Positions 1 through 64,000 of a DNA stretch of 64,000 nt are shown one piece after another (the stretch's first letter is position 1; every line of letters starts with the position of its first letter). Below the pieces are notes generated by a model, which made no database searches, was not told where the DNA came from, and saw only the letters and a program-made list of their open reading frames with translations. The translations under genes were made by a program, and so were the position numbers. The DNA is from Podarcis cretensis (lineage: Eukaryota): the NCBI GenBank assembly GCA_951804945.1, contig OX638157.1:17546001-17610000 (forward strand), written 5' to 3'.

Positions 1-460
1 CACATTCCTATCATGTTTGCACTTCTGTCTCAGCAATATCTGTACTGATTTGGTCATGTACACAAAATGCAAGATGGCAGGATTCTGAAGGATGTGCTGT
101 ATGCAGAGCCAGCTTCAGGCATCAGGCCTGTTGGCAGCCCAACTCTGCATTATAAAGATGTCTGCAAACGTAACACGAAGACTGGCAATATCCACAGTGC
201 CTGGAGACAGGTAGTCAGGCATGTATCCACAGCAGTGACCAGAGGAGAAATGACCACTGGGAGGAGTGCAAAGAGAAGAAACTCTATGGTGCACCTGTAG
301 CAGCAAAACCAGGCACCTGCATCTGCCCTACCTGCAGTGAAACATGTCTCTCCCGTATTGATATCTGTAGCCACCTCAGGCTCTGTAACTCTCCAATGGT
401 TTGACTTTACTCCCAAAGGCACACTCCTCCATTGTCTCCCAAGACAAATGGATGCCAACA
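1..460 (+). mobile_element. RTE-clade LINE 3' fragment (non-BovB), degenerate
   Basis: ORF 67-300 (MQDGRILKDVLYAE..SGIRPVGSPTLHYKDVCKR..SAWRQ) matches the RTE C-terminal pattern M.DGRIPK.LLYGEL..G.R..GRP.LR.KD.CKR. The 3' end (gcacactcctccattgtctcccaagacaaatggatgccaac) recurs inverted near 9038 and 47889. Confidence 0.8.
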
Positions 461-924
461 GCAGTAGGCTTCATGCCAGCCATGTAAACAGTTCTGTGGC
501 CACATATACACCTCTCCATCTGCAATGCAGACAAGCAAAGAGGCATTGTTAGAGTCCAAGGACACATTCCAGCCCGACAAAAGCACTTGGGGAGAGTACA
601 GATTAGGGCAAAGGAGGGTTTTATTCTTGCAGAGTGGACATGGCATTGGAGAATCCTAAAGGATGGGTAGAGAACCAAAGAGGGCTACATTTGGCCCCTG
701 GATCTTTGGTGCATCCACCCAGCCTTACAATTTACAAAATCCTGATGCCATATACCATCCTGGATTGTACCAAATGCTGCTTAGAAAGTTACCTGTACTA
801 GCAGTAAGTGTACTTGTTACATTTTTGAGAATAGCACTGCTGGGTTTTGCATTATATCCTGTCATAACAGTGCTCTGATTCACATAATAATTGATGCCAC
901 TTAAACGTTTCCACACAAAAGTTG

Positions 925-1395
925 TTAGATAATAATAATAAATAATATTAATAATAAACAAACACACAAATAAATAAATTATTATTTTTATTTATACCCC
1001 ACCCATCTGGCTGGGTTTCCCCAGTCACTCTGGGTGGCTCACAGCATATATCGAAAAATACTAAAATATCAAACATTTAAAACATCCCAATACAGGGCTC
1101 CCTTCAGATTTCTTCTAAGAGTCAGCTAGTTGTTTATTTCATTGACATCTGAATGGAGGGTGTTCCACAGCGCGGGTGCCACTACTGAGAAGGCCCTCTG
1201 CCTGGTTCCCTGTAGATTCACTTCTCACAGTGAGGGAACCGACAGAAGGCCCTCAGAGCTGGACCTCAGTGTCCGGGCTGAATGATGGGGGTGGAGATGC
1301 TCCTTCAGGTATACTGGGCCGAAGCTGTTTAGGGCTTTAAAGGACAGCACCAACACTTTGAATTGTGCTTGGAAACGCAATGGGAGCCAATGAAT
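925..1395 (-). mobile_element. L2-clade LINE 3' fragment with AAT/TAAA tail
   Basis: Minus strand reads HWLP..FQAQFKVLVLSFKALN..GP.YLKEHL..RTLRSSSEGLL..GTRQRAFSVVAPALWNTLP, typical of the L2 ORF2 C-terminus. The 3' UTR (cccatctggctgggtttccccagtcactctgggtggct on +) is shared with other copies in the window. Confidence 0.85.
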
Positions 1396-1416
1396 ATCCT
1401 TTAGGACCGATATTAT

Positions 1417-1418
<2 letters not shown>

Positions 1419-1473
<55 letters not shown>

Positions 1474-1506
1474 CTTTCTGTCTGTCTGTCTGTCTGTCTG
1501 TCTGTC
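1419..1506. repeat. Compound microsatellite (TC)n(TG)n(TCTG)n
   Basis: Directly visible. Confidence 0.95.
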
Positions 1507-3669
1507 AGTTCTTGAACTATAAGCAGATATATTTTGCAGAGCTTTTCAACAATAGAATTTCATGCCTAGCATTATAGAATAAAGTTCATAGTTCCCCAGA
1601 CATAACTGTGAAGGGAATACTGTATGTATAAAAGAGTCAGATAGGCAGCAGTGGAGAAAATAAAGAGAGAAAAGGATTCTCTGTACATCTTTTATTTTGA
1701 TCAGGAACTGGGCCAGAAGGATTGAGTTTTTCACCTTTTACATTCATTTCATTGCTCATGTAGGCAAACCTACAATAACACATAGACTATGGATACCCAT
1801 AATCCATCGGGGGGGGGGCGCTTGCTTTTCCAGCATCTCATTACTGGGGTCGCTCTTACACATTTCAGCACACTGTTTTCTTTGGAACATTTCAACCATT
1901 TGTATAATTCTACATCCATTGCGACAGCATTGTTATTCTCTTTATCATTTTGTTATGCTGATGATGTTGCCTTTTAATATTGGCATCATCCAAGAACTCC
2001 CATGAATGTCACTGAGAGTTCTGCAGAAAGTGGTATGGAGTCAAAGTTGTCATCCATTTTAGTTCATCTTGGCTTCTCTACATTAGGCTTTGATGTACAT
2101 CAGAGCACAGTTTGTTGTAGTTGATGGTTCTGCAAACCTAGCAGGGTCTAGGTAAACAGAGAGATTTCCTGAAATCAACCACCCCCCCAAACCCCCCCCC
2201 ACCCCTCACGGTTTTCACCATAAGCACCATCTATATTGTGGTCTTGGCTTCAGCAATGGTGAGCAGCATCCCCCCCCCACCAAAGTAGGGGCAGAAAGCT
2301 GTCCCTCTAAATTGACTTATTATACCATGTGCCTTCGTTCACTTATGCTTTCTTCCTCACATTAGAGTCTTGTGGGGGCAAATGGTATTCACTAGCAACT
2401 GGCAGCATAGTTGCCGTTGCTGGTAAGTTTGATCAATACTTTCCATCTGTTCATAACCCTGCCCTCCAGTTTGCCAAAATGCCCCCTTCTAACTTTGCAT
2501 CCTGTGAACAGTTGGATAAGTTTGGGGACATTTTGGCTCAGAAGTACTACTACTATTCCTGCTTTTTTTTTAAATTTCCATGTATAAAGCAGAAAGTAAT
2601 TAAATGAACATCCAGAAATACAAGTGTCTAAAATGATTCTGAATATATAAGACTACATTTATCAAATGCAGAAAGCTAAGCACTTGTAAAATTCCCACTT
2701 GGCAAAATGTGATTTTACACATAATGAACTGTTGCGTTTATTGTACTTTTTATTCATGTACAATAAATGAAAGCTGTTGCTTCCATTTGCCATGATTTCC
2801 TTTGGAAGCAACAACTCCCAAGACAGCAGAACACCAAAGAAACTGACGTTTATAATTGATTTTGACACTGTCTCTTTTACAATATTGTAATGTTTTCAAT
2901 TTCTGTCTATGTAAATTTGAAATGCATGAATGTGTTTAGCATATTGATTATGAAATTCTTTGTAATCTTTTCCCCCATAGCCTGAAAATTAGGCAGCAGG
3001 ATAATAAATTGATATTTGTGTTTTTAGGATGATTGTGTATTATCTTCAAATAATCTTTGCACAGCAAAGCTTGGAAAAGTGGTGTCTACTTCTATTCCAG
3101 TTTTAAGTATTACTATCTGGCAGAAAGCCAGTGATAGCCCCACTGATTTTACTTCAACAGAAGTTGCACTTATTTTTGCCCACACATTGACAAGTGGTAG
3201 CTATTAGGTTGATGATTTTTCACTTGTAGTACAATCCTAGTTATAGTTACACAAAAGAAGTTCTATTTGTTTTCATTGGGACTCACATTATAAAAGCAGC
3301 AGTGTTGAACTATTCATAAATTCCTATAGTCGCATTTACCTTCACCCAAATGCTTGCCGGAAGAAATGTGTCTTCACTTGTTTCTTAAAATAAAATAACA
3401 AAAGGTGGCAGCTAGGTGCACCTCTGTGGGGAGAACACTCCACAGGTTTGGGGACACCACAGAGAAGGCGCTTCCAGTTGCACCATGGCTACACATTTTA
3501 TCCTGTGCTGAGACCATTGGTTGGGCCTTCTCCACCAACCTTAAGGTGCAGGCAGGTTGGTTCCAAATATTGGGAGGCTTCCAAAATTTTCAGGCAGCAA
3601 TACTTCCAAAGACCAGTTGTTGGAAACCACAGGAGGGGCGAGTATTCTTGTGCTCATGTGGTTTCCCAT

Positions 3670-3755
3670 ATGCATCTGGTTGGCCACTGTGAGAATAAGA
3701 TGCTGGACTAAAATGGGCCATTGGCATGATCCAGTAGCTATTCTTATGTTCTTAC
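3670..3755 (+). mobile_element. CR1-like LINE 3' terminal fragment
   Basis: gcatctggttggccactgtgagaataagatgctggact...tcttatgttctta ends in an octamer-type tail. An inverted relative lies at 40925-41185. Confidence 0.6.
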
Positions 3756-3778
3756 CTGGAATATCCTTATGGTGTGTA

Positions 3779-4646
3779 TAGTGATGTGAAGTGAGAATAT
3801 TCTCAAGAATGAGAATATTCTTGAGAATATTCTCTGCTAGAAAATTCTCCTGAGAATATTCTCCACGAACTGTTACAACCCACATTTAAAAAATCTAGTA
3901 AATAATAAGTCAAGCTGTGATATTGCCAGTGTAAGTAATGAATAATGATTTTTTTTATCCAGTTACATTACTGGGCATTGTGTCATTCACCATTGGCAGT
4001 TCTGAAATGTGAGCTACAGAAAACATTTTTTTTTTTAGTTTTAAAAATGCTATTCATTTAATTTGATGAACATTTGAATTTGTATGTATTTCAACTCTAT
4101 GCAATAGCCTTTTTCTATTCTGGTGTGACCTTATTCTTAGCAATTCTATACCCTTGGCCATACAGTGTGACACCTCCCCCCCCCCGAAAATAGCTTTAAT
4201 ACTTTATACATTTACCTAGTATCTAGGCCTGCCTATACAGTTATGTGTAACAGCATGTGAGGTGGCCTTGATTTAAACAGCAGGCATTTCTATATTTTTA
4301 TTTAGTGCCAGTAACTGGTTTTTGCAGTGCCATTCAATGGTACAAGGTGCCATTTACCAGAGATTGACATACTGAAATATATTATCATATAATGATAATA
4401 TATTTAATGTTAATGGCTTCTTTTTTTATATGTATGCATATAGTTGTGTTTATCAAGCTGTGTTTTAGTCACCAAAACAATTATTAAGTGTTAGAGCTAT
4501 TAGAAGCACAAAATAGCCTATGCATTAAAATATCATTTTCAATGCATTAAAATTAATATTCTCCGATTTTAAATGAAAATTCTCTAATATTCTCATTAAT
4601 CGAGAATATTCTCTAAAAGATTATTCTCGAGAATTTAACATCACTA
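3779..4646. mobile_element. Non-autonomous hAT DNA transposon (868 bp)
   Basis: TIRs TAGTGATGT / ACATCACTA. Perfect 8-bp TSD GGTGTGTA (3771-3778, 4647-4654). Subterminal GAGAATATTCTC palindromes at both ends. Confidence 0.9.
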
Positions 4647-4827
4647 GGTGTGTATGTATCTGTTTCTGAACTTCAAAAATGTGCTTCGTTAAACAATAAT
4701 GAAGTTTGAATCTTTGATTTCTTTTTAAATAGCATACACCTAGTGTCACATTTCAGATACTACAAACTGTGTTTCATAGTCCCCTCAGTCTGAGAAGCAG
4801 TTTGGTATGTGCCACAGGAGTGGGGTA

Positions 4828-4890
4828 GAATCACAGAGTTGGAGAGTTGGAAAGAAACCCACGGGTTATTTAGTCCAACCCCTGCAATGC
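4828..4890 (-). mobile_element. CR1 3' end remnant
   Basis: Resembles the reverse complement of the CR1 3' UTR at 38100-38167 (gcaggggttggacta...tccaactct..gattct). Confidence 0.65.
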
Positions 4891-7800
4891 CAGAAGAGAT
4901 ATTGATTGAGAACTTCAAGCCCTAAGGCCCCTAGGGCATATTGAATTGAATGCACAGTTCTTTGGACCTGGTCAAATTGTGAATTTCTGAGGGGAATGTA
5001 AGAGCAACGTAATCAGAATTGCATCAAAATAAGTTCCGGACTTTTATAAAGGATCATTGAAAGTCCTTCACACATCAAATATGTGGTGGGTATTTTTCTT
5101 TCCTTTTTTGGTCAAATCCTTGCCTTTCCTAACTGTGTCTGTGACCTTTAACCTGTGATTTAAAGAAAAAACAATTACGGGCCTTCTGAAATCAGTTTTG
5201 CATAAATATCATTCTTTCCATTCTCCTTTGCCAAATCTGGATCTTGAGACATAGCTGAAGGTGCTGACTGAAGTGTTTTTGTCAAACAGCAGCAGCTGTT
5301 CAGCAGTTCCTATTGCTTAGCTAATGCTTCGGGACCAGCAGATTATTTAGATTTCATTAACATTTAATTAGCCCACAGCACCTATGTCTTACCAAGTGAC
5401 AGATGGAGGAAGAGAACAGAATGGCCATCTTACCGTTGTTTGGTTTTTTAATTTACTATTTACAAACTGTTCTCCTGAGTGTTGCCCCTGTATCATAATT
5501 TGGCATGAAGCTATTTTATACCTTAATTTAATTGGCTAATGGACAGCAAAGCTTATGCTAAAAAGTAACACATCTTTGTAACACCTTTTTTTTTAGAAAA
5601 ATGTTTGATAATGAACCCGTTGGGTGTCCTTCAACATGTCAGTTCCTTGCTAGGAAGTTATAAATGATAACCAACCCCTCCCCAGTCCTTCAAATTACAT
5701 CTAAACATACAAATTATTGTAAGCTTCCAAACTCAGTGTGTGGATTGAAATGATATTGGTTACCTGTGTGATGTGATCAGCTGCATAGTTAATATAGATT
5801 AGAGTAATGAGTTTGGGGTTTCAGAGAGAAATGCTTACTGGTGTAAATATGAAAATTGCTATCAATACTTTGGAGTAGTTAATTTCCAAAGCAACACATA
5901 ATTGGTCTGTTATGTAGAACAGCAGGAAATTAATTCCCATGAACAATTCTGCCGACCCTGTAGTAATTAGAGGGTGGTGGAAGAATGTAATTGTATTCCT
6001 ACTTGGGTTACCTGAATTCCAGGCTTCCTAGTTTCTAGTTCTAGGGATAATAATCTCCAGTTCCTTTTTTTTTAGACTGAACATTGGTGGGGTAGAAATA
6101 TTTACTGGAAAACACATTGTGCAGGTAGTCATCAGGTTTTGTTGTTGTTTCCTCAAGACTCACTGAAGCTTCCAGAAATCTCCACTGCTGTCCTAGAGGA
6201 AAGGGGGAACTCTGGAGTATCTGTTGATTCATCATATATTCAAAGAATGTAATAAATACAAAATACTGGTCCCTTTTAATTGCCACTGTCCCTTGATCTG
6301 CTTGTCATCTCCCTAACAATAGCAATCAACCAGTCAATCATATCTGGAAACAAAGAGTGCATAATCATTCTGATAGGTTTGGAAATAAGACATTTCTAGA
6401 AGCTTGCGGAAATTGCTGGAAGTAGCCTTCCCGAACTTGATTTTATCAGTTAATTGGAGTCATTCTGCTGTAAGTTACACTCATTTCCATCCCATTATTT
6501 TTGGCAATTAGTTGCAACAGCAGGTAAAAGCTGTGTGTGGGGAAAAAGGATTTGTTTTATGAAATAGCTATTATTTTCTTTGACTGAAAATGGGTGACAT
6601 GAAGGTTCAGGTCCCTGCAGGTAAACAGATAAAAGGTAACAAGACTCCAAACTCTGTCAGCACTTTTGGACATCTAACCATCTATTTTTATTTTTATTTT
6701 GTAAATGTGGCAGGCAGCTTGGGGGGTTGTGAAGGAGGGAGTCTCTTTAACCAAGCAAAGCTTTGAAAAAACAGGTGTTGCCGCTATCCAGCGAAGTCCA
6801 GTTGTAAGTGAATTCTCTCATAACACAAATGGCTACCTGAGAAATCAGTGACAGAAACAACAGCCTCCTTGCCACCTGAACTCAGATGAGCTTTACTGTA
6901 GTTAATTTACAAAGCCAACTTAATGCCATAGTTTATGAAGCTGATTTGTTTCAATTAAATTTAGTTAAAGTTAGGTTCGAAAGCTTCAGAACACAGTGGA
7001 AGAGGGGGAACAGGTGAGCCTGGGACTTGCTAAGGCTTTGTCCCATACAGAACTATGGTTTAGCAATTACATCCAAACACAGGCACACTCTACAGTCTGA
7101 AAGACAAATGCTTTTAAGTATCAAACACAGTGGTCCACTAAATCAGTGATTGATTTATTCCATCTGCTGTTGTGGGGGACAGGAATCAATCCACCAGCCT
7201 TACATGATACTAAAATAGTAGTTTTGGCGCCTTCATGGCACTGTGACACTTTCTGGTAATGACATTGGGTCCCCTTCTTCCATTCAGTAATTTGGGCACA
7301 GGATAGCAGTCCATGCAAATTTAGGCCATTAAAAACAAAACAATACCTGCTTCAGCTCCTTGCAAGGATTTTTGTGCATTTGAATGGTACATTCAGTGGG
7401 CCTGATTCCTTTTCAGGGCAAGCAGTATGACATTTCTATTTCCATAGTTTAAAATTCTTTGTTTTGTAGTTACATAGGATTCATATGCAGTATGCCAGGG
7501 GAACAACATGTCATTATCAGTTTTCCTACTTAGAAAAACAAAGCAAAAATAGGAATCACAGTAGTCCTAGTTTCAAGCATGGGGTGGGGGTGAAAAAAAA
7601 AAACCAGCAGCATAATGTGTGCATAGTGACATGGAATTCCTTCCATCATGAAAGAAACAGAAGCCACTGAGATTTCTGTATAAGAGAATGTGACCAGCCC
7701 AAAATTGCTGTCACTTCCCTAATATATGAGAAAATAGGATAACAGTATCCCAACTGAGTCCTCATCCTTTTTTATTATTTTACCTCTCCCAGTTATTTTC

Positions 7801-8335
7801 CTTCCTCCATTGCTAGGCTTGGTCTAAAGAGATTATTCTACCACTGAAAATATTATTATGACAACTCATAGCTGTGTCCCCTGGAGCATATTTGCACATA
7901 AAAATTCTCTGTTTTTCTGAAATTAATCTCTGTAAAATTGGATAGTAAACAGAAGCGGGAACGCTCCTGGAGAAAAAGCTGTTGACTCTAGCAATTACAT
8001 GTGCCATTTTAGTACTGCCAAAAGGATGATCATGTCTCAAAGCTACAGTCTATAATATGTAATGTATTATTTCTCTTTCGAAAATCCTTAAACACAATAA
8101 AATTCTTTGCTTTTTCCTTTGTTCAGCAGCTGGATTTTTTTGTTTTATAGAAACACTCATCCACTACTACTTCATGCTTTTATTGGACAAGCTGATTCGT
8201 AAACAGAAGTATTTCCGTTGGGCAGGAAATAAATGACTTTTGTTCTCAATGACTCCCATGAAGCTCACACAAGGGCAGAGGACTTGGGAATGCATGGGTG
8301 TAACTTAGTTGAATTTTTGGCATGAGATATTTAAT

Positions 8336-8338
<3 letters not shown>

Positions 8339-8404
<66 letters not shown>
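8339..8404. repeat. (TC)n(AC)n microsatellite
   Basis: Directly visible. Confidence 0.95.
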
Positions 8405-8406
<2 letters not shown>

Positions 8407-9037
8407 ATAAAACTATGAAAAACAACCAAAGTTATAGACACATGTTTTTGCTTAGCCATTTTCTAATTATTTTATTTAAATCTTCTCCCTACTTATATTA
8501 GAAACAGTCAGTGACAAATGACCGATAATTGGTTGTCCACATCCTCTTACTGGCCCTCCAGATTGCATCCAAATTGTTCTAAGTGATACAATATATAGTC
8601 ACACACATAACTTTTTGCTTTTAATTTTCCATTGCAGTTTTTAACTCACTGGTAGGTTTCGATTACACCAACAACCCCCCAATGACTGACCAAATAAAAA
8701 CCCACCCATCTGCAGTCTTGCTTGACAAAATGTAAGGTTATGAAGAGCCTAGTAGGCTTTGTTACCTGCCTGGTGTAATGTACAATGCCCATAGTCTCTG
8801 TGTTATACAGACCTATTCCCTGACACCAGTGAAACAGCCACTGCATTATTACAAGCTGATAATCATTAGACCACGGCAGCACTTACAAAGTTCTTTTTGT
8901 TGATCTTAATGTCCTTAGTATTTTGGATTATCTGAACCAGAGTTATTTGTAAGTAAGACATTAAAACTGGCTCAGAGGCTAACAGGCAGCTGGCGCAGAT
9001 CCCTTGTGCTTAAAATAAATTTATCAGTCTGTTTTGA

Positions 9038-9250
9038 GTTGGTTGGCATCCTTCTCTCTCAGGAAACAGTAGAGGAGTGCACCTTTGGGGGTGAAGTCAG
9101 ATTGTTGAAAAGTTGTAGTGACTGTAGAGACTGATAAGGGAGAGACAGGTTTCCTTGCAGCTGGGGCAAATGAAGGCATCCAGTTGTGCTGCTGCAGATG
9201 TACCACAGCATTTCCCCCCCTCTGCACTCCTCTCAGCGGTCATTCTTCTG
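9038..9250 (-). mobile_element. RTE-clade LINE 3' fragment
   Basis: Inverted, diverged copy of about 290-460 (gttggcatcc...ggagtgcacctttgggggtgaagtca). Confidence 0.7.
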
Positions 9251-11298
9251 TTCTGAGTACTATTGTAGGATCTTGAATGCTATAGAGATGTTCTGTTATT
9301 AGCCATAGTGACTTACGTTTAGCAACAAGCTACAAATAATTACTTGTTTGAGGTACTAATTAAAAAAAACCAAAATTGGCAGTACTGAGATACATTTGCA
9401 GGTGTCGGACAACATGCTGATATTTTATTGTGTAAAGTTAAATTCCCCTGTCAAGACTGAAGAACAGAGCTTTCGTTAAAATGTCACAAATGGCTATCAT
9501 CTGTTTGACCAAATTAATGGCATTGTGAAAGTATAAACTTTTCAAACCCACTTTGGAATAAGTACATAAAATTATGCAAGACTCTTAAAAAGCAAAACAT
9601 ACTATTTTTTCATCAATTTTCTTTATCACCATATTAAATCCCCCTCCTGACAGCTAAAAGGAAATTACAGTGATTTACAGAGTGAATCTTTATCAGTGGT
9701 CGACAGGCAGGAGGGAAAAAAACCTGATAAGACCATACAAACAGTTATTTATAATAGCATTTAGCTGGAAAGTGGCAGTCGCTCAGTATTTGATTTATGT
9801 AATTTTTCAAGGCAGTGGCAATACCTTCTGCAGTCCATCAGGCACCTTTTTATGAGTCTGTTACTGAACTCTTAAAAGTGCATTGGCTCACTGCAGAAAG
9901 AGCAAACATGGAGTACTTTGGTTGTTGTTAACTGATACTGCAGTCTTACATCTGATGTATAGTAGACACTCTAAGCCAGCAAGACTGATCAACATGTGGA
10001 AAAGGGTTTCCTTGAATGGATACATGGGGCTCAAAGGTTTATGGCATGGGGAGCAACTTCTGCCTTGCACGGTCTTCCAGCACCTGCCTGTTTCTCCAGG
10101 TATGGACTGCTTGCCTTTTTGTCCCAACCCAGCAACTGCAGAAATACAAACCCGTGAAGAAGCCTTCTCCAATTGGTGCTTTGGCTCCTGGCCATTCCTG
10201 TTGCTGGGTTAACACCATAATTTGCCACTTCCAACTTTTGCTGCATTTCAAAGCCAGGCCAAGATTTTAATGCCTGAAGCAAAGGGCAAGATGGTGTCCC
10301 TTTTGTTCCACGTGCAAAAGTTAACTGAGCTGGTGGTTGAATCTTACTAAAATACTGCTAGTAGAATAACACACACCGCCTGCATCCAGGGGCAGCAGGC
10401 CAGCTTAGGGGTCAAAATCTGTTTGTAAACATACTAGATCTTCCTGTCATTCCTTTCATCTTTTGGGGGTTTACCTACCTAGAATGGGACCATCAACTGT
10501 GGTTTGGAGCACATGTCATTTGGGAAAATTGACTCAATGCCACCAATAAGCTGCAAAGGAGACTACAGGTTGCCACCCAATCCTGAAAGAAGCTTTTAAA
10601 AAATACATAGGCTAGAGCAGAAGGTTGTGTGACCATGCCTGACCACCATAAACTGAACAAGTGGTTTGATTTAACTACCAAGGGGATTTTGATTTCTGGT
10701 TCTTCCATGGCAGTGCCCCATTCTTGCCCTTGACTAACCTTGCCTGATGCACATCCCAAACCTCTTTCCTGCCAACATGGCTGAGGCATTTAAAGGTAGT
10801 GTTCTGTTTTGTGATAAATATTTATTGTTTAATTGTCCCATTTTCTGTGCATTGTCTTTATGAACACTACTTATAAATGTGACTAATTAAGTGTTATAGA
10901 AATGTCTTAAATGTCTGGTTCTGCATTATCTTCTCCACATGACACACCAGGGACACTTCCAGACCATCACCATTTTCAGGTGGGATTCAATCACATAGTG
11001 GAAAATTCAGATTGCACAATTAAAGCTGATTTGGTGCTCTGAAAAATAAGCCTGTCCCCCCACACCAATTAGGATGGTTGAGATAAGGAAAGCCATGGAA
11101 AAAATGCACTGGAAAGTTCTAGGTAACACTTGCTTTACGCAACACTGGATAACCTCTCCACAATGCTCAGAATGAATGCTCAGTAAATAGCTGAAAGCGT
11201 CTAACTTACCTGCAAAGTTTGTGCAAACAAATCAGGATAAGTGCTTAATAAGGAGGTCATCTAGCATCAACTTGGGTCTTTCTTACTTGCCTGTAAGG

Positions 11299-11507
11299 CA
11301 GTGGTGCCCAAACTTTTTTTCAAAGAGGGCCAGATTTGATGAAGTGAAGGGCCATGGGGGCCAACCAAAGTAGTGGACCTTTTTTTAGGATTGAAGTTGT
11401 TGAGGGTTTTTTAGGATTTTACCCCAAGAAATAAACTGCCACAGGGGCTGGATTAAACTGACCGGCGGGTCGGATTAGGCACCCAAAATGGACTTTGGAC
11501 AAGCCTG
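11299..11507. mobile_element. hAT-Charlie-like MITE
   Basis: Termini CAGTGGTGCCCAAA / TTTGGACAAGCCTG. Degenerate 8-bp flanks ctgtaagg / ctgtggag. Confidence 0.6.
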
Positions 11508-12439
11508 CTGTGGAGGTGTTATGCTGCTTTAAACAAACCTATTAGTCTGCATTTCTTTTGATTCCTCAAAAAGGACATACTGCATATCCTTTGTGTATAT
11601 TCATGTACCAGGTCAAGTAAACAATAATAATAACTTGAGCCAAAGTTTATTGAAGTATTATTGTTGTTTTTAGAGAAGGAAGGTTTAAATGTTGGTGGAT
11701 TTATAGCTAGAATATTTTAGCATTCTGATCATGACATGACTTTCTTACAATGTCAGTTCATGCAGATTTCTTTTCAGATGTATCTCCTTGTCTTTCCCTG
11801 GGAGGCCAAATTAAAAAGAACCTGATCAAATTCAGAATAACACCCTTAGTAACATGGCTTCTTTCAGGAACAATTTGAAAGGTGGAGGTAGCAAATATTG
11901 GCCGTCAAGGAGTATAGAGGGATTAAAGAAAGAAAGAAATACTGTTGTTTCTTTCTCATTTTCTTCTGCTCACTTGGGACCATTTAAGCTGGATGAATGC
12001 AAATCACTGGTGGTGTTTTCTGTTTCTTGAACTTAGACCAGCAGAATACATTAAGGGATAAAGAAGCAGATGGGCTAAAATAACTTCGATGTATTTGTAC
12101 CTTCGATTTCCCGAGGGAAGTAGGAATTGTAAGCATTGAACAGGCAATCATATACACTAACTTCTTTTGTGATTGCTTCTTATGCTGGATCACTGTATTG
12201 AATTAATTTGGTTGTTGCTGATTAGGTTACAGTAGGATTAAACAGAATTAAATTTCTTGCCTAATGCCAGTAACGACCAGTGCTTCATAACCAGTCAGTA
12301 AAGTGTAACTTGTAGTCCACAAGCCTCTCTAATGAAGTTCAAAGCGATTGATCTGTACAGTACTTACGGAAAACCTGCCAAATAGTTAACAGGTTATTTT
12401 GGTGGATTACCGGTATATTTTCAGATCATGGAATCATAG

Positions 12440-12810
12440 GTGCCACAACCTTCAACAGGAAGGAGTGATGAAAAGACTACCTGTGCCCCAAGTCTCTTCA
12501 GCTCCCTGCCCAGTGTGTCATAGTCCTTTGCTATGTGTGGCAGTATTATTTGTACCCATCAGAAAGACTTCAGAACTTCTCTGTCATATCATGAATCTTT
12601 GCACCCGGAGGTCAGCACATCTCTCGTGACTTCCTGTTTCCTCCATACACTACTGCCTCCTTTTCCCTCAGTAGGGAGTCACCTGTCACCACCACTCGCC
12701 TCCTCCTCCTCCTCTGGGGAGTAGCAGGAATCATTCTATGGGCTGTGCCTTCTAAAGGATTCTTGGAGTGTTCTGAGGTCTGCTTCTCTTGTTCTCGAGT
12801 CTTCCCCTCT
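12440..12810 (-). mobile_element. CR1 ORF1 (SGNH/GDSL esterase domain) relic
   Basis: Minus strand reads RRVVVTGDSLLREKEAVV..SREMC*PPGAKIHD..MGTNNTA..DYDTLGRELKRLGAQV, matching the CR1 ORF1 esterase blocks (GDS, PGA, GTND). Stops and frameshifts are present. Confidence 0.8.
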
Positions 12811-13883
12811 TGTTTATTGGAGCTTATTTTGATATTGTTGGGATAAGTTGCAAAGCCCAATATATAAAACATATGGGAATTTGCTTCTGCCTGGAGACGT
12901 AGGAGAATGTATCTGAAATTTTAGAGGTTTAGGCCTCTAACAGATGTGCATACCAGGAGTGGTGAGCACATTGTGAGTACCCACAGCCACCCCTTTCAGA
13001 CAGATGCTTAAATTGGAGGTGAGCCAAAATGTCTCCCATAACATGTTTTTTTCCCCCTGAGAAATAGATTGAGATTTTTCTAGTGCAGGATCTGCAAATT
13101 TGCTATGGGGGGCAGTAGTCTACAATGCTGCACCCCCCCTGATGGTAAACTACAAGCAATGCTTTTTACACACTACACCACTCTCTTATTTTAAAAAATA
13201 CACCACACACTCCAAGGCATGCTCTCACATTGCAAAACACACATTACTGTCACAAATGCACATTACGCATGCATTCCCTCCACCATAGACCATGGCACAT
13301 AATCCTCTTCAGCTGAGAAACTAGCCACCCCACTGTAGACATGATTATAGTGCAGCACATTGACCCAGTTACTTCCATCTTGAGAAACACTAACACTCCC
13401 ATTGCAGCTATACTCCAGGAGACAAACATGGGTGACATACAGTCGGATCTGATACAATCTATGCAGAAACAAATCCCACTGTGATCAATGGGGCTTACTT
13501 TTGAGTACAGTATATGACTGCAACCTCTCTTGCATACTTTCCTGCATGAGTTCCAGAGGGACTGCCTACTTGCTTTTTTGTTTGTGTATTATGTGATTTA
13601 AGAACATAAGAGGAGCTCTGAGGGACCAGACCTTTCATTAGGCATGACTAAAAACAGTGTTCATATACTCCATATTAGGTTCAGAAGCAGGGTGCATTAG
13701 TAAACTGAAGATAAGTGAAACATCAGTAATATCCTAAGAATGTTTAATTGGATGGATGCTTGGAGATGATGGTGAGCTAAAAGTTCTCTTTGGAGAATGC
13801 TTGTGTCAAAATGTGGTGACAAAGGTGCAAAGCTACTGTTGGTTCCACCATCTCCTTTGGGCCAGGCTGTAAAAGGTTTCATA

Positions 13884-14183
13884 CTACTACTACTACTACT
13901 ACTAATAATAATAATAATAATAATTTATTATTTATATCCCGCCCATCTGGCTGGGCCTCCCCAGCCACTCTGGGCGGCTTCCATAGAAACCAAAAATACA
14001 GTAAAATATCACACGTTAAAAACTTCCCTGAACAGGGCTGCCTTAAAATGTCTTCTGAATGTCAGGTAGTTGTTTATCGCTTTGACATCTGCTGGAAGGG
14101 CATTCCACAGGGCGGGCGCCACTACCGAGAAGGCCCTCTGCCTGGTTCCCTGTAGCTTTGCTTCTCGCAATGAGGGAACCGCC
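13884..14183 (-). mobile_element. L2-clade LINE 3' fragment with (ACT)n(AAT)n tail
   Basis: Near-identical to 985-1240 (gaaggccctctgcctggttccctgtag; cccatctggctggg..ccccagccactctgggcggct). Confidence 0.85.
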
Positions 14184-16538
14184 TAGAAAAGCTCTGCTGG
14201 GTGGCACAATGCAGATGCAATGGAGACAGTAAAGCAGGTCTTCTTTGTCACCCACCTTCACTGTCAGGCTTGATAATGAGCAGTGTCCAATCACATTCAT
14301 CTGGATTCTTCCTCCACTTGCCTTCAAGCTGTCTCCCAGCTTGTTTCATTGCTCTAAGCTCTGGTGTATGCTGAGGAAGGAAGCAGGCTCCTTGGAGTGG
14401 GAGGCCAGTCATGCTCCAGGCCATTCACATGTTCCACAAATTCACCAGGGCTTTGATATGAGCACCAGTTATATCAACCCAGAAAGCACTACAGAGCCTA
14501 TTGGGAGCCAACTGGATCCACCATCCTCTGAGGCCAAGGGCAGGTCATCCTCAGAGGTTCTTTGCCTCTGCATAGGGGTAAAGGTGCTGAAAGCCCTATT
14601 GTCCTCCATTGTCTGATTTAGCCTCATGATCCCAGAGTGGGCAGGTACTGCCTGATAACTAGTTTGCTCCCTTCATTTCCTGATTGTTGGGGTTAATTGA
14701 AGGTAATGTATTTTTCACATCCAAGTTATAATCACAAAATGAAAGCTACAATCCTAAATATGTTTCTTTTAGAGTTATTTCAGCGAAAACCCATAGCACT
14801 TCCTCCAGAGAAAACATGTTTAGGAGGGTTGTGTTAATGTGAAATATACTCTTATTTATTTTTGGTATGAAGCTTGTCCCCCCTCCCCTTGCCACTTTCC
14901 TCTTCTATTCTTTCCCCTGCATTTCAATAATATTTTCACACAACTTTCTTATTTATCTTTCCTAATAAGGAACTAATGCATTATATAAAGTCGTCACATT
15001 GTTTCTCTATATCTTACATTAGCTTACATTATCACAGTCCATTTCTTATCTGGCGCTGCCATTTGTTTGGCCTCTAGACACCAAGTTATATTGACTCTGA
15101 ACAAATATGGAAAAATTACAGGCACAAGTCAGCTCCGTAAACAACCATTGTAATTTAACTGCAAAATTGAGCACAACCTTGTACTTAAAAGCACCAGGCT
15201 CCTTTCCTCCCCCTCCACCCGCCCCAGTTTTCGTAATAACACTATTTAAGATTGTCTGTCAGATCTCATTAACATCACTGGAATATTATTCTGTACAGAT
15301 GAGAAATGGACAGTGGGAAGAAAGTGATAAATTCATACATTCCAGTTAAGCAGAGGACTGCTTATTCTTTTTTCTTTGCCCCCACCCCCAGATAAGTTAT
15401 AACAATTGTATCAATAACTGGGAAGCCGTCAAGCTTCATGCTACATAATCAAGTTGTTTTGATGCAAGTAAGAGCGCTGCTTTTTTGGATGTTCAGTTGT
15501 TACCAACTCAGAGAGCGTTTCGGCATAGAGATCGACAGGGTGGTATGTGCACACACAACGAAAGCCAAAAGCATCTTTTTAAAAAAATGAAATAAAATAA
15601 CATCCGTAACAGCAAAGGCAATTAGAATTTGGATGGGTTTTATATTTATAATAAAATCAGAAATACTGGAAGATGGCAGTTGAGAACTTTTGTGGGAATG
15701 TTATAAACTAATTGTGGACATTAATACAAACCCACAGTCCTTTACTGTGCCTGGTTTACGGTCTACGTGTCGGCAGTGGGCGTCAGTTATTTCCCCCCGA
15801 AGAAATGCTCATGGGAACAATGCAACAAATGCAGCTGATTACAGAAATTGCTGTCCAAAGCAAACAATGCACTAAACAAATAAAAAAGGCACATGAGCTT
15901 TGTTTGTAGCACCATTCCCAAGGGCTTTCTGTCCAAGGAATGGACTCTTGGAGCTGAGAGCAGCAGCAAGTATCTGTGGGTAGAGCATTTAAAATAAAAG
16001 TATCCTTGGCTATCTCATATCAAGGTTAAGACTGCTCACCCCCCAAATGCAAAAATAAAATAAAATATCTGTCCCCAAAGACTGGGGCTGGATCTGCACT
16101 CACTTTTTAAACGTTATTAGAACAATATTAGAAACATTATTCTAAAATGTCAAGAGGGGAATAGTCCCATTTGGTTTCTCTTTCGCTATATCACTTTCTT
16201 GTTATATCCAAATGCAGTCTTCCTAAGACATCCGTTGCACAGTGATAGCGTTCATGTCAACAGTGCTTTGCACTTCCACACAACTAATTGAGTTTGCTTA
16301 TTGAGCATATAAGTGGAATGTTTATCTGCTTTGGTGAGGGTAAAGGAGCATTGTAAAATTTGATAGTACAAATACTTTTGATGAATGGATAAATTAATGA
16401 TAGAAAATTAAATATAAAAACAAAATCAAGTAATCCTTCTTAGTACCCTGCTGCTGTTTGTCATAGTGAAATTTTCATTAACATTGAAAATCATGCAACA
16501 GTAGCTATGTGTTTTTCTGCTTAAACTTCAACCCTTTT

Positions 16539-17053
16539 TATAAGCCGAATACCAGGCAACGGAAAAAAGAAAGGCAAAGTGTAGTGGTTAGCAAAAAAAA
16601 TCTGTATATATTACTGTAGTGATGTTGAAACCTGTAATGGTTGTGAGGGGGTTACTTGTGCGTAAATTGCCTTCATATTAGTTAGATTGATCGCTCAATC
16701 ATGTTTAAGGTTAGAGCTCATCCTCCGTGACCTGTTAGTCACTTGCAGAATCCGCCAGTGGGCGTTTCTTGAATCTCTTCCAGCATAAAAGCTGTTTGAC
16801 CCCAAGTCTCCTCCTATGTTCCCTGCGCGGAACGCGTCTGCGCAAGTAAGGGGAAGGCAGGGGCGTGCCAGCGCTCTCTCCGCTAGTTTCGGTTGAAGGG
16901 TCTTGGAGCCCTGACACCAATTCCTCCATCTCCCTCTCCTCTCTATTGGTGTCACGCTGAATTCCTTCCCCCTTGCTGGATCCCTCTCCGGCATCGCTCT
17001 GGAGCCCTGCCTCCGCCTCTCGCTCTGCTCGCTCTCATGTCAGTTCCCTGACA
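16539..17053 (-). mobile_element. Probable solo LTR (Gypsy-like)
   Basis: CpG-rich island in an AT-rich background. Minus strand starts TGTCAGGGAACTG. The other end is uncertain and no TSD was found. Confidence 0.45.
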
Positions 17054-17974
17054 AAACCCTTATTTGCTTTCTCTGGAATACAAATTTACCCAGTTTATGA
17101 TGCTCACTATGATGAATCACTATCGTCTACAATTTTTTTCTAGAGCTTAGAATGAAAACCGGGAATCTACAAGTGAGCAGGGAATGACATTTGAATTAAG
17201 TCTATTTTCAGTCCAAGTCCTAAACACCAATTGTTGCTTGCAAAGAACACAGCATCTTTCCTTGCTCAAGGCTGGAAGGTGTTACTGCACTGGCACCAAA
17301 GGGACTGAGCACATGCACCATTGTGGATCTTTGCTTCACTCTGCTTGTACTAAAATTGGTGCTCAGAACTTGAACAAAACATAAAAGAGATTTTCAGTCA
17401 ATTTAGTATATATTTAGTATCGTGGGGGGGGGGGGAGCTCTTCTTTAAAAATACTAATAACTGGTGAAACATTTCTGAATTGAGACCAGATGAAGTTTTC
17501 TGGGCACATATAATAATTTGTAGTTGAAGGGTGTTTTGATTTGATATAGACCCACAGGTTTGGGAGAAATAAGAACATTACTAAAACTCAATTTACAATG
17601 ATTAAAAATGGTGTGGGTGTGTGCAGCAGATTTGAACAAATGCCATATCCTGACCCAAAGCGGGGTGTTTAGAGAGATGATAAGTACTCTGAGGTATCCC
17701 AAACCAAAACAGTATGTTTGTGATGTCCTGATGATTTGGATGTTTTTTAAAACAAAACAAAACAAAACAAAAACTGCAGACAAGTGCCTTCTAAGGGGGG
17801 GGGGGGACAACAACCTTATCATATAAGTAAAATACCAAGGTCGGGTGAAGGTTGGGAGGTTGTGGAGTGGAGGGAAACACTCTGTTGTGACTGATAGGTC
17901 AAGTTTGTAATCCGAGAGATTGGTTTACCCAGACTATGCAGTCCCAATGCTTTGGAGGAGGGATATTTCAATTA

Positions 17975-18232
17975 CAGTAGTACCTCGGGTTAAGAACTTA
18001 ATTCGTTCTGGAGGTCAGTTCTTAACCTGAAACTGTTCTTAACCTGAAGCACCACTTTATCTAATGGGGCCTCCCACTGCTGCCGCGCTGCCTCTGTGCG
18101 ATTTCTGTTCTCATCCTGAAGCAAAGTTCTTAACCCGAGGTACTATTTCTGGGTTAGCGGAGTCTGTAACCTGAAGCGTCTGTAACCTGAAGCGTCTGTA
18201 ATCTGAAGCATCTGTAACCTGAGGTACCACTG
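17975..18232. mobile_element. Tc1/mariner (Tigger-like) MITE
   Basis: TIRs CAGT(A/G)GTACCTC(G/A)GGTTA, TA TSD on both sides, internal 15-bp tandem ctgtaacctgaagcgt. A second copy lies at 33369. Confidence 0.9.
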
Positions 18233-18649
18233 TATTTAGCCTTGCTCTCCTGTGTTTCTTGTCCTTTTAGAATAATAGGATTGCAGAGTCAGAAGGGTCC
18301 CCAGAGGTCCTCAAGACCAACTCCCTGCAGGAAGCAGCTGGACCGAGAGAAGGTTCCAGGGCACTACAGCACTAGCGGCATTAGCATCATGCAGCTGCAC
18401 AGACAGCCCCAGTCTCTCTTGGTGAGGGAAGGGACAAAGAGGTCAGCCAGGAAGAGTAAAGGGCAGATGTGGCAGAGTGAAAGCAAGAGGTTCCCCTCTC
18501 ACTCTCAACCTTCTCCCTCTCCCCGAGCAGGAGCTGCTTTTAAGTAGGTGACTTTGGGGAGGGGAAAGCAGAAGTCCACAGGATAGAAGTCTTTTCTACG
18601 CCAGCCTTTTCCTCAAATTGAAACACTTTGTTCTGTGCTCAGTACCACC

Positions 18650-18777
18650 CATGAGTACAGCCAAGGGGAGGGGGGGCAGGGGGGCAGCTGCCCCCCCTAG
18701 ATCAAGTAACACAATAGAAATACTTAACTGATAAATCACGTCGGATCTGCTCCCCCTAAATCCTGGCTACACCCATG
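18650..18777. mobile_element. 128-bp hAT-type MITE
   Basis: Imperfect TIRs CATGAGTACAGCCAAG / CCTGGCTACACCCATG. 8-bp TSD GTACCACC / GTACCACG. Confidence 0.75.
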
Positions 18778-20339
18778 GTACCACGTAATGCCACTGAATT
18801 GGTGCTTATGAACAAAACCACTGGAAGGAAAGATAAAAAGCTTTTCCCCTCACCCCTGAAACATCAACTTTCCAAGTGCTTAGCACGAGAATCCCTGGAC
18901 TAACTTTTCTGAAATCTGTCAGGTTTCTTTTCTAGGGGCACTAATAGAGGCACATTGGTATTGCTTTTGTGAGTACTACCCACTCTGTTTTATCTCCTGC
19001 AAGATGTTTTATAGAACTATGGAAATGCATAAGGAACATTATTAACGTTTTCAGAAGTAACATTTGTTTCATTCCTAGAATAAAAGGTGATGACAGTAGA
19101 CTGCTTTTTAATTTCTAACATACCAGGTTTGTGTGGGCTGGTTTCTAGTTACTCATTAATGAGGCAAAAGCAAGCTGAATATGCAAGTGTATTTTAAAAA
19201 TATTACTCCACAAGACCCAGGCTGAACCCTACCACCGAAGGCAAGTATCCAAGATAATGAGCTGTGACTCCAATTAAGCCTTGAAAGTGGTTCTCTCTAA
19301 AACTACACTTTGGAGTGTCTGTAGTTTTTACTTTCAACATCCAAATATTTAAGTGAAGATAATGGAGCAATTTTTAGGAAATATATCCAATAGTTGGATG
19401 ATAAATTGAAAATAGTGTCAAGTTAAATTAATTTCCCATTGTGCCATGTTAACTTTAAAAGACACTATTATTTCATTCTAGTTTACATTGTAAACTATTT
19501 TTAAAAATGCAAATACATGGAGAAATTATAGTAAAGACTCTATTAAGATATAATTTTAGAATAATTTCCTCACTAGCTCATTGTCTTATCTGCATTAGTG
19601 CTCATTATTTGGTTTCATGTTGGCTAATTATAATATTTCCGTCCCTTAAGACCCATTAAATGCATTCTTGTAGTCTCTCTGCATCTCACATATACAAATG
19701 CATCCCCCAATCACTTGAATAAGTTTAATTTATACTAAACAAATCCCATGGCTGTGAACCAAATTAAATTTTTCTCATCCAAATTACAGCAAAAAAGACA
19801 ATTGATCTATGAGATCTTGTCCCAAGTTCTTGTCGTGGTTGATGCAAATATACCATAGCAACCAATTTAAGACAAGTTGCCATATGCCTGTTGCCCTGAC
19901 AGATCTTCTAATATACTTTTTCATTTTCTTCAGTTCTATAAAATTTATCCTGACAATCACAAAGGTGGTGGTGCTAGAGGAAAGAAGGGTCAGTGAACAT
20001 TTCAGTGTTCCAGTTGTAGAGTTTAATACAAATCTAAAACACCGCTTAACATATTAAGATGTGGATGCTAAGCAGCATCACATTAACGCAAGCTGTAGAG
20101 GAGTATGGCCCACACCTTGCCTGCAGCAGTCTATGGGCAAGCCTATAGTATAAAATTATTTCTGGGCTACACATGCAACAGAATAAGGAGGATTCTGCTG
20201 CTTCAGACTAAAGGGAAATATAACTTTATGAATGCTTAGAAACACACGGATACAAGCAGACCCAAAACTTCTGCAAATAAACATCTAGTGCTTCAGGAAT
20301 GACAGTTTTGGCTAGTCCACTCCCTGCTAGTTTTCTTCT

Positions 20340-20480
20340 CACAGGGATAATTTTATCAGACAGTTTTAAATGTCTGATGTTTTGTTACACTTTTTATATT
20401 CTGTTGGAAGCTCCTCAGCCAGTCAGATGGGCGGGATATAAGAAACAAACAAATAAACAGACAAACAAACAAACAAAATG
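20340..20480 (+). mobile_element. L2 3' tail with (AAAC)n
   Basis: ttggaagctcctcagccagtcagatgggcgggatataa is the forward form of the L2 tail family. Confidence 0.55.
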
Positions 20481-20608
20481 ATGATGGTGATGATTAATAT
20501 GGCAGAACCTGGGGAAAATGTGATGCCTACCTGAAGTCTGATGTGGTTAATTCAGTCATCTAATCCCTACTTAAACCCCTTCCCACATTCTTTCAGGCCT
20601 ACACTCTT

Positions 20609-20682
20609 AGAATTATAGAATCATAGAATTGTAGAGCTGGAAGGGTCCCTGAAGGCCATCTAGTCCAACCCCCTGCAATGCC
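20609..20682 (-). mobile_element. CR1 3' end remnant
   Basis: agaatcatagaattgtagagctggaaggg...ctagtccaaccccctgcaa is the reverse CR1 3' UTR with (ATTCTATG)-type octamers. A similar remnant lies at 18269-18330. Confidence 0.75.
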
Positions 20683-21648
20683 TGCGTCTCCAACACCACT
20701 ATGCAATCTGCTCCGGGTTCAGAAGACTCAGAAGTCAAAACCATTCAAGGCCATTGCTTGTGTATATGTGCATATGCACTGTGCAACACACTACAGTGTG
20801 ACAATCCAAGCACATACCTGGAATTTGACTTGTGGCACACCTGCCTGAAAGGTTGGCCACTCCATTTAATGCTTTGTCACACTGCATAACCAAATTCAGT
20901 AAATCCCCCTGCCCCCCGCTGGGAAGCTAGGATAGTGACTCTGTCTCAGCCTGCCAGCCACTTCTGCCCCCTTACAAGTGCTTAAAACATCCAGTTGAAG
21001 TAGACATACATGAACTCTTCTGCATGCAGCACTGGCAGGAAGCAGTACCTACATAAATCGTCCCGCTTGTAACATCAATAAAAATGGTTACTCCTGGGTT
21101 TGGAGCATTGTTGGAATGGTGGAAGTGAAGGAACTATGATTGTTACTCCTTCAGGCCTTCAGTGTTTGTGAAAAGGAGAAGAAACATATATTTTGAAGTC
21201 TTGCATCAGCCTCTGTTGCTGGTTGGTTGTGAAATGTTGCTGCACCCCTTGTATAATCAGTAGCTAGAACACTAACTTTAGTTACATTAAATATGGTAAA
21301 GTTTTGCATCCTTTTAGATGAGTTCAATCCAGCAATCAACTTTATCTGGATTGATGAGACTACATGAATATTGTGTTTAGCAATACTTTCTTTTACAGCA
21401 GTTTTGACAGTCTGCCACGCCAAGCTTTTTCTAGTGTGATTTTAAAGTTGGCATTTGTTTATACACTGTATAAAAATGACATTGTTTTATTACCCTTTCC
21501 TTTATAAATTTTATGTGACTTGCCAGTGACTTTTCCAGATGGGCTGAGAGCATAGCTGACGTAAAATGACTGAGAACGTTTGTTAGACAGATGGAAGGTG
21601 CCAGATCCTTGCAGATCCCAACTTGGTGCTCAACAGGAGAGCTGATTC

Positions 21649-22790
21649 TTGTGAGTCGAGGCCCCATTTCCCACGTGTGATGAAATAAGACACATGGACA
21701 CATATATTTTAGGTTAATGGGCTAAAAAAGGCCACAACTTTATTGGTTACAGAATGTGAGAGGTATTGGCTTAGGCACTGGATCTGAACAGACTGTACTT
21801 GACTCCTGCCTTCTCTGCAGGGAGCCACACGAGGGTTAACAACCTGTAGGGGGAGCTTGTTGATGCGAATCAACTGAAAGCTTTCCCCTAGAGTCACCAG
21901 GGGTCATGACATGGCCCTAGCCACCACCTGGGCATTGGATAGGGACCATGACTGCTGGATTCCTTTAACAGAATACCCTTCAAGGGGAGGGGTAGGTGAT
22001 GGCCACAACCTCCCCTCCAACACACAATGCCAATTCCAATGCCTAACCGCCACCCGAGCCAAAAGGCTTGCCGCCAAATACCCTCACAGCTGCAACCAAC
22101 TCCTAATGCCCTTGACAACCACACATCATTTCCACGATCGGAAAGATGAACGCCATCGTTGTGAAAAAGAGTGACATTGCTGAACTTGATGTCAGTGTGT
22201 TCAATCACTTGGCCATCCATTGTGCCTACTTTACAGGCCACCATGCGATTCAAGAGTTTCCTGGATTTGTCAATGGCAACTGGGCAACGACTGCCACGCC
22301 AAACACGCCTCTTCAGAAGGGAGGACCATATCAAAGTCATATTGGGGTATATTGCTGCCAGTTCATCGAGGTCCTGTTGAATATAAAATAACTATTGAAC
22401 TATAAGAATAACTATATAGAATAACTATATAGAATAACTATTGAATATGGTTATTCAATAGTTATTTTATATTCTATATAAAGGTCCTATTGAATATAAA
22501 ATAACAAGTTCAAGCTCTTCCTGAAGACCAAATCATTCTCTCCCAGCTAAAAGATCAAGGCGTTGGGAGGACCGGACAATGCTGCTTTCGCTTTCACTAA
22601 CGGTAACAACTCTTCCCAGTGCATACCGCGTCTTGCAATCCAGGAAACTTGAACACTTGCTGGCAATCCAAAACTGATGCCCAAACCACAGTCCCTGGCA
22701 TGCACCCGACCCGATAGAACCCAGAAGCTGTATAGCTGCTATTACCTGTGGTGCCAAAAGGCCTTTCCATGAGCAACCTAATGGTTTTTG
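21649..22790 (-). mobile_element. Ngaro/DIRS-like retroelement 3' part with decayed SGNH hydrolase ORF
   Basis: Minus strand reads SVQVSWIARRGMHWEELLPLV..GPPNALIF*LGEND and LIWSSLLKR..HTDIKFSNVTLFHNDGVHLSDRGNDVWL (SGNH blocks III and V, DxxH). It is followed by a repeat with AATAAAGTTGTGGCC. The terminus is shared with 48066. Confidence 0.7.
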
Positions 22791-23250
22791 CAAATTGCTT
22801 CTGATTTAATCATGTCTTTGATTTTAAGTCTGTTTTTTAATACCACTTCTTGCGAGGTTTTAAAAAACTATTTCTTTCCAAAGATTTCCTACAACAGAAT
22901 CATTACAAAAAAAAAAAAAAAAAAAGAGTGAGCAGCAGTTCATTAATTGCAAGGGGTAGAAAAGTTAAGAAAGGCCCCAGTAGATTAAGGTAATAAAATT
23001 ACTGTAAATGAGTTGATTTTTCTCCCAGTTCAGTAAATCTGACTCTCTTCCATTGATAGCTAGTTCACACAGAAATATTGGGTTTCCTGCCTGTATGTGG
23101 AAAACAAGCTCGGGGTACTGAGCATCTTTAGATCATCTGTAAATAGGTCATGTGTGTGAACTTTAATTATATGGAAAGATTTATTAAGAACATAAGCACA
23201 CAAACATACATGGGAATTGCATGTACAACCTGCATTGAGCAAATGATTTA

Positions 23251-23419
23251 CCGTATTTTTCGCTCTATAACACGCACCCGACCATAACACGCACGTAGTT
23301 TTTAGAGGAGGAAAATCCGTAGGCATGCCACCCGTAGGCATTCCCTCCATAACACGCACAGACATTTCCCCTTACTTTCTAGGAGGAAAAAAGTGAGTGT
23401 TATGGTGCAAAAAATACGG
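23251..23419. mobile_element. Tc1/pogo (Tc2-like) MITE
   Basis: 23-bp TIRs CCGTATTTTT(C/T)GC(T/A)C(T/C)ATAACAC, TA TSD on both sides, internal ataacacgcac repeats. Confidence 0.9.
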
Positions 23420-24475
23420 TAGTTTCTATTGGTACTTTTTCAGACACAGTTCTTTTTAAATGGCTTATATGTGTGCAGCAGTTTTGCCCAACACAAGGAA
23501 GACAAATGACAGAGGCAGAAAAGGCAACAAATGAGGACACAAGGGTTGCACTCCAGATTGTTAAATCAATAACAATATGGCCATTGCTTTCAAACCTGTT
23601 TAGCTGATGGTCACGTCTGTTACCTAATGGGGTCAGGTATCTAATGGAGCAAAAGGAAACACTTACCCTTTTTCTTTATTTGGCTTTTATCTGCTTCTTG
23701 CTTTATGAGCCTTTAAAAGTCACAGGTCCCTACTTATTTACCTTTATGACTGCCATTCTTAGGTTCCTATCCTTTAAATGGCTGCTTTACCTTGAATAGT
23801 TGTATGGCAGTCCAAAGTGGACTTGTACATGGATAGCCAATAAGAGACTCCAGGAGGACAGATTTTCCCAAGCCTATTGGCCTGAGGTTGATCCAGGTTC
23901 CTCGCTACAGCATCATTTGCCATCATCGTCAGCACCTTGTAGGAAATACCTCACCATCCTCTCCAAGGCTCCAGGAATTGTCAGAAAGGGGTGCTTGCAA
24001 AGTCAAAAGTAGGAACAGAATACAGTCACACTGCTTCTTACCTTGCAAGCCTGGCTGCAATGCCTCAGTTTCATTGCAGAAGGTTCTGGAAGTGACCACC
24101 TATTTTCAACCTGCAGTCTAAGAGGGATCATGTGATTCTTCTAGACCCTGCCACCTTTCCTTGAACGGGATTGTACTCCATCACATGGTGGTTCTTCTGA
24201 CTTCCTTTGTTTGTGCTGTTCCCCACAAAAGGAAGGGTGCTTGCTAAATAAGAGGATGCCATGGGGACTTCATGCAGATTCCACCAGCCAAGTTTAGAAT
24301 TCCTCCAGAGCCCACAAATTCAGGTTGGGATTTAGTATGAAGAAATAGTTTGTTGCATAAAAAATTAGTGTGCTATTATTATGGACATTGTACATCAGAA
24401 ACAGGTTGCGTGGCTTCTTTTGTATTAAGAAAGGACCGGGCTGCTGGTAGTAACAGTTAATTAAATTATTGGCCA

Positions 24476-24476
<1 letters not shown>

Positions 24477-24519
<43 letters not shown>

Positions 24520-24600
24520 TTATTATTTATACCCTGCCCATCTGGCTGAGTTTCCCCAGCCACTCTGCGGGGCTTCCAATTGAGTGTTAAAAACATTAAA
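24477..24600 (-). mobile_element. Short L2 3' tail with (AAT)n microsatellite
   Basis: (AAT)~13 followed by cccatctggctgagtttccccagccactctg. Confidence 0.8.
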
Positions 24601-25194
24601 GCAGTCCAGTTTTTCAACATATCAATAAATAAAATATGAGCTTTTTGATATGCAGTCTTTAAAAATAATATGCAATCTCGTAAGGAAACATAGGAAGTCA
24701 AACAAGTACTGAACATACTCTGGGGAGAGAATGGGTTGTTTTTATGTAGAAAGGAATTCAGATTTTTGCAGTTTACTCTACCGTGTATGAATCCCCCCCC
24801 CCCCCCGAAATATTAGCATAGCTCTCATATAGGATGAGAAAGTGTTCACAAAATGTAGTAGAAGCTAGTTTGTTAAGAAGCTTAAGGCTTTCTGCACAGC
24901 TAGTAAATCATTATTGTACACTAATTGTATAGGTCTGTATGCCCCATAAAACCATTTCCCTTCTTTGGGAGAAAAGTTATGCCCATTATTCGAGTACCAC
25001 CATGCATAAGGAATTGAGATGGTGTTAGTGGCAATTACTCTGTGAAGAGCTTAATTATCCCTAAACCCACATTGTGCAGTTTGGCCGATTGCAAATTTTA
25101 ACTGCCGTCAGTAAGAGTGGGAAATCTGTAACATTAACAAAAATAAGTGTTGCTCTTTGCTCCAAAGAAGTCCAGCTGAATGTTAAAAATCTAA

Positions 25195-25280
25195 CAATAC
25201 TTGCCACTAGTTTTCCTGGGGCAAATAATAAACTAACCAACCTGTCATTCCCCAGATCCCCTCCGGATTCCTTTTTAAAA
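25195..25280 (-). mobile_element. CR1 RT relic
   Basis: IFKKESGGDLGNDRLVSLLFAPGKLVASIV resembles CR1 IFKKGSRGDPGNYRPVSLTSVPGKLVESII. Confidence 0.7.
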
Positions 25281-25289
25281 ATGTCTGCA

Positions 25290-25410
25290 AGTGTGGCTGG
25301 TAGAGACCCCTGCCTGAAAACCTGGAGAGCTGTTGCCAGAAAGTTTAGACAAAACTGAGCTAGATGGATCAATGGTCAAGTTTATTATAAGGCACCTTCC
25401 TGTATTCCCT
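25290..25410 (+). mobile_element. Squam3-like SINE 3' half
   Basis: cctgcctgaaaacctggagagctgttgccag..actgagctagatggatcaatggtc..ataaggcaccttcctgtattcc is homologous to 55915-56222. Confidence 0.65.
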
Positions 25411-26585
25411 GAAGTGGAAGTGAAGAGGAAGAATATTCTTGCATGTGCAGGCAAACTTGGAAAGTTGTGGTATTCTGTAAATCTAACCAACATGGATTAC
25501 CCATATAATCCTTTGGTTCCAGTGTATAGAACATAACATAACTGCCCAGCTTGTGACTACCAGCAGTGGTGGAACTTGGGGTGTCAAATTTCAGCAGCAG
25601 CCTGTGTGACACTAAAATTCAGCACCCCCGCCTCTTGCCTTCCATTCTGCATCATAGTTGCAGCATCCCTGAGGCTCCGTGCCCAGTGCAACCAAACCAA
25701 TTGTGTTCCCCTAAATTTGTCTCTGCCACCAAGCCCAAACACAGCTAGTGAGCCGTGGCAAACAATGGAGTCTACATACACCCTGTTTTTGCAGCCTGTT
25801 TTGGAACTTCTCAAGAACAGAGCTGGCTTGTGTTTTGTGTTCACCATTGTGAAGGTTTGTCAGTACGGTATGATACACCTTTGGTACAGACCATCTGTAC
25901 AGCTCCGTAAATATGTGCATATGCCTAAAAATCGAGAATAATACCCTTACCTTGCCCCCTTAAAAAGGATAGAGTTACACCACCAATTGCTTGTCATCTA
26001 AGGAAAATGTATTGGCTTGCCAGTTACCATTGATTCTTTTCTCTCTCTCTTTTTTTGTGAATCATCATGGTGCTTATGGAGAGTAGTGATGTGAGAAATG
26101 TCAAGGCACCAATCACTTGGTCTTGCTGAAAGGTTTTGCTCACAGTGGGAAATCATTTTCCTCTGTAAAGCATTTTTTATTGCCTAGCCCTGTGCTGCTG
26201 TCAGCATGCCGGCTGCTGGATCTCCAGGTTTAAGGCTGATTTTGAGTTGCCTCTTGCTTTCAAACTGGAAGCTTAATTTCAGCTTGCCTACATTATCCTG
26301 TAAAAATCATCGCCTTAACATAATTTTAAAGGCAGACACAATGGTTCTTTAACACTGCTCTAATGCATGAGTTGTACTTTGGAAGCAAGACACTGGTACA
26401 TTTAGACATGGACATTCTTGCATTGGTTTTCCTGGTCATATTGCTAGTGCTTCTGTCCCAATTTCTAACATTTCTTGTTGCATTATTAAACTCTGACTTT
26501 TTGATAAATACACTGCCATGTCACACTAAATTTCATTCATACCAGTCGGTGTAACACAACAGCAAACAACATTAGACCTCTTGCC

Positions 26586-26827
26586 ACAACCTAGCAGTTT
26601 GAAAGCACATCAAAGTGCAAGTAGATAAATAGGTACCGCTCCAGCGGGAAGGTAAACAGCATTTCCGTGCACTGCTCTGGTTCTCCAGAAGTGGCTTAGT
26701 CATGCTGGCCACATGACTTGGAAGCTGTATGCCAGTTCCCTCAGCCAATAAAGCAAGATGAGCGCCGCAACCCCAGGGTCGGTCATGACTGGACCTAATG
26801 GTCAGGGGTCCCCTTTACCCTTTTACC
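26586..26827 (+). mobile_element. Sauria SINE, 5' truncated
   Basis: Core aacctagcagtttgaaagcac..gtgcaagtagataaataggtacc and (ACCTTT)-type tail. Confidence 0.9.
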
Positions 26828-27320
26828 TATGATTCTGTTGCCCCATGATTCATCCATGAAAACAGTGGGGGAGGGGACTGTATGCCGGAATACTGCCCCA
26901 TAGTGTGACCCAGGAAAATTGTGGGGAAATTACAGTGCAAAACTCCTGCGATTTTCCAGTTTAACGGGATTGCAAACAGGGTTTTTTTTTCCCTGTAAGC
27001 AATTAACATTGAAAAATCCTTGCTAAACCTCTTCAAGATTCTGCTAGATTTCCAGAAGTGGCTTTTACAATATGTGAAAGATCACATAAAAGTTATCAAG
27101 ATGGGAATTGTGAAACTAGAATAAAGTGCTGTCTGAAGGCAGCCCAGGTAATTCTGAGCTCTGAAATTCAAGGTGAAATTCTTAAGAGGATATTTTTGGA
27201 AGCAGGCTAGCAATCGCTCATTGGCAACCCATCCATCAGGATGTACAGGAGGAGCAGAAATATTTTCCTCCATTCTTCCTCTTCAACCAATCTGGCTCTT
27301 GGGGAAAAGGTTCTTTAAAC

Positions 27321-27455
27321 CAGTGTTTCCCAACTTGGGCCTCCAGCTGTTTTTGAACTACAACTCCCATCATCCCTGACTAGCAAGACCAGTGGCAAGG
27401 GATGATGGGAATTGTAGTCCAAAAACAGCTGGAGGCCCAAGGTTGGGAAACACTG
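27321..27455. mobile_element. Palindromic hAT-Charlie/URR1-like MITE (135 bp)
   Basis: Near-perfect fold-back with CAGTGTTTCCCAAC TIRs. Perfect 8-bp TSD CTTTAAAC. Confidence 0.92.
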
Positions 27456-28204
27456 CTTTAAACTAAAGTTAAAGACAGATTAGCTTTATGGACAACTGCC
27501 AGTTGCATGTGCCAGACTTATCTTTGGTAATTCTGATCTCAAAGAATTGGGGTTCAGCCATTTTCTCCTGGCTTCCTTACTAGCATTTTAAAGATACAAT
27601 TAAGGGAGAAGTTATGCCTTCTGAATCAGTCTTGGCACAGCTACTTTCCTGGAATTTGCCTCTGTGGAAAGAAGCAAAGACCCATATATTCAAGTTGTTG
27701 CCCAGGGCACAATAGGGATGGATATGCTGCCACAGATCACGTTGCAAGTTAATTAAGTAGGCCCTCTGAGGCTGGGGTTGTTTAGCCAATTAATAAGTGT
27801 GAAGCATAGTGTGAGTCTGTCTAGAATCATTTTAATACAATACAGAGCCAGGAACCATCACCAGAACATGCTTCTTTGAATGAATACGTTATAGAATGCA
27901 TTTTTTATTTAGGCTTAAACCTCCTGAGCCCTTCACTGTTCCTTGTCACCTTTGGCCTAAAGCAGTGCCTGAGGATCTGTGAAAACTGTACAAAATTTAA
28001 CATGAGTGTTTGAGATACTTGCAATATGCAGGGAATTTGTTTCCTGAGTGGCCTGTTGTGAGAGGCATATGGAGATAAAGATAATCAGACAAGTCCACTA
28101 CAGGAATCCTCCCACTTATGCGGGGCTTACATTCTGGGGCCCCATGCACATAAGTGAAATTGTGTGAAGTGGAGAGCACCCTCTAAAAAGCCTATTTTCC
28201 CCTG

Positions 28205-28245
<41 letters not shown>

Positions 28246-28660
28246 CAGAGCTTACTGCAGAATTCAGGTCTTTGAACTGGAGCACGGATGTCCTACTTCT
28301 TGTTTTCCTCTCAGAACAGAATAGCATCATCTAGGCTGAGGAAATCAGGTGACACCAGCACGTCAATCTTATTTCACTATCTGTTATAAAGTTCCCAGAT
28401 CTACCGCATCCTCTAATTCTGTGCAGTTTGTGTTGCCAGAATACTGGGTGCCTGCCACAATGTACATAAGACTCTGCAGTGTGCATAAGACTCAGACTAT
28501 TTGTCTGTTTGGCCTAGTATTTTCTATATTAACTGGCCATGGCTCACCCGTCTGCCAGAAAGAAGTTACAGATAGGTAGCCGTGTTGGTCTGCCATAGTC
28601 AAAACAAAATAAAAAAATTCCTTCCAGTAGCACCTTAAAGACCAACTAAGTTAGTTCTTG

Positions 28661-28698
28661 GTATGAGCTTTCGTGTGCATGCACACTTCTTCAGATAC
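28661..28698 (-). ncRNA. Minimal type I hammerhead ribozyme motif
   Basis: GUAU-CUGAAGA-A-GUGUGC(AU)GCACAC-GAAA-GC-UC^AUAC: conserved core, stem II and stem I (GUAU/AUAC). Activity is not shown. Confidence 0.7.
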
Positions 28699-28914
28699 AC
28701 TGAAACAGAAGTCACTAGGCCCTTCTATATAGTGAGAAGGTGGGGAGGGGTATTACTCAGAAGGGTGGTGGGATTGGGTGATTCGCAGATAGCTGTGTTG
28801 AGTGTTGAGGCTCATCACAGCTATCTGCCAATCACCCAATCCCACCACCCTTCTGAGTAATAGCCCTCCCCACCTTCTCACTATATAGAAGGGTCTGGTG
28901 ACTTCTGTTTCAGT

Positions 28915-28952
28915 GTATCTGAAGAAGTGTGCATGCACATGAAAGCTCATAC
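28915..28952 (+). ncRNA. Minimal type I hammerhead ribozyme motif
   Basis: gtat ctgaaga a gtgtgc at gcacat gaaa gctc atac, with one G-U pair in stem II. Confidence 0.65.
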
Positions 28953-30260
28953 CAAGAACTAACTTAGTTGGTCTTTAAGGTGCTACTGGAAGGAATTTTT
29001 TTCTTTTGTTTTGCCAGAAAGAAGTCTTCTCTGTCACTTGCTGCTGCCTGATCCTTGCAACTAGAGATGCCAGAGTTCAAACCTGGAACGTTTTGCATGC
29101 AAAACTTATGTTCTTTCATTGAGCCATTGTACTTGCTTGTCCTTGGACCCGCACAACTCATATTTGACTTCCAGGGGCAAGCTACTGTTCTCTTAGCCTC
29201 ACACCCTCCTCCCATCTGCAGTATTGGGCTAACCCAGCCCTCTCTTATGAAGTTATTGTTAATGATTGCTAATGTACATGGAGTGCTTTGAAGGCACAAT
29301 AAAGTGTTGCAGTAATACATAGTTGCTATTTACTGAAATAAGGGAAAGGAGGAAGAGAAAAGCACACTGAAGACTGGTCATTAAGAGTTAGTTTGACACC
29401 GCTTTGAGTAGGAAGGATTCAAGGACAATGCTTGATACCAGTCTTGCATGCTCCTTGCAATCATGTGGTATCTTCACATTTATATATAAGTTGCTTTTTG
29501 TGTGTAATCACTGGAATCAGTTACATGTGGTCTTGGGGCAGATAAGGAAGAGAGGAGGATGAGTTGTTGTAAACAAGCATGTAATGTCCTACTTTAGGTA
29601 CAGCTGTTTAGAGAGTAGGCATGGACCATGCATACAGAAAGCACAGATCTCAGCTGTTCTTGTCAAGTAGGCAGTTCAGCTCTACTGGCCTTGGATTGAT
29701 GAATATTTGGTAAGGCTCCTCTGTATGCACACTGTCTTTATTCTTCTTAGTAACATGAAATCCTTTCTGTGAGAAAGACTGAGTGAATAAACTATGGAGA
29801 TTCAGCATGGATAAACCTGTCCAACTATGTTGCTTACTGAGATAATGGTCTATCTCCACTGTCTACTTGTGGTGGCTTTTGTGTTTCAAGTATTAATAGT
29901 GAGGGCACATAGAAAGGCAGCTTTTGCGATTTCACTGTCTCCACTGGTTCTTCTAAACTGATATTGCTATTAATATAACATTTGAGAGAGAAGTGTAGAC
30001 ATCCATTGGGTAATATTTTCTTTATATTTTATTTCCCTCCCATAATTAGATTGGGAATTATTGTTAACTGCAGATTAAGAAGTTCAGTAGATCATAAATA
30101 TAAAAAAGTGCAAAGAAGAAAGAAAATTGCGTGCTAATATTCTGGGATGGATGTTACACTAAATTTGCAACACATTAAATGTGCAACACAGGAAACTGAA
30201 TTCTGCAATAAGGTTAGTTCATGCAGATTATTTTACAATGGATTGCTTTGATTAGTTTAA

Positions 30261-30673
30261 TGTTAAGTAAACGTCCAGTGCGCTTCCAACGCCATAAGTC
30301 TTATCTCAGCAGAGAATTTCGTGCAGCGGCTGAAGGAGGCAGGAGAGTCAGTACCTTTCAATGAAGAATCCTGGAGCAAGCACTTTGGAACTCAGGAAAA
30401 AACTTTATTCACAAAAGCAAAACCCTGGCGATAAAGCACACATGCTTTTATCTCTGGCATAAAGAAAACCTTTACTCTAAACTTAACTCATATCAGCAAA
30501 CACGCCCACGGCCACAAACTGAGTCTGCGAGTCAGGTCAAGGGGGGAAGAGGGAGAGAAACAAGGGTGAACTGACTCTTTATACAAACTAACTCACATTC
30601 CTGGATGCTTAATGACTTCCAGCTGCTCAGTGATTAGAGCGACTTGTTACCTCTTAACCCTTTAGTACCAACA
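30261..30673 (-). mobile_element. Solo LTR (413 bp)
   Basis: TGTT...AACA termini. On the minus strand TATAAA (~30580) precedes AATAAA (~30405). Flanks tttaa/attca match only 3/5. Confidence 0.6.
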
Positions 30674-32844
30674 ATTCAGGGTAGAATCACTTCTTCCAGA
30701 AACTGCAGTATTTTGCCACAGAAATCAGGGGAGGAGGGAAGCCATGAATTTTGAGAGAGGTGGTAGGATACCGTTAGCAACTTTCTTCTTCAAAAGTAGT
30801 GTCTCCTGTAGATGGGGCTGGAGCCAGGTGGATCAAAGGCAGAATATGAAATGTCAAGGAGAGAGCAATGGCATACCATAATGGTCTCTGACACCACATG
30901 CTCTCCCCTTTTTCTGAGACGCTTTTGAGAAGACCTGGAAATATGGAGCCAATTACCAAGCAAGCTGGGAGGAGCTCTCACATCACTAAATATAAGCCAC
31001 ACTCTGCAGTGAGTGACACATACCATGCTGAAAATTTGGCTTCCATTTCACTTCATACTGTGAAAAGCTTCATCCTCACATACTGTGATTTCTGACCTTG
31101 GCCTCTAAGTAATTTCAGTGAGAAAAAGCTTATAGCTTTCTCAGATAGAGAGAAAAGAATATACATTTATGGGTCACTTGAAAAGCCCAAAATCTACTGA
31201 GAGTGCCACAAATCTCCCTGATGCCCCTTCATCCTAAATTTTACATTGGATTTCTGAATTGGCTGAAGGGTGTTGTTACACTCTATAGATTCCAACAGGC
31301 TTTCCTTGCCACATGCAGAAGTAGCTTGGGAACAGAAGTGGTTTCTGCTTGGGTCAATTGCAATTTATGCTTCTTGATTTTCTGTCACATCAGGCTCTTG
31401 CAGAATGTAGAGGATGAAGAATATTGTTTATTGCTCGCTCCCTCCCTCTTCAAACTTTCTGAAGAAAATAATTTCACTACCTGAGTGGTGAAAGACGACC
31501 AATTTAAAAATAAAAATGACAGACTGGGCAGCCCTCATTTCTCTTGCTACAGAAAACTTGCAGAGCAAAATGGGAATACACCTCAGGAATACACCTAGCA
31601 TAAAGAAAAGTGGCTTGTTATTCATGAACACCTTTGGAAAATTGAGGACAGTTGCAAGGCATGGCTATTATTTTATTTATTTTTATATCCGACAACAAAA
31701 TTGATGCACAGTTCGTAGCATAATATAACAAATGGGATGATTGTGAGTTTATACCTCTGTAAATGCCAGGATCTGGCATCAGCACTAGTCAGCAGAAAAT
31801 GCTCCAAAGTCTCTGTGAAGAGACGTTACATAACTTATACCTAATGAATTTAAGATGTTTTCATCCTGGGCCAGAAAATCCAAATGGTGCCCTATAGAAC
31901 TAAACATATACGTGGAAGCCTAGTTATTATGTTGGATTTGGATGGAAGCCTAGAAACAATGAGTATGATCGAGTCAAATTTAAGCACCTTTGGGTATCGT
32001 GAGCTGAAAATATACCCCTTCACCATGACGTCATGCGGAGGCTGCAGTGTTGGAAGGCAGTTGGGCGAATTTGGTTGAGCAATGAGCATGAATGGCGTGT
32101 GGGTGGCAATTATGCTGCTGGTTGTGGTTGATGCCATTCATTATGAGTTTAACCAAAAGCATGTATTCTGGAATCTTATTGACGGTTGAGAACACAAACA
32201 CCCATGGAACCACAAAATGATGTTCTCTTCAAACCTAAATTTTTTTGAAAGCAACTTTCATCTCAGCTCTACTTTTACACCCTGTTAACTTTAATCAGAA
32301 GTTCAGTCTGTGCTTCAGTGTGCCCTTTTGAAATAATTGTGGGTAAAGTGTTTTCCTTTGGCTGGCTGTACACCACGTTTACTTACATAGCATTGATGTA
32401 ATTCCAGTTTAATTTACTATGGATAGGCTGTACCTTAAGAATTTTTTTCGTAATGCTACTTGGTATTACCTTGCCAAGTTGCTGCTTGGAGAAATGTTTA
32501 AATTGGAAAGCACAAATATATCTACAAGTAACGGGAAAAGCTAAACAGGGGCTGGTGGCTTTCTGATAATAATAATTTGTCTGAAGCAAATATGTTATCC
32601 CCAAAGTGTCTGGAACTTAGGTAAGCTTTTTATCTAAGTTGTGGAGCAGTCTGAAGTCAGCAAAAGTCATAATTCCTTTTTAATTTCATGTCAGACTTCT
32701 GATTCCCCCCCCCATTTGTGTACTGTATAGCACTGCATCAGTTCATCACTATTGTGACATCATAACCAAATAAGGCACACGCAGTGTGGTGCTCTTTATA
32801 GACTTTGAATTGGAACCAAACCTGGTTTACTAGAGCACTTCTTA

Positions 32845-32874
32845 GATATTGATATTGATATTGATATTGATATT
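32845..32874. repeat. (GATATT)5 microsatellite
   Basis: Directly visible. Confidence 0.95.
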
Positions 32875-33368
32875 CTGTTATTAAAATATTAGTATCCCAC
32901 TAACTCACATATAATAATACCAGGGCACATTTATTATTAATATAGAACAATGTCCATAAAGCAACAATATCTTCCTGAGCTCTGATTTCTAACCCATCCA
33001 GCCAATCAACTATTATATTCTGCTTGCATACCAAGATTCCCAAAGTCTCCATTGCTCCCTCAGCCAAAGGAGACTTAAAGAGTTTTTCCCAACTTCTCAT
33101 TGCTCAGGTAGAGATGGACAAATCGGACAATTGTAGTTTCTCTCAGCCTCACATTTCCCCAAAGTTTAGTTTACCACATTTCCTCAGACATTTTCAATTT
33201 TTAAAAAGTCAGCAGGAAAACTCACATGCATTTTTATGTTCACTTCTCCTGATGCATACACTTTTGCAAAGCATTTCCCTATAGCAGAATGCATTTTGAA
33301 CACTATTTTTATACACATACACATTACCTACCTACCTGCCTACCTATCATCCTATCACCTACCTGGTA

Positions 33369-33596
33369 CAGTGGTACCTCAGGTTACAGACACTTCAGGT
33401 TACAGATGCTTCAGGTTACAGACTCTGCTAACCCAGAAATAGTACTTCGGGTTAAGAACTTTGCTTCAGGATGAGAACAGAAATCGCACGGCAGCGGCAG
33501 GCCCCATTAGCTAAAGTGGTACCTTAGGTTAAGAACAGTTTCAGGTTAAGAACAGACCTCCAGAATGAATTAAGTTCTTAGCCTGAGGTACCACTG
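33369..33596. mobile_element. Tc1/mariner (Tigger-like) MITE, opposite orientation to 17975
   Basis: CAGTGGTACCTCAGG TIRs and TA TSDs. Inserted in a (TACC)/(TATC) microsatellite. Confidence 0.9.
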
Positions 33597-33797
33597 TATC
33601 TATCTATCATCTATTTATCTACCTATCATCTTTTTCAGTGCACTTACAGTACATTGAAAAGATTGGAGAGGTACAAACTTAAATTTTCATTAAAATGCAC
33701 ACAGGGCAATTATATTCCCCAGCCCTACTTAGAAGTTGGAGTGCCCAACAGCAGAATTCAGCTGCTCAGCTCAGTAGCATCTTGTACTTGGTGGTTT

Positions 33798-34012
33798 GTC
33801 AAAACAAAAGAAAAAAAATTCCTTCCAGTAGCACCTTAAAGACCAACTAAGTTAGTTCTTGGTATGAGCTTTCGTGTGCATGCACACTTCTTCAGATACA
33901 CAGTGTGCATGCACACAAAAGCTCATACCAAGAACTAACTTAGTTGGTCTTTAAGGTGCTACTGGAAGGAATTTTTTTCTTTTGTTTTGACTATGGCAGA
34001 CCAACACGGCTA
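33798..34012. mobile_element. Penelope-like fold-back (about 90-bp arms)
   Basis: Same family as 28567. Arms 33798-33887 and 33902-33991, plus the tail tatggcagaccaacacggcta. Confidence 0.85.
33862..33899 (-). ncRNA. Minimal hammerhead ribozyme motif
   Basis: Identical to the 28661-28698 motif. The partner arm lacks CUGANGA and has AAAA in place of GAAA. Confidence 0.7.
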
Positions 34013-34372
34013 AAAAGGTAAAGGTACCCCTGCCCGTACGGGCCAGTCTTGCCAGACTCTGGGGTTGGTGCGCCCATCTCACTCAAGAGGCCGGGGGCCA
34101 GCGCTGTCCGGAGACACTTCCGGGTCACGTGGCCAGCGTGACACCGCTGCTCTGGCGAGCCAGAGCTGCACACGGAAACGCCGTTTACCTTCCCGCTGGT
34201 AAGCGGTCCCTATTTATCTACTTGCACCCGGAGGTGCTTTCAAACTGCTAGGTTGGCAGGCGCTGGGACCGAACGACGGGAGCGCACCCTGCCGCAGGGA
34301 TTCGAACCGCCGACCTTTCGATCGGCAAGCCCTAGGCACTGAGGCTTTTACCCACAGCGCCACCTGCGTCCC
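34013..34372 (-). mobile_element. Full-length Sauria SINE (distinct subfamily)
   Basis: Minus strand starts GGGACGCAGGTGGCGCTGTGGG, has B box GGTTCGAATCC and ends ggggtacctttacctttt. CpGs are largely retained. Confidence 0.92.
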
Positions 34373-34514
34373 AGAGTCCAATGCAAGCATTTTTGTTTGT
34401 TTAAAAAATAAAACTTTGTTAACATGTGGCAGACTGAAACCCCTTAACCCAATTTCATGTAAAAGTCAATGAGGGAAATAAACCTTTGAATTTTTTTTTA
34501 ATGCAATTATTTAT

Positions 34515-34600
34515 AAAATCCTATGCACGTTTACTCAAAAGTCAGTCCCATTTAGGTCTGTGGGGTTTGCTCCTAGTTAAATGTGCATAAGATTGCAGCT
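34515..34600. mobile_element. Short (~90 bp) degenerate palindromic MITE
   Basis: aatcctatgcacgtttactcaaaagtcagtccc..gtgcataagattgcagc. Relatives appear near 3230, 13445, 14745 and 46930. Confidence 0.5.
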
Positions 34601-35556
34601 GTAGGTGTCAAATGGGAAAAAAAGCTGTAGGTGTCAAATCTCCACCCAAATTCTTTGAAAAAGGAAACCCTATTTTGTCCACACATACTTGCCATTTTAC
34701 TCCAAAATGTCAATGCTTTTTAAAATAAATATTCATAAGTTGTTTGCTCTGAGCACAGAACTTCACCATTTTCAGTTTTCAAAAGCTACCTGTCATTTTC
34801 AATGGGAGAAATCAAAATTTCACGAACACTTCCAAAATATCACATTTTACATATGAATATAAAATGTTTGGGAGGCACACTTCATAATGGATTTCTTTAG
34901 AGATATGTTACCTTAAGAAATGTTAGAACTGGCTTGTCTTAATATATAAGAATTGGGGAGGGAGAGTCTATCTTGCAAGAATAATTTGTTATTGATTTCC
35001 CTCTGCTTCTGACATTTTAGCCTGATGTAAAAGATAAGATGTTATGGTCAGATTAGCTTTTTCATGAACCAGACTTCATATCTAAAGAAACCACAGAAAG
35101 TTTGTCTGAATGTCATCAAAATTGTTCATCCAGGAGCTAGAACAAAAAAAATGTCTATTTGACTTCTCAATTTTCCTGTTGCTAAAAAAGCAATACGCTA
35201 ACAAAAAGCATGCTTTCCCCTCTAAACCAAGAAGCATGTTTAAACAATCAAAAAAGTAGCCTCTGCCTACCCATGTTTTAAACGGTTACCCTGTGGAGCC
35301 CCCACCCCACTATCCTCAACAGGGATAGACAGAGGGAAGAACTGTCCTGTTCTATCTTCTTTAGGGATTTAAGATGGCTAAACCCATTTTAGTTATGCCT
35401 TCTAAACACTTCTGAAAAAGATGTACAAATCTCAGGGTACCTGAGACTGATTGAAAGGCATGTGCCTATTGCGTCCTCCCCACGCCATGCCACAGGCACC
35501 CCCTCAAAAAATGTGCATGGGGCCATCACCCTGGCAGTCCCCCCCAATGATATGCC

Positions 35557-35991
35557 CAGTGGCGTAGCATGGGGGTGCAGGGGGGGCCAGCCGCACCGGG
35601 CACAACATTTGGGGGGGCGCGCTCACACTCGCAGCTCTCTGCCCCTACCTGGCTCACTCACTCTCTCTCACTGCAGTGCTGGCTGTGCGAATCCGATCCG
35701 AGCTGCCGGGTCACCGCCCACTGTGGAGGGGGAGGGTGCCAGGCATGCGTTGCGGTGCGGAGCGGAGAGAGAGCGAGGGAGGGACTATCTGGGGGAGGGA
35801 CAGTGCAGCGGCTGCCCAGCGCAGCGCTGAGCGCGGGAGAGAACCACACCCAGCCAGCCCAGGCAGCAGCAAGAAGCTGGAAGCGGCGGCAGGTTAGGGG
35901 TTAGGGGCGCGAATTACTTGCCTTGCCCCGGGTTAGGGGGCGCAAATTACTTGCCTTGCCCCGGGTGCTGACAATCCACGCTATGCCGCTG
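35557..35991. mobile_element. GC-rich non-autonomous hAT element (435 bp)
   Basis: TIRs CAGTGGCGTAGCATGG / CCACGCTATGCCGCTG. Perfect 8-bp TSD GATATGCC. Internal tandem duplication ggttaggggcgcgaattacttgccttgccccggg. Confidence 0.9.
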
Positions 35992-36474
35992 GATATGCCC
36001 CTACACAGGGACTGTAAATGTGAGCAATGGATAAAACTAGTTACTGGTTGTCTTGGATCTTGGAAGTAGAGACTTGGCAAAGATGTCAATCATGCTCTGA
36101 ACTGTTGGGACTTTGGGGTGCACAGATTCTTCCTTGTGATTGTTATTCTTCTGTTGTTCCAGCATAACTCATTACATTAGTATTTTATTGAAAACTGCCT
36201 TAAATTTCTTAACACCCTTGGGAGAGGAAGCAAAACAGGGTTAGTGTTCTAGGTCAATGCAGCTCCTGAACCTTCACTGGATCTTACATGAAGAAAATGC
36301 CTGTAGGTTAACCTTACTCTGTATTCAAGGAGATAATATGGAAATACTGTGCCTGTTGCTCTGTGGATATTTGAAACATTCTTGAGCTAAATCATAGGGA
36401 TTTGGGCAGAAGTACTTACTCCTTCAGATCCAGTGCAAATATCCAAAGGAACCAACTCTACACCAGCCCACACT

Positions 36475-37099
36475 GGGCTCACCCACACTTCCACTTGTCT
36501 TGTGCCTAGAAAGCATGGGTCTGAGTGGGTTTTCTGCTTGTCCCATAGTTTCTAGGCATGGGTCAAAGAGGTTTTACATTTGCTCCAAAGCTTTCCCATG
36601 GAAAACATGCTCCTTACCACTGAATCAGGGACGCAGGTGGCACTGTGGGTTAAACCACAGAGCCTAGGACTTGCTGTTCAGAAGATCGGCGGTTCTAATC
36701 CCGCGACGGGGTGAGCTCCCATTGCTCAGTCCCTGCTCCTGCCAACCTAGCAGTTTGAAAGCACGTCAAAGTGCAAGTAGATAAATAGGTACCACTCCGG
36801 TGGGAAGGTAAACGGCGTTTCCGTGTGCTGCTCTGGTTCGCCAGAAGTGGCTTAGTCATGCTGGCCACATGACCTGGAAGCTGCACACCGGCTCCCTCGG
36901 CTGGTAAAGCGAGATGAGCTCCGCAACCCCAGAGTCGTCCATGACTGGACCTAACGGTCAGGGGTCCCTTTACCTTACCACTGAATCAGAGCAAACAGCA
37001 CTCTGCGGAATACCCAATTGCTGTTTGGTCTGATTCAGCAGTAAACCATGGGTTTTCCCAGGGAAGAGTGGTGGGGCAAATGGAGGTGTGGGCAAGCCC
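36475..37099. mobile_element. PIF/Harbinger-like MITE interrupted by a Sauria SINE
   Basis: TIRs GGGCTCACCCACACTTCCA / TGGAGGTGTGGGCAAGCCC. Related to 55988-56196. Confidence 0.65.
36628..36972 (+). mobile_element. Full-length Sauria SINE
   Basis: tRNA-like head, core and ACCTT tail. 16-bp TSD CCTTACCACTGAATCA (36612-36627, 36973-36988). Confidence 0.95.
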
Positions 37100-37266
37100 T
37101 ATGTTCAACTGCTACAACTGTAAAATAGTGGAGAACATTCTCTTGGTCCATGCACCCTGTGAGCTAGACCTTTAGCTTTCTTTCATGGCTTTCCCTCTGC
37201 CTGCTTTTGTTAACATAGTCTCATTTTGTTTTGCACATTCTTTCCATGTGAAGCATTTCTGGACTC

Positions 37267-38167
37267 AAGGGCATCCTGATCAAATTTGCAGATGACACCA
37301 AACTGGGAGGGGTGGCTAACACCCCAGAGGACAGGATCACACTTCAAAACGACCTTGACAGATTAGAGAACTGGGCCAAAACAAACAAGATGAATTTTAA
37401 CAGGGAGAAATGTAAAGTATTGCACTTGGGCAAAAAAAATGAGAGGCACAAATACAAGATGGGTGACACCTGGCTTGAGAGCAGTACATGTGAAAAGGAT
37501 CTAGGAGTCTTGGTTGACCAGAAACTTGACATGAGCCAACAGTGTGACGCGGCAGCTAAAAAAAACAATGCAATTCTGGGCTGCATCAATAGGAGTATAG
37601 CATCTAGATCAAGGGAAGTAATAGCGCCATTGTATTCTGCTCTGGTCAGACCTCACCTGGAGTACTGTGTCCAGTTCTGGGCACCACAGTTCAAGAAGGA
37701 CACTGAGAAACTGGAACGTGTCCAGAGGAGGGCAACCAAAATGGTCAAAGGCCTGGAAACGATGCCTTATAAGGAACGGCTAAGGGAGCTGGGCATGTTT
37801 AGCCTGGAGAAGAGGAGGTTAAGGGGTGATATGATAGCCGTGTTCAAATATATAAAAGGATGTCACATAGAGGAGGGAGAAAGGTTGTTTTCTGCTGCTC
37901 CAGAGAAGCGGACACGGAGCAATGGTTCCAAACTACAAGAAAGAAGATTCCACCTAAACATTAGGAAGAACTTCCTGACAGTAAGAGCTGTTCGACAGTG
38001 GAATTTGCTGCCAAGGAGTGTGGTGGAGTCTCCTTCTTTAGAGGTCTTTAAGCAGAGGCTTGACAACCATATGTCAGGAGTGCTCTGATGGTGTTTCCTG
38101 CTTGGCAGGGGGTTGGACTCGGTGGCCCTTGTGGTCTCTTCCAACTCTATGATTCTATGATTCTATG
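37267..38167 (+). mobile_element. CR1 LINE, 5' truncated, young
   Basis: Starts just before KFADDTKL. Open frame 37312-38088 (LVRPHLEYCVQFW, LERVQRRAT, RRLRGDMI). The 3' UTR ends in (ATTCTATG)n. Confidence 0.97.
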
Positions 38168-40424
38168 TATTCCCCACACTTACACACCTCCACCATATAA
38201 CCAGCCTCTGCCTATAGCAGGCCACTTTGACTCCCTGAACTGTTCCTCAAACTTCACATCACTAATGGCATAATTGGACTTGGTCCTTCCTTCCCTTTGT
38301 GTGCAGGTAATCCCGCCACTTCAGAGGGAATAGGCCAGAAGCACGTGCCATTAGAAATGGAGTGGTGGCTTCACCTGCCACCATACTGCCTATCTCTCCC
38401 TTTGATTACATGGTTTGTAGAACATATTGCTGAAATGCAAGCTTAGTACATGCATGACAAAAGCACCCATTGGAAATCCTGGCGGACTTCCATCTTCCAA
38501 CTGTGTGGGCAAATCTGCTGTTAATTATTTGCTGCTATCCTTCATTTGTGTCACTTGATATTTTCTCAGTTGTTTTTTTCCGCTTCTGCTAGCTGGAGAG
38601 TTCCCACTGCCAGCCTGCTAGGAAACCTTTTTTTATTGCTAAATTGATGACTGCATTTTAAAAGAGTGCAGCGTTTAAATATTTAAGCATGAAAGAAATG
38701 TACTCAAAAGTTTCCCGTGACAAGGGAATCCTTTAAAGTAGATTACAGAGGGAGGCAGCCTAGCAAGGCTTTCTTTCTTAGAATCTCAGGAACAAAAAGA
38801 AATGAAAAATTGGGATTTAAAAAAAATGGACTGAACTGTGGTTTATAGCCACCCGACAAACTCAGGCCCCTTTCTCTCTCTCTTCTGGGTGACCCTGGAG
38901 AATGCCAGAGTGACATATCTGACACAAGCCTTAACATTTAGAAAAATAAATGCATTTAGAAGTGCTTCACAAAATGGCTTTAAGTGAAACAAACATCTCA
39001 ATGTTTTATTTAGACTGTCTACCAAATCGTGAGCTGCATCCTATGCAAGGCTTTTTGTTTTCTGTTTGCTTCCAAAATTATCTGTAAATGACAAGCGCTT
39101 TAGAAAAAGAGAGAAATTTTTTCTTGATTCTATTTCTTAATAAGTTGCATCTAGTCATTTTATATTGTAACAGCTTCTGGCTGACTTCCTGTTGTTATAA
39201 ATCTTATTCAAGAGTATTGTCTATTAATAGCACAAATTGGTTGGGCACTAGTGGTTTAGGAGATAGTTGGGCTTGTGTGGTTTTGAGTGGAAAACCATCG
39301 GAGCTTGAGAAGGGTGAGATACCACACCTCTTCCATCTAAAAATGAGGAGCTATTACTTCCTTTGATCTGGACACTAGACTCCTGTTGATGCCTAGAATA
39401 GCAGGTTTTGCCTAAGAAGTCAAAAGCAGCAGCAAAACAAACAAAAAACCCCATAAAGCTATTGCTAATTTAGCATTACATTTATGCCTAGCTAGTACAT
39501 TTGCTTCTTGGCATCAGTCTAGAGGTGGTTTCCAATCTCACAGTGTCATGTGTGAGTACACAGAGGAAACAAATGTCCACATTACCCTTATGGTACATAC
39601 AAAAGGGAGGTGCATGATCAATCACTTTGCTGCCTCCTCTCACTGACCTTTGCAACATCACTAATTCCTTCTCTCTTGCTTGATAATCAATATTGTGGGT
39701 GTTTGGAGGAGGGGAAGAGAAATGAAACCCCTATGGATGTTATCCACAAGTATAATCCATTTTGTCTCTTTCTTTGCTTTCCACTCCACCAAATGCAGAA
39801 GGATTTTTTTTTAAAACCCACTTGGATGAGCAAGTACTCCACTTTAGTTTTATGTATTAATGGGACAGATTTGTTAGATTCTTAAAAAAAGTTTGTGGGA
39901 CTTGAAGGTGACATTTATTAAATGATACCAGGTGTTCATAGGGTGAGCTCCTTTTTTTTTCTAAGCCATTGGCTGGAAGCACGGGAGATGAATGACCTTG
40001 CCAAGGTTAGAGTTATTGATTCAGGCAGGTAATAAGGGTTTCAGCCACAGTCTCACTAACATTTGTTTCCATAGAAACAGGTTGGGCTTACTCTGCAAGT
40101 CAGATGAGATGATACTGACACTTTCAGGAAAGGAAAAGAGATAAAAGCCACACAAATCAGATTTTTTTGGGGGGGGGAGGGGAGGGGAGGGGTATAAATA
40201 AATCTTGGCATGGGAATGACTTTTGGAGTTTACATGGGACATGAAGGTCATGTAGGCAAACCTTGGCTTTTCATGCATTAACATCCACCCAGACGACAAT
40301 TTAAGCACTGTAAGAGATGACTGCACACCACTGTAAGCAGCAGAGATTAGGAAATAACCTGATGTAGGCTAGAATTTCCTATGCAGAGCAATAAGTAACT
40401 TAGTTAAGCAGAAGGAGGTCTGGA

Positions 40425-40912
40425 GGGTGGCAGCATGAGAGCAGGCCTTTTCTGTGGTGGCTCCCCGTTTGTGGAATGCTCCGCCAGGGAGGCTCACCTG
40501 GTGCCTTCAATACATCTCTTTAGGTGCAAGGCAAAAACATTCCTCTCCTCCCAGGCCTTTGGCCTTTTAAACTGTGTGTGATGATGGGCATTGTTTTTGT
40601 TTGTTACTATGTGCAAGTAGATAAATAGGTACCACTTCGGCGGGAAGGTAAACAACGTTTCTGTGCGCTGCTCTGGTTCGCCAGAAGTGGCTTAGTTATG
40701 CTGGCCATGACCTGGAATCTGTACGCCGGCTTCCTCAGCCAATAAAGCGAGATGAGCGCCGCAACCCCAGAGATGGTCACGACTGGACCTAATGGTCAGG
40801 GGTCCCTTTACCTTTACCTTATGTTATATATCCTTGTGTTTTTATATTGTAAACTATTCTGTGATCTTCTGGTGAAAGGTGTTACAGAAATTTAAAATAA
40901 ATGAATGAATAA
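40425..40912 (+). mobile_element. L2 3' fragment interrupted by a Sauria SINE
   Basis: agcaggccttttctgtggtggctccccgtttgtggaat (RAFSVVAPRLWN). Ends in a taaa/tgaa tail. Confidence 0.7.
40610..40819 (+). mobile_element. Sauria SINE, 5' truncated
   Basis: gtgcaagtagataaataggtacc...ggggtccctttacctttacct. Confidence 0.9.
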
Positions 40913-40979
40913 ATAGCTAAAAAAATAAGAAGAGGCAGCTGGATCAGGCCATTGATCCATCTAGTGTCTTGTTCTCACA

Positions 40980-41164
40980 GGACAGATTTGCAATATACAT
41001 GTAAAGCACATTTGACGTACATGGCTTCTTCCAAAGATTCTTGGGAATAATAGTTTAAGGGTGTTCTTTGATGGCCAAACTGCAGTTCCTGAGAGTCTCT
41101 GGGAGAAATCATGTACTTTAAATGTGCATTGAATGCTCTTTAAGTGAATGGTGTGGTTCTGCCC
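40980..41164. mobile_element. Harbinger-like MITE inserted in a CR1-like 3' end
   Basis: Degenerate TIRs GGACAGATTTGCA / TGTGGTTCTGCCC and a 3-bp duplication ACA. Removing it restores ctcacagtggcc of the host element (40925-41185). Confidence 0.6.
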
Positions 41165-41426
41165 ACAGTGGCCATCCAGATGCCTATTGGAAGCTCCAAC
41201 GCGGTACCTGAGTAGAAGACAAACCAAATGCCTTAAGCAAGTGGTCCAAGCAATAGGCATTGGGCAAGTGGTGACACAGAAAACAAGACTATGGGAAGGA
41301 TATAGTGTAGAGTAAGAGAAAAGGAATTCTTTGGGCTTAGCATGTCAAAATTTACAAATATTGGCAGTAGCTATTTACAGGAGGTGGGCCGCTTATTATT
41401 ACTTATAGGCAAATCAGAATTTTCTT

Positions 41427-42622
41427 TTTTTCTTTTTTTTTATAATAATTTTTATTAGTTTTCCAATTTTAAAACAAAACAACCACAACAACAAAAAGAC
41501 ATCGACAAATACAAACAAACACACAAATATAAGTTCTTAACCTCATTTTCGTAAGCCTCCTTTCTCGGACTTCCCCATACCTCACCCTTTTTACATCCTT
41601 CTTTTACAATTTTTCAGCAACCATTTTAGCCATTTAAATTTAAATTTGTTATCTTCCTCAATTTCACCTTAAATCATCAAACATTTTCTGCTGTAATTCT
41701 GCATCTTCCTTCCCCTTGACATTTTAGCACTCATCAATATTGTAACAGTTCTTAAGATAAGCTTTGAACTTCTTCCAGTCTTCCTCCACCGTCTCTTTCT
41801 CTTGGTCGCGGATTCTGCCAGTCATTTCTGCCAATCCCATAAAGTCAATCACTTTCGTCTGCCATTCTTCCAGTGTGGGGAGTTCTTGTGTCTTCCAATA
41901 CTTTGCTAGAAGGATCCTTGCTGCTGTAGTGGCATACATAAAAAAAGTCCTATCCTTCCTTGACACCAATTGGCCGACCATGCCCAAGAGAAATGCCTCT
42001 GGTTTCTTATGAAAAGTACATTTAAGTACCTTCTTAATTTCATTATAAATCATTTCCCAAAAGGCTTTAATCTTTGGGCAGGTCCACCAAAGGTGAAAGA
42101 AGGTGCCTTCAGTCTCATTACATTTCCAACATTTATTATTGGGCAGATGATAAATCTTCGCAAGTTTGACTGGGGTCATGTACCACCTGTAAATCATTTT
42201 CATAATATTTTCTCTTAGGGCATTACATGCCGTGAATTTAATACCGGTGGTCCATAACTGTTCCCAGTCAACAAACATAATGTCATGACCAATGTCCTGT
42301 GCCCATTTAATCATGGCTGATTTAACTGTCTCATCTATTGTATTCCACTTCAGCAACAAATTGTACATTCTTGATACATTCTTAGTATTGGGTTCTAACA
42401 ATTCTGTTTCCAATTTCGATTTCTCCACCTGGAAGCCAATTTTCCTGTCTTGTTTAAAAGTTTCCATTATTTGGTAATAATGAAGCCAATCTCGCACCTT
42501 GGGCTTTAATTTCTCAAAACTCTGTAGTTTAAATTCACCACTTTCTTGTTCTAAAATTTCAGAATATTTCGGCCATTTGGATTCCATGTTAAGTTTCTTC
42601 ACCTCCTTAGCCTCCATAGGTG
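41427..42622 (-). mobile_element. L1 LINE, 5' truncated (ORF2 C-terminus, 3' UTR, polyA)
   Basis: Open frame with the zinc knuckle CWKC..EGTFFHLWWTC. AATAAA and A-rich tail. 22-bp flanking repeat ATAGGCAAATCAGAATTTTCTT (41405-41426, 42623-42644). Confidence 0.95.
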
Positions 42623-42789
42623 ATAGGCAAATCAGAATTTTCTTGCCCTCATAAGTATTGCAGTTGATTTTGCAAACCATGACTTGACATGAACAAGCAA
42701 GCACACAGGTTCCTGGAGTGACAATTGTGGATGCAGCACTTTTCCTCTGGTTGTGTCACAGTTAACATAACACTATTTAAGTGTTATGT

Positions 42790-43124
42790 TAGACCCTCCA
42801 AGTGTCCCTATTTTCCAGAGACGTCCCTGGTTTAGAGAAGCTGTCCCGGTTTCTGATTGATACCTGAATGTCCCACTGTTCCTTAGGATGTCCCTATTTT
42901 CATTGGAGAAATGTTGGAGGGTATGAAGTTATTCGATCCCCGAGTTGTCTGAAGGCACTCCTATAGAGGGAAGATTTGTTAATGTTTAATGTTTTATTAT
43001 GTTTTTATATGCTGGTAGCTGCGCAGAGTGGCTGGGGCAACCCAGTAAGATGTGTGGTGTATAAATAGTGAAAATAGTGGAATGGGACGTCCATATTTTC
43101 ATTGGAGAAATGTTGGATGGTATG
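42790..43124. mobile_element. hAT (Blackjack-like) MITE containing an L2 tail
   Basis: Termini (TAG)ACCCTCCAA / TTGGATGGTATG with tgtccc subterminal repeats and a duplicated right end. tgttatgt appears on both sides. L2 tail at about 42985-43067. Confidence 0.6.
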
Positions 43125-44392
43125 TTATGTTTGCAACTGGGTTTATGATTTGCCTTGCTCCAGACAAACCATCAGCAGAAAGCCAAGACCAAAACCTTGA
43201 ATGTCTGGAGTGAGAAACTATAGGTCTCTAGGTTCAGATGTAATACCGAACCAGACCCTAGCTTAACTCTGGATAGAGCGGCAGCAGTAGAAAGGAGCAC
43301 CGTGGCCACTATTTTCACTGATTTGCTGATTTGCACTAAGCCATTGTTTGGAGCTGCAAAAACACGTTCAGATTTCAAGGCCTGAGTTTGGGTTGATTCA
43401 CGTTGAGTAATTCAGAATCTTCAAGTGCCGTAATAGCTTCACATAATAAGATGCCTCAGATTGCTGGCAAATGGCAAACTGGGAAGAATGGGCAAGAAGG
43501 ATTGCATTTATCTGAAGTATTCCTTGGGGGTGATCTCAAACAGAACTCTGATTTTATTCGGCTTGATTGTTTCCCTGAATTTTCTTTTGCATCACATGGA
43601 GAGGGGATCTCTAAACAGACATTTCTTATGTGCTAATGAGTTTGCTTAAAGTGAACTGATCATAAGGCAATAGTTGGCTCATTTCAGCACAGCTTCTTGT
43701 GGGGAAGCAAAGTCCAAGAACAATTTTATTTTGCTCACATAGTTCTTGTTTTTCAAAGAGAGAAAAGTAGGTGGTAAGCTCTCGGCTGTAGTTATGCTAT
43801 TAATTCTCCTCCTTTGTATTCAGCGATGCAATAACCGCAAGGAAAGGCATTTCAGCCAAAGCATTAAATGTTACAGGAAAACAGGTGTCTTCAGTGCACC
43901 AGTTATATCATCTGATCATTATCACTTTCCTTTGCCATCTCATTTTCGGATTTAGTTGAACACTTGTGTAGCTCTAACTCAGTCAGTGATCTGGGACTTG
44001 AAACCACTGCTCTTTAATTTGCTCATATCATCCTATTCAGCCTTCTCCCTTGCAAAAATTTAGGACTTCGTTGCTTTCCAGTGCTGTGTTGCCCAGAAAG
44101 CAACTGTGATATCTTTTGGTGAATGCTGACATTTTCTGAGGAGAATAGCAGGAAAAATGTCTATCAACAATTGCTGTCCTTTATGGGAATAATGATTTAT
44201 TAGTCTTTTAATACTTGGATGTGAGCTGCAATTTCTTTGTGGGTATACTCTGTCTGGCAGTCAGGAGGACCATGATCTTAAATGAAACTTAGCACTACTG
44301 TGGAAATATTGAGAAGAGTTGAGTTTAATGGCTATCATCCAATTACAGATGTATTCATATCATCAGCACACCTGTCTTTAGTGATCTTAGTA

Positions 44393-44413
44393 TGTGTGTG
44401 TGTGTTTGTTTGC

Positions 44414-44451
<38 letters not shown>
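44393..44451. repeat. (TG)n microsatellite
   Basis: Directly visible. Confidence 0.95.
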
Positions 44452-44455
<4 letters not shown>

Positions 44456-45834
44456 ACAGGCAGCAGAGGTCTGGAGGAAATGATAGGGTCGCAAACTGTT
44501 TCAGGTTGTAAAACTAAATAAATGTCTGTATTTCTTCAGTTGCCCACACCACCATAGAACAGTGGTGTTTTAATTTTTGGTATTAGTAAATTAGTGATCC
44601 ATTCTATTTTTTAGGATAGCTGTACCACTTAAGATAGTAAATCACTGCAAGTAGTTAAACAAAATCACTGGTCTAAAATAAGTGCTTTTCGAAAAGGGTT
44701 TCTTCTTTTTAAGTTCTTCCTGTTTAGTAAGGAAGAGGAGTGAGGAGGAGGAAGCTTAAACACTTGCCAGACCAATTTCCTCAGCTGTGTATCATACAAG
44801 TAAGAATATTCCCATAACTAACACCTAGCTACATTGAAGTAGTTGTTGCCTTAGTAGATCAGGTAAAGACAAATTTTCAAGTGTTCGCTCAATAAGCCAG
44901 CCGGGGAACATGATTTACTGGCCTAAAAGTTCCTAATGGCATCAGGATGCAATCAATGTAAAGTAATAAATGAACCCTTAACACAAGAGAGTTTACACAA
45001 AAATCCAGATAAATAAGTGATGATGCTACAAATTGCATCCTAAGCAAGAGCTAAAGGGGGATAACTTGAGCTCTTCTACTACTGTGGCATTAGGCAAAAC
45101 TACTTGGTGCTGCTATATATAATTCAAACTGAGAGAAATTGAAATTCACACCTGTTCCTTTTAAGCAAGGGGAGGGCAAATTTCCCCCCATCAAAGAATT
45201 ATTGGCACTGTAGTTTCCTCCTCATAGAGCTACAAATCTCAGCAGCCCATAACAAACTACAATACCCAGAATTCTTTGAGAGGGACAGTGCACTTTGAAT
45301 GTGCTTTAAAGTTAAAGGTGTATATAAGTAGTGTTAAGGGTATTTGGGGTGGAGTAGGGGTGCAAATAGGAGACTTTCCACTCACAGTTATATCTCTGGC
45401 CTCTGCATACCTCTCTTCTTCCATCTACGGTACTTTGATGGTGGGAGTTGTAGTCCAGTAAGGTCTGCAAAGCCACAGATTGTCCACCTGTGGAGTAGAC
45501 AATACATGGAGAAATAATCTAACTGCACAACTTTATTAATTGTATTATTTGCATTTGTCAGCCACTTCTCAGCAACATCCAACAATTAGGTTTAAATCAG
45601 TAAAGTAAGGCAGCAAATATAAAACTAATGCAGTCTAAAAATCCCAGGAGAAACATGTGAATAAAAGCTCCACAACCACTCACATAAAATACACCCACAC
45701 CCTAAGATGAACTAAAAATGGATTGGCTGCCATGAAAACACAAACTAGTAGTGATATAACAAATATTCAGACGCTTAGTGGCCTGCAAAAAATTTGATGA
45801 GATACAAGATGTCAAAAGACCCGAGATGATAACA

Positions 45835-45970
45835 ACAAGGACAACAAGAACAAACCTTCTTGACTTAGTGCTGAAAACAGATTTATGTAGGCACCAAGCA
45901 AGCCTCTCTAGGGACAGCATTCCACAATGTAGAGGCCACTACTGAGAAGGCTCTCTCCCTCAGTACCTCA
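45835..45970 (-). mobile_element. L2 ORF2 C-terminal relic
   Basis: LRERAFSVVASTLWNAVPREA. Confidence 0.7.
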
Positions 45971-47888
45971 GATTGTGATGACTTACTTGTCACCATAAAG
46001 AGAATCCCCACCAAAACCCATATTGCATGGGTGGGCAACCTGTGATATCCCACATGTCCAGGAGTCAGAGATGATAAGAATTGTTGTTGAGGAACATCTG
46101 GAGGCCTTTGAGAGGGCTGCTGGTGTACTACCCATGGCCCTACGGTGTCCATAATCTCTTGACAGGGCTGGGCTGTTTGTAGCCTGTATGTGTCAAAGGT
46201 TACTCAGCTGGCGCAGATGGTTTTAAGGTGTGTTCTCATTCCCTGTAGTTATCCTAGAGTTGGGCGCACCGTTTATGCATTCCTTTCATCAACTGAATTT
46301 TACAGCATAAAGGTTGCGGAATTAAAATGTATAACATGCTTCCATTTTAAATGCATTGCTTTCAGAGAAGAATAGTTAGAACTGATCTACAGCATTACTA
46401 AGTCATCTTTATCCATTTTCTTTTGGATTTATATTGTTATGCAGCGGACGGTATGTCTGTGTTGAGTAAATGTTCTTACTTTTTCATTGTTATGAATTTG
46501 AGAAAATTATACTTCCTGATATGTAGCATAAATGATTTCTTATTACTTTTATTCTTGGAGCACTGTGCCTCATTTCCCATCAAACCAACTGCGTGGATAT
46601 GCTGCAAAGGTGGCGGGGAGGGAGGGGAACACATTGCGGAGTTAAAAAAAAATTCTAATTTGATGGTTCATTTCCTGAAATTATTATGTGTCTCAGAGGT
46701 AATAATGATCAGTGGTGTATGCATTGCTTGTTCAGGAGCGAGACAGGGGGCATCTTAAGATGTGTGGGTTAATATGCTGCTCAAACAGATAAACTCAGTC
46801 ATAATGCAAAAAGTATCATGACTGACATTCTTTACACCAGGCAAGGTAGAGAACCGGATCACCCAGCATAGTTTCAGAACAGCCATTTTGTTGGCAGATA
46901 GAAAAGCCATGGCCGTACAGGCATAGCTGTCTCATCCTAACTTATGTTTACTCAGAAGAACATCCTATTGAATTTAATGGGGCTTTCTCCTAGCTATGTG
47001 GGGTTAGGATTGCAGTCGTAAGAAGGAGACGCAGAGCATAGGTGGGTGGCCAGTTTTCCCTGTGAACCCTTATCATATCCTGATTGCTCGGGAGGTATGA
47101 GGATAGCAAAGCTGTGTTAATGGGCAGTGGAAATGTGATGTGTTTGCTCCTCCAGCATAATTACTGTTACTTAGTAAACATTGTTTTTGATGCAAATGTA
47201 CAACAGTGCTCCTGAATTTCCATAGCAAACTCATTCCGTCCCCCAGTTGTCCTTACCTTGTCAGGTTTCATTTTCTGGTATCTGTATTCTATATTCTCTG
47301 GATCCAATCAATCTTGAAATGATAGTGGGTTATATGAACTTCGCAGAGCGCTTATGGACATGATCCTTAAAGTAAACTGAAAAGTGGCATGAGCTTGCTC
47401 AAAATAGAGAAGTAGATGTTGTTCATACTGATCAACAGAATTCAGAATTTTGGAAGTAATGCATGTGTGCATTTCACCATGCCATGTTCAATTCACTGAG
47501 GCTTGGGGTGGGACTGGGGCAGTGTTACAAAATACCTATGTGCCTGGTGAAGCTGCCATGTCAGGGCATGTGACCAAACTCAGCATACATGTGCTGCTGG
47601 TGTAGCAAAATGTTTGAAAGACTGAGCCATGAATGCAAGAAATCCTCAGTTCAGATCTTGCCAATCTACAATACAGCAAGGTTAAGGCTGACCTACTCAT
47701 CTTGCATGTTTATTGTAATCACTACAACAATATAATATATTTCAAAATCTACAAATGCTCTAAAAGTGTTTGGGCAAATGCTAATGTCACCAGATAATTT
47801 TGAACTTCATGTCAATTGCTGCTGGGGTCATTCCTTACATTATCTTTGCCACATTGCAGCTCCTTCCATGCTGCAAGGTTATGTTAGA

Positions 47889-48055
47889 GTTGGCTGGCAT
47901 CTGTCTCGGGAGACAATGGAGGAGTGTGCCTTTGGGGTTGGAAGGTTACAGTGCCTGCTGTAGAGACCGATACGGGAGAGACATGTTGCAGATGAAGGCA
48001 TCTGGTTGTGTTGCTGCAGGTGCACCATGGTTCTTTTCTCAGTGCTCCTCCCATG
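47889..48055 (-). mobile_element. RTE-clade LINE 3' fragment
   Basis: Inverted copy of about 270-460. Confidence 0.75.
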
Positions 48056-48063
48056 TTAGAAAC

Positions 48064-49137
48064 TGTTGCGCGTCGAGGTTCCCAAGACACCTCAAATAAA
48101 AACACAATGACTTTTGTTTAAGGTTTTTGGCATAATTTTGGCCAAAACTTTATTAAATTACAGCAATGTGAGTGAGTACAATTGCTTAGGCATTGGTAGC
48201 ACTAACTGACCCGCATGGGGACAGCTCTGACATTCACACCCCCTGCGAAGTCAGCAAGGTTATGTCACCTGTGGAGAGAGATGGGACTGAGAACCATGCC
48301 TCACCTCTCCCCAGAATGCTCCCAGGGGCTTGCGTGGCCCTAGCCCCTTGCCAGGGGGTTTCGGACAAAAGCATGGTGAGCCCTTGGGTTCCTTTAACGG
48401 AAAACCCTTGAAGCAGCAGCAGCATTTTGGAGGGGCAGGCACAGCCAAATCCATACCCCTCCACCAACCAATTCCCAAACCAATGCCTAATGGCAACCTT
48501 ACAGGTTGTGACGATTTGTTACGCAGTAGGCAAAACCCAAATGGCACCAGCCAATCAGCCAAATGGACAAAATTCCTACCGGGCCCCTGCCCCAATGGCA
48601 GGCGACCCCATGACAGGCATAGCAAGGTCAAGCAAATGGCCTAACATTAGGGAAGGGAGGGCGGTGATCCGAAGCACGCAGCGAAAAGAGGAAGTTCGTC
48701 GCTGCGTGCAATGTATTTAACAAATAGGGCTGTCAATCAATAAATGGCAACATATAAATTTCCCCAGTAACAGCCCGCCCCTGCTTCAAAGAATGGTCAA
48801 ACCTTTTGCCTAGCAACAGTGAGGTGTCTTGCATGCCCCACCGCAACACATGCTCTCCATGAGGGAGAACACGCTTTATGTACTGAAGTTCTCACCCTGG
48901 GGCAGCAGGGGGATACTGTAGATAGTTTTCACTTTGGTCCACATATGCAAATAAGGAATTGAAAGTGACGTTCGGTGATTGGATAGTTTTAGAAAATTGT
49001 TACAGTTACGTTGTACCGGAGCTCTATATAAGCAGGCTGGCTGAACCCTTCAGTTCAGTTCTGTTCTGGCCTGTGAATAAACAAGAGCTGTTTGAAGAAT
49101 CGCTGTGTCGTCTGATATGTTCACCCACAATTTAAGA
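48064..49137 (+). mobile_element. Solo LTR (TG at 48064-48065 plus 48876-49137) split by an Ngaro-like insertion
   Basis: 5-bp TSD GAAAC (48059-48063, 49138-49142). The body has ATGCAAAT, reverse CCAAT, TATATAA and AATAAA in order. Rejoined start TGTTATG; end TTAAGA (probably from TTAACA). Confidence 0.75.
48066..48875 (-). mobile_element. Ngaro/DIRS-like terminal-repeat element, non-coding
   Basis: Terminus TTGCGCGTCGAGG is similar to TTGTGAGTCGAGG at 21649. ggccaaaactttatt and gcttaggca motifs are collinear with 21730-21780. No TSD. Confidence 0.65.
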
Positions 49138-49494
49138 GAAACCATGTGAAAATTAGACCTGTGTTATCATATCTCTTAAATGCCAAGGCTCTTTTATGTT
49201 AAATTTCACCAAACATGAAGTACTTACGGCTAATGTGGCTCTCACTTCAGTAGGACAATGTGGGTTTAGAAGCATGAACTCTGTAGATTATTTTATCCTG
49301 CCTCTCTTCATTCCTCCTGTTGCAGCCATCTCATACCACCCACAGGCTCAAGCGTCAATCATTCTCCCTTTAGCCATCCCAATGCTTTTGTGGCTGCTGT
49401 GTTACTTAAAAAAGGAACAGCATCTGGAATTGCTCTGACGTATTCTGGATCACTGTTTGCACTCATGTGAAAACAAGTACAGTATCTGGAATCT

Positions 49495-52400
49495 CCCCTT
49501 CATGGATCACTGCCTTGCCGTGGCGAAGGGGCTTGAATAACTCAGAGAAGCTATGAACTATGCCGAGCAGGGCACCCAAGATGAACAGGTCATAGTGGAG
49601 AGTTTTGACCAAACGTGATCCACCTGGAGGAGGAACCGGCAAGCCACTCCAGTATCCCTGCCAAGAAAACTCCATGGACAAAGACAACAGGCATATAAAA
49701 GTTATGACACTGGAAGATGAGCCCCTCAGGTCGGAAGGTGTCCAACATGCTAATGGGGAAGAGCGGAGGACAAGTACAAGTAGTTCCAGAGCTGATGAAG
49801 CGGCTGGGCCAAAGCCGAAAGGACGCTCAGTTGCGGATATGCATGGAAGCGAAAGGAAAGTCCAATGCTGTAAAGAAAAATATTGCATAGGAACCTGGAA
49901 TGTAAGAACCATGAACCTGGGTAAGTTGGATGTGGTCAAAAATGAGATGGCAAGAATAAATATTGACATCCTGGGCATCAGTGAACTAAAATGGACGGGA
50001 ATGGGCGAATTCAGTTCAGATGACCATCATATCTACTACTGTGGGCAAGAAACCCGTAAAAGAAATGGAGTGGCCCTCATAGTCAACAAAAGAGTGGCGA
50101 AAGCTGTACTGGGATGCAATCCCAAAAATGATAGAATGATCTCGATACGAATCCAAGGCAGACCTTTTAACATCACAGTAATCCAAGTTTATGCACCAAC
50201 TACTGCTGCTGAAGAAACTGAAATTGACAAATTCTATGAAGACTTACAAGACCTTATAGAAGTGACACCAAAGAAGGATGTTCTTCTCATTATAGGGGAT
50301 TGGAATGCTAAAGTAGGGAATCAAGAGATAAAAGGAACAACTGGTAAGTTTGGCCTTGGAGATCAAAACGAAGCAGGGCAAAGGCTAATAGAGTTCTGTC
50401 AAGAGAACAAACTGGTCATCACAAACACGCTTTTCCAACAACACAAGAGACGACTCTACACGTGGACATCACCAGATGGGCAGCATCGTAATCAGATTGA
50501 TTATATTCTCTGCAGCCAAAGATGGAGAAGCTCTATACAGTCAGCAAAAACAAGACCTGGAGCTGACTGTGGCTCAGATCATCAGCTTCTTATAGCAAAA
50601 TTTAAGCTTAAACTGAAGAAAGTAGGAAAAACCACTGGGCCGGTAAGATACAATCTGAATCAAATCCCTTATGAATACACAGTGGAAGTGAGGAACAGGT
50701 TTAAGGATTTAGATTTGGTGGACAGAGTGCCTGAAGAACTATGGGTGGAGGCTCGCAACATTATACAGGAGGCAGCAACAAAAACCATCCCAATGAAAAG
50801 GAAATGCAAGAAAGCAAAGTGGCTGTCCAACGAGGCCTTACAAATAGCAGGGGAGAGAAGGCAAGCAAAGGGAGATAGTGAAAGATACAGGAAATTGAAT
50901 GCAGATTTCCAAAAAATAGCAAGGAGAGACAAGAAGGCCTTCTTAAACGAGCAATGCAAAGAAATAGAGGAAAACAACAGAATGGGAAGAACCAGAGATC
51001 TGTTCAAGAAAATTGGAGATATGAAAGGAACATTTCGTACAAAGATTACCATAATAAAGGACAAAAGTGGAAAGGACCTAACAGAAGCAGAAGACATCAA
51101 GAAGAGGTGGCAAGAATACACAGAGGAATTATACCAGAAAGATATGGATGGCTCGTACAAACCAGGTAGTGTGGTTGCTGACCTTGAGCCAGACATCCTG
51201 GAGAGTGAAGTCAAATGGGCCTTAGAAAGCACTGCAAATAACAAGGCCAGTGGAAGTGATGGTATTCCAGCTGAACTATTTAAAATTTTAAAAGATGATG
51301 CTGTTAAGGTGCTACACTCAATATGCCAGCAAATTTGGAAAACTCAGCAGTGGCCAGAGGATTGGAGAAGATCAGTCTACATCCCAATCCCAAAGAAGGG
51401 CAGTGCCAAAGAATGCTCCAACTACCGCACAATTGCACTCATTTCACACGCTAGCAAGGTTATGCTTAAAATTCTACAAGGCAGGCTTAAGCAGTATGTG
51501 GACCGAGAACTCCCAGAAGTGCAAGCTGGATTTCGAAGGGGCAGAGGAACCAGAGACCAAATTGCAAACATGCGCTGGATTATGGAGAAAGCTAGAGAGT
51601 TCCAGAAACACATCTACTTCTGCTTCATTGATTATGCAAAAGCCTTTGACTGTGTCGACCACAGCAAACTATGGCAAGTTCTTAAAGAAATGGGAGTGCC
51701 TGATCACCTCATCTGTCTCCTGAGAAATCTCTATGTGGGACAAGAAGCTACAGTTAGAACTGGATATGGAACAACTGATTGGTTCAAAATTGGGAAAGGA
51801 GTACGACAAGGCTGCATATTGTCTCCCTGCTTATTTAACTTATATGCAGAATTCATCATGCGAAAGGCAGGGCTGGATGAATCCCAAGCCGGAATTAAGA
51901 TTGCCGGAAGAAATATCAACAACCTCAGATATGCAGATGACACAACCTTGATGGCAGAAAGTGAGGAGGAATTAAAGAACCTTTTAATGAGGGTGAAAGA
52001 GGAGAGCGCAAAATATGGTCTGAAGCTCAACATCAAAAAAACGATGATCATGGCCACTGGTCCCATCACCTCCTGGCAAATAGAAGGTGAAGAAATGGAG
52101 GCAGTGAGAGATTTTACTTTCTTGGGCTCCATGATCACTGCAGATGGTGACAGCAGTCACGAAATTAAAAGACGCCTGCTCCTTGGGAGAAAGGCGATGG
52201 CAAACCTAGACAGCGTCTTAAAAAGCAGAGACATCACCTTGCCAACAAAGGTCTGTATAGTTAAAGCCATGGTTTTCCCAGTAGTGATGTATGGAAGTGA
52301 GAGCTGGACCATCAAGAAGGCTGATCGCCGAAGAATTGATGCTTTTGAATTATGGTGCTGGAGGAGACTCTTGAGAGTCCCATGGACCGCAAGAAGATCA

Positions 52401-52709
52401 AACGTATCCATTCTTAAGGAAATCAGCCCTGAGTGCTCACTGGAAGGACAGATCGTGAAGCTGAGGCTTCAATACTTTGGCCACCTCATGAGAAGAGAAG
52501 ACTCCCTGGAAAAGACCCTGATGTTGGGAAAGATGGAGGGCACAAGGAGAAGGGGACGACAGAGGACAAGATGGTTGGACAGTATTCTCGAAGCTACAAA
52601 CATGAGTCTGACCAAACTGCGGGAGGCAGTGGAAGACAGGAGTGCCTGGCGTGCTCTGGTCCATGGGGTCACGAAGAGTCGGACACAACTAAACGACTAA
52701 ACAACAACA
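49495..52709 (+). mobile_element. Full-length BovB (RTE clade) LINE, 3215 bp
   Basis: 11-bp TSD ATCTGGAATCT (49484-49494, 52710-52720). BovB 3' end catggggtcacgaagagtcggacacaactaaacgactaaa(caa)n. Confidence 0.97.
49605..52700 (+). CDS. BovB APE endonuclease-reverse transcriptase ORF
   Basis: 1031-codon open frame called from a TTG; the first ATG is at 49674. EN motifs GTWNV, SE, YAP, GDWN, IDY, SDH. RT motifs QAGF, DYAKAFD, GVRQGCILSP, YADD. Confidence 0.95.
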   Translation: MTKRDPPGGGTGKPLQYPCQENSMDKDNRHIKVMTLEDEPLRSEGVQHANGEERRTSTSSSRADEAAGPKPKGRSVADMHGSERKVQCCKEKYCIGTWNVRTMNLGKLDVVKNEMARINIDILGISELKWTGMGEFSSDDHHIYYCGQETRKRNGVALIVNKRVAKAVLGCNPKNDRMISIRIQGRPFNITVIQVYAPTTAAEETEIDKFYEDLQDLIEVTPKKDVLLIIGDWNAKVGNQEIKGTTGKFGLGDQNEAGQRLIEFCQENKLVITNTLFQQHKRRLYTWTSPDGQHRNQIDYILCSQRWRSSIQSAKTRPGADCGSDHQLLIAKFKLKLKKVGKTTGPVRYNLNQIPYEYTVEVRNRFKDLDLVDRVPEELWVEARNIIQEAATKTIPMKRKCKKAKWLSNEALQIAGERRQAKGDSERYRKLNADFQKIARRDKKAFLNEQCKEIEENNRMGRTRDLFKKIGDMKGTFRTKITIIKDKSGKDLTEAEDIKKRWQEYTEELYQKDMDGSYKPGSVVADLEPDILESEVKWALESTANNKASGSDGIPAELFKILKDDAVKVLHSICQQIWKTQQWPEDWRRSVYIPIPKKGSAKECSNYRTIALISHASKVMLKILQGRLKQYVDRELPEVQAGFRRGRGTRDQIANMRWIMEKAREFQKHIYFCFIDYAKAFDCVDHSKLWQVLKEMGVPDHLICLLRNLYVGQEATVRTGYGTTDWFKIGKGVRQGCILSPCLFNLYAEFIMRKAGLDESQAGIKIAGRNINNLRYADDTTLMAESEEELKNLLMRVKEESAKYGLKLNIKKTMIMATGPITSWQIEGEEMEAVRDFTFLGSMITADGDSSHEIKRRLLLGRKAMANLDSVLKSRDITLPTKVCIVKAMVFPVVMYGSESWTIKKADRRRIDAFELWCWRRLLRVPWTARRSNVSILKEISPECSLEGQIVKLRLQYFGHLMRREDSLEKTLMLGKMEGTRRRGRQRTRWLDSILEATNMSLTKLREAVEDRSAWRALVHGVTKSRTQLND

Positions 52710-55700
52710 ATCTGGAATCTAATTGTTTACAACTTGAGGAGTTCTGGATGATTGCCTATATTTTCCCTGTATCTATATGGATTTATATTGCTGAATTCCA
52801 GTGACCTTCCCTTGCCAAAGGAAGATACTAGCTGCTAGATACTATCTTGTAGAGCGCTTTGAAAGAGGCTTAGCAAGAGACTTAGCAATCAGCAGGTGCT
52901 GAAAGACTTGCACAGCTCTCTGCATAGCACTGGTGCCTGCAAACCCCCTTTTTGGTGGAACCAGGTTTCTGCCTGTCCCACACCCAGGTATAAGACAGGT
53001 CAGCATGGCTTGGCCAAAATGACCTATTGGGCCAAATGGGGAGGCCTAGCAAGCCTAATTAGTTAAGGCAGAGATCCCCCATCCCTGTGCCAGAAGATGC
53101 AAAACACTCTGTTAAAGCCAAAATTGCCTCTTGTAGTAAATGAAGCTGGCCTTAATCTTGTCATAATTTCATTTTACACCCAAATGCAGTCTTAGTATGA
53201 AAACAAATCTCTAGTCAGCCCCCCCCCCTGCTGTTTCCTCTTCCTTTGTGAAGATTTGTGCTCTCTTTTTAGCCTTGTGAGGCCCTCTGGCACACAATGC
53301 TGAACAGGCAATTTACATGCTGCAGGGGGTGGAGAGAACAGGGTCCCTCAATTTGAATTTCCAACTTGCATCCTTTATTCAGGGGAGTGTGTTTGGCATA
53401 TTTTCCACAGGGAGCAAACTGAACCACATTGGCTTTATATTAATCCATTAAGAAACACACCTTGATGGGCTCTTTGATATTTATTGTATAGAGTGAAATG
53501 AATTTTATTGCTGCTATTTTTATTGTAGTTACCCTGAACTCTGCTTAAAAAATTGCAGAGGGATAGAAATAGGTTATGGGAATTGCTCTAACAAGCCTAG
53601 GAATCCTAGGAGTGGGAAATGACATTTGCAACACTGGTTTGGAAGATATTTATAAAACCGAAGGCTCATGGAGTTCCAAACGCAGAGGCTATATTGTATG
53701 TTAAAACATTAGCCTAAAGGTAATTCAAAGCATTTATTGGATTTTCCACATTCATCAATACTCCTTTGGATACTTAACAAGTTGAGAATCACATAATTGT
53801 TCACTTTGGCAGCAGTTCTCCTTTTAAGCCTTGCCTACCCACCCCGACCCCCCTGGGTGAGGCAAGCATAAGTGAGGCAGGCAAGAGTGAGAATGAGGCA
53901 GTACAGAGTGCTTAATTTCTGTTAAAAGTGGTTAAATCTTGAAATAGTTGAACTCAGATGGCCATCACAGTGAAATATAGGAGGTTCCTGAGGCTGCTAT
54001 TTATTCATTTATTCATTCATTCATATGGGGGGGAAAGTTTACTTCATACTTCTACTTCCCATGTACCACTCAAGGTGGCTTACAACAATTCAAAACCATG
54101 TTGCAATTAACATTTATTTAAATACAGAAATTACAGCAAAAAAATACATAAATATTATAAAGCAACACTGAAAGAGAGAAACTCAAAGCCTGATGGAATA
54201 AAAAATGTCATTGTCAGTTAGTGAAAGACATCGAGAGAGGGAGCCATTATGCTTCATGGGGCAGGGTGTTTCATAGTGTTGGCGTAGTCATTCAAGAGGC
54301 TTGTGTCTTGTTGTCATCAAAAACTGTATCTTCATTGTAGAGAGCGGGGTCTCACCTTTTGATATTCATTCTTCATGCATCTTAGACCTGAGCCATTTAA
54401 AGTTTTAATATTGTCCCATGATTCCTGTGCTAAAGTGAAAACAACCATCACCCACCCATAATTGTGGAAAAATAAATTTATGCAACCTATCTACATTGTG
54501 CGGATTTATGTCACCTTTTATACATTCTGCAGTCTGTAGTGATGGAAAGGGATAATATCTGCTCACCTGGGGCTGCGGGTGGGTGGCGTTTGCTGCATAA
54601 CGTGGCCACAGCTGGTCTGGGGAGCCCACTATCTTCCTGTGCGGCAGGGGGAGGGGACTGCCACCTGGCATTAAAGTCCACAATGCAGCACCTGCGTTGC
54701 CAATCAGGGGCAAGGCCATATGGGCTGCACCCAGCCCACCTCTGGCCTATTTAAGGGCATGGCCAGGTGTAGGACTTTTTAGATTGTTGTGGGAGTCTAT
54801 GACTTACCGGTAGATGTAAGGCCTCTTCATCCATATATCCCAGATGTTATTCATTCTGTTGTCCATAGTCACGGAAAGGGATAAAGTCCTGGACTTAAGT
54901 GCCGAAGTCCTTCCCTGACAGCACCACTGAGTAGAGAGATTTCTGTATATTCATGTTTTGTGGAGTTTTAGTTTTTTTAAAAAATAATCTTATGATAATG
55001 AAGCAAGGAACCAAGTAGGTTCTGTATTTCCCTCATTTGGCACTTAATATACTGCACATGGGAGGAATCTGAGTGTTCAGTGGCTTCTCCCGGTTGTTCC
55101 TTTTTTAAAAGCTGTCATGGTCTGTGTTAGATGCAGTTAAGTTGCTTGTACTGTAAATTTCATTTCTGTTCCTCTTATCGATTGTCTTTTCCTTGAGTGC
55201 TTTGTCTTTCCCCCTTTCCGTTTTTTAATGGCACTGTGAGGGGTTTTTTTTTTTTTTCTCAACTTCCACGCTCCAGTTCATTTTGAGAAGCCTGTTTTGC
55301 TGTTTATTTGTCTTTGCTTTCCAGTGATTAATTTTAGAAGGAAGCAGCTGTGAATAGTAAATTGGCAATACAGAGTGGCTCTGGGGCTTTGGCAGTTGGT
55401 AGGATTTTCAAAGTGTGGAAATAACAGGTGTCTCATGTCATCACAGGTTTGGAAAGAAGTTCTAAAGCAAAACAAAACAAAAACACCTACCCTGCATTAT
55501 TTCTCATTTTTCTCATACTCAGAGGCAACAGTTAATGAGTTATAGCACTGTGGACATCTGCATATAGATGACCTCCAGCTCCAAATGTAATGCATTGATT
55601 ACATTTCCCTCTCAGGAACACATGATATTTCTTCCCATTTTGTACTCACAGTAAACATATGTGGTAGATTAGGTTGAGATATTGTAACCAAGGTTAAGCA

Positions 55701-55833
55701 ATAAATTTCAGGGGTGTGTGGATATATGAATCTAGGTCTCTCTCTACAGTCCAAACTCGCCACTCCATCCATCACATGATAAATGAAAACTAGCCTTTGG
55801 ACTATGGATTCCCTAGTAGTGTTCAGTCTGCGT

Positions 55834-56222
55834 GGGGAAGGGCTGTAGCTCAGTAGAGCACCTGGTTTGCATGCAGAAGGTCCCAGGTTCAAACTCTGGC
55901 ATTTCCAGGTAGAGCTGCCTAACACCCTGGGGAGCCACTGCCAATCAGTGTAGACAATTAAGCTGGGTGGACCAATGGTCTGATTCAGGGCTTGTCCATA
56001 CTTCTTTTGTCCTGCTGTTTCCCCCCAGGGAAAATCGCTCTTTAGTGCTCACCAGAGCAATCAACAATTCAGGTTTCTCCTGGACGCTGTTTGTTCCGAT
56101 CTATCACTAAAGAATGGACTTTCCTTTGGAAAGGAGTGGGGCAAGGAGAAAACCGCTCAGACCCACGCTTTCTAGGAATGCAACAAGCGGAGACCCTCAG
56201 TATAACGTGGTTTCCTATCCTG
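55834..56222 (+). mobile_element. Squam3-like tRNA-derived SINE, interrupted
   Basis: Head gggctgtagctcagtagagc..tttgcatgcagaaggtcccaggttcaa (A and B boxes). The tail resumes at 56200 (gtataa..ttcctat). Confidence 0.75.
55988..56196. mobile_element. PIF/Harbinger-like MITE
   Basis: GGGCTTGTCC...AGACCC termini with a 3-bp TSD TCA. Confidence 0.65.
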
Positions 56223-56356
56223 TGTACAAATATATAATTAATATTGCAAGAACAAAGGTATGTGTGGCACATGAATTGCAGTAACTGCCCTCACTTAAAA
56301 AAAATAATAATAATTGGCATTGTCTATCATGGTACATGGTAAGTCTATCATGGTAA

Positions 56357-56702
56357 GGGACGTGGGTGGCCATGTGGGTCACAGAGCCTAGGACTTGCTG
56401 ATCAGAAGGTTGGCAGTTTGAATCCCCGCGACGGGGTGAGCTCCTGTTGCTCGGTCCCTGCTCCTGCCAACCTAGCAGTTCAAAAGCATGTCAAAGTGCA
56501 AGTAGATAAATAGGTACCGCTCCGGCAGGAAGGTAAACGGTGTTTCTGTGCGCTGCTCTGGTTCGCCTGAAGTGGCTTAGTCATGCTGGTCACATGACCC
56601 GGAAGCTGTACGCCGGCTCCCTTGGCCAATAAAGCGAGATGAGCGCCGCAACCCCAGAGTCCGCCATGACTGGACCTAATGGTCAGGGGTCCCTTTACCT
56701 TT
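56357..56702 (+). mobile_element. Full-length Sauria SINE
   Basis: Highly similar to 36628-36972. tatcatgg occurs on both flanks. Confidence 0.93.
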
Positions 56703-56933
56703 TTATCATGGCACATACCATAGATCGTCAAATGTAAATCCATGGGATTTCTGTGGACTGTTCCCTTACAGGGCTGATAGTGTGACGACTTATCCTCCTG
56801 CTACTCTTGGTAGGATCAAGGGAGCTTATATAAATCTCTGCTCTTGGAGATTTATGAGCTAAGCGATCTTCATCTTTGATAAATGAGTCAACCCTTCTGT
56901 TTTGAGTTGAAAGAACAACTGGAGTGAAAGGCA

Positions 56934-56934
<1 letters not shown>

Positions 56935-56980
<46 letters not shown>
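56935..56980. repeat. (CT)n(CTTT)n microsatellite
   Basis: Directly visible. Confidence 0.95.
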
Positions 56981-56981
<1 letters not shown>

Positions 56982-58875
56982 AAATCACAGTTGCGCTAAA
57001 TGTTATCAAAGCTCAGTACTTTCCCATAAATAGATTGTCAGTTGGGCCAGCTAAGATTTAAAATTTTCTAAAGTTCAGAAATATTGAGATATATTTCCAT
57101 AATCAATGATGAATCTGAATGCTGTTCTTGTCTCCAGATGGCAAGGTGGAATGCTGCATACCCAAGGGCATATATTTGCAGGGAAGCAGATTTCTCAGAG
57201 AGTACTAGTGTATTAGCATGATGTGATATGATAAACACCGTACAATATGATGTGGGAGTACACTAGCCACTGCAGTTTGGTTTTTATTGTAATTGAGATG
57301 ACTGGAATTCAAACAGTTTAACTGCAGGAATTCTGCCTCACTTAATCCATGGATTGTGCCCCCATCAGAAGATAAAATAACTTCGTTTTGTCAGACTTTT
57401 TGAGGAGGTTGTGTAAGCTTCATAGAATGGTTGAGGCAGTTCCCCCCTCTCTCGCTTTACTGGAAGAGTGTTCCAAGAAGCTCAGAATCTTGGGCAAGCT
57501 CTTAAGTAGTAAGGAATGGGTGAAAAGTATCCTCCCTCACCCTATGCACCTTTTATCTCTAATTGGATATTACCTGTTCATAATCTCAGATCTCAAATTC
57601 TGACTCTCAGCTTTAGAAGTTAATAGATGGATCTTTGTTTTATAGATTTCTTTTATATAAATAAGGTGATTTACACTCCTAAGCACTTCAGAACTATGGA
57701 GGTCATTGCCTTTTCATAAATTAGATATAGGTCTAAGAGCTGAACTCAAAAGTATAGTATCATAAGAACAATGTTTATTATTCAAGCAATGCAACTAGTT
57801 GATACCTTTTAATCCCATTAGCAACTTCCCTCATAGGAAAAAACACAAGGCTTGAAGCTCTTATTTTTATATCATTTTTGGACTGATCAATTGAGATGAT
57901 GCTTCCTTCTCTCCTAATCAGATCATTTAAAATCTGTCAATGTCTTCAGTGGAGTATCTTGGGGTAGCAGGATTGGCAGTTTTAGGATTTTAAATAAAAC
58001 ATCAATACTTTCCTTCCAGACTATGTGGCATCAAGATAATAAAAAGGTTGAATTAATTTGCTATTTGCAATATCACTTTCATCATCTCTCCACAAAGCAG
58101 GTGCAAAACAGTATATTTAATATATTATCTTAAGATTTGAACTTTCTCCCCTAGTGGCAAGTGTCTCTCACAGAATTCGTCATTCGTTGGGGGCTGACAT
58201 CCTCTTGGGGAAGTGATAGCAGAATAGGATTTTTATCATTTCCCCCCTCTTTGTGTAGAGCCAGACTTTGGCATCTTTGGCTTTTGTTTCACAGACAATT
58301 GAATACAGATTGGGATCAGTGTTTATGGCAACAAGTATGAGGGGAAACCTTCCCCTTTGCTTCTAGGCAGCTTCTGTTATCTGGTTTGAAATGTCGAGTA
58401 TTCTTCAGTGAGCTAAAAGTGAGAGCAAGAGATAACATTTACGGTGGCATAAAGATGCAGCCAGATATTTGCACCAAAGACATTGTTCCCTCCATATTCT
58501 GTATGGTGATTTTAATGAAATATCCCCTAAAATGATCCTGGAAATATATCTCTAAATATAGTATTGTTATGCATTGCATATTAATATTGCAGTTTCAAGG
58601 GCAAGATTCAGGCTGTTTTTACACCGTGGTTCTTGTACCTAATGTGTTTGTAATGCAAGTATGAAAGTTACATTGGTCAGAATGTACATTTGCATTATTC
58701 AGCCTGCTGCCCCTTCACAGTCTCTTTTGCATTAGCAACATGGCAGGTTAAAGCAGAGTAAGAAGAAAGCAGTGCTTGGAAAGCTGGTGTGCTTCAGAAA
58801 GAAATAATAAAAATATGATTTCTAAAACAGGCAGAAAAATCATTAAGTCGTCCACCAAGACCCTCAGCAATTTTC

Positions 58876-60021
58876 TTTCTTTTTTTTTTTTAAAAAAATA
58901 ATTTTTATTAACTGGCCAATCAAATCAAATCAAATCAAATCACATAAATTCCGAATTACAATCCGAATTTTAAATTTTGTTGAGGGGACCCATATTTCAA
59001 GATTCGAAGGGGGATTCTGATCATCATCTTGCTACTGCGTTAATGTCCAAATCAGTCCAAACAAAGTTCATAATTCTATCCAGTCTTACCTTGCTGTTTC
59101 CGCATCACCTCTTGTTCATATATTTTCTCTTTTTTCTTTATGATCTCTTCTGATAGTCTCCTTAAGCCGATAAACACCAATAATAATCCTGTGTGAATTT
59201 TTCCGTTCTTCCAATCCTCAAATCGAGATGGATTCCATATATCATCGCCTTCATAGATAACAGCGCTCTTTCCATCATTAATTACAGAACTGTCGTTCTT
59301 AAGTCCCACTGAGGAGTTTGACCCACAATATAAAAACAGCTCTATTTCTCTATTTCTCCTCTCAGACTCAAGTCCTCCGACAGAACTTCCCAATATGGCG
59401 ACGGCACTTTTAACTGCGTCATTCCAAAGCCCTTATACATTCCACGCTCTTCTCAAAACATGCTTTGGTTCGAAAGTTTACCTCCACACAGCCTTAAATC
59501 CACAGCTTAATTCCTTAAAACGACATTTCTGGCTTGTGGGGGGGGGGTTCTTGTTTAATCACATATAAGAAAGAAAGGAAGGTTTTTTTCCCCTCCCCCA
59601 TCAGTCCCTTTGCCATCCCGAGTCTTGGCGTATCTTCTTGTGATTTATACTTGCTCCTTCGACTCTTCTTGCTTTATCAGAGATCTCTTCTGTTAGCAGT
59701 CTTTACTCCCCCTTCTTCCTTGAAATATGTGCATTCGCTTCATCCAAATTGTTTCTTTTGAAGTTCTTGCAGCTAGTGGCACGGATCAGAGATGGCGTCC
59801 AGGAGCACCGAAATCCCACAGGAGGGCATTGTGCCTAGTGCCCCCATCCCTACAAATTCGGGGGTGGTATAGGGCACAGCAGCAAGGGCAGTCCCACCCC
59901 ACAATCCTGGGGGGGGGGGGTAGGGAGGCTATTTACTCCCATCACAGCCTCCAAATTACCTCGTGTGGGTCGGAGAGATGTTATTGTCAGCCATCTTCTG
60001 ATGCGCCCCCTAGTGGCCCCT
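58876..60021 (-). mobile_element. Non-autonomous L1-mobilised retroelement (about 1.15 kb)
   Basis: 17-bp TSD GACCCTCAGCAATTTTC (58859-58875, 60022-60038). AATAAA and poly(A) on minus. G-rich 5' end with AAGATGGC. No RT or EN coding. Confidence 0.85.
60002..60019 (-). promoter_or_regulatory. CTCF consensus-like motif
   Basis: Minus strand GGCCACTAGGGGGCGCA versus the consensus TGGCCAC(C/T)AGGGGGCGC. Binding is not shown. Confidence 0.55.
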
Positions 60022-61194
60022 GACCCTCAGCAATTTTCAAGTGGTTCACAAGGAAAGGAAAGTTTGGGTACTACCAACTTAGAATATTCTTCTTCAAAGT
60101 AATCTTCTATAAATTAGAAGAGTCTGAAAGCATTCAAAAAAGCCTAACACCACCAGCACTGCCCCTCTCCCACTCCAGTTGTTGTTTTTTAGGGTATTGT
60201 AGAATATCATCATTATACTCTGGCCCTGGGTAATTGTGTAATATGAGAACAAAGCAATTAGGTTAATTTACACACTTAATTAGTTTATTGCTTTTTTTTG
60301 TCCCCTAACATCTTTGCTGAAAATTAAGCTTTGATTCCATTAATTAATAAGCATGTGCACATTTTGCAACACCTGTGTGAAAGAAAAGCTCAGAAACAAA
60401 TAGGACGGGGTTTCATTTCCCACTCTGAAATCATTCCATACAAAGAATGATATCATACTGCTTTTTTCAAATCCATTTGGACCAGCTTGGTGCAACCTTC
60501 AATGAGCAGCTCACTTTATTTCCAACTTGTGCAGTGAGAAATGGGTTATCTTTTTTCATCACACAGTATGGAAATGTAGTGATCCGCTCATGGAGGAAAA
60601 GAGCAGACTGCATCACGGACAGCTTGGCAGCAGGATTGAGCAGGACTCAGGCTGTCTTCCTCTCTCCTGAGCCATAATCTCTGATCAGAATCACAATCTC
60701 CCGATTTCAAACTTATCACAAATTTCACAGCTATTGCTGACGGAAATCGAGTGGGGCAGGCTGTGAAAAGGGCTGGAGGGCTGGAGGTTCCCATCCCTGA
60801 GTTAGATGTTTCTCCTCATTGCTTGTTTTTATTGATTAGTGGCACTTATGATTTAGAAATTCTGCAAGAAGACAGAATAGGCCATTGTATTTTAGGTACC
60901 CATTTGTAAGAACTCGATTCAGTAGTGTGACTGTACCTACACTTTGTATTCTTTGTATTCTTCATTGTATTCTTTTCGGCACATGCTAAAATGATTGTTT
61001 TAACAAAGCTACCCAGATGCTTTGAAATGCTGGTGCAAATTTTAATCCGTTTTAGTCTTTTAACTTCTGGTATGTTTTAATGTTCTGTATTTCCCCCCTG
61101 ATTTTATGGTTTAATCTTTTTGTAAACTGCTTTGAGGTGGTGTTTTTTTAAAACAACAACAACAAAGTGGTGTATACATTTTATGAACAATAAA

Positions 61195-61295
61195 TAAAGT
61201 TATTATTTATATCCCACCCATCTGACAGGGTTGCCCCAGCCACTCTGTACGTCTTCCAGCAAAAGATAAAAACACAATAAAGCATCAAAGACTAA
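61195..61295 (-). mobile_element. L2 3' tail
   Basis: tttatatcccacccatctgacagggttgccccagccactctg, tail-to-tail with a degenerate forward L2-like tail (about 61020-61197). Confidence 0.7.
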
Positions 61296-62320
61296 AGGCT
61301 GCAGATTTTGGAGGGTCCTTGAGCAAGAACTCTCCACTGGCCTCCTTTCTTCAGTAAGCCTTCCTCTTCACTGTAGCATGTCCAGGGAGCTCTTATCCAT
61401 GGTCCTCTTGCTGAGCTGGGGACCCTCAAGAAGTGGCTGACCATGGCTGACCCTTAATGCTAGTTCTGTGCATCACTTGAAGCTATCACATCTGCAATGA
61501 ATGAGACACAGAGCTAGCTGTCTGTTCATCGTACATTTAAGTGGGGTAATGCATATTGACTGGTAAGAAATCCAGGTCTAATCTTGAAAATTTATTACAA
61601 ATTTTGCTTTTAATTGCTACCCAAAAGTAGCTCTTTGTGAGATCTCTACCCCCTCCCCCCATTATAATCCAGGTGTTTGCAAGCATTACTTCAAAGCAAG
61701 GGGACTTTAAAGAGAGCTGTTCAATGTGCCATTACATGTGGATCAGCTCACAGAATGAGACAGCGGAAATGGTTGCAATATTATTTTAAGTTAAAAAAAA
61801 AAAAAGTAGGGTTGAGCAGTAGCTAATCAGGGTAATGGGTGACTGCAAATGGTTATGAAAGAAGCTGCAAAATAGTAGAAGGCAAGTTTTTTGTGTGGAC
61901 CTTTTTGCATCTTTGAAATGGTAGCTTTTGCATTTAAAAATCGAACATCACAAAAATTTGATGCACAACTATAGAGAACACCCTGCAAGACAGGTTGCCT
62001 GTAATGTCAGCATTGTTGACACTTCAGACAAGAACATTCCTATTATTGTCATTCATGCTGCTTCCTCTGCTCTTTAAACTTTCTGAATCCCTAGCTGTTC
62101 ATTCATCATTTTGTCAGCTGCTTGCTCCAGAATGTGCCCTCTGACCCTTTGTGGGCGGGCGGGCACATCTCCTCTGGACTAACTTGGGCTACACTCCGTA
62201 ACAGCACTGCAAGGACAATGATGGTGATGTTTTGGCAGAAAGTTTAATGATTTGACATTATAGACAGCCTGTCTTTCGTAGTGTTCTATGAAGGGTTGCA
62301 CCACATTTTAGTGTTGCTTG

Positions 62321-62322
<2 letters not shown>

Positions 62323-62365
<43 letters not shown>
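62323..62365. repeat. (TTTC)n microsatellite
   Basis: Directly visible. Confidence 0.95.
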
Positions 62366-62529
62366 AATGTGGAGGTGACCATTTGAAAGGATATTTTGGC
62401 AGAAAGCTTTGCCTGTCATTCTGTTCTAAAATAAATTCACAATTCTTATGGATTTTCAGATATCTGTTACATTTGTGAACAGCAGTTTGTATTTGCGTAT
62501 TTTTAAAATAAAGGTAAAGTGGGAAGTTT

Positions 62530-63205
62530 TGGGGAAGTATAATAGCTTAGTGGTGGAGCACATGCTTTGCATATATGATGTTTGATTTTCATTTTAAACC
62601 TGGGGTGTGTAACCTCTGACCCTCTAGCAGTGTTAGAAACTGAGATATGAAAGCTAGGTGACCTTAAATTTAGCTTATGGGCGCAACAACAGAATGTCTA
62701 GGGACACATTTCTATAACAAGAATACAAAGCTGAAAATGAATGAGCTGCCCCTAAAATATTATGTTCATTTTTCACATGGTCTAGTCCTTCCCCTGTCCA
62801 TATGCTTAAGACAGTCTCTTCTCCAGTCTTCAGAGAGTAGCTGGAAGTGGGGAGGCAAAAAAACACCTTCCTCTCCTTCCACTCTGCAGTTTTAGTCTGA
62901 AATCTTAAGCGCTGTACTGCGACCAGAGGTCAGAAACTGCTCACGCTAGTGAAATTCCCTGTCGCAAAATGTGCCTAGAACAATGGGAGTTTCGAACACA
63001 CTCTAGATGCTGCTAGACTACAACTCCCATTATCCCTGGCTATTAACCATGTTGAATAGGACTGATGGGAGGGCTACAGATTTTCCATCACTGTTTAATT
63101 ATTTTAGGTTGCAGGGCAGGGAAAGACCTGGGCTTGAGTCAGGGTGGACAGCATTGCGCTAGATGGACCAACAACCTTTACTGGATACATACAGTTACCT
63201 ATGTT
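62530..63205 (+). mobile_element. Squam3-like SINE containing nested hAT elements
   Basis: Head tagcttagtggtggagcacatgctttgcat at 62543, tail gctagatggacc..cctatgttc at 63158-63205. URR1-like MITE at about 62600-63093. Confidence 0.55.
62628..62998. mobile_element. Non-autonomous hAT element
   Basis: CAGTGTTAGAAACT / AGTTTCGAACA termini. 8-bp flanks CCCTCTAG / CACTCTAG. Confidence 0.65.
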
Positions 63206-64000
63206 CAACACCTCAGCTGCACTGTAGGAAAATAGGAAATGCATATATTCCATTTTTGATACTGTATCAGTGTTAGGAGAGTTTACTTTATAAAAAGGTT
63301 ATACAGAACTTGTGCTTCTCCATATAACATTTATTTCCATCTTCCCTCTCCCAAAGCTAGACAAAACAACTAAACAGTGTCTTTTAAAAAATCAGTTTAT
63401 CTGAATTTGATTTTGGTCTGTCTCTTGGTCCCTTCCAGCTCCACAATTATATGATTCTATGTTTCTTTGGAGTAACACACAGTCCTAGGTTCTGTCATCC
63501 CCCTCCCAAAAAAAAAAAGCCTTACTGAGATATTCTCAAGCAGACCTTCCTCATTTTTTCAGGTCTTACAAACTCAAAGGCTACCTTTTTAGTCTTTGTT
63601 ACATTTGTGCCTGTCTGAGGTCCTTTGTGTGATATTTATTATTTTTCCACAGGTGCCCTGTAAATATTGCTTCCTCCAAAGTATATCTGGGTGGCAATTA
63701 ATAGTTATACTACTGGAGTCAGTTTGAAGGAAGGAAAATTTGACAAGTAACAATATAGGCAGTGAAACCTTCTGTTGGATTTTATTAACAGTGTCAAAAC
63801 CCCATGTTTTGCTAGTTGTTTTATTTAGCAGAATATTGCATACATTATGCAAATTCAGATGCTTATTGATAGGACTGCATGTTTCCTGCATGCTTTGTTA
63901 AATAATAATCAAAGACTAATATAAATTATGAAGTTGTTCCATTGGGGGAGACAGAAGCGCTAGGTTTCAATCTTTTGAAAAGGAATTGACAAGTTAGCTG

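Follow-up and report, generated by a model that had tools for sequence, protein, structure and literature searches.

A 64-kb stretch of lizard DNA (the window, i.e. the whole of the sequence analysed) contains a segment that had been taken for an apparently complete, L1-dependent retroposon beginning with CTCF and YY1-like motifs. The questions that it raises are whether it belongs to a genuine mobile family, what machinery moves it, and what the motifs at its head mean to the element itself.

The copy at 58876-60021

The element is 1,146 bp long, lies on the minus strand between two exact 17-bp direct repeats, and reads on that strand from a G-run head through (TTTGA)n and AATAAA to an A-tail. 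Its parts are the following.

58859..58875, no strand: target-site duplication (TSD) flanking the element's 3' end, an exact 17-bp direct repeat
58876..60021, minus strand: full-length non-coding retroposon copy of subfamily E, ~2% from the family majority
58876..58909, minus strand: AATAAA, short T-run and A-tail, with the terminal ~25 nt resembling clade-1 L1 tails of the same genome
~58918..58942, minus strand: (TTTGA)n microsatellite close to the 3' end
59414..59421, minus strand: TGACGCAG island, invariant in A-F, with flanks just ~45-50% alike
59772..60021, minus strand: GC-rich 5' region (~61% GC), likely internal promoter
59954..59965, minus strand: splice-donor-like island, retained across all subfamilies and sister family F
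59989..59997, minus strand: YY1-like core AAGATGGCT at +25, with the canonical form in sister family F
60003..60016, minus strand: CTCF core motif CCACTAGGGGGCGC at +6 to +19, all 14 bases of which agree with the canonical core given in PMC5694663
60022..60038, no strand: TSD flanking the element's 5' end, with TT/GAAAA as the target in the element's orientation (locus L001)

The TSD and target of the original prediction are thus confirmed, and its AATAAA (58904-58909), poly(A) (58876-58891) and (TTTGA)n were all read directly. The near-consensus CTCF head is the sole exact match to the strict consensus within the 64-kb window, and the YY1-like core is present as claimed, one base off the canonical form in subfamilies A-E. 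The TGACGCAG island is presumably CRE/AP-1-like. The retained CpGs are also there, but they are a sign of youth; CpGs decay across the copies ~6-9x as fast as other sites, and the copies are therefore probably methylated.

The element appears to encode nothing. None of the six frames tested has a Pfam match better than E 0.2, consistent with the predicted lack of reverse transcriptase and endonuclease, and the claim that there is no tRNA-type head is upheld by an empty tRNA search and by the absence of an A/B-box pair from the element. The sole Rfam match, to NEAT1_2, was rejected as chance (26.9 bits against a cut-off of 60). The 105-aa frame described previously was not recovered; the longest stop-to-stop frames are instead 118 aa (minus strand) and 103 aa (plus strand), and the former is specific to this copy, as it is interrupted in the family majority. 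The longest sense ATG frames of the family span 38-69 aa, leaving no ORF1p of the kind that a HAL1 element encodes. Nor is there a head derived from tRNA, 7SL, 5S or snRNA with A and B boxes, as in a Pol III SINE, and three to eight runs of four or more T residues lie inside the element.

When the two sides of the insertion (window positions ~58830-58875 and 60022-60050) are joined, the resulting empty site matches contigs of other loci, although weakly and with short sides, hinting that the element may have landed in a short dispersed repeat. Assembled contigs of three organisms are dense in family copies, and one contig runs from the unique flank into the head; this insertion is therefore common to at least one other organism. 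Elsewhere in the window are a 3' fragment of an active clade-1 L1 (41420-42755, minus strand), what is presumably a long RTE/BovB-type frame (49596-52700, plus strand) and a fragment that we take to be of CR1 type (37252-38088, plus strand).

The family, its subfamilies and a sister family

Searching the genome yielded 2,168 first-look candidates, of which 40 were scored, and all 40 were near full length, with 93-100% identity. A 24-base head pattern has 1,040 genome matches at no more than one mismatch (reversed control, 0), a lower bound for the 5' heads of the family, and a 3' 33-mer specific to the branch of the window copy has 286. Forty loci were chosen by the 3' pattern: the head was recognised by pattern in 26 and by alignment in another 4 (30 in all), and the other 10 are 5'-truncated. 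The predicted complete, multi-copy, non-coding element therefore has at least 1,040 heads and is not single-copy. The family is genuine and recently active.

A tree of 124 copies resolves five subfamilies, A-E, with three copies in none. Mean divergence from the subfamily's own majority is 1.0% in A (31 copies), 2.8% in B (33 copies), 5.2% in C (9 copies) and 1.9% in D (12 copies); subfamily E, which holds the window copy, has 36 copies and a figure of 1.8%, biased low because many of its copies were picked for likeness to that copy. Subfamilies A and E differ at 13.5% of sites. Subfamily A is the youngest and largest.

A looser head search detected a sister family, F, which is ~1.19 kb long, non-coding and flanked by TSDs of 16-18 bp. 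It is collinear with A-E (local score 481, versus 121 +/- 16 for shuffles). In a comparison of B with F, conservation across the superfamily peaks in the first 60 nt, at 80% identity versus 30-63% in the body, as expected if the element needs that stretch. Two partial relatives (L162 and L279) are intermediate between A-E and F, and the superfamily thus exceeds the sample. A search of the openly readable literature found no description of the family, which is apparently undescribed but may already sit in Repbase or Dfam. Inside one family copy, with a 5-bp duplication, is an LTR-type (Gypsy-like) insert of 5.5 kb whose frames span 349 and 1,334 codons (L033:1269-6778).

Mobilisation, promoter and origin

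L1-driven insertions are reported to fall into three categories: full-length, truncated and inverted (PMC2912911). TSDs of at least 12 bp were found in 116 of 147 copies, with a mode of 17, and the target is biased towards Y/RAAA: of these 116, 95 have a pyrimidine ahead of the cut, and 77-82 have A at the three positions that follow the first base after it. A 5' inversion is seen in two copies (L052 and L138), both with TSDs. The L1-type signatures that had been read from a single copy therefore extend across copies, from the TSDs and the Y/R target to the poly(A) tail, and include truncation and inversion at the 5' end. A candidate partner is also at hand: 20 of the best 30 genome matches to an L1 endonuclease fall within uninterrupted frames of 1,245-1,247 codons, and an L1 family is active in the genome. 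An L1 nested in one family copy likewise has a 17-bp TSD, and the terminal ~25 nt of the element match clade-1 L1 tails, although in a short, A/T-rich stretch and at E ~1e-4 to 3e-3 against a small set, a likeness that is weak by itself.

No physical link to an L1 body was detected. Among 31, 40 and 20 head loci examined, no head continues into ORF1 or ORF2, and no tail is joined to ORF2 (0/40). The three L1 heads and five 3' UTRs examined include no parent with the same head or body, and the 5' end of the element is not common to those three heads or to one other LINE. The L1 partner is accordingly inferred from the signatures of insertion, which argue strongly for dependence of the family on L1.

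Several features point to an internal Pol II promoter. The absence of an A/B-box pair, the internal T-runs, the AATAAA, the 61% GC of the first 250 nt and the mostly complete 5' ends all suggest the Pol II type. Mammalian L1 begins with a G-run followed by a YY1 site, for which a role at that start is described (PMC5381506), and family F begins with a G-run and then AAGATGGCGGA, an 11-mer identical to the mammalian L1 start. A YY1-type promoter within the first ~60-250 nt would start the RNA in the terminal G-run; the transcript would be polyadenylated at AATAAA, captured in trans by L1 ORF2p, and inserted by target-primed reverse transcription. Taken together, it is likely that this is a non-coding, L1-dependent family with an internal YY1-type promoter, in which the CTCF match is an allelic state of the head.

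The same conserved head could belong to a host transcript, with the copies being processed retrocopies of one lncRNA or mRNA and no self-propagating family behind them. The head does resemble a housekeeping-gene first exon, with an ATG within the YY1 site followed by a donor-like AG/GTAATT, and retrocopies bear the same TSD and tail marks. However, the nested subfamilies with diagnostic changes, together with the collinear but ~50%-diverged F, point to successive source copies, and there are >1,000 copies, mostly full-length. Essentially every copy retains the donor-like site unspliced, and a search for spliced retrocopies among those that deviate there found none (0/9). This reading is largely refuted, and very improbable.

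The origin of the element is more evenly balanced. It may descend, as a long-decayed HAL1 or as a bipartite derivative, from an L1 family that is extinct or was not sampled, and be composed of a 5' UTR, an eroded ORF1 and a 3' tip, and still mobile after the loss of its frame; this differs from the preferred explanation in origin only, and is a serious possibility that falls somewhat short of even. The architecture is L1-like, with a GC-rich first 250 nt, a body of ~60% purine, a YY1-type start and an L1-like terminal ~25 nt, and, on the figures given in PMC5381506, the length suits either a lizard 5' UTR or ORF1 with a short UTR. Searches for the expected remnants argue against it. A decayed ORF2 C-terminus suspected by eye in the 3' half gave no profile signal, and a decayed ORF1 gave none with clade-1 or clade-2-type profiles (the latter from a single sequence); ORF1 and ORF2-C-terminal profiles, including a frameshift-tolerant alignment, scored 13-19 versus null means of 15-16. 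An nhmmer search against 12 LINE UTR or spacer segments found no match. Such erosion would be hard to see, as a control ORF1 with 30% random substitutions was barely detectable and one with 40% was lost, and B and F differ by about as much. A genome search with Pfam PF02994 returned nothing even though ORF1s exist, and is uninformative. Three local L1 families begin with GACTTCCGG, unlike the element head, and have no CTCF match; this start agrees with the published lizard clade-1 start (PMC5381506).

Three other sets of loci were noted during this work. An intact, divergent 6.6-kb L1 family (L314-L316) has an ORF2 of 1,290 codons and a long inter-ORF spacer, and also begins with GACTTCCGG. 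A separate, young ~5.5-kb LINE (L205, L207, L208 and L211) has 551- and 1,114-codon frames, an (AGT)n tail and ~45 heads, and likewise begins with a YY1 core followed by a donor-like site. Finally, a 5.2-kb candidate autonomous element (L204; G000:C10:8798000-8805000) proved to be a normal B-type copy with a canonical YY1 site and a nested, 5'-truncated L1 of 4.07 kb; the 1,247-codon ORF2 of this L1 is intact and in the same orientation, creating a chance promoter-plus-ORF2 chimera.

The CTCF motif and comparison with known systems

The motif is present in the majority sequences of A, B, E and F, and missing from C and D. It occurs once per element, at +6 in A, B, E and part of F, and the differences among these fall at tolerated positions. 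Its absence from the consensus, which had been named as grounds for rejecting the prediction, thus holds for C and D only. Genome counts used a strict 14-base string that we take to be the CTCF consensus. This string has 4,765 exact genome matches (reversed control, 90), and 633 of them (13.3%) run on into family sequence; however, a strict consensus captures a minority of real sites, and the family share of all bound sites should thus be much lower than 13%. The predicted scattering of CTCF motifs is borne out by these 633 copies, and the family is over-represented among genome motif words. The form found in A makes up 80 of the first 100 family motif matches listed. Another CTCF-consensus word, CCACCAGATGGCGC, accounts for ~22 of the first 100 genome matches listed (contig C1), suggesting that a second, unrelated repeat family likewise disperses CTCF motifs.

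The motif is dispensable for amplification: C and D lost it by a one-G deletion and yet amplified, and many F copies are without it. Family F is mixed in this respect, with 17 distinct copies carrying the motif by a pattern that requires the spacing, and none of 10 further heads chosen from those that this pattern missed. Non-CpG motif changes, compared with those of the body, number 7/180 versus 300/15,014 in B, 13/346 versus 316/29,331 in E and 0/144 versus 152/12,142 in D. Purifying selection on the motif after insertion is not seen in these counts, which have low power and in which G-run slippage may inflate the motif figures. The fast CpG decay, a sign that copies are methylated, also weighs against a role for CTCF. 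The CTCF match would then be one allelic state of a promoter head conserved for the element's own transcription, and its dispersal a by-product.

It is alternatively conceivable, although unlikely, that CTCF or its paralogue BORIS is a working part of the promoter, giving motif-bearing subfamilies an advantage in germline expression, and that copies so bound go on to serve as new insulators or as anchors of loops. The constant position of the motif, with variation confined to tolerated positions, is in keeping with this. So is its form in A, the youngest subfamily (1% divergence), where a G-to-T variant matches, over 16 contiguous bases, a 'super motif' used in bioRxiv 10.64898/2026.09.16.752217. 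Subfamilies A-E also have no CpG at motif positions 2-3, where alone methylation had a strong effect in the in vitro study of PMC5694663. BORIS exists in reptiles (PMC2515639), and mammalian BORIS is able to make start sites of CTCF sites that lie in clusters (PMC10832218); this literature motivates a promoter role but gives it no direct support. Against it are the amplification of subfamilies without the motif, the lack of constraint after insertion, and the single motif per element, whereas the BORIS activation reported in PMC10832218 concerns clustered sites. The broader reading, of a long-lived, protein-free, Pol II-type L1 parasite with a near-optimal, methylation-tolerant CTCF/BORIS promoter site, whose latest burst seeded lacertid genomes with several hundred real CTCF sites, some of them boundaries, is doubtful, if slightly less so. 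Under the preferred reading, of an allelic state dispersed as a by-product, some copies are still probably bound by CTCF.

The spread of CTCF sites by retroposons is established for mammals, and the literature search found no squamate case. In this family, a near-ideal motif in a subfamily of ~1% divergence, next to sisters that lack it through a one-base change, provides a natural experiment on new reptile CTCF sites and boundaries. If real sites and boundaries were planted, the family would offer a reptile parallel to the SINE-driven CTCF expansions of mammals, and its motif-less subfamilies would serve as built-in controls. If CTCF does not bind, this is an ordinary selfish family, apparently undescribed, and useful for phylogenetic markers.

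The closest parallels for the dispersal are the rodent B2, dog SINEC and opossum MAR SINEs, in which a strong CTCF core is also spread by a retroposon; the hundreds of sites in the lizard family are on the scale reported for dog and opossum, but those SINEs have ChIP-verified binding (PMC3368268), whereas the lizard motifs are candidate sites. The lizard element also differs in its 1.1-kb length and in a motif placed at the extreme 5' end beside a YY1-like site. The proposed analogy to B2 thus extends to motif dispersal and to nothing else, given the lack of a tRNA-type Pol III head.

The SVA and LAVA elements of primates are non-coding, with AATAAA and a poly(A) tail. They resemble the lizard family in these respects and in mobilisation by L1 in trans, which for the lizard family is deduced from insertion signatures. 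Unlike them, the lizard element has no evident VNTR, Alu-like or retroviral part, and is not composite as far as detected. Mobilisation of SVA by L1 is reported in PMC2912911.

Bipartite ORF-less LINEs and HAL1 share with the lizard family a non-autonomous nature, a presumed Pol II promoter and LINE-like termini (PMC5786205). That survey gives ORF-less bipartite forms for RTE, Ingi, Vingi and R2 only, and states that HAL1 keeps ORF1. The lizard family differs in being ORF-less with L1 signatures and with no parental 5' end detected, and an ORF-less 1.1-kb element with such signatures and a YY1-type head would fill the slot left empty there for L1-derived bipartite elements (PMC5786205).

In overall features the family is most like Sadhu of Arabidopsis, which is non-coding, ~0.9-1.1 kb long, polyadenylated and flanked by TSDs at LINE-type targets, and which, as described in PMC2848041, has a conserved 5' motif, no tRNA or 5S head or A/B boxes, ancient divergent subfamilies and no identified parent. 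Sadhu differs, according to the same source, in being a plant family of 39 sequences versus >1,000, in which the 5' motif is a different one and a CTCF site is lacking. The likeness is one of features, and a sequence relationship is not expected.

At the level of the head, the nearest counterpart is the mammalian L1 5' terminus, to which F is identical over the 11-mer, as given in PMC5381506. The lizard L1s examined differ from mammalian L1 in their GACTTCCGG start, and the lizard family differs from the mammalian terminus in placing a CTCF core between the G-run and the YY1 site.
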